From positions 354,682-404,390 of the forward strand of contig NMRA01000309.1 of NCBI GenBank assembly GCA_002633005.1: a DNA stretch of 49,709 bases. Reading direction: 5' to 3'. The translations under genes and the position numbers were made by a program. The stretch comes from Phoronis australis. Taxonomy: Eukaryota > Animalia > Phoronida. Shown here piece by piece: positions 1 to 49,709 of the stretch. The notes beneath the pieces are model-generated. The model worked only from the letters and a program-made list of their open reading frames with translations. It did not search any database and was not told the DNA's origin. Every line of letters starts with the position of its first letter. Positions within the stretch are counted from its first letter, which is position 1.

Positions 1-1104
1 TGGTCGGCACACCAGTACAGCAGACAATAGATCAACGCTAAGCTCCGCCCACGTGACAGCCATATTTGTTTTGGTCGTCTGTCGTGCATCACAAGTTCGA
101 AAAAATGATTAAAATTACGCTGTAAACAAACAGGTATGTCACATTTTCTAAATATGAAGTAAATATCAGCTTTATTTCTAGTACTTCAACAAAAATTGGA
201 ACATAATGACCACGCATTCTGAACGAAATTTGATCTCAAGTGGCAATCGATGACCGCTTAACTTCAAAGCCGTTTTTCTCGGCTCGTGATTTCAGGATAG
301 TGACACGATTCTCAGGCCTATTTTTCCACAACACGTTGGTCAATTTTAACGAAAGTTGCAAATTTGAAACCCTCTTGGACTGTAGTAAAATCGCGTGCCA
401 GGGTTTTTTGATAAATGGACCAGATTTTTAGTTATTAGACGGAAAGTGACGAAATGACAAAAAGTGGCGTGCTTGCCCCAACTCACACACAAAAAATGCC
501 ACAAAATCAAGATCATAATGATTTTGTACATATATTTGGTATGGATAAGTAGAATATTGCGTAAGGAAATAGTTGATGATGATCCCTGTGCATTTTGAAA
601 AAAAATTCGAGGTAAAATTGGATTTGTTGAAAATTAAAAAATACGATTTTTTAAAAAAACGAATTACAAAAAAACATTTTTTTTTTGATTTTTGTCACTT
701 TCAGAGTCATGTCTAACTAGTTAAAACTCCCTTTTTACTCATTTTAGTTAGGAACCTGGAGATTTGATCAGTGTATACACCTACCTTAATAGAATTTGGA
801 GGGTTGGCAAAACCATTGTCACATTTCTCTGGCCTGATTTTTTCGAATATATGTTTTATCTAGTGCACTTCAGACGGAAACTCAGCGCGGCAGACAAAGT
901 CACTGAAAGCGGAGGTTTTGACGCGTTCTTAAACTTTGCAAACAAGGGAAGAAAATAAAGTGACAATAAGGTTCAAGTATTATATTTTGAAGTGAGTTCA
1001 TGACCCAAGACAATAACTCGTTACCTGTATTGTAATTCAGATTGCTAAACCACTGTCTCGGAGTCCCAGCGTCGTTGCACTCATTGTGATCATCGATCTT
1101 TTTC

Positions 1105-1327
1105 TAAAAGTCGGGGAATCGCGCGTTTCCTTAGCAATAGGCGCTAAATCTTCATTCTTTAAAAGTCGGGGATGGGCGCTTAACCGAGAGGAGGGCGCTT
1201 AACTGGAAATCTTCAAAAATCGCAGGGGGGCGCTTAACCGAGCAGTGGGCGGTTAAATCGAAAATCCACTTAAAGTCGGGGATGGGCGGTTAACTGAGCA
1301 TGGGCGTTAACCCGAACGATTACAGTA
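1105..1327. mobile_element. Right end of a Tc2/pogo-like element: TIR, subterminal repeats and TA
   Basis: About 7 copies of gggcg(c/g)ttaac(c/t)g end in gggcgttaacccgaacgattacag|TA. The reverse complement (tactgtaatcgttcgggttaacgccc) matches 48002-48027 at 24 of 26 nt. The element body probably extends towards the window start. Confidence 0.75.
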
Positions 1328-4300
1328 CATTGTGTATTTATTTCTGAGTTGAAAGGGCCAACTTATCTCTTTCATTAACTGGGGTGTCCTAGTAATCTTA
1401 CAATGTGGGAGTCCAAAGGAGAAATTCTGATTGACAGTGGGTCCAAATGATACATTGGGCATCCTTGCCAGGGCGTCCAGATTAGTGCTAGGACATAGGC
1501 TGCATGAAGGCCTGCGTATATGTAAAACAGTGTCAATTATCATGACCCACATAACTACCGTACTTAGGAAATTCTTGTTAGAGTGCACATTTGCTCAGCC
1601 GACGTTTCTGCCAGATTTAAAGGTACACTTCCTACCTGAAATTTGAACGCAACGTGATGTTTTCTTCACTCAAACAACAGTTTGCGTGTGTAGAACAGCA
1701 ACTGAACAGGGAAGCAGATGACTCAGTCTTCAGCTTCAGTTAAAGGCAGTTATGGCCACAGACACATTATGAGTAGACTTCCAGTCAAGTTATTCGTTTC
1801 ACAGATCTTGCATTCTACACTTTCATCTCAACTGAGGTGCACATCGAGGTGTTGCAAACACACAATTGCCCAAACATAAAAAGTCCACCATACCTAATTC
1901 CAACAGTGTTAAACATAGCTTGAAACCATGGTTAGACATAAGATTAGCTCAATAGTCCTGAAACTGGACCAGATACACTACACTATAATCTGCACAAGTA
2001 CAGTCAATGTCTTTCTTTGAATGTGATCTTCGCAACAACTGTACTTGTATACTTTGCACATAAACTGCTGGTAAAAAACATTACTAAGAGCCTATATGTA
2101 GTTTTAAGACAAATACCCTAAAATTCCGCAGACAATAAATCTTCTAATAACAGCCAAGTAGGTTTTTACAAGAGAGCAGTCATTTATTTACTAGACCAAA
2201 ACTACAAACAGAAAAATCACTGTTGAAAATCGCTCACTAACGTTATCACAGCTCCTTATAATTTCATGTTGGTTGCTAAAAAGTAGAAGACTCAAGTTTA
2301 CTGAACACATGGCACTTACCAATTTGGGGGAACCTAATACCCAGCTTGTACTGGAGACTGGCCTCAATGGTTAATTTTAGAAGATTTATAGTACAAGCCA
2401 GGAATTAGCCCATGAATATGCTTCGTTTCCAAAAATTATTTGAAAATGCAACGTTCCTCACTATAATGCAGCAGAATAGACCATGCTGTTATTTTTTCAT
2501 ATAAAGCAGGTCATTTTTCTTTACTTTTCTGCCAATCAGCCTTCATCGCAAACTCTGTGGAAACAATAACATATTAAATGGCCAAAACACCTTTGTAGTC
2601 ATGTCCAGAAAAAACCATTATGATCTTCTGTTTCTTCCATCTTATTAAATGGAACTCTTCAGTTCACTATTTTTGCAGAACCTCAAAACTGTCTTTAAAC
2701 TTGGGAGTACAGATTTTTTCCAAGGTAGTCTCATCTGGTCTACTGCTAGGGCAAAAGACCGCATCAAACACACAGGAAAACATGCACCCAATCCACTAGG
2801 TGGCAGCACTGTAACACCTATTTCTCCAGAATGAAGAGATAGAGAATAAACCCTGTGAAATGATATCTTCGGGGATTTTATATAAAAGTGATCAAGTAAC
2901 GCCAAAAAGCTTGTGTGTAAGCATCACTTTGATTCTCATTAAGAAATCACAAAGTAATGCTCCAGAGAGCAGTAGGGATTAGTGAGTTAAATTTGTTGAG
3001 GACTAAAGCACAAGACTATACTGTAAGCAGTCGTCAGATGAATAAATTCAATAAAAAAGCAACTTATTATGACAAACAACAGATATGTGTGTAAGAATTA
3101 AAACAAAAGCTAAGCCTTATGAGAAATTCATTACACCGTCGAACAGTAAGCAAATGCAGTCAACGGAGCATAAAAACATCAATACAACGCTTCATTGATT
3201 CAACGGATAACTAAAAATGACTTTGGTAAAATCTCAGCACTTTCAGACCAAAACAACAAGAACCAAAATTAGCCTTTTTCATTTTTGAAGGCTTTTAACA
3301 TTATTGTGAATGGCCACAGTTTCTCAAACCATTATGTGCAGGAAGCTGTGGTATAGAACTTTAAAACCATAAAATATTTATTTGATGCTACACATCTTTT
3401 GTGAAAAAACTTCCACTTCATTACAGCCAGCTGCTCAGGGAAAGTCACTGGGGATAGTTATCTGTTATCTGATTTTGTATACCTATCACTATTATAGTGC
3501 CTACATTGACTTTCGTAATAAAGGGCTATTGTGGAGATATTTACACTGTAGGCTTGGGTGACAATAGATATACCTCTGCCTGTTACTAAAGACACCACCA
3601 GGGAAAGCACTACTTTCAGCCAAGCTTAGATATTTAAGCCTATTTCAGTTGGCAGTGTTTTTTTAAACATGTAAATATAACTCTTCATTTTGCTCTGATA
3701 GCGTAAGGCACGCTTATCCTAAGTAAAAAAGAAGGCAGCTGTTGGAAGTTTAAACATTTGAAACGTACATAGCAAAAGGATGTTTTACGAATACCATTCA
3801 TAGCTGGGGCCAGAACAGGACATTAATTTTTAAACTTTGTTTGGTGTCTTATTGTGCAAAGGCCATGTATTCTTATAGTATTAAACTTCATTTTGAAGTC
3901 AAGTTCGGACGCCACATGATACATCGGCTCAGTACTCCCGATAATAGAAAAATAAATAACTGGTACGAATTAAGGATACTCCACAAAAAAATATGTAGGA
4001 CCCGTCTACACTCAGATTGTACAGCTCTCTGTTCCCCGTTAGTAGACTCAATCAATCGCGAGTAACACCGCTGTTCACTTTTAGGCGTAACAACATTCGT
4101 ACTTACCTGGGAGCATTTACAAACAACATTTTGCTTCTCCTTACATGAAACTTAGTAGATTATCCTTACGTAAATGATTAAAAATGAGGTTTTCACCAAG
4201 ATGGAGTTGAAAAGTAATAATACAAACAATATTTTCCTTAACTCAGACTCGGATAGTGGATACATCAAGACATTCTTTTTTCATTATCATGCTCGTATTT

Positions 4301-4501
4301 GGATGAATTATCAATTCTTGTAATTGGTTTTCTATAAATAAACTCGTACAAAACGATAATGGATTTGGATTTAAATCTTTTATTTACATATTCTGTGACT
4401 CAAAACGCAACCACTTGGGTACTGAACACAGTTGTCATCAAAACAATCTAACCTGACAAATCTAAAACATGGTTTCAATACATATCATGCAAAAATAATC
4501 A

Positions 4502-4650
4502 TACTGTAAAAATTTCCAAACTTAGGACAGTCTCCCGAATTTCGGACACCTACATGTATATCCAACCCCAAACAGATTTCTTTTTGATTCTGAAATTTGG
4601 GAAATGGTCGAATTTGGCATTCACCACTATTTCTGAAATTTTGGACTCGT
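4502..4650. mobile_element. Left-end remnant of a second TA-flanked (Tc2/pogo-like) family with aatttcggaca repeats
   Basis: TA|ctgtaaaaatttccaaacttaggaca...cgaatttcggacacc. Related starts at ~8219 (tatggtgaaac...cgggacact...tgggacacc) and ~20820 (tactataaaatctcaccaatttcggaca). The same motif recurs at 49500-49686, ending tacgg|TA. Confidence 0.45.
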
Positions 4651-5644
4651 CAATTTTAGCAGCATTGGCCATTATTCTCACATTTCAGACAGTGCGCTTT
4701 TCCGCATGATCAGGACGTAAATCTCGAAGTTCATCAAGCAACTGATTTACACATCATTTAAACCTGCTGCCGATGTAATGTATTGACTGATATCGCAGTC
4801 TATAGTTACCGAGGTGGATCGCGTTTCCTTGACAGTCGAAACATTTGCCAAGCTGGAACGTGGTTTCATTATGCAAATAAACTGTATACTTTCCGACTTT
4901 CACATAATCACCACAGTGTCACGCTTTGTATTTTTATTAACAGCTACTTAATAAGCACCAGTGATGAGACCAATGTTCTGTGACCAAGTCAGTTTTCAGG
5001 TTCACGGCTTCATTTTTTTTTCTGTGAACCTGCAGCCCATTTTACCTTCCTCCCGGCACCCCGACCTTTGCTTTGCCATGAGCCGAATCGCCAAAACGAT
5101 GTTGTTCAGTATTAAGTAAAACAAATTTTGCGAAATACAAAAATCGCTGTTTATGCTCGTGAGAATTTCCTGTCACTGAATTGAAAATCAGCAACAATCT
5201 TTCAAATAATTGGCAAATTTATCACGAGAATGGTGTTCATATAATATGAATAAAGGGTTCTGAATGGAGAATGTTCACATTTGAAACGTTTATTGACAAA
5301 ACTGAACATATGATTCAAGCCATGTAGTGTGCGTATTAATGCGTCAATGTTAACTGGTCACAAGTTTTTCGTTTCTCGGCAAGTTGTGCATCAATTTTTG
5401 CCGTTCGACGACTGCATATGATCGATTTTAATCAAGATTTAGTAATATGGAACAAAAATTTTAAATAAATGTCTAAATGGTTATGTGTGTGAATTCTATT
5501 CTGATGTCCTCTCAAGGCCTTGTCAATGATTACATAATACTGCACAAGCGATTTGTGCTGTTGGCTGGCTCACTGTAGAGCTATTGTTAGGAAGCCTTTG
5601 TCATGAGCCACCATGGGTAACTGGGGAAGGGAAGCAGTCCATCT

Positions 5645-5756
5645 CTGAGCAGACTGAGCAGGCTGAGCAGGCTGAGCAGACTGAGCAGACTGAGCAGACT
5701 GAGCAGGCTGAGCAGGCTGAGCAGACTGAGCAGACTGAGCAGGCTGAGCAGACTGA
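5645..5756. repeat. Minisatellite, 12 x 9 bp (ctgagcagR)
   Basis: Direct tandem units whose last base follows the order A,G,G,A,A,A,G,G,A,A,G,A. Confidence 0.97.
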
Positions 5757-6234
5757 CCATCCGGTATCTGCCATACTGTGTCTTAAATTAGTGAGATTTC
5801 ATAGTACAAGAAAATTTAAGTGTAAAAACAATGAGCAAACGTTATTGCCTTGGCCTTCAATTCTTCAAGATAAACATAGTTTAGCACCCGTCAAATAACT
5901 GCAGATGAGTTAAAGTAAATCCCAAAATGAACTTGTGCTATTTACACATTAATATTGCAGAGCTTACAAAAATGTTGTTTAAATAATCTCATAAAAACAG
6001 TTCAGAATGTGTTTTACACTGTCAACTCCAATTAATACTGGCCAGTGTTTGCACAGATCTTGAGTAAAGTTGCAGTTCTACGGGTTACCAAGATCAATCA
6101 ATACTACATAGAAATATTAATTAGTAAACATTCAAAGCCTAGATGTAGAATACCAAGACTGACACTGTAGCTGTCAAGTGGATAGAGCTTGTATCATAGA
6201 ATAGTGCACAAAACAAATGTCACAACTTCTATCA

Positions 6235-6546
6235 CTGTGATACCCTTCACACCACATTAGTGCTGTGATACCCTTCACACCACGTTAGTGCTGTGATACC
6301 CTTCACACCATGTTGGTGCTGTGATACCCTTCACACCACATTGGTGCTGTGATACCCTTCACACCACGTTGGTGCTGTGATACCCTTCACACCACGTTGG
6401 TGCTGTGATACCCTTCACACCACATTGGTGCTGTGATACCCTTCACACCACGTTGGTGCTGTGATACCCTTCACACCATGTTGGTGCTGTGATACCCTTC
6501 ACACCACGTTGGTGCTGTGATACCCTTCACACCACATTAGTGCTGT
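6235..6546. repeat. Minisatellite, 11 x 28 bp (ctgtgatacccttcacaccaYRttRgtg)
   Basis: Head-to-tail units with no spacers; they vary at only three positions. Confidence 0.97.
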
Positions 6547-9500
6547 TTACATAGTTAACAGACTGTATCTTGGTTTCAAAACTTTAAAATAACCAACATG
6601 CTAAGTCCACGGTTGGTGTCCCGGGGGGGGGGGGCAAATATACGGAGAGAACTTCGTAAAATTTGTACCATGACACTTGGTTTACATCAAAATCCATAAC
6701 TGGCAAGATTATACAAGTTGTAGGTAGTAAAAGTCACATTTCTAGTTCGATTTTCAGAATTCAAAAATCTAATCCTGTGAACTTTTCACGAACTATTCAA
6801 ATAAGCGATTTAAAAACTTTCAAAATGTAAATTTATGATGGGTGAGATTATCTAGAGAATTATAGCATGAGTAGCCTGAGGCGATGTAATTAACTACAAC
6901 TGCACGGTGTCTTTGATCAATACCAGCAACAAGCAAACGGGTCGAGTTGCCTAATCTCGACTGGTGAGGGTGTCAGGGTAGGATTCTTTTCAAGAAAAAC
7001 AGCCCTTTTACACTTTTCATGAAAAATATGAAAAGTTGCACGAAATGAATGTAGAAAAGTGTAACGATGTTTTGAGATCCCACCATGAACATTTATATTA
7101 TTAAATAACTGAAAATTGATTATGTTGTTGATGCCCTTGTTTTGAAATAAATGTACCAGTTTCTCCTTTTTTGTAAGTTTTACTAAAAGACATGGACATG
7201 AGACCCAATTAATGTCAGATTGGTAAAAAGTTGAAAATCTAATTCTGCAGGCTTTTTACTTTCAGATATATTTCTATCAAGTTAAAATTTATAGTTTTGT
7301 AGATATGCAAACACTTGAGGGATTAAACAAGCTTCTATGAATGTTGAGAGGCGACAGCCTGCGATCAACCGTCAGATGTGATTGGCAAGCTGCTATAAAT
7401 TTGAGATGTGACTGTCATTCTTGAGACAACTGAGTTGACATCAACCTTGTTATGACCAGTACAACAAAAACACATTCCATAATAAGGGATTCTTATGTTT
7501 TCTAGATGCACTCTGAAAAGTTGTCAAACTCCCGGACAGCCCATCTTAGCTCAAATTCAAATGACAATTTCAGATAAAATGATTTATGCACTTTTACACA
7601 AAGCATTGCTGCAACTTTTTTCAATGTTTTAATTTTACATAGGGCACTTATAAAAATTGGCGCTTAAATGACTGACTTTTAAATATCAAATTTTGTATAA
7701 AACTAAAAATGAAAAGACTTAAGTAAGTAATTTTGCAGACTGTTGATAAGCGCAACCAAAGCTATGTTCTCATGACATGACTTGCTAATGCAAGGTATTT
7801 TCTTCATTTGGTGAAATTTTCCACGAGTTTTCGTGTTAATCAAGGTTTTCCAAGTTTTCCATGAGTACCAAATTCAAATTGCAAAAAAAAACAAAAAATA
7901 TATATTATATTCAATTATAGCCTGAAGTAGAACATGTCTAATGTATTCAGACAAAATGGCCCAAAATTCCGAGTCACGACGGATGGGCAGAAGCCAAATT
8001 CACCATCAGAGTTAGTCTCACCTACCCCAGAATGAAGGTGACGTGTAACAGGAAAGTTTAAGAAAGGTGGCAAAGCCATTCTGTAATTACAATTTTGTCA
8101 CCCTAATAGTTCTTACCAGTCATTTTTGTGTTAACAGCATTAGCCATCACGATGTCAAAATGGTACTTTGTAACATTACTTTTGTCAAGTAGTGTATGTG
8201 AAGTGACACTTTTAAGTTATGGTGAAACTTTTCTACTTCGGGACACTCTCTAAAATCTGGGACACCGTGATCCTAACTTACATTAAATATTCTTGATTCT
8301 AAAGATTGGTACAGAGGCAATTTCGACACTTTAGAAATTCCCAAATATCGGACTCAGCGTTTAATTATCAATAGTGTCAGAAAATAAACTTGGCAGTTCA
8401 TAAAATCATAGAAAACAGTCAAACAGCATTTTCACACGTCTCATAATGTGTAGGGTTGAGATGAATATTAATCACTTGTCGGTTATTGTAATTCTTGATC
8501 TTGGGACTGTCAATGAAAAAATGTTTATTTCTACAATTTGGTATACACTTCGAATTTAATGAAATTTTCATTGTCCTTAAAACTGGATAATTTTTAGCGA
8601 AAGCTTCGAGAATTTTACTGCATTGAACCCTGGAAACGTAATTTTTAACTAAAACAATATTTTATTTGCAGTTTCAAAATCTACGCTTAGGCATTAATTT
8701 AGTTATTCAGTATTTTCATGGAATGGTTTTAAGCCAGCCAATATTTTATTAACTTTGACAGCATCAATCATTATGTTAAGAAATTACATTTGAAGGTAAA
8801 GCCCCGTGGTCTCATAATCGGGACGTTGCATTTTCGATGTTTCCGGAAAATGAATTATTTTGTCAATAAGGCAATGGCTATACAAGATCTTATAGTACGA
8901 CTGACCAAGAAATAACATGGTCTAAACAACACAATGACAAAAACAATATGAGTCGCACTCTTACTCATCAAAGTTTTTCGGTTCTCAAAACTGTGTTGAG
9001 CTCCAGGAAATAAATGAGTTTACATCAAAACTGTTTACAGCAAACAAGGCTAACGTCTTTCCCAAAGGGACTATAAAAAATTTATAATTTTTCGGATAAG
9101 ACTTCACGTTAATTTCTTATTAATGTTGTGCGGCGGGAGTTTATTGCATTTTTTCTAGGAATTTTCGTCAGAAGAGGGCTATTGTTTCGGAACAGTTGAT
9201 TCATCTAATTACAGTGGGTAGCCACAGCAGTCCATCATGTAAGAACGGTTATACATGACATTGGTGATGAGGACAGCAGAATGATACAATTGTCACAAAG
9301 GGATCCAGCTCAGTCAGATGGGGTCATCATTCGCAAGGGCAAATCTTGTACAGCTGCTTTTCATATCACAGAAATGTTTTAAGACACGTTAACATGACAA
9401 CAGAATTACATATCATTATTTAACTGAATCAAAGCCTAATGTCACCAAAATCGATTTGATGTGATGACATCTAAAAAAATGAGAAAAGTACTTGTGAGCC

Positions 9501-11038
9501 TATCCTGCTATTTTTGTTCATTTTTCATCATCGATAAAAACTATTTGTTCATTTTATCATCATTTATAGGAGCAATTGTTATGGATACAACTCTGATATT
9601 ACATACTAACATGCAAAAGTTTTTAAATGACTGGATTAGCAGTTCTTACCAGTGAAAAATTAATCCAATATTGATATGGTCAGCCACAGCAAAGTATAGG
9701 AATATTCCAATGTTTTAAGAACCACTACCTAAGAAAGTCAGTTAAAACTACGAGCATGGCAAAGCATAGATTTTAACAGATTTTTTCAATAGAGTGATGA
9801 ACAACCTTCATATTGTGTCTGAAGCAGGTAGCATATTACCGTACCTGTGCCAGCCTCATCAAGTGTTCGGTCACGCAAACGGACATTTACAATCATCAAG
9901 TTTCTCTCACATAAAATGGCAAAACCCTTGCCGATACATACCAACTTTAATGCCGAGTTCAGCTTTAAGCAGCACTTGTCAATCTGTCCAGAGCTCAATG
10001 AACACTTCTAATCTGAGTGAATTGCAAGACGAGGCCATTTCAGCCGTGGTAAGAACACACTAAATTGGCAAAACCTCAGTTCAATGAAAAACAGCTTATG
10101 CACAGACTAAGGAACAGTTCCATGTATTGAGTAGCAGTTGTGACTGTACTGTCTGATGACTACACATCCTTACACCCGTTATCAATACGATCAATCAGCA
10201 AAGTAGGCTGTGGTGTCTCGTATAAAGAAAGAGGGAAACGACAAGAACCCAAACACCAAGGCGAGGTAAAGATTTTTCAGTTTGGGAAATCTTTAAAATT
10301 TGGGATACCAAAATTCAAACCAAAACTGAATTTCTTAGTTGAAAAGATTGGAACATGGGCGATTTTGGGTTTCGCCATATTTCTTACATTGCGTTTTCTA
10401 TCAACAGGCAGACTATGAAAACAGACTCGACAGTTCATACAATTGTCAAAAATGGCCGACAACGCAACATTTCATGCATCCTGATTATGCCAATGATATC
10501 AAGGTGACCTAATCTATCAAAATTGACCATATTTATTGAATTTGGGATAGGCGACATTCAATATTTCTAAAACTTGGAACAAGTTCTGACCTTCAACAAA
10601 CATAATTTAAATTTCCATGATCTCACCAAAATACTAGAAAGGAATATCTTCAATTCCCTGGGCTTTCATTGGATATTAAGCCTGACCTTGAGAAGTACTT
10701 GGTAGCTACAATACATTTTGAACATTTGTCTGAGCCGGAGTGAGCACAGCAATGTCATAAATTGAAAAATTGAAGGGAACGATTAGGTTTATAGTGAACA
10801 AACATTTGTCTATGACACTGCAAAATCCTCAGACAGTGTTTTATTTAGAATCCTTTTCAGTACTAGTATTTTCGTCCTTTCATTCTTTGTTCTCAACTTG
10901 AGGCAATATGGCATGAAAAGTCAACTTCACTAATGACTCTACGTTTGAATGAATAAATCACGTTTCCATCTGCTGCCAAAGTACTGCTTGAACTTATCTG
11001 GGTAGCCTAATACACCTTAACTAATAAGATCCATTTAT

Positions 11039-12387
11039 GGTTATCTCAAAGCCTTATTTAGTGGCCTCGTATATCAAAAATGAGCTTGTCAGTATATATT
11101 TTCTGAAAGGATTATGAAAAAATATGTTTTATATTCATGTGCCATTAATATTACGTTTACACTTTTTAAGTCAAAATTTCAGTATTAAGAAAGGTACATC
11201 CATAGAAAAATAACCCCCTTGGTCGACTTTAATAAAATCTTTTTTAAATGAAAACTTCGCCAGTTATCTCAAAAACGCTGTTAGGAATTTTCAATAAGCC
11301 TTTTAGTTTGGTTTCTATGACAAATCAACATCAGGTATTTTTTGTGAAAATAGCAGTCGTATTCATCTTTGTTACGATACACAAAAACTAAGCCTTTATA
11401 TCAAAAATCCTAACACTGTTTTTGAGATTGATGAATAAATACTAAATTTGGAAAGATTCAACGAAATCCACCAAGCCTTTTTCTAGAACTCGTGTTCCTA
11501 AGTTTAAATGAAGTCGATTTGCCAACGCCGAAAAAAGTCAATGAAGTAATGAAATGTAAAAATCTCAAGGCCTTCGGTTAATTATTTAGTGACATTTTGT
11601 TTTCAGTCAATATAACCTATACATGAAATAACCATGTTCACTATTTCAACATTCACTCTCAATGTCAACTGAATTTTCAGTGTGTAATTAACTTAATTAT
11701 CACTAAACTGTTATTATTTTGTGACCGTCTCCAGTCAAGGTAGGGCCAACTGTTGACCTACTTAAAAGGAGGTCAACAGGTTCACTTTCATACACAGCAT
11801 GTGCCAGGAGAGACTGAAGACATAGGAAATGGACAACAGAAATCAAGTCAGTGGTTAAAGCGCATCATGTGTATGAGATCGAAACATCAAAATGTCAAAT
11901 TATCTATCAAATTAATAAATTTGGGTGAGGATTTATCTCTTTTCACCACTTATTGTGTTTGTGAACACAAAGTCACAGAGGAACGTTCGTTCTTAACAGT
12001 CGTACCCATCCCGACGCACAGCTCGCTCAGGACCAAAACCATGTTTCGTCTTTTTTTCCCGGCATCTTTATATCATAAGTACACCTCGTTGACATAATAT
12101 CATGACGACTAGGTTGATGAAAGGCCTGAGGGTACATACAGAGCTGTTCTATGCCTGGCGGGAGATTCGATTTGAGTGACAGCACTGTAAACTTTGACAT
12201 CAGACAAGTAGTTAACAAATTTCCACGTGGCTGTGCAGTTCCAAGGTGGTTGCGCTAAATCTTTTTTCTTAGTTCCATGGTATATATTTCATATTTAAAG
12301 TTCCTCGAAAACGAAATATGGCATTTTGCTAGACATGTGAAATTTTGTAAAAACGGCCAAGTTTTGTCAATAAGGTTCCAGATATCC
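11039..12387 (+). mobile_element. Kolobok-like non-autonomous DNA transposon, full-length (~1.35 kb)
   Basis: Imperfect TIRs ggttatctcaaagccttatt ... aataaggttccagatatcc, flanked by ttat and TTAA (12388-12391). GG..CC termini at TTAA fit Kolobok rather than piggyBac. Two further copies are in the window. Confidence 0.75.
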
Positions 12388-13136
12388 TTAAGAAGGCCTT
12401 TAATCCATCACAAAATAAGTTCTTGTGTTAAAAACAACAACCTTCTTTACAAGCATATTTTCTCACAAAAGTAATGTAACTGACTTCCTATTCTTTCTTT
12501 GAACTGAAAGTAAATGTCTGACAGTCAGTGTCTTAAGCCACTTTTACACGAGAGACAATTGCCACCATGTCAATTGTCACGGCGTGACTTGCTCCACTTA
12601 AGTCGCACTTACATGGCATTAGATCGCAAACTGTATCCGCATAAGTCACTTACAGAAAGACTGTCTGCGCATGCTCGCATAAACAATAGCGACCTCGAGG
12701 AATGCCAACTGAACACCCCAGTATACACTATTGCGCAAGCGCATTGAAAGATGAACCCTTTCCGCCCTGCCTCAGTTGTGTTTAGACCTGCAGTTGAAAC
12801 TGGAGCAACTGATCAACTCGCTCTACCTTATCAAACTGGTGTCAAAAACTGGCTGCCATGGAGTCACTTACTCCGTGTCAGTCGTGTTAGCACACACACA
12901 CTTCTTCACTGGATCAGCCGCTGCATGCGTTAGCTGCGCCGTGTCAGCTGTGTCTCGTGTAAATTCAGCTTTAAGTTATTGAACCAACCAACCATGACAA
13001 GCAACTTAATGGAGCTGGACTGAAGCAGTAATGACCTGTCAGTTCTTCTCATGTCTAGAAATCGTTCCTAATCTAAGTAAGGAACAAGATGAACACAATA
13101 ACAAAGAGCCTGGCTTGTTGGTGCACAGGTCAATAC

Positions 13137-14300
13137 AACAAGAGCAACGCGGAGCGCTGAAATGTGTCCACGAATGCATTGCTAATGGTGTGCTTTTAGG
13201 GCGCAAAAACGTACAATCCATCCAAAAACGGGAACATGCCATATTTCATAAAAATCTGACAAAGGAACTTCAAAGAAACAAAGGAAAACAGAACAAAATG
13301 AAATTGGCACTTATGGGCACAGCGTCTGTTCCATCCGCCTGAAAGTCGTCGTCTGTTATCTTCATATAAATTCACTTAATAAATTTCATAAAGATCCTGG
13401 AGATACAGCTATGAGCGCAAAACAAAACAAAACTACCACTAGGAGGCACCCCAGTAGTCAGTCGCCATCATCAAAAATCCTCTTCACACTGAAAACATAT
13501 ACCCCAATTTTAAAAAACCATCCCTGGAATGATTTTGTCGATCGAGGCATGGACGCTAAAAACAAGATTTGAAAACAGCAAAAATGCCACCAGGTTGCGC
13601 AAAATACCTCGATTCCATCCAAAAACAGGATGATAGCGTCATCTCACCAATAGATGCCTATATTCAAAATTTTATGAAAATCTGTTGGGACTACTGAAGA
13701 TACAGACTGGTAAACATAAAAAACTAAAATTGCCACTAGGGAGCAAACCAGTAGTCAGATCCGTCCAAAGGTAGTTGTCCATTGTCAACATCATATAAAT
13801 ACATTTGCTAAATTAAGTAAAGATCCTGCAAACGGTTTAATAGATACAGCCATGAGCACAAAAAAAACAAAACTGCCACTAGGAAGCGCCACAGTAGTCA
13901 AACTCATCCGAAAATCGTCGTCAGCTGTCCACTTCATAGTAAAAACATACTTGCAAATTTTCACAATTATCCTGTAAGCGGTTTGGTTGATAGAGTAGAT
14001 GCCAAAAAAGAGACTCGAAAACAGCAAAAATGGCCACTTCGGGCCGCAAACTAAGTCGAATCCATCTGAAAATGGAGATAACTTCACCTCATTAATAAAT
14101 GCCTGTATGCCAAATTTTATGAAAATACCTTGAGGACCTTAGAAAATACAGAGGTAAACGTAAAAAAGTAAAACTACCACTAGGTGGCACACCAGTAGTC
14201 AGATCTGTCTGAAAGTTGTCGTCATCCGTTGTTAACATCATATAAATACACATACTAAATTTATTAAAGATCCTGCGAACGGTTTAGGGGATACAGCCAC
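13137..14300 (-). mobile_element. Second copy of the same HINE/Helentron family, 5'-truncated
   Basis: Colinear with 44123-45263. The minus-strand 3' end reads gtggacacat-ttcagcgctccgcgttg-ctcttgtt (subTIR, hairpin, CTTGTT). It has seven internal repeats and lacks the microsatellite and 5' end. Confidence 0.85.
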
Positions 14301-15254
14301 GACTCCACTAGTTCGCCATGTATTTTTAAGGGAAGCACACGATTTTGTCAAAAGTCATAAGGCAAATCAAGATTTAACAAAAAAAATTTTGACCATGTGA
14401 ATGCAGACAGAATGTTAGACTTGCGCTCAATGACAATTTGATTTCTTGCGCTGTTGCTTTTGGTTGAGCAGTTCCATTTCCGTGTCAAGAGTGAGTCATT
14501 AAAAACATGTGTTTAACCAAGACAGGGAACAGCCAGATAAGTTGCTTGTCACAATGGCACGTGTCTGCTTGTACTTGAAACAATGCAACTGTTTCGCCTT
14601 TTATTCTGCCGTACGATGTTACCATCAGTATAGACAAGACTGGGTACCATTTGTCGGTGAATTGTTGAAGTGTGACTTTGAGCCTGACAATGAATACGAT
14701 TCATATGCAGTTTCCGTTTAAAATAATGTTGATAGAGTTTCCGATATTGTTGGTCATGTACCAGCCAAGTGTGCTGGAGTTTTTTTCTTGTTTCATTGCT
14801 CAGGGTGGTGATGTTTCGTGTGCTGTCACGGGAAATCGCAGAAATGTAGACCACGAACTTGAAATTCCTGTCAAGTATCGCTTTCTTGGTTCTTCCATGG
14901 CAATGAAATACATTCAACATTAAGCACTGTGTCAGTGATCGCTACACGCTGACACAAGTTCCATGTGTGAGCCAAAGGGAACAATTGTGAGAATACAGGT
15001 ATTTTACTGCCATAGTAAGGCAAGGTCCCAGTTCCGCTAAAACTGACTGAATGTCACTGAAAGGGAGTTGCACATATTTTGGAATCCTAGTTTTGTGCAA
15101 CAAACGTTCACAAAAGCACAGACACACTTAAGGAAGTCTCGGTCATGAAAAATTGGGGGTGGGCGCTAAGCCGTGTATTTGTGCTTAAAAATGAAAAATT
15201 GAAAATTTCAGGATGTTAAGCCAAACGTGGGCGGTAACTTGGACGAGTACGGTA
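14301..15254. mobile_element. Tc2/pogo-like DNA transposon remnant (right end only) carrying the HIRAN pseudogene
   Basis: Ends tgggcggtaacttggacgagtacgg|TA (TA 15253-15254). The reverse complement taccgtactcgtccaagttaccgccc resembles the TIR at 48002. Subterminal gtgggcgctaagcc at ~15160. The left boundary is inferred from where Helentron similarity stops. Confidence 0.6.
14554..14923 (+). pseudogene. Stand-alone HIRAN-domain gene, disrupted by one stop and one frameshift, inside a Tc2/pogo-like element
   Basis: Joining the ORF fragments gives MARVCLYLKQCNCFAFYSAVRCYHQYRQDWVPFVGELLKCDFEPDNEYDSYAVSV*NNVDRVSDIVGHVPAKCAGVF/SCFIAQGGDVSCAVTGNRRNVDHELEIPVKYRFLGS. The pattern EPxNxYDxxAVxV...VGHVP is the HIRAN signature of Rad5/HLTF. 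TAA at 14719-14721; +1 frameshift in the T7 run 14780-14786. Confidence 0.8.
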
Positions 15255-17648
15255 ATTTATCATCAAACATCCAAACTTTACGCGACTGACTTCGGTAAGT
15301 TGGCCAACCGAACTTTGTAGGCTATGGTACGTTCAAAATTTCTATAAATCCGAAACAGCGAAATAAAACAACTCGTTTGTTTAAAAAATCAATGTATTTG
15401 TAAGGGTTTGCATAGAATTTTGATGATTTACTGGTGTAAATCGATGAAGTCAAGCGATAAGCTGATATGAGTAAGCGTCTTCATAACTGCTGAACAGACT
15501 GTGTTAGATCCTATGACGTCATCAGTTAATTTCAATACCTCCATCTGCTGTCTGTTGTCAGGTAAAAGAACTGAACTTGCTGTTATCCAGTGGAACTACT
15601 CAAAAATTAAAACAAAATGCGTTGTTTATTGGTGGCATTCTCATTTAAAGCTGACAAGAGATGACACCAACTTTCAGGCACATGTCACTTACCTTTGTGT
15701 GCTGTAGAAGCAATTTTATTTTTCATTATACCTTTGGTTTTGCATCTTCAGAGTTCTTTTACATTACCATATAACTTTCCATTTTCAGCTTATTCTTAAC
15801 CACGTAATAGCCATTTTCAGTATTTTTAGTTCCATGGGCATCCGCTTATTTATGCGCCAAACAGCTTGAAAATTTACAAATGTGTTTGTGATGAGAAGGA
15901 ATAGGTTCATTTTGGGATGGATGGCTACCCTCTATCTTAACATCCCTTGGTGGTGATTGAATTGTTTATATTCAAATTTGTATCTCCTTCACCCCTAATG
16001 CAGGATCCTTGTGAAATTAGGCAAGTGTTTTCCTATGAATGTGATAATGACCTATCTACATTCCAATGGACTTGACAACAGGCATAAAGATCAGACTACT
16101 GCAGTGTCTCCAAGTGGCAACTATACCTTTGGACTTCCCTGACTGATTTTCATGAAATGTGAGAAAATGTGTTTTGCATTAGGCAGATGATGGCACCATC
16201 TCAGTTTCAGATGGGTAGGACATATTTTGCACCACCTATTGGTCATTTTATGATACTAATAAACATACCTCAAATCATACTATTTGCACTGTAGTTGTAC
16301 ACGCATTTCAATAACGATGCCCTTGTTTTATAATGAAGTTATATTTAACAGGTTTTTGAAGTTCCAAAAAGGAGCAACTCCAAATTAGGATGAAACCCGT
16401 TTAAAATGATTTTTACAAAATATACTAGTTATGTCCTTTACAGCTTGGTACAATTAAGAAGGTGCTAATTATTTCTTCTGACAAGTACAAAAATATTTGC
16501 CGCTGCAACACATACCCAAACCAAGTCACATTATGGTCAATTTGGAAGGCAATATGGTAGACAACTTGAATTTTATCTTGTCAAATTTCTCAACAAAAAC
16601 AAGTGACAAATATAATTTACTTTTCATTTAGCACAGTTTGCAGTGTACAGCTGTCACTATAGAAACAGTTTAGCATTTGCAAATGACAGACCTGTCTCAA
16701 TAGGGGATGACTAGTGAAGTTTATCCTGTTGTCAGAGGGAAGCAGACCAGGAGATTTCAGATCAATCAATTTATGGCCCATACTGCTGTACAGTAATGGA
16801 AAAAGATGGAATGAATTAATTTGGCAATGTGGCACCAGACAATACTATGGTCTCTTATTATTCAATCGTGGAAATCTGAATCCCCACAAGAGGCATTAAG
16901 ACATACAAGACAATTGGATAAACGCTTTGCACCTAAGATGCAAACTGACTAATCACCAGGGCAGTGTTCGTTACTGAAGACCTTGAGCACAGCATCATTC
17001 ATCCCTGCTTTCTATGGAATAATCTACAAACAGGCAGATCATTGCTCTTGAACTTTGCATGCCTCGACTTTGGGTTAAAAACAACGTAGAGATGAAGTGT
17101 GTAGTTATTCAATAGATTCGCAATAGATTAAACTACGGGTACTTTGTTTAACTTATGCATATTTACAGACAGTTTCAAACGGATTAATAAATGAGAAGAT
17201 ACCAGCGGCTGATACAAAAGCATACAGCACTCACAACATTGATCCCTCTCTCTAGAATGGACTCTCTCACTACAGGCAATCCGCAAAACACTGATTTGAA
17301 TGAAATAACCAGCCTACCCTCTACAATGGACTCCTCCAAAACTCTGGTCAGTGGTGCCCAAGTGATCAGAGTGTATAAATACCAAGAACACAGTTGACAT
17401 TGTAGAATTTTGTCAGTTCATCATTGCTGGTATCTCACAGGAACATCTCACCAAGAAGATAAATATTAACTCATCAGTCTTATTATTTTGAAGGTGATCC
17501 AATGACAGCGGACTCCACGTTTTAGATTCACATCTTCGGCTGTGCAAAAAGCTTCTTCCAATGGAATCACAGAACTAGGCTGTATACATAACGTGTAAAA
17601 ACACAGCAAAGAACAGAACCACATAGCAACTTGCTGCGCAAAGATAAA

Positions 17649-17694
17649 ATGGATCTGGAAGGCTTCAATGGACCGTGGAATCATTCTGTAACAG
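17649..17694 (+). CDS. Candidate upstream coding exon of the GPCR (MDLEGFNGPWNHSVT + 1 nt), within putative exon 17494-17694
   Basis: aaaATGG start context, in-frame upstream stops (TAG 17523, TAA 17589) and donor CAG|GTAATT at 17695. The phase-1 end matches the phase-1 acceptor at 37504 (G+AA = Glu, then TFFEMANS). The peptide contains an NHS sequon. Possible acceptor ttattattttgaag at 17492-17493. Confidence 0.4.
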
Positions 17695-17861
17695 GTAATT
17701 TTCAACTTAACAAAGTCAACATTAGAAACTGTGTAGTAATAAGGAAGTGAGAGAAAACCTTGGTTTCTTAGATCGCCACAGTTAGCATAGTTCCCCACAG
17801 ACATACAACCTTAAACAAAGTCTGATTGATACTAATGTCTTAATTGCCGTGTTTGCCACAG

Positions 17862-17926
17862 GGGCACAATAGGGCTTTTACTGCAAGAACACGAAGGAAA
17901 CCTTAGAACAAAAAACTGGAATTGAG
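17862..17926 (+). other. Candidate 65-nt internal (cassette or 5'UTR) exon
   Basis: Branch-like tactaat (~17830), acceptor gtttgccacag (AG 17860-17861) and a consensus donor GAG|GTAAGT (GT 17927-17928). Confidence 0.4.
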
Positions 17927-20065
17927 GTAAGTGTCTGAAAAAGTGTCTAAAAGAAAAGTAATCTTGTGGCAAGATGTTCATTAACTGCATCCTTGTTGGT
18001 TCTGCAGCTAAAATTAAAACATGATTGATTTTATCACTCCTAGCTCTTTCACACTTCTGATACATTTTGTACTTTTTGCACCTGGAATATTGATCTTGAT
18101 CAAGCAACTTGCATGAATGGACTAAGCATACCTCTAATTCCTAACAGCCAATTTTTGCCAAATGTGACAAACAGTACAAACGTATGAAATTCAGCTTAAC
18201 CACTTGATCAATGCAGGCATCTGTTAGTTTGTAAATGAATGCTGCATAATACATCAATGTGTAGTTGACTGGCATCTCAAAAACGGAATCCATCTAACAC
18301 TGCTGTCTACATCAAATTTTAATTACAAAACTTATCTAAACAAAAACTTGTGACGATGTAAAAAAATTTGTATAATAAGCACCAATGTACCAATGTCTCA
18401 AGGGTTTCAAGGAGTTGCTAAAAGCGGTCTAAACCACTAAGGAGGGCTGATAAAATTGAAAACTCCTCAATATGAAACAACAACAGAAGCAATGGAAAAA
18501 ATAGCTGATGAGCCCCTAACACTTCTTGTGTTATCTAAGGATCAACTGGGAGCTGACAGAGAACAGCACTTGGGTGATAAATGAAGGCCATTTGACATGA
18601 TTGAGCTGTATATGTAAATAATGAAAACAAGATTCCTGGCAGGGTTTAAGCTCATAAAGCAGTGTCCAGGGGCATTATCGTTAGCAACCAGGGGATGGGC
18701 TGCTCAAATTACCAGGACACTTCTCATAGCTTCGCCCAACCCCAACCCTCCCCCCACACACACGTAGATAGGCACATGCAATCAATGGCATGTAGTAATA
18801 TAGACATCATGATGTATACTTTTTTAATTAGGTTCTCTCCCTCAACAAATGAACTGATCATCTAGCATTCACAATCTGACAGCATTGCACCAGCCAATAA
18901 AATGGCAGATAGGCAATGAAAACAGAAGCATAAGAAACACAGTATAAACAATATTCTACACAACATCACTCACACAAAGATGTCGGGATATAGCCTGACA
19001 TAACTCCTTCCCTAATTTATCACTTTTTAAGGTGGTAACAAGCCTTCTGAAGAATATATTTTATTGTCCAAACAGTTGATTATGGGAAAAGATGCATGTC
19101 AACTGCAGATAGGTTACTTAGTAATTGTATTTAAATGACAGCAGACAACACCCATCAATGCCCCACATTGAACAAGACGATATATGACAAAAAAGCCATG
19201 TGCCTACATGGGGTCAGTTTATTTGTCACAGACTGCTGAACATGTTTGATTTTGAGTGACTTAATACGTTAATTCTTTGATTTTTTCTCTGAAACAAAAA
19301 CAAATCAAAGTTCTTTCAATATCGCCATTATACTAATCGAAGCTATTGATTGAAAATTTAAGACAAAAAACCTCAAATTTATTTTGTTAAAACATGTTGG
19401 TGTTTTCAGACCTTCGACTCCTCAAACTGCAGAATAATCAAATGCCCGATGATTAATTGGTTTTACCTGGTTTCATTTTCTACCGTTAACATGTTTTGTT
19501 ATCTAAATTGAGCGCAACATGTGTTTAATCATGACAAATGAGACTGCAACCAAACTGGTAGACAAATGACAGACGATCACTTGGTTTCATTGTCAGCCAG
19601 TCAAGTCAGTTTGTAACTGAAGTAAAAAAAATCAAGAGACTTTTTGCTACGCTTTGTAGACCGGACTAGAGTTGATGGAATTTTGAATTACAGAACTATT
19701 CATCACCAGTTTTGTATTCTAATGTAATGTATCTTGTATACAGAACAGTATTGGTCAATAATAGCTGTAATGATTGAATTTTTAGCCACTAGTCTGTTTG
19801 TACAGTAGAACAGTGCCTTTCCATTAATTCTCAATTTTTGAAGTCACTACCGAATTTCATTTCATGAATAATCAACAAACACGTTCAATTCCTTGGTATA
19901 AATAACTTATTTATTAGACACTTGCATACCTGAATAATGTATTCTGAATGATGCAGTAAATGCTCTTTAATTGAACCCACAAGATGGCTGACATGGGAAA
20001 TTTTATTTTGTCGCATTTCTCTTCAAAAAGAATCATCAATAGCAAGGTTTGTCTTGACCAACTAT

Positions 20066-20099
20066 TATATACATATATAAATATATACATATATATATA
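20066..20099. repeat. Imperfect (TA)n microsatellite
   Basis: tatatacatatataaatatatacatatatatata. Confidence 0.8.
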
Positions 20100-21299
20100 A
20101 CTTTCCTATAAAAGTCAGCATTCACAACAATGTAATTAGCTTCTGAAAGTAGGAAAACAGGAACTTTAGCAATTATTTTTTGTGGAAAATACAACAGCGA
20201 TTACTCTAAAGCCAAGAAAATCTTCTTCCACTTAATCAATGAGCCTGATCAAGCAGTAGAGTAGATTCACATTCTGCAAGCTGCATTCTTTCATAAGTAA
20301 GAGCTTTAGTTCAGGCTGTGCATCAGAATTGCATGTTAAACTAGGTTCTAACAAAGTCAGCAGACCTGTGTGTCTTCACTTAATGCACTAATCAACTCCT
20401 TGTCCATTAACATACTTGAATCAGTTTTATGGTTCTGAAATCGACCTTCACTAGTGTTTGCCTGATAATTTCTTACCAACAATTTTCTATTTTCTCAGTT
20501 TTGAGCCAAGATGACAACAAAAATGATTAGGGTCATAATTTACAGCCAGGCCTCTTGCCCCAGGTTGAATTCCAAAGGCAGATCATGGCTAATAACTGCC
20601 AGAGTTCTTACCAACTAAGAAGATTAGATTATATAAACATGTTCCTACAGACCAACATAAAGTCTGAGAATTCATGGAAGCCTGGTATTCTTACTAACGC
20701 TGGATAATCTGGAACACCTAGGTATTTCTCTCATAGGTGTTTCATATCTGCCCCGGTGTTATTTATAGCCATATAACCAATCGTTTTACATCAGTTGGAA
20801 AGATGTGCGACTTCCTATGTACTATAAAATCTCACCAATTTCGGACAAAAATAACTGTCGCATTTCATTGAAAAATTTTCATTTTTAAAAGGTTTGTGAC
20901 AGTTTTGAATGGCCCACAATTTCTCAGAATCAGCTGTTGTACAGATGTTTTAAAAGGATGAAGCATTTGTTCTATGTTTCCTACATTCTGTGAAAAATTG
21001 AAAAACAGAATTTCATTTGTCAGCCATATTGGATGCTAAATTGGTGAGAACTTACCAAAAGTGATGCTGGTTTATATGAGCAGACATGAAAAACGCCCGA
21101 GGTTATATTAGAGATGATGAAAGTACCCAAGATGTTCTGGATTACTCTGGGTGGGCAGCATTCCTTAGGCACAAAACTTAAGAAAACGATAGATAACACA
21201 AGTCTTGGTGAGATATTGCCATGCATTACAAGTAAAGTACCCAGTTATGCTGGCTTTTCTCGCCAATGTCTTGCGTCTATGGAACGCCCCATTGGTCCT

Positions 21300-21720
21300 C
21301 AGGTAACCAACCAGAAGGTGACATCAACAGCAACTTCTTGTGACACAGTTGGGCTTAAAGGCCACAAGGTGGCATCAAAACTGACACAAGAACAATCAAT
21401 GGAGCATTGGTTCATAATTCAAAGTAGCATTTTCTTAAAAATAATAATATAAATGTCGTGGAACTAGTACAAGAAGATCCAAAATGAATAAAAGTATTCC
21501 TCGGCACAAGTTTTACTAAAAAATTACAAGGTCTTTCTTTCATCTTTAACTGAAGCCATAAACAATTGCCATTCAAAAAGTCATTCAGCTCTTCCCTTAT
21601 GTCACAAAATGTCCTCATTTGTCGAGATACCAGACTTGTGAAAATCTTAAATAAACCTTCTCCCTCGACAATTCCACTGTAGTAAACACTTTGAGTTCGG
21701 TTTAGGTATAAGTCCACCTA
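21300..21720 (-). mobile_element. Possible highly degraded LINE (CR1/L2-type) reverse-transcriptase fragment
   Basis: Minus-strand peptides YLNRTQSVYYSG (compare RT SYLSNRTQxVxxNG) and VSFDATL/FKPNCVTRSC (compare GVIFDSxLSFKxHIxxVTRSC). No catalytic YADD motif is visible. Confidence 0.25.
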
Positions 21721-24700
21721 CTGTTCTCTACAATCTAAACTTGACAATGAGCGCAGTTGAATTAACAGTTAACATTTATTTCAAAATTCAGTTTTAATGT
21801 ATCAAATAAACACAGAAATGCTTCTGTGTTTATTGGATATATTTCATTACTGGCCAACCTCAGCGTCTATTTATTTACTATATCCAGTTTTAATGTCAAC
21901 TGTAAAGAATAATTACTAAGCAGATCATAGTTTTGCCATCCTTAAAATCTGAAAATTTTTCTTGTGTACAATATCAAATACAACATATTTGAAAAGAAAA
22001 TACATTTTCAGAATTTTTGAACAACCACCCATCCTTAAAATCAAATTTCTGTCACACATTATGTAAGAGATGTAACATTCGTTATTGTCCAGCTAATTAC
22101 CAAAATGAATTCAGCATCTTTTGCTACATTGTCAAGTATATATTACACTTTTGGGTTACAAATTAATGTTGTGTCCAGATAATTTCTGACATACTATTTT
22201 ATTTACCAAAACATTTTTATTAGAAAAATACACTGTATATTGATTTTTAATATTTTCATCCCCAATACAAGATACTGTGCAATGCACCTGTTCCAATGTC
22301 AAAATGCTTCAGCTCAAAAATAGAATTTATAGAGCGTGAGATTGAGACCACAAAAGCAATATCAAAGTAAGTGGCTCACTAAATGAGACAGTTTCAGTTG
22401 GGTAATTTGTATAGATTTATTGGAACACTGCTGAAATAGTATTCACAGAATAACAAAAACTTAACTTCTAATTAATTTGTGTGTACTTAGACGAGCTACT
22501 GTTGACAGAAAGTAATGGGCGTTGACTGCTCGATAAAGCCTTAAACAGAGATAACTATTTCATAAAAGGTTGGCAACAACTGTAAAGCCATAAACAATTA
22601 ATTTCCAACAGTAAACCTTTTACTGTTTCAAGGTAAGCTGATTATTTGAATCAGGAAAACACTTTCAAAGGAAAATTTCCTTTAATACCCCTCAATTAGA
22701 CAGCAGTTACAGTTAAAGGCAGTATTTTATGGTTCAACCCGTGGTTAATACCATGAATTCTAATAACTTGACAGCAATCTGTGTTTTATTGAAAATCCTT
22801 TTTTTTCTAAGGCAGGGACTAAAAACATTTCAAAATATGCAGTTTAATTCACAAGTCATTGTTTAACACAACACTGTCAATGTGATGGCTGCAAACACAA
22901 AATAAAGAAGCGCACTCTTTAAGTTCTATTCCATTGCACCAGTAAACAATAATTGCAGGCGGTCTGGTAGAGTTGTATCAGACGTGGTACAGTTTTACCA
23001 GACGTGCGCAGGCCATACCACAACACTTTAAAAACAAAAAATTCTCATTTTGATTTGAAATCACTGATCAAGGAATCGGAAGATTTTGTCAGTTTATAAT
23101 AATTATAGCAAAATTACACTTTCCACTCTTCTGGAGACGATGCTATTGTTAAAGTATTCAAATTTTTACCAGACTTTTGTGTCATGTCTGTTGTTGACAA
23201 TTAACTTTACTAATGATGAAGTAAACTACTACTTTTGTTGAGAAATTTTGAAAAATAATATTCCACCCATGCGATATTGTGTACTTAAGTGAGGAGGCAA
23301 TTCAGGAAGAATTCATCACTTGTTTTTCCAGTTTGTCAATTGGCAGAGTGGCAGTGTGGTTGTTTGACATGACTTCTCAGTACTTGTTGGACTGAGAATT
23401 GATAAGGCAGAAGCTAATAAGATAATTGGAAGACATGGAACTAATACATCTTCATAGTGGTAGGCATACAATGGGACCATTAACTGGTCTAGCCAGTATT
23501 TAGGTTCAAGGTAGGCACGCTGAATCACTAGCATTAAGTTAACAAGAAATCAACACACAGAAATTCTGTGCTGAAGTGAAATTAAGCACTGGAAATGCCT
23601 TGAACACCCATGTCAACATCTTAAACCTCAGTTGAGACCACCAACATTATTTTTTTACGGACTGGCCCTATGAATCTGTGAGCAAAATTTACAGACAGCA
23701 TGTTAATCTTATGACTGAAGCCTAGCATTTCATAGTAATAATCAAAAGTGTACTAACTAGCATGTAAACAATACAGTTGAACCACGAACATAAATACAAC
23801 AAATGTCATTGATATCATTGACACAAGAAGCAGAATTAGCAGGCATTATATTGAATGCAGTTCAACTAGGCATAATTCATAGAAAATGCATACGGCGCGT
23901 ATCAAAAATGCAGTAAAGACAACACGAAGAGCAATAAAATACAGGTGACTAATGAGCACAGCCAAATTAGTAGCTGATCAGTTCACACATACTACACCAC
24001 TGGTAATAAACATCATTTGGTTTTTATTTATTACGTAAAATCAACCACTGATATAGATTATGGACTGTTGGCATACTTAAACTGTTCATGAGATGTCTAC
24101 CTTGTTGTATTCTTCCCATTAATTGGCATCACAATCAAGTAGACAAAAGGGAAGCGACACACTGACCTGACTACTGCGTATTTAACTGACTGCGTGTTTA
24201 ACTGCTATCGACTGCCGGATGGAGTTAATAAAATCAGCCGGGCTGAAACATGTCTCCCCTCATTAATCACGCCATTTACAACTCTCGACTGATATTTCCG
24301 ATCGTGATCGCCACAGTTGACTAAGCAAGCCCTCGGATGTGACCAGCCCGTGACAGACTACATCTCCAACTGACATGCACGACATTGTCTTGGAGGCTGG
24401 TGGAAGGATGCTCTTGTAGTCCTCGCATCATTACCCAAGCACCACCCAGCTTAATGATTCGTTTTAGTTGAAACGCAATGTCTTCATCACGGCTGACCTA
24501 ATATGTTACGAATGCTGACCAAGAGAAAGTTCAAATGCTGAACATCATTACTATGATGACGTACTTTTCAGTACTTGTTCAGCTAATTCACCTGTGCTAC
24601 AATTCATGAAACATCGTTTGAAGCTGACAGTTTAGAATACAAGCAATATACTCTCCATTACCTTATAATCAAAACTTAACTGTGAATATGAATTGCATAT

Positions 24701-27700
24701 ATTCGATAAACAATGAGTTTCTTGATCCCCTGTACCACTGATATTCATGTTTATGTCAATAGACAGAATACCATGTGACATAATAGAACAGAGCGGTACA
24801 AAATGACCTAAAAACTTGATGAATAGCACCACGCTAACTGTCTTATAACTTCAAAGGAAAATTGACATTTTTAACTGGTATTTGAAATATTAATCTGCGG
24901 GTTAACTAATGCATAACTGTAGCAACTCAAATGATGATGTCAACAAACTCACAGTTCTAGAGAAATAGTGAGTGAGTGCAAGTTCTGTATTTTGGAACAT
25001 AAAAATGCCTTTGACTATGTTCTTTCTCTCAACAAGTCAACAAAGCGATGTCAAAATACCCAGAAATGGCAGACTCATTCAGTCTCAATACCTGGTACTG
25101 TTGACTCCCAGGCTCCAGTCATCATGAGTTACCAGATTTCAACAGGTAAACAGCTGATAAACTAATTAAAACAGCAAATTAATTGCCAACGCCTGTATCT
25201 CTCTTGACAAAACAACATTAGACCAGCGAAAACATAATACAAGCATGCCAAGGTTAACAGTTAAACTGTGAACTAACTACTACCCGACACAAATCACTAC
25301 AGGCTATAGATTAATTCATGGCGGGATAACCATAGACTAGACTCCTAGAGTCAAATCAAGTCAAGTGGGAATTTGGTCACTTTCTGAGGTCCCAAAATTC
25401 TGCAACCTCAAATGAAGGCAAAACAAGTTTCCAGTTTCAATAATTTTAACGTGTCAAAATACCAAATATGGCGTCGCAAAGTGTGGATGTTCAAGCGTCA
25501 GCTCACATCCTTTCTTGATTTATTCTTCTCGTGAAATCTGACAATTAAATCAAAACAAAACGAGAATTTAATCAAAAACACAACAGTACAATTTCGCAAA
25601 TCTCGGACAAAAATTGCTAAACTTGACCCTTTTCACTGAGTTTTCAAATGCTTACGACATGGGTCAGTGCTAGTTACATTAATTTTCCACTCGTGCCTTA
25701 AACACTATGAAGCGAAATTGTCTGTTCCCATTTTTCAAAAGCTCAGCTTGGAATGATCCTAGTTGATATATCATTCTACAAATGAATAGGCTTATGAGAA
25801 ATATTTTTGTGTTGTAAAATTAAACAGCAAGAAAAGCTTTTTACATGAATAAAATCAAAATAATGATAAGATACAAAAAAGAGGAAACTAGAATCAAATG
25901 AGAGGAAATCCAAACCAAGAAACAGGAAATCCACTTAAAAGCGGAAAATTCCAAGCCCTGTGATTACCTTATTGTAAACGTTATCAACTGCTGTTTTATG
26001 ACATTTACACTAGTAAAGACCATGCGAGAAATAAACTAAAATGTTCTTTATAATTATTTTTTGAGAATTCTGACAAAATATGTCACTCGTTTGCCCTATT
26101 GTGTGCTAACTAGGTGAATTACCAACCCATCATCCATAAAATTCTGAATGTCTGCCCTTACCCAAGCACAAGCTAAAAACTGTCACCAGAAAAGTTTTCT
26201 TAGGATGGTGTTTTTAGGAATAACATTTTCACAACTTTTCTATAATTTCATATAAGCGGTGCAAATGATCCAGTTAAAATTTTTGCTCAAGGTCAAAGCT
26301 TGCAGAAAATTCTAGAAGTAGACATTACTGGTCGTCCCAAACTCAAAAAATTAGGAGAAAGATGAACTTTACCTAGCCAACAATGATAGTATACCAGACT
26401 TTGTTGATACAAAATGCAGTGTCCCATATTTGAGAACTATATTGATGAATGACAACATAAAATTTAAAAAACAAAGGAAAAAAATATTGGAATAAAAAAA
26501 TCTGGCATGAATTTCACTGTTCTAAATCCAGAGTGTCCAAACTGCAGAATTTTCTCTGTAATAACCAAATCTGCAGTTTTGGCCAAAATTTCTCAACATC
26601 GAAGTCCAACAGTACCAACTTGATCAAGTGTTTAAATGTTTAGGGAAAGAACTTGTTTCAGACTGGTAGAAGAAAGTAATATAAATTACTATCAATCAAC
26701 AGTGTGCAAAAATAGTGGTAGTAATCAGGTTGAATTGAAGTCAACGCCCCAAAAAGTGATTATGAAATATATTGTCACCTGGCCTATACAAAACACTAAC
26801 TCAGTTGTGTTAGAAGACAAATCACTATCATTTTTTCTTCTCACTTCTTTACAGAGGGTGTACTTGGGTATGAAAACAGCTGTTGCGTGTTCTCCAAATG
26901 CACTCTACCCTGTACTATGCCCGCTTATCAACACAACCTTGACTGCTCTAAGAGCACCTGTCCCCTTGAACTGTTCTTCACTTCAAGAACTGCAGCATTT
27001 TCCCCGTTGCATAATTTCTTAATCCAAACTGGCGACTGCTAAAATAATTAGTTGCTCTGAAGGCTGAATAAGAATCTCATGAACTTACTTGACAAGTAAC
27101 TCTACATAGTAAATCCACTACATTTTTGACATGAACTAGTTTGTATTGCTGTCAGCCATGTTGCTTATGGTACACAAACTCGGAGCTTATTGTATTCAGT
27201 CTTCACCAATCATGACTTGTCGTTTTGCAGCAATAAGTCACCTTAATTTAAAAGTTTGTACATTGAAAATCCATGTACCTAGATTTTCGCTTAAGTTTAC
27301 TTGCTAAACTTGTCACACAGCAGGATCCTACAGCTACGGCAGACTCAGTCCAAAGCTCCACCTATTGTGCAGACACTGATACACCTAGTTCACTAGCAGG
27401 GCTACTTCGCACATCACCAACACTCATACTCATTCAAGTTCATTGTCGTCAAAATCATTATCACCACTTCCGTCATGACAAATCTCACTGTTCATTTTCA
27501 CTTTAAGCACTCAAGTTCCTCTTAATATTTATAGGTTAATGATAAACTGTCAACCGCTACTTATGCAGGCTCAGTGTTGGACAGGGAAAGTTGAGCACCA
27601 AAAAGGTGATTCAGCCCTCTCTCTACAAGAGCAATGGGCATTGGCAAGTTGAAGATATCATATCTGAAATGTAATCATTAAGGAAGTGTACCATAAATTG

Positions 27701-30700
27701 AGATAGTGATAATGAACTCCATATGTCCCAGTCCTGCTAATGATACACTGGCTTAAAGCTTTTATGCAAGGAATTAGTTAGTTGGTGCAGTTTGTATTCA
27801 ATTTACAATCAAAACCTATTATTTCAGATTCTGGAAACCTATTACCTTTGTAAAAATTAGAGACCTTGCAAGTACATTCGAAATAATTTAAGTCATTTGG
27901 TAAAAGTAAGAAATAACGATGGGGAACTAAAATCACGGAGCTGCTCTTGGATCCATTTTCTCAAATGTAAAAGAGTAATGTTTTCACCAGTTGATGCCTG
28001 GTTTTATAGCCGTACAATGGAGTGGTAGCCATGTCATTTTTGAGTGGCAACTGTTAATTGTTTTTCAAGGAACAACAACTTGACCAATACAGCTATGTTT
28101 TTGAACTAAACATCTTTAACAACACAGCTGTTTTCTTGCCGAAAAACATATCCCACCAATCTTCAGTCTGCCAAACCAAATTGATGAGACTTGCTGATAT
28201 TTCAATGGCATACCCAAAACTGAAATACATGGCCTGGTTCTACATGTCTGTCCTCAGATTTCGCCTGTTCAAAGGAACTTGCTTCCTGATGACCTCTAGG
28301 GGTGCGTTCCACAGACCAAGTATCTAGCGAGAAAAACGAGATCACACAAGACCATGCAAATCTCTCGCAAAGTCAGGCGAGCGAAAGGCAACTGTTTTGC
28401 GGTATGATTGAGACCTTACTATGGTAATCTAGTGAAATGGCGGCTACTGGTCAGTGAGGTTTTAATGTATAATTATGGGATAGAATTCATAAATTATAGG
28501 ATAGAGCTCACTGTTTCTGCTCCATAAACAAAGATTTCTCACTGAAAATGACTGGCAAATGCTTCGTGTTTTTGTAACTCGGACCACATTTTGTTTTGAC
28601 TGAATTAATAGTCGTACCATCCAGCACTGGTTTGAAGAAGGGCAGTCAGTCAATGCAATACATAATGGATATGGTAATATAACTGAACTACAATTCATTG
28701 CTACGATATTTTAAAAATGCACTGGTTTTCTCATTTATATCCCTTGCACACTTTCGAGTTATCATTCAGCTTTCAAGCACTTATAAAATAAAAGTCTACT
28801 AATGATTTGTCAACTTGTTCCCTTGGACATGGACCAATTTAAAAATGTATCTTTGTAGTTTTAAAACACAAACTGAAGATTAGAGAACGCAAAAAGATGA
28901 AAACATATTACCAAAATCAAAGAAACTGCATTCTAAACATTTCACTTCATGACTTACTTTGAGTAGTGTAGCTTCCCAAGAGAGCAATATTTTAATATTC
29001 GTCTCTTAGACATATTACTTTGACTCTTAAATCGAGTCTACCTACAGCAAAATTTTACAAATTTAGGACACTTAATATGGCCAACATGTGAAATTTTATT
29101 TTCTCATTTCTTCTATCAAAGACACATACGGTAATACCAAATGAATGTGTCACCATGTTCAAGTTCTTTATCATAGCTATGACCAGATGATAGGTTGAAA
29201 TTTGTGGGAATTCACAATATTAGAAGCCCTTTGGCAATTATCTTTATTGAAATTGGTAATATAAACAGAGCCTAACAACTGGACTCAAGGGCCTTGATGT
29301 TCATTCAAAGCTGCATAGTCCTATATAAGTATTACAGGCGACAGGGTAAACATTAAACAGTAAACGTTAAACATCCTTATGAAACGCAAACCATTAAATC
29401 GATTGGTGAAAAAGTCAGCAACCAATTAATATACCTGTAGATACACTATACTAGAAGTACACAAAGAGCACAAATACCTGAGCTTAATAATAATCTGTGT
29501 ACAAAATCTGAAACAGTGTAAATAACAGAATAACGTTGGGCTAATATTGAAGATCCATAACGGTGTCGACACTTTCAATGAAAGGATGGCAAGTGTTTGT
29601 TTAAAAATATAACTTATTGGCATCTCAATTACCGAAATGCTTTCACAAAGAAAAGCCTTCCAGTCTCGAATAAGTGATTAAAAGTCATCTAGTTCTGACA
29701 AGTTCATTGGTCAAAAACTGAAGATCGTTAAAAGTTGAAGTATTTTCACCATTTGAACTTTCAAAATGTAAAAGCTGTTTCATACACCAGGATGGAAATC
29801 AGCCGTACAAATCAGGCCAATACAGTCTACCTTCACTGGTTGGTGTTAGAACCTATATCCTATTGGACAGAAAAAGAAAAAAGTTATATAACGTGTACCC
29901 AGTTCCAAGGGTTGAAAGTCTGGGAAGATGCTGGCTCACTCTCGAATGAGCCCAGTGGTGTTTAGGCCATGGCTTGCCAACAATATAAAGCAGTAATTCA
30001 GAACAATTTGTTGCAGACTAGAATAAAAACAATGCAATGCTTCAAATTCATTGGTTGTTTGGAATGATTTTCACAGGTACATGTAGAGCTAAGCAATCTG
30101 ATTTGCCATTAGTGAATACACACATTTAACCTTTGACATTAATTTGAATACATTCCAGGAATTAAAGCTACATTTCACCCTGTTTAGCAGGCTAAAAATG
30201 AAAATCCATTACGGTAACCCTTTCACTTCCTTGTAAACTGTATTATAAACCCAAGGCCTACACATAATTAATGTTTCCATTCTAAGTCTTTATTCCCATG
30301 ATGAATGATTTCTATATCGGTAATCAAGAATATCAGTGGGTAACAGAAATGCAACTCTTTCACAAGGAATATCACGAGACCAACTTTATGACAGTAAAAG
30401 ATTCAACTTGATTTAACTTTTATTAGCTGGCTAAACATGGAGGAATGCAGCTTTAAGACATCATCCTATAACTTACTATCGTAGCATCTCATCAACTTCA
30501 GACAAAAATAATTGACAAACTGACGTGTCAATCATTGGTGCGAATGTCCACAGTTTCTCAAAACATTTTATGATGCTAGCTTTGGTATAGAACTTGAAAA
30601 TGAGGGTGATTAAATTTCATGAAAAAACAAATTGTGTCCAAACTGGTGAAAATTTACCACATTTAGAAAAGATGATGATTTTGCAAAATGTCGAGTACCA

Positions 30701-31924
30701 TCACCCGTGCAGGGATAGTTACTAAAACTCCACTGGAAATGTATATTGAATTACGAAATGAAGCAACCGCATAATCAGAAACCTAGTGTTCTAGAGGCTC
30801 GCGTGACTTCTATCAAACTCGTATCTTCAAAGACAAAAAGTGTTCAAATGTCACTACGTGCTACAACTCCTCCATGGAAATCACATGTTTTTTGACGAAG
30901 CACAGCAGTGCCCCATTTCAAAGCATATTGGAAAAGATGTCCACAGAATATTTGCTCTAGATTTGGGAATCTGTTCAGTGTTGACCCGTGTGAGAACCCT
31001 TCCAAGCTGCCTTTATGGGTGTGATCAATCGACAAATGATCAATTGCTCATCATTCAGATAGGTCTCGCTGGCGATGTTTTATGAATATCTTATAATACA
31101 ACTACAAACAAGATATTCCCCCAGGCCCATTTGACATGAAAAAGACGTGAATGAACTCGATGAGCGGGGATGCGTTGCCAGCAGAGATGAAAACTTTTTG
31201 AAGATAAGAAATACTGTCATTTAATGAATGGGCATTGAATTAAAGTAAGCGAAGGACACAGCTTGTAGTTCCAAAGACGGTCAATCCTTGCCAGTTACGT
31301 TGAGTTTGACTCGTTTCTCAGAAAAAACCAAGCAGACTGAATGCATGACTTGAGATTTTGTTTAATTACATTAAACAAATTAGCCAAATGATAGAACCTC
31401 CCCCATACATTGATTGGATTCAAACTGCACACTCAGTGTTGGATAAACTCGTCAAACAATCCTAGTGAAAATCCAGTGGACAGAATTGTATTTGAGGTAT
31501 GTTTTGTGGACAAAGTTTCCTGCTTCTATCCTTCCCCACTTAATTTCCCCTCGATTTTTTGGAATGGGTGCAAACGTGCTGAGAATTAAATTGATGTGGC
31601 AGGGCCTTAAAACAGAAATTTTTAACAAAACAAAATTCTACTTCATGACATTTTGTTCTGAATTGAAGAAAACTTGAATTAGCAACAAAATTTCAAATAA
31701 GCTACTAAATGCTAATTATGTCACTATGGCAACAACCAGTGGACAACTATCCTGTCGGTGTAAAGATTCTAAATAAGAGAGAAACCAATTTCAACATTAA
31801 TGCTCATACCAATAGCTTCTCTTGTAGGTACTGTTTTTAATTAACGAGGTATAATTAAGCATTGCAGGCAGATATCAAATGTTCAACTAGAATCACCACC
31901 TGATCCACGATTTGAGCTCCTGTA

Positions 31925-32002
31925 CAGGGTGATACAAAAAGATGGACATAATACAAAAATGTAGCACTGTCATCAAACACATTAATTGTTTGGAACACCC
32001 TG
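31925..32002. mobile_element. Tiny Tc1/mariner-type MITE relic
   Basis: TA|cagggtgatacaaaaa ... ttgtttggaacaccctg|TG: CAGGGTG termini with ~16-bp imperfect TIRs. Confidence 0.5.
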
Positions 32003-33505
32003 TGAATAAGAATCAAATTAAGTTTAGAAATGGTTGACCTAAGTTAAAAGAAGGGTATGAATTTTACTTAGTGCATTACTTAGTTTTGTCAAATTTTACA
32101 AATAGGATAACGCAAATGACTGGGAAAGGTCGTGAAAACAGGCACATCATGTGTTGGTTCTGCACAGTGGACATGGCTCGATCATTAGATACAAAAAAAA
32201 TTGTGCCGTTAGAATAAAATTGCAAAGACATCAATGTTCCAACGGCGAAACTAACGAGAGATTGATATTAAAATAAATTATTATTGTTAATTTCTTAATG
32301 TTCTAGCTAATCATAACTGACAGCTTTAAACGTGACAAATCAGCGCGTTATATGAATGGAGGACTTAGTTGATGATAACTAATACTATAGGCTCGGCTTG
32401 ACATGATCAAGGACTCCAATGAAACGATGTATCACAGTACTTTTTTTAGTAACTTATTACTAGCACTAACTTTTGTGTTTTTTTTGATTATTTTTTACAA
32501 ATAAAAACTTATTCATTAAAAATGCTGGTTTACATTATTAACAACAATATTCCAGCGTGTTGTTCACTTTTGAATCATCGACACGACAGCTGACAATTGC
32601 GGTTAACTACAGTTGAGTCAGTCAACCATCATAGACGCAGCTGAATCCAAGCAAATGTGACTGCAGGCAAGCAAAGGAAGTGGTTCACTTAGAGGGGCTT
32701 CCTTAACAAACAGCTTAATGTCGCCAGGGCACAAGATTGCAATCGGTCACGATCGGCAGTCCAATTAACTGACAAAAATCAAATCAAACTTGGTGAAATC
32801 TAATGGCGACAGTGTTTTTGTACTAAATGCAAATGGGTTTCATGACCGTGTCTCTAAATGTAAATAGGTTTCAAGACACTGTCAGAGCCAACTAATCAGC
32901 AGAATGCAAGAACCTTTTCAAACTTGAAACATGAGAATAATGGATCCTATGTTAAAACATTGAAATTATGAAAAATGTGCAAAACATTAACAGCGAAAAC
33001 AATTTCATTCTTGGTTGATAACACTTTTGATGACGTAAGTAATAAAAGGTGCACTTCACTTCTCGTACAAAAAGTACTAATTTTTCATAAAACCTTCCAT
33101 TACAAAATTGCCTAGTTTTAACAGATTTAAAATTCCACTAGAGATTAAACAATAGAAACGGTGCAGTCAGTATAAGTTACTGTTCAGTAATTTGTCATGA
33201 AATAATCATTTTTACCAGGTTCTGCTTTAAGACAGTTAAGTACAATAATTCAATGCGAATGAGATGAATTCTGAATGTGGAAATACCTATAGCTCAATAT
33301 TACGCCTACAGTACTACAACTAAAACATTACTTTTTTCTTACAAGGTTCATGACTATGATTTGAAAACAAACAACATTATTTGATCCTTACGAATAGGAA
33401 TGTTCTTTCCCAAAGTCTGAAGTTGCAAACCTCCCAGGCTTTCAACGATTCAAGCTGCTGAGTTTGAGAGAACCATTGGCAACGGACACACAGGCATCAA
33501 TTTAA

Positions 33506-34565
33506 GGTTTACCGCAAAAACGCTGGTAGGGATTTTCGTTTAGTCTTTAAGTCTGGTTTCTATGACAAATTAACTCGCAAAACATAAGATTTTCGTAAAA
33601 AAAATAGGAGTCGTATTCGTCTTTGTTACATTATGCACAAACTATGCCTTTATATCGAAAATTCTTATAGTGTTTTGACGCTGATGAATAAATATTAAGT
33701 TTGGAACGATTCAGAGAAAACCACTAAGCTGTTTTCAAGAACTCGTGTTCCTTAGTTCAAATTAAGTCAATTCGCCGAAGCCGAGAAAAAGCCGATTAAG
33801 TTGTGAGATGTGAAAATCTCAAGGTCTTCGGTTAATTATTCGGTGAGAAATTGTTTTCGGTCAATATAACCTAAACATGCCATAACCATGTTCACTATTT
33901 CAACATTCACTCACAATGTCAACTGAATTTTCAGTGCGTAATTAACTTAATTATCACTAAAACATTTTAAGTTTGTTTGTGGGGTTTCCTGTGCCTTGTG
34001 TTATCTAGGTCAGAAGGCGGAGTCAGCAGTAAGTAGGCCAACAGTTTATTGTATACACACCACATACAGGGGAGAATGATAATCAAGAAACCGAGTACAT
34101 AATAGACAATAGAAATAGAGTCTGAGTCTGTGTCTAAAGCGCACCGTGAGCATGTGATCGAAACAGCAAAATGTCAAATTACCAATCAAATTAACGAATT
34201 TCATGGAGGATTTATCTTTAATTTAATAACGTGCTGTGTTAAAGAACAGAGACAGTTCAGCGTCTTGGCATTCGGTGTATTTGTTCTTAACAATCGGATA
34301 TATGCAGACGCACAACTCTCTCAGGATTAAAAGTTTGCTATGTCTTGGTTGACAACCCTGCAATCATTGACCTCGGAAGTAAACAAATTTTCACAAGGAT
34401 GTGCTTGTGTGGTTCCAAGGTCAGTGGTTTTGCTCAATCTTTTTTCTTGCTACAAGGTATATATTTCCTATTTGAAGTTGCCGGAAAGAAGATAAGGGAT
34501 TTTGCTAGACATGTGTAATATATTGTAAAAAACAGCAAATTTTTTTAATAAGGTTTGTGACAACT
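33506..34565 (+). mobile_element. Kolobok-like element, copy 2 (lacks ~220 bp at the left end)
   Basis: TTAA 33502-33505, then colinear with 11262-12387; for example the block taaccatgttcactatttcaacattcact...taattaacttaattatcactaaa is nearly identical. Degenerate right TIR aataaggtttgtgacaact. Confidence 0.75.
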
Positions 34566-37518
34566 GGATCTTGTCTCTTTGAACTTTCAATGTGTCCATA
34601 TTATGGTACGGATCAAGAAAACGGTAATACCAAAGAAATGGGAATCAAGAAAAAATAATTTTCAGTTGTACACTTCCAGACTGAGGTTTTAATTCACAAC
34701 AGACTTTTTCCGCCAGGTATAACAAATGTACGTCTGCTTCGATGCAAGACGAAGTGGCATAACAACTGGGCACCAAGCTCAGAGACCAGGAGTGAGAAAC
34801 ACCACTGCACCATTTTGTTCAAGGACAACTTGACTGTCCTCTGGTTACAAGTCCGGTCTTCACCTATTTTTCCAGTAACCTCAAGACTTCCCTTTTTTGA
34901 AGAGTTTTTGGTTATTGGGAAAGCAAACATCTTGAACTTCAGTAATTCTTGTAAGAATATGTAGATTAAATTGCAGTTGCGAGAATCCCCTACAGTGATA
35001 CGCCATCTAGTGTTTAATCCGGATATCGCTTGCCAGTGAGCAATTAGCAACTTTTGTAAGATGGGAATTTCTCCAATGAGAAAGTGACATACACAGCTTG
35101 CATCAGGGGTTCACCTATATAATGGGTGTTATGAGACCAACTTTGAATGCAACTGACTTACTATATCGGTAATGAGTAAAGAGCAGAAAAGTTCACTTAA
35201 TTAAAGAAAACTGCAAAGTAGTCCTACATGACAACTGCTTTATAAGGTAAAATAGCACATCAAATCTTTTCAACAATTTAGAACAAATTACATTGGACAC
35301 TGAAATTGCATGCGAAACTAATAAAGGAGCACTTAAGTGAAACTTGTAATTGAACTCAGTCAATTGCAAATTGGAAAGGAATTAAATGTAGGCGATAAAG
35401 CGGGCCAATTGTGAGCAAATGGCTGCAATCTGTCTTTGAAATCTGCCCTGAGTAGTCCGCTGGGCCCACTAATAGCAAGCAGTAGACGTTATCTCCAGTA
35501 CCTGATCCAACTCAGAAGGCATCTGGGCAACCATTAATTAAAAACAATGTGAGAATACTAATTATCTAAAAAAAAACAGCATGACATATCTCCTGTCTAT
35601 TGTGTTTCAAGGCAGACTCTGTGGCCACCACTCTCATGTTGCCACGGAAATCAAGTCAAACCCAGTGTGAAAATGGCATTTCCACAAAGCATTGGGAATT
35701 TCAATTAACTTCTCAACATTATGAAATCCCGCTGATGGAGTGAAGAAATCTGGGCTACTTTGCCATGTAGCTAGATGAAATTGACATTGCATTAGTTCTT
35801 GACACGCTTAATAAACCTGGCTTGGCGTAGAACAAGTCCAGTTAAATGCTATGTGTGTCACCAACAGTGATTAAGCACAATAAAACAGATCATTTCTATT
35901 ATCAAGTGCTACTTGATATATTTTGAAAAGCACATTGTAAAATGGAGCGTCTGCCGCCATCTTGGATTAGAATTATCAATAAGCATAAGTGAGTTGCCTG
36001 TGGGTTTACAAATATTGAAAAACTCAAATGTAATGGTTTTAACCTTTCACAACACTTTTTGTCCTCTAGGTACAACTCAATTTCCATCATAAGTGGCAGT
36101 GTATTTGCAAGCAATACAAAATAAACGCCAAAAAATTGCCAATATAGCTGTACAAAACAATTGTAAAGTTATGCAGGACCCTAGAAAAATATGCAAAACT
36201 GGCTGACTTCGGAATATCATATCCCAGAAATGACTGATGGATTTATAACACATCTTCAGATACTATGCTTTACAAGACTTTGGAACAGTGTTTAAAATAT
36301 TCCATTTTGGATGATTTATGTGAAAAAAATCAAAAGTAGCATAAAACGAAATCTAAATGATAATTTAGAAAACAGCTGTGTTTTAAGATTTGATCTTGAA
36401 CATTAGTATCAATAAACTTTGGTCATGTTATTGATAACATTGCGTTGCTATTAATTTACCTTTCTCTTTTGCTAAATTTTGCAAAAAACGCATGGTCACG
36501 TGACCTAATTAATGACAGATTGGTACAAAAGCAAAAATAAAATCCCGCAGGTTTTCCTCTTTTAGAAAATACGTGCTTTTACTGAGTTAACATCTTTAGT
36601 TTTGTACATATTTTGTTACATAGACAGACTTGTCGATAAGGTCCGGCATAATTTACATAACTAGGGCAAAGCCTTATATTGCACTCGCGACATCAGTGTA
36701 CAACTGCAACAAAGAGTACGTTGAAACATTTCAAGTGTGCTCACACACTTGCCCGGTATCGTGCAATAATTAAACTGTGTGAAGTGGTAAGGACGTGACC
36801 CCAGCACAGGGTTAAAGTCACGTGACCAGACATAGTCTTAATGCATTTCTTATGTTAGAGTAAAACAAGTGGTCAGATTAAACCCAGAGGAGTACAATGC
36901 TGGAGAACATAGGCAGTATAACGACTTTGATAATATGCATGCAAACTTCTATGCGGACCTCAGTGGACAACCTTTAACGCTTCGATAACAAACCCAGCAA
37001 TGGTCGCACAGAAAAGGTTAAGCCTGTGACAATAGTATAACAGAGAACTAGAAATGACACGACTTCCTTAAACCTGTTCTACACCATACTCTCTAATCAA
37101 TGACAAACTTGATTTAGAGCTCAGGTCTGGACTTAATCCTTACTCAGAGGTTATTCCTGGGCTAAACAGAACTGGAAGGTCGTTATAGTGCGGCCATTGA
37201 TGCCAAGTGCATAAAATGACTGGACCTAACGAGCCAACTTGTTGAACCTGGTCTCGAGCACAAATAAACTGCCATGATCAGAAGTTACATCAAATGTTTG
37301 TAAAGAACAAGTTGAGACCAATTTCATATATGCAAGCGGTCTAAATTAGAAGTAATTTTTCATAAAGGTGGGCAACATTAACTAGTCAGGTCCTAGTACT
37401 AGTAGTGACCTCTCTGGCACACCTCACGTACTGTTACAAATACAAGAGCATCATTTATAGAGTAGCTACTTCGTTTTCTCAACTCATCTTTGTATTGTTT
37501 TCAGAAACATTCTTTGAA

Positions 37519-38997
37519 ATGGCGAATTCGGCTAACGAAACATATGGTGATATCGGAGAAGAACTCATCAATACCACATCATCATCGTGGACGCTTAGCT
37601 GCAGGTGCTTCTCACCAGAAAATTTAAACAAAATGTGGGCTACCCTCAGAAATAGACTAATTGAAAAAACAATGTCTCCCATTGTGATCACAGTGTTGCT
37701 TAGCATCTATTGGTTGCTTGGGACACTTGGCAATGCACTGGTTATTTATGTGTTTGGAAAAAAGATAAAGCAACGTACGTCAGCACGATGTTTCATAATC
37801 ACGCTCGCTGTTTTGGATTTCCTAGTTTGCCTCCTAGTCATTCCAGGCGAGCTCTTTGACTTGTGGTTTTTCCCATTTGGAGCCGACTTTGTGTGCAAGG
37901 GGTATGAGTGGATGCGTCAGAGCATGATCCCCGTCACAGCGTTCATACTGGGCGCCATTGCATTTGACCGCTACTTTCTCATCTGCAAGGCACCAGCGAC
38001 CATCATCACACCGAGAATTGCCAAGATTATCATAGCAGCACTGGTGGTTATCGGTGCATCAATGGCCATATTGCCAACATTGGCGTTCTCGGTCTACGTG
38101 CAGCGCGGGCCGACATGTAACAAACTCTGTTACTACGGACAGTGCAAGACCAACTATCACCTGATCGGTCCTCATATGGTGAGTCACTACTTTTCCCTCC
38201 TCACCACCATGTACGCCATTGTAACCGTGACCATCAGCATCTTATACGCGTTGGTGTTTGTTGCAGTACGCCGTCGTAGTCAGCGGTGGGGCCACAACCG
38301 TTTGAGTGTGGCAAGGCAGGTTGTCAGCTACCACGTGTCTAAGTGCGACAATTCGACAGTGACCACTAATATTCGCACCAAGACCAGACCGTCCAAGACA
38401 GAGCAGTGTGATGATCTCATCAATGGCAATGACCCACAGACGAAGTTAATACCAGAAGACCACCACAAAGAGACCAACAAATACGAACCCGAGGCCAATG
38501 GGAAGCTGAAGCCAACATCAAACAACAAAGTAGCGATGACTATAGAATTGGCAGAGGATGAGGAAGGCTACTGCGATGATGACAGCATAGGGACAAAGCT
38601 TTCCTCCCTCGCCGACAACACCACGGAGACGCAACCCACTACTCCCCTGACAGTCGACCCAAAGGACACAGAGCAGGATACAGCCAACAGCGAAGACGCG
38701 TCACACACTCGTCACCGCAGTAGTCCCGAAGTAAAAACAGCTCAAATCTTATGTTTGGTGACAGCATGCTTCGTGCTGGCCTACCTTCCACTGTTTTTGG
38801 TATACTACTTGAACATACAGGACTCGAGGCAGGTGCACCCACTTCACAATAAGAATGTAGGCATGGCATTACTGTATGTTATTCACTACACTAATCACGT
38901 AGTCAACCCATTTATCTACGGCTTCATGAACAGACACTTTAAGTCAGAAGTGAAAAAGATGATCACTGCTTGTCGTAACCGCAGAGCTCGCTTTTGA
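37519..38997 (+). CDS. Class A (rhodopsin-like) GPCR, peptide/orphan receptor type (CCK/orexin-receptor-like in appearance); main coding exon
   Basis: Only long ORF in the window (37405-38997). It has seven hydrophobic segments with class A motifs: GN in TM1 (LGTLGNALV), LAVLD in TM2, WFFPFG...C in ECL1/TM3, DRY, FVLAYLP in TM6 (variant of CWxP), NPFIY in TM7, and helix 8 FKSEVKKM followed by Cys. N-glycosylation sequons NET and NTT lie in the N-terminus. The track's GTG start is probably intronic: a pyrimidine tract plus AG (tttgtattgttttcag, AG 37503-37504) lies 14 nt before ATG 37519. Confidence 0.93.
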   Translation: MANSANETYGDIGEELINTTSSSWTLSCRCFSPENLNKMWATLRNRLIEKTMSPIVITVLLSIYWLLGTLGNALVIYVFGKKIKQRTSARCFIITLAVLDFLVCLLVIPGELFDLWFFPFGADFVCKGYEWMRQSMIPVTAFILGAIAFDRYFLICKAPATIITPRIAKIIIAALVVIGASMAILPTLAFSVYVQRGPTCNKLCYYGQCKTNYHLIGPHMVSHYFSLLTTMYAIVTVTISILYALVFVAVRRRSQRWGHNRLSVARQVVSYHVSKCDNSTVTTNIRTKTRPSKTEQCDDLINGNDPQTKLIPEDHHKETNKYEPEANGKLKPTSNNKVAMTIELAEDEEGYCDDDSIGTKLSSLADNTTETQPTTPLTVDPKDTEQDTANSEDASHTRHRSSPEVKTAQILCLVTACFVLAYLPLFLVYYLNIQDSRQVHPLHNKNVGMALLYVIHYTNHVVNPFIYGFMNRHFKSEVKKMITACRNRRARF

Positions 38998-39054
38998 GCA
39001 AGAACTATGTAAAAGTAATGAGCTAAATGCCCTTTTGGGTAAGACACTTAAAGG

Positions 39055-39127
39055 GGTCCTGTGTTATGAGAACCAGTTTTCCCCACTAAATAACGGGTAT
39101 CAAACTGGTTCTCAAAATACGGGGACC
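39055..39127. repeat. Short inverted repeat (~25-bp arms) adjacent to the larger fold-back
   Basis: ggtcctgtgttatgagaaccagttt ... aaactggttctcaaaatacggggacc; the core tgagaaccagttt/aaactggttctca pairs perfectly. Confidence 0.8.
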
Positions 39128-39132
39128 TAGCC

Positions 39133-39514
39133 AAGGTACCTAAACTGCACGGTCAACGGACTCATAAACACGGGCACGGACGCATGAACACGACTCACGT
39201 ACCTGTAAGCACCATCCACTGACTCAAAACACGGGAACGGACTCGCAAAACACGATCCACGCACCCAAATACACGAGACACTGACTCATATTCCTGAGGA
39301 AACACGGTTAACAAACCACCAAACACGGTTTGCAGACAAAATGGAGATGTCAGCTGACCCACCGTGTCCCGTGTATTTGGGTGCGTGGATCGTGTTTTAC
39401 GAGTCCGTTCCCGTGTTTGTAAGTCAGTGGACGGTGTTTGCAGGTCCGTGAGTCGTGTTCATGCATCCGTGGGCCATGTTTATTAGTCCGTTAACCATGT
39501 AGTTTAGGTACCTT
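39133..39514. mobile_element. Fold-back/MITE element with ~150-bp inverted arms, in the presumptive GPCR 3'UTR
   Basis: 39133-39281 and 39364-39514 are reverse complements (about 14 mismatches and 2 gaps by eye) around an 82-nt spacer. The arms contain a recurring aacacg motif and the termini are aaggtacc..ggtacctt. Confidence 0.85.
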
Positions 39515-39597
39515 TCCAGCTGTTGGTGATTATTGCATTCAACTGTACAAAATATTAAACCAATCTAATATCCTGTGGTACAACAGTATTATGTAAC

Positions 39598-39614
39598 TTA
39601 TTTATTTATTTATT
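39598..39614 (+). promoter_or_regulatory. Candidate AU-rich element (three overlapping AUUUA) in the GPCR 3'UTR
   Basis: ttatttatttatttatt about 600 nt after the stop, before AATAAA hexamers at 39910 and 39955. It could equally be a simple (TTTA)n repeat. Confidence 0.3.
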
Positions 39615-40684
39615 CAATTAGTTAAGGGACAGTTAATTGGAGGTAACTGTTCAAGCTTTAAATGTCGGCTATAGTACCTGTATTTGCCTAGGTTAATGCC
39701 CACCTTTACCTAAATGCCTGACCCTTGAATTTTCCAAATGTTGTTCAGAGAACATTCAGTTACGCCCCTACCACAATTAATACACTTAGGATTTTAAAGA
39801 TGCTATGTCTCATTTAAACTGTGAATATTTAAATTTGTAGCAAGCACCACCCATTGACCTCCTGAAAAACTGTGTGTACAAGTATAATCAGAAACAGAAG
39901 CAATTTGTAAATAAATTCCGATTTCAAAGAAAACTCCAAAACTGATACACTTAAAATAAATGTGAACATATAAAAAACCTAGTAATTCCAAACATTACAC
40001 AATCGCCATTTGATGGTGAAATAAAAAATATAAAAACTGTGCCTTGTTTCATTAGGGTAACAACAATTCTGTGGGGGTTTCCCAGGGATTTCTGTGTCAT
40101 CCATAGAAATGAGGACGAGAAGTGGTGTACATATACCTAGATATATAGCACTATCAGAGACGCAAACTGGCGTAACGTTGAATATTGTCCAAGGTAATGG
40201 CAAAATGAAATTACACAATGAAATCAAGGCTTTCATTGTAGCCAATGTGAGGAGTGTCAACCGAGTAGGTGAATAAACTAAGTTTTATGCTTTCTTTGTT
40301 CCCATCAGCTTTTCATCCACCATCATGAAATAATACCATACTCATTTACATAAAAATTCTGCGAAAACGAGACTTTCGTCAGATTGTAATGGTAACTGGT
40401 TCTTGGACGGCTTCCGGACCCGAGGTTGTTTGAAAATTAGTATTTCATTTGCATATTCACAATTTAATGAGACTACACATCTTTAATACTTGTTAGTGTC
40501 CACATGAACAGACATCTTAGGAGAATTTCAGAACTCAAGTCCAATATACTACTCAATTTCTGCAGCATTTTTAAAAAATAATTGCAGGCAGTCTGATACA
40601 CGTTGTACCAGACGTGCGCAGGCCTCACATGTGGGCCCATTGCACTGATCACCTGGAAATATTTTTATGCTTTATTAATATATG

Positions 40685-40807
40685 GTTAAAACCGAGCTGA
40701 GGAGCTAGAAACCTGGCTCAAGGGTTTAGCAGTGTGACCTGGTGTTACTTGAACCCACAACCTCGAGTAAAGAAAGCGGGTACTTAATCAACCAGGCCAC
40801 ACTGCCT
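40685..40807 (-). mobile_element. tRNA-derived SINE head, degenerate
   Basis: Minus strand: ggcagtgTGGCCTGGTTGA (A-box-like) ... GGTTCAAGT (B-box-like) at tRNA-like spacing, followed by a cccttgagccagg body motif. No intact cloverleaf. Confidence 0.55.
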
Positions 40808-41883
40808 CCTCTGCAGCATTTACCCAGAATGCTTTTTACCCATCAGATGTTTATTCTAGACTTATACTATTCAATACAACCATGTCAATCACTACTTCAT
40901 ATTACATTAAAATTATAATTTCATTTGTTAATGCAAATCTGTCAGATTTTAACCGTGATGATTTCCAATGATGAAACCAAGAAATTTGATAAGCTGGATT
41001 AAATCATCTGCCTGCGAGAGTCAGACATTTAAATGTTAAATTGAAGATGCATTTCGCCTGTTTAGCTGACTAAAAACGAAACTCGAATTGAGATTTTCAC
41101 TCTCATCAAATCGGTCAGACGATATTCTTTACCGAGATAGGATTCTATTTGTGTAACCAATAAGAACATCAAAACTATCAACAACTCAAGAAAACACTTC
41201 AGAGTTTGTTGGGAATGACCAACCCCAAAATAGCGAATTCAAAAATAGCTCATGTAAGTAATACCAGTGACATAAGCTACAGGTTCATTTGGAAACAATT
41301 CAAGGTTGGATGACCAAGGTAATGTCTGAATACAACTCTTGTGGACATTAATGCAAATCAGTTATTTAGATAAATTGGCTGCACCCAACTTAACGTAGTT
41401 TTTAAATCTCAAGCTCAGCTTAAACGCCCACTTTCTGATTTTCGAGTTCCTCCGTACATTAATGTCCTCGGATACACTGAGTATACAAGGGAAACAAGCC
41501 TCTAATGTGTAGGTTAAGGTTACCTCAATCAACTTTTAACCTGTCGGTAAGAACATAAGAGAAACGCATGTTTTTTCCAGGAAACAATGGACTAATTGAA
41601 TATAATGTTCATATTTTGCATGTAAAAGCGCATTGACTGATGCGTTTCCAACCATAATGGAACTGTTAGGTGTTATTACAGTTTTGAAGACCAGGAAGTC
41701 ACACAATGTGACGAGTATGTTGTAGTTCTTTATGGAAACAATAAATCATCTATTGCTAAGTGGTTGATTACACAGAAATGACACAGGTCAGGCCAAGTCA
41801 ACTGTAGTCAACAAATAAACTGACAGCATGTTGACACCAGTTTTAATTCCACCCACAGTATAATCTTCACAAACTTTGCGTGT

Positions 41884-42010
41884 GTTCAGTAACGCTAGGA
41901 CCTATGCTAGGACCTAGCTAAAATCTAGCTAAAGACACGTGATCTCATTTAAAATACATGGCAATATCTCACGTAGTCTTGATTTTAGCGAGGTCCTAGC
42001 GTTACTGAAC
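41884..42010. mobile_element. Small palindromic MITE (~127 bp)
   Basis: Perfect 20-bp inverted repeat gttcagtaacgctaggacct/aggtcctagcgttactgaac, with further inner pairing and short duplications in the left arm. No clear target-site duplication. Confidence 0.7.
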
Positions 42011-44122
42011 GGGCGGCTGTTCTAGTCTAGAACACAGCACAGTAAGGCATATTCCACAACATTAAAGTTGAGTAAGTTCTTATTGATAAGTCTGTGTGTT
42101 CTGCCAAATATCTATAAAACTATAGATTTCAACCCAGTAAAAGTACATATTTTATAGCAGACAGAATGCACAATTTGACTTTCGACTTCATACCAATAGC
42201 GATGACGTGAACGCGAAGTAGGTTGAAAATTGCCAAATGTTTTTAGAAACGAGTTTTGTGCCTAAAACGATCCACCGTAAATCACTGAATCATGTCCAGT
42301 AAGTATAGTGACATGGCGCTGTGGCATAACACTGCATTATGTGGGTTACGTGAAGCCTGCATGCACGTCATTAGCGCAAAGTTAACCCATGAGACAAATT
42401 TTTTTCACGTTTACAAAATATCCATGAATACAACTGCACCTTGTTTAGCATTGCTGTTTAGTTCCTGCTATACATTAGCAGAGTTAAGAGCATGCAAATA
42501 CGTCTTTAAAGTTTCAACACCAGGTGGCAATAATTTGAATAAAAAACATAATTTACAGTTTATATAAGCCATTTCCATTACCATAAACTAAACCACAGTT
42601 AAAGCACACACAACTGAAATGAAGCATGCAAAGAAATCTAATTCCTACTGATGGTACTTGTTCCAAATGTTTAAGAAAGGCGGTTGTAAATTGTTAATGA
42701 GGAAAGGCAAAATGAACCGTGACATCTGGCAAAGGTTTTACAATTTACCTGGAACCAACATTATTCACGACCCTGGCCCTCTGATATGAGAAATGAAATT
42801 ACATTCAAGTTTACATCAAAGCAGACCATCATCTGCATCGTTAAAAAAATAACCCCGTTTTTGCCAAAGGTTCACATTGCTTAATTCAAAAAGAACAAGA
42901 GCTATTGAAATATAAACATTTTGCATATATCTAAAAGGCAACTCGCAAACACCTTTAGTCTAATTTGTAACCTGTGGCCTTTAACTATGAGTAGAATCCT
43001 AAATCTATTACTCTTCAACCCAAAAAACTTGGCAGGGGAGAATCAAAGCAAACCATAGCCGGTTCAGTTTCTAACCTCAGTTCTGAATGGGCAACTGAAT
43101 TACCTCTGTGAACCTCATACTTGAGTAGAACACTATTGGGTCAGAGAAAAAAGAACATGGAAATCGTGTGATTTCCGCATGATGCATGAGAGAGCGAGGA
43201 CAACACGTTACTGATGGTTGAGCAATGAAAATATGCGCAAGAGTATCACTGTGAAACATGGCATGGCACTTGGCCGTCATTGAGAATTGCGCACACGCTA
43301 CCTGATTCTTTTGTCTCGTCTCAATGGACCTCCACGACAAACATGATCAGCATAAAGAAACTAAGTAATGAACAACTATTATCAGCTAAACAGTGATCAA
43401 CGGTGATCCAGAAAACCCACCCGAAACGTAAAAGCAAAACCAGACAAGTTGTCAAGCACGAAAATAGACCATGAGGATCCTTTATCGTAGTGCTGTTTAA
43501 TTAGAACTAAAAATGGTTGCCAATAGCAACATCACTGACAAAAATATATTAAGCTAATTACTCTCATCAGGACATTGATTTCCAAAACGTCCTGAATAGA
43601 AGGAAACATTCCAGAACACGGACTTTATGGTGAAACTTTGATCATGGTGACATATATCTCAATGAGTGAATGAAAATGTCTAAGTGTGAACAAATGTAGA
43701 AAAAAGACACTGTGCTTATGTCTGGTGATTGCTGAAGTTGTTATTCAGTAATGATTTTCTACACTTTGTGGATAATGATCTAAAATATGCGACATTTTAT
43801 GAATGTCATCATTGTACATCCTAATGAAATGTCATGCAGATAGTGTGTATTAGTTTCGGATGACAGCTTCCATGGAATGTCAAGAATCACTGTGAACCCT
43901 GCCATTAGTGAAAGATAAAGAGGGGAAACAATGTGACCACTTGCAGATTGCAGAATCTTGTTTTAACCACCAATTTTGCCATACATGAGCTAGGGACTTG
44001 TTTAAACAGCAATTACAACAGAATGGTATTTTTGACGTGAAAACAAAATGTCATACAGTGAAATTCAAGATGAAGCAACTTTCACAATATGGTAATTTCA
44101 TTCCACAGAATGACATTTTATC

Positions 44123-45826
44123 CAATGAGCAACGCTGAGCATTGAAATGTGCCCACGAGGGTAATGCAAATGGTGTGCTTTTAGGGTTATTTATTTGTAT
44201 CATAAAAATGGCCACTAGATGGCGCAAAAACAGGAACATGCCATATTTCATATAAATCTCTAAAGGAATTTCAGAGCAACAAAGGAAAACAGAATAAAAT
44301 GAAATTGCCACTAGTGGGCACAGTGTCCGTTGGATCTGCTTGAAAGTCGTCATCTGTTGTTAACTTCATATAAATACACTTACTTAATTTAATAAAGATC
44401 CTGCAGTGGGTTTAGGAGATACAACTATGGGCGAAAAACAAAACTACCACTAGGAGGTGCCATAGTAGTCAGTCACCATTATCAAAGGTCGTCTTCACAC
44501 TGAGAACATGTATGCCAATTTTCAAATGATTTGGTCGATACAGGGGTGGACGCCAATAACAAGATTTGAAAACAGCAAAAATGGCCACTAGGTGGTGCAA
44601 AATACCTCGATTCCATCCAAAAATAGAAAGATAGCGTCATCACACCAATAGATGCCTATATTTTATGAAAATCTGTCGAGGACCTTTGAAGATACAGAGT
44701 AAAAAACTAAAATTGCCACTAGGGGGCACAGCAGTACTCAGATCTGTCCGAAAGTCATCGTCGCCCATAGTCAACATCATATAAATATACTAGTTAAATT
44801 AAGTAAAGATCCTGCAAACAGTTTAGAAGATACAGCCATAAGCCAAAAAAACTGCCACTAAGAGGCGCCCCAATAGACGAAGTCATTAGACAATCATCTT
44901 CAGTCGTCCACTTCATAGTAAAAACATATATGCCAATTTTCATAATTATCCTGAATACGGTTTGGTTGATAGACGAGTGGACGCCAAAAATGGCCACTAG
45001 GTGATGCAAACTAAGTCGAATTCACCTGAAAACAGAGAGATAGCGACACCTCATTCATAGATGTCTATATTTAAACTTTTATAAAAATACGTTCAGGACT
45101 TTTGAAGATATAGAGGTAAACGTAAAAAAAATAAAATTGCCACTAAGTGGCAAACTGGTAGTCAAATCTGTCCGAAAGTTGTCGTCGTCCGTTGTTACCA
45201 TCATATGAATATACTTACTAAATTTCATAAAGATCTTGCGAACGGTTTATGAGATACAGCCATAGGCGCAAAAAAAACTGCCACTAGGAGGCGCCACAGT
45301 AGTCAAAGTCATTGGAAAATCATCGTCAGACGTCCACTTCATAGCAAGAACATAAATGCTAATTTTCACAATCATCCTTTGAGCGGTTAGGTTGATAGTG
45401 GGGTGGACGCAAAAAAACAAACTCGAAAACAGTAAAAACGGCCACTAGGTGGTGCAAAACTACATCGAATCCATAAGAAAACAGGAGGATAGCGTGCCTA
45501 CATACCAAATTTCTTGAAAAACCGTTTAGGTCTTTTGAAGATACAAAGGTAAACGTAAAAAACTAAAATTGCCACTAGGAGGCGCACCGGTAGTCGGATC
45601 CGTCCAAAAGTTTGCTCATGCCGTCCCATTCATGAAAGCAACATATGTGCCAAATTTCATGAATGTAAGTCAAAGAGTTTTGGTGATAGAGCAGCGGACG
45701 CCAGACATCGGGCGGACGGACACCGCACGGACGGACACCGCACGGACGGACGGACGGACGGATGGACGGACGGATGGAGATGACGGCATAATTCGTCCAC
45801 ATATAAATATGTGGGCGCATAAAAAA
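44123..45826 (-). mobile_element. Non-autonomous Helentron (HINE/DINE-1-like), apparently complete
   Basis: Read on the minus strand: 5' TTTTTTATGCGCCCACATATTTATATGTGGACG (subTIR plus stem-loop, ~45795-45826), then a (GTCC)n microsatellite (~45713-45777), about 11 internal ~140-bp tandem repeats, a 3' subTIR gtgggcacat, a short hairpin and a CTC(A)TTG end. This is the order of parts in Drosophila DINE-1. Confidence 0.85.
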
Positions 45827-46503
45827 GAGTGAAATTTGATGAAGTCACGAAAATGCATTCGCGCAAGGCACTGCCATGATTAAATGATGTTCTTTCTTTT
45901 CTTTAAATCCTTTGATTACAAAGTGTCTAAGCATATTACAGATGACACTTACAGTTGCTGTCAAATAGCAATTCTTTATGATGTTTTGCCTGGCAACTAA
46001 AGCCCATATTCGTATGGTTCATTATTACTTGGTGAACTATTTTTGCCAAGTAGGTTGCAAATTTCATCCTCTCGGTACGAAATTTAAACACAACATGTAG
46101 TTCTGAAAGAGCTGGAAGCCTTTGTTTTTCATCATGATTGAAGTCAGTATGGCAGACGTAGCAGCCATTTTATTTTTGAATTCAGATTCAAATGAACTTG
46201 AACATTTTTTCTCAGACTTACCGTATTTGAGTTATTTGACTTTCAATTTCAAAAAAGTGCAAAATTTGAAAAATTTCCAAAAATTTGTGGACTTTTGTGA
46301 AACCACTCTGTTAGAATTTTGTACGGGCTTTCAGATGTTTTTTCATTTTGTCACTACGTCTTGCTTGCGATTTATCCGGGATTTTCTGACGACACTATTC
46401 CTTTGTTGACTGATTTTTGCTGCACTTTTGTTGGTTTACCTTCTATTGAACAAGACTGCATTTCTTACTTATTTCTGACATCTTCATTCGTCATATGATT
46501 GCT

Positions 46504-46533
46504 ATCATCGTCATCATCATCATCATCATCATC
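46504..46533. repeat. (CAT)n microsatellite
   Basis: atcatcgtcatcatcatcatcatcatcatc. Confidence 0.9.
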
Positions 46534-46720
46534 TTTGCTTCTTTTCCGTCAATTTCGCCAAGTGTTGCTCCTTCGAGCGCTTTCATTTTAGTTAGTACTA
46601 CAACTACCATTATTGATACCAGATTACATTTTATGCAAACATGAACACGATGAAAGGGGTTTTGAGATGCCCCTCTGATGACAGAATCATATTTATCAGT
46701 TTCACTTAAGCAAAACACTC

Positions 46721-47300
46721 CTCACGATTTAATCAGCTTTTTCTCGGCTTCAGTTCGGCAAATCGACTTAATTTGAACCTAGAAACACAAGTTCTCAAAA
46801 ACGGTTCTGTGGATTTCGTTGAAACTTTCCAAATTTAATATTTATTCATCAATCTCAAAAACAATGTAAAGATCTTTTAATATGCAGGATTGTTTTTTGC
46901 GAATACGACCATATTTTACAATACCATACGTTTTGCGAGTTGAATTGTCATATAAACCAAATGAAAAGACTAATCAAAAATTCCTAATAGCGTTTTTGAG
47001 GTAATTAAACTGGTTTTCATTTAAAAAAGGTTTCTTTAAAAGCAACCGAGAGGTTATTTTGCTACGAATACACCTTTTTAAAAATGAAATTTTGACTTAA
47101 AAAGGTGTTACATAATAATGACAATAACAATAACAATAGTATTAGTAATAATAGTAATAATGGAACATAAATATAAACATATTTTGATATTATCTGATCT
47201 TTTTTCTTTCAGAAAATATATACTTTTACTAGTTGACAAAGACTAGTTTTTTTTACATACGAGTTTGAATGGAGGCCACTAAATAAGGTTTGAGATAACC
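46721..47300 (-). mobile_element. Kolobok-like element, copy 3 (left ~580 bp, inverted)
   Basis: Reverse complement of about 11039-11555. Ends aataaggtttgagataacc|TTAA (47301-47304). Contains an (aat/aac)-rich expansion at ~47113-47161. Confidence 0.75.
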
Positions 47301-48001
47301 TTAATCAACTTAATGTGAATTTAATGGTCACTGATAACAGAATTCCTGTTTCTAATGTAAGTTAAAACAATGCAAGGTAACAATACATTACTGCTCCAAG
47401 TCTAAATAGTTACAGTTGTTGAACAAGAGCGAGAACAAAAGCCAAAACTGTTGTAAAATGTTTTTATAGTTGAAATTAACTTTATCTCATGAGAATAACA
47501 ATAACGTCTATCGAGGACCAAATAACAAAAGAGACTTTTCCCCTTAAACACAACCGTAAATGACAAGAAAAATCAATACCATCCAATTTTTATAAGTCTT
47601 AAAAGTTTGTTACTACACTAATCCTTAATATCAACCCTGATTTCATCTAAGCTATATCATGTTATTCGCGCATCCATTAAACGCAATCAAATTAACTGCA
47701 AGCACAAGCTTTTCTACTGGTTTTTCTAATAAACAATTGTGTTCAAGTGTTACAGAGCACAATGTACACATTTGTGATACAAATAAAAATCGCTCAATCA
47801 ATCAAAATGAACAAATCGAGTGAGCTTAAATCCAATTACTTGTTACCAGTCTAGAAAGTTGCAGCACAAAATGTAGTTCAGCACTTCATTACACACCTGC
47901 AGTTCATGGAAGATAAAGCTATGTTTTTTTACATAAAAGCTTGTGGTGAGATTTTGAAAAACTTCCAGGATATGCTTAGAATAAACAAAGGAACGATGCA
48001 T

Positions 48002-48180
48002 TACCGTAAACGTTCGGGTTAACGCCCTGGGCGGTCAAATTGGCAAACCCAAAAAATCGGGGGTGGGCGGTTAACCAGACATGGGCGCTTAAACGTGAAA
48101 TTTCAAGAAATCCAGGGTGGGCGGTTAACCGAACATGGGCGCTTATTACGACAGACAACCGCCCTGGGCGGTTAATCTGA
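48002..48180. mobile_element. Left end of a Tc2/pogo-like element (same family as 1105-1327); the body probably continues rightwards
   Basis: TA|ccgtaaacgttcgggttaacgccc followed by about 6 tgggcg(g/c)ttaa repeats. CCGTA termini with TA target and subterminal repeats are typical of C. elegans Tc2-like elements. Downstream DNA is CpG-richer than the background. Confidence 0.75.
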
Positions 48181-49709
48181 TCTCGTGATCTAAGTCCCCA
48201 CACCACACACGCACTCGGAACGCGTAGCACTTTTCAAAGAGCGTTATCGTCACGTCGCCACATGACGGGGAAAATGTCATAACAGCGGATGATCTCAACA
48301 AAGGTTCTCTTGCCCTCAGATTAGTTATTCACTATTAAATTTACAGAATTGCTGAGTAATAGCCCCGTGCCATCCTGCGGTCTTGTTACTTTGTCCTGTG
48401 CAGCGCAGACGACCAGAGACCACGCAGCCTCTACTTGGATTGCAAATATTTCAAGATGTGACCTTGCTAAAGTGCGCGCGTGCAAGCTTCACGTGTTGCA
48501 GAGGTCACAGCAGACATCAAATTTATGGTTACAGTCTCGTACTAGCTGTCAAGTTCATAGTCAGAGAGCAGTTTTAAAATTAGTTGTAATAAAAGTTTGA
48601 TAAACTTAATTCAGATGTTTTTTGTGTTTGGGATGTCGACACTCCGTGACTCAATGACATTTTCAGCATATGGTTCTGCGGCTAGCTGTTTTATTTCGAC
48701 AGCCCGGCATTGCTCACTTGCCGTTGCGCCAAACATGCTCGGCAAAGAAGTAGGCCTAAGACAAGAATCAACGATAAAATTTCGAGCCACGGCATAAATA
48801 TGTGATAAAACGCCACAAAACAGCGATGTTTCAATTCATTCTTAAACGATCACCTTACCAAACTTCGTGGTGGAAAAACATTTATTTTTCATGCAGGATG
48901 TCCAGATTATCCTATTTACATCACTTGCAAAATCGCAGTGCGGCACTGTTCAGTCAGGCTGTTAGCGCGCAATGTCTCAGTCGGCTGACAATCGTGATTT
49001 ATAAATGCCATCAAGTAATATAACGGCCTCTTTCGATATATGCACCTCGTTTTTTTATGGCAAAAGATAGCGGCGGGATTCAGCACGCACGTAGGGCCTA
49101 CGTGTGAGTCACCTGTCAGTCACATGTTGGTGTCAAGGTAACATGCACTCCAAAGTGTGGGAACTTGCGCACGTGCACCACTACAAAGTCGCCAAAGAGA
49201 ATAGCGACAGTCCTAAGTATCAAAAACGGGCGTGACTATGTACTTTTAAGCTGTTGCTACAAAAGACCCAATTCCTTACGATGTTCCTCCATTGCCAATG
49301 TTCCCCAAAACTGCGATGTCAAGTCAGCATGGAAGATAACTGGCATTTACTTCATGACATGTAACAAAAGAACGAGGCTGGAGCTTAACAAAAGAAAGAT
49401 TGATATCAGGCCTCTGAAAAAAATGTAGTTTGGAGTCTGGAATAGGGACTAAATGGGAATAAGTTGTAATGGAGAAAGCTGAACAGTACGGTAAAGTCGC
49501 GTGATTTTCGGACGGCCCGCCATTTTCGACCAAGAATAAATATTTACGAAATGAGTTTTTCATAGTCCACGAAATTCGTACAAGGTCCAAAAACTGTTTT
49601 TCAAAGATCCTCGAATTTCGGACATTGTCATAAACATCAGAATTTTGTCCCGCGACTTTCGGACAAGGAAAATTTTAGATACGGTAATTTGGGATCGACG
49701 CAACTCCCG

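Follow-up and report, generated by a model that had tools for sequence, protein, structure and literature searches.

Transposons of the IS630-Tc1-mariner/pogo group are standard one-protein elements which leave the handling of their break to the host, and cutting by Tc1/mariner/pogo transposases leaves short 3′ overhangs both at the donor break and at the excised ends. Passer elements (DD35D, pogo superfamily; PMC7386202, PMC9976928) are described as single-ORF in the available part of Wang 2023, where fish Passer transposases were active alone in human cells (PMC9976928), and the available part of Gao 2020 mentions one or two ORFs encoding transposases (PMC7386202). Additional genes have been reported for ciliate Tec/TBE elements, which combine an IS630-Tc1-mariner transposase with extra ORFs (Dupeyron 2020, PMC7325037, in part), and Ginger1/Mutator are cut-and-paste elements with a SUMO/ubiquitin-type protease proposed, in the part of Bao 2010 at hand, to act on repair (PMC2836005). 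[quoted passage not shown]

Here, a remnant from Phoronis australis and its relatives in other genomes show that some pogo-type elements carry a HIRAN gene of their own. Passer is described with a single ORF, as opposed to two genes in 11 relatives of the present element, the window copy being without transposase; the element was not assigned to Passer because this single-ORF feature is lacking and our transposase tree is without reference transposases. The HIRAN protein resembles that of HLTF/Rad5 (PF08797) in profile match, fold and N/D/H pocket residues, but it is stand-alone or Ulp1-fused, has no SNF2 or RING domain, is transposon-encoded, shares ~20% identity and has apparently lost Y72. 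The extra ORFs of Tec/TBE, as far as that article was available, encode a recombinase or a zinc-finger protein or are of unknown nature, and are not HIRAN, and these elements differ further in their DD34E triad and longer TIRs (PMC7325037). The Ginger1 protease is fused to the transposase according to the part of PMC2836005 at hand, whereas here the protease, when present, belongs to a separate gene, behind HIRAN, and is missing from the window's family. A literature search outside Repbase, Dfam and subscription journals found no paper pairing HIRAN with pogo; judged by title, none of the papers retrieved for the HIRAN domain and transposons dealt with eukaryotic DNA transposons, and those checked for HIRAN with Ulp1 were unrelated in the parts available. 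The word ‘HIRAN’ is absent from the main texts of Gao 2020 (PMC7386202), Dupeyron 2020 (PMC7325037) and Wang 2023 (PMC9976928). In the literature covered by this search, a HIRAN second gene does not figure among the parts of pogo elements, which normally have one gene.

A HIRAN pseudogene at one transposon end

The window, i.e. the whole stretch of P. australis DNA analysed (49,709 nt; contig NMRA01000309.1), is repeat-rich and mostly 30–45% GC. We read positions 14301–15254 (+ strand, 954 bp), delimited by multi-copy depth and sharp edges, as the right-hand remnant of a pogo-type (CCGTA/TA) DNA transposon whose left part is lost. Two + strand ORFs in the ORF list, 14503–14721 and 14669–14923, join into a peptide with the signature EPDNEYDSYAV...VGHVP when X is placed at the stop codon 14719–14721 and at a seven-T run at 14780–14786 (+). 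From the ATG at 14554 the read-through of 14554–14923 (+) gives a product of ~122 aa, intronless and without a Ulp1 domain after it; the first-pass annotation had joined the two ORFs over one stop and one T-run frameshift into an intronless HIRAN protein of ~120 aa. The check it had called for, a comparison of the repaired peptide with Pfam HIRAN (PF08797), returned a match of 29 bits (E 9.6e-07), above the gathering cut-off of 24.7. In the window copy, the family profile matched with positions 5–66 in one frame and 67–118 in the next, which fixes the place of the frameshift. A 324-nt contig from a sequencing run, which may be the assembly's own source, equals 14494–14817 with zero differences, so that both breaks, stop and T run alike, are to be taken as real DNA and not assembly errors. 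The stop is private to the window copy, since other copies read C at 14719 (four contigs, depth 166/213 in run X2, the remainder being the window copy). With a stop and a frameshift, the HIRAN gene in the window is dead. Among the differences listed between window and family (40 of 69), 12 of the 25 that fall within the ORF affect third positions (p 0.09). Over the window HIRAN, raw RNA reads are few, from both strands and mostly other copies', and bear neither way on expression. A word-index search with the read-through HIRAN peptide gave no match, and neither did Rfam anywhere in the window.

The last stop of the HIRAN gene lies 331 bp from the element end (~330 bp in the first-pass annotation), which consists of CCGTA plus TA at 15248–15254. 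The right TIR starting CCGTA occupies 15225–15252 (− strand), its inner limit being inferred from the 25–28 bp TIRs of relatives. The TA at 15253–15254 is a likely target-site duplication whose left copy is lost; TA flanks 11/11 TIR-bounded relatives, but the search pattern required TA. The TGGGCG repeats reported earlier amount to two copies near the end, one subterminal at 15160–15165 (+) and one inside the TIR at 15228–15233. A 5-base terminus is by itself weak evidence of an element. No second TIR was detected in the 49,709 nt, so that the end at 15254 stands unpaired and this locus shows no TIR pair and no TA duplication, a limit left unstated in the earlier reading. Family profile scans of the window detected no transposase remnant, and no Ulp1 remnant was detected there either.

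Read depth sets 14302–15254 apart as a multi-copy family, distinct from both neighbours, in line with the earlier reading: summed contig depth is ~200–5600 against ~46 for the window copy, a ratio not to be taken as a copy number. The depth minimum falls over the HIRAN core, part of which many copies skip. Thirteen contigs in run X2 share other sequence left of 14301 that is absent from the window, where an unrelated high-copy repeat of ~430-bp units (13142–14299, +; 78% match to 44127–45262, recognised from depth and loose ends) is cut at 14299 and abuts the remnant. The junction (14299/14301) is spanned by a contig from another sample, and a deletion joining remnant and repeat is the simplest reading. 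No DNA-level relative of the window element was present among the loci collected.

Several other features of the window were recorded. Positions 13142–14299 and 44127–45700 belong to a high-copy interspersed element with ~430-bp tandem units, and 14200–14300 attracts abundant RNA reads, nearly all in one direction. Another high-copy repeat (15271–15627) starts just right of the element's TA. Two more CCGTA-type ends, with ~54-bp GGGCG repeats, are found at 1161–1327 and 48002–48170; they are alike each other, loosely like the end at 15254, and without HIRAN or transposase match. An intronless class A GPCR (rhodopsin-type) ORF occupies 37366–38997 (+; 7tm_1, 114.7 bits), and tandem arrays lie at 5645–5756 (9 bp, 12 copies) and 6235–6546 (28 bp, 11 copies).

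Two-gene relatives and their distribution

A 65-aa piece of the window HIRAN matches 650 clusters at 50% identity; among the best 150 of these 650, 141 are no longer than 200 aa, and of ten clusters whose names were sought, one is named, as an uncharacterised protein of Amphimedon. When queried with a homologue, the Atlas returned HIRAN clusters of which the first is mostly eukaryotic, with Porifera commonest, and the next two are half or mostly viral; viral contigs yielded no relative and no match to the TIR. All 47 homologues of at least 325 aa consist of HIRAN plus an Ulp1-like domain, a fusion absent from the earlier reading. The His-Asp-Cys triad with Gln of this domain is largely kept in these relatives of the window protein (H 45/47, D 46/47, Q 44/47, C 44/47), and Pfam Ulp1/Peptidase C48 was above cut-off for 3/7 ORF pieces of relatives. 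Pfam HIRAN was matched in the relatives L057 (32.3 bits) and L063 (39 bits; cut-off 24.7); in these two, as in L018, L055 and the window's family, HIRAN stands without Ulp1. The window HIRAN is closest to that of L057 (44% identity against 24–42% for others, a thin margin). Ulp1-like matches were also seen at L105:3406–5226, in a control region that has neither HIRAN nor a pogo transposase.

Two sets of loci were analysed. The first was searched with a six-sequence sub-clade (A3) and leans to the convergent type; from its 23 loci, L023 was dropped as a false match and L016 and L022 gave no profile match, leaving 20, and in 11/20 a pogo transposase shares the contig, which is often short. The second consisted of 40 of the best-scoring, and not already collected, among 99 profile matches in five prokaryote-labelled assemblies, with 20 control regions from the same contigs. 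These assemblies (G001–G005) are labelled as prokaryotic MAGs, yet they contain long contigs with animal-type transposons and are likely host DNA. The first-pass annotation had asked whether homologues lie between CCGTA TIRs: a TA-CCGTA/CAGTA TIR pair, TA being part of the search pattern, encloses 23/40 HIRAN matches versus 0/20 control centres (p 4e-6; enclosure covers 1.1% of control bases), the 23 including several copies of the same short families so that counts are not independent. The pair was undetected around the other 17/40. A transposase lies within 3 kb of 8/40 HIRAN matches versus 0/20 controls (p 0.04), two of the eight being outside the same element. Most TIR-enclosed matches are 0.5–0.7 kb deletion derivatives, and many such derivatives (L059–L091) keep part of HIRAN and are without transposase.

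Eleven TIR-bounded elements of 2.4–3.5 kb carry both a HIRAN gene and a DDE_1 pogo transposase, which answers the question raised earlier of whether homologues accompany DDE_1/HTH CENP-B-type transposases; by Pfam, it is in these relatives, not in the window, that DDE_1 occurs with an HTH_Tnp_Tc5/CENP-B-type domain. A DD35D triad, searched with the spacing fixed at 35, fits 9/15 transposase fragments of relatives. The two genes are convergent in nine elements (six with Ulp1, three without), tandem in one (L057) and divergent in one (L063). L057, which is arranged like the window copy, is 2550 bp long with 25/25 TIRs and both ORFs open, and its HIRAN match ends 274 bp from the 3′ TIR. The HIRAN 3′ end of L063 also faces a TIR, for which reason a tandem order as in L057 and a divergent one as in L063 are alike possible for the window's family, in which, judging from this arrangement, the transposase very probably lay to the left.

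The pairing is not universal. By hand count, 11/42 DDE_1 matches in the same assemblies have a HIRAN match within 3 kb (0/19 in G002), and 25 of the remaining 31 loci, scanned with a broader HIRAN profile, showed no adjoining partner; four of these HIRAN-less loci are elements of ~2 kb with one gene and CAGT ends. In a quick tree built from 30 transposases, without named Passer/Tc2 references, 15/15 HIRAN-linked transposases fell on the same side of a branch (support 97), as did five HIRAN-less ones. Transposases of HIRAN-bearing elements are only 19–32% identical to each other, and HIRAN is kept in three layouts. In two loci (L132:4479–5251 + and L131:14328–14813 +) a different tandem ORF follows a HIRAN-clade transposase; it has no meaningful Pfam match, and its Cys and His/Asp motifs are reminiscent of a deubiquitinase. 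The two-component system envisaged in the first-pass annotation thus stands in so far as 11 relatives contain two genes, but not as an obligatory arrangement, given that 31/42 pogo matches lack a detected partner. The HIRAN protein is an accessory and not an obligatory subunit, because Passer transposases from fish need no partner in human cells (PMC9976928, in part).

Fold, 3′-OH pocket and selection

The HIRAN protein of L057, a relative and not the window's broken copy, was modelled with a pLDDT of 91.6. The model aligns with HLTF HIRAN (Foldseek E 3.5e-06, TM 0.73; Z 14.8, rmsd 2.3, 116 aligned) and is predicted to form the same six-stranded barrel with two helices. Of the residues aligned to the HLTF N-x-x-D loop and GH motif, N is conserved in 68, D in 67 and H in 66 of 68 sequences, the D being the equivalent of HLTF D94; the N and H presumably correspond to N91 and H110 in HLTF numbering. 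The Y93 position is H in 26, Y in 19 and F in 5 (H/Y/F in 50/68). At the stacking position of Y72, mapped by inference from the structural-alignment range, V (37) and E (14) prevail and the tyrosine is apparently lost. The transposon HIRAN protein probably binds 3′ DNA ends. A complex prediction for L057 transposase (90–490) and L057 HIRAN scored 0.00 in two runs without alignments and bears neither way.

A dN/dS-type comparison, as proposed in the earlier reading, shows that the HIRAN gene is under purifying selection between subfamilies. Near-identical copies (four pairs) have pS 0.01–0.06 and pN 0.03–0.06 for HIRAN, and subfamily pairs have pS/pN of 0.37/0.09, 0.49/0.10 and 0.61/0.15. For the 36 pairs of nine matched elements, pS/pN is 0.81/0.33 for HIRAN versus 0.79/0.38 for transposase. 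This pattern is that of a gene which is under selection as long as elements move and which decays once they have inserted. Across all elements, HIRAN and transposase distances are correlated (rho 0.52, p 0.024); among the convergent ones they are not (rho −0.09, p 0.65), and because of this co-evolution or co-phylogeny is not claimed. Taken together, the window locus is the dead right-hand remainder of an element from a pogo-type family, and the intact relatives of this family possess a second gene, of HIRAN fold and under selection.

Candidate roles of the HIRAN protein

In the best overall explanation, which we hold with slightly less than even confidence, the HIRAN accessory would bind 3′ overhangs and bias the way the donor break is repaired, to the benefit of the element. 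The protein would grip the free 3′-OH ends produced when the element is excised; end-joining of the capped donor break would be delayed, and the delay would favour gap repair from the sister chromatid, by which the element is restored. In fused forms, the Ulp1-like protease would be delivered to the same end, where it could strip SUMO-like marks off repair or silencing factors. That the protein acts on transposition intermediates is itself plausible but slightly less likely than not.

It is unlikely that HIRAN acts instead as a targeting factor which, by binding nascent 3′ ends at replication forks or sites of repair, directs integration or sets excision to S phase, and does not cap the break of the element itself. 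HLTF uses this fold and pocket at the primer 3′ end of stalled forks (PMC5773155, in part), which speaks for such a role, whereas a transposase fusion occurs in 0/47 long homologues.

An equally unlikely reading is that of an anti-host or regulatory protein which, by protein contact or, in fused forms, de-SUMOylation, blunts silencing or tunes the transposase, end binding being secondary or lost. The retention of Ulp1-like catalytic residues in 44–46 of 47 homologues would fit this role, as would the recurrence of Ulp1/OTU domains in Ginger1 and Mutator elements (PMC2836005, in part), the prediction that bacterial HIRAN proteins (HipI) are antitoxins (PMC11706625, in part), the apparent loss of Y72 and the different second ORF beside a sister transposase. 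Against it, HIRAN occurs alone in the window's family and in L057, L063, L018 and L055, and is thus the constant part, and the 3′-OH pocket residues are the best-kept HIRAN positions.

Still less probable is a passenger role, in which a captured viral or host HIRAN gene would be of no service to transposition. In two look-alike clusters (Atlas rows 2 and 3) half or most of the HIRAN members are viral, and most pogo elements do without HIRAN, but pN far under pS between subfamilies, on par with the transposase, and the persistence of the gene in three layouts across such divergent transposases argue against it. That the window HIRAN is a fragment of an HLTF/Rad5 gene, or lies beside the TIR by accident, is very improbable: only one end and no transposase are present in the window, but the peptide is intronless, it gives only E 1.2 to HLTF HIRAN, and hence is not an HLTF piece, versus 3e-9 to the transposon family, SNF2/RING domains occur in 0/47 long homologues, and contigs of other copies span HIRAN and its flanks. 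The outcomes that the first-pass annotation had named as contrary to its proposal (absence of a HIRAN match, single-copy homologues, HLTF exon fragments) thus differ from what was found.

The pogo transposons of animals may include a broad and so far unrecognised branch that is two-gene, its own 3′-end-binding HIRAN protein, often joined to a SUMO-type protease, seizing the breaks which the transposase makes and steering host repair to restore or multiply the element, as a dedicated handler of DNA ends; we put this forward tentatively. The window copy is itself dead and contributes one further host and one further family. If the proposal is true, many ‘uncharacterised HIRAN-domain’ predictions in invertebrate genomes are transposon genes. 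A selected HIRAN partner would make break handling testable with two short genes, those of L057, which is intact; it could also be relevant to gene-delivery tools based on Passer.
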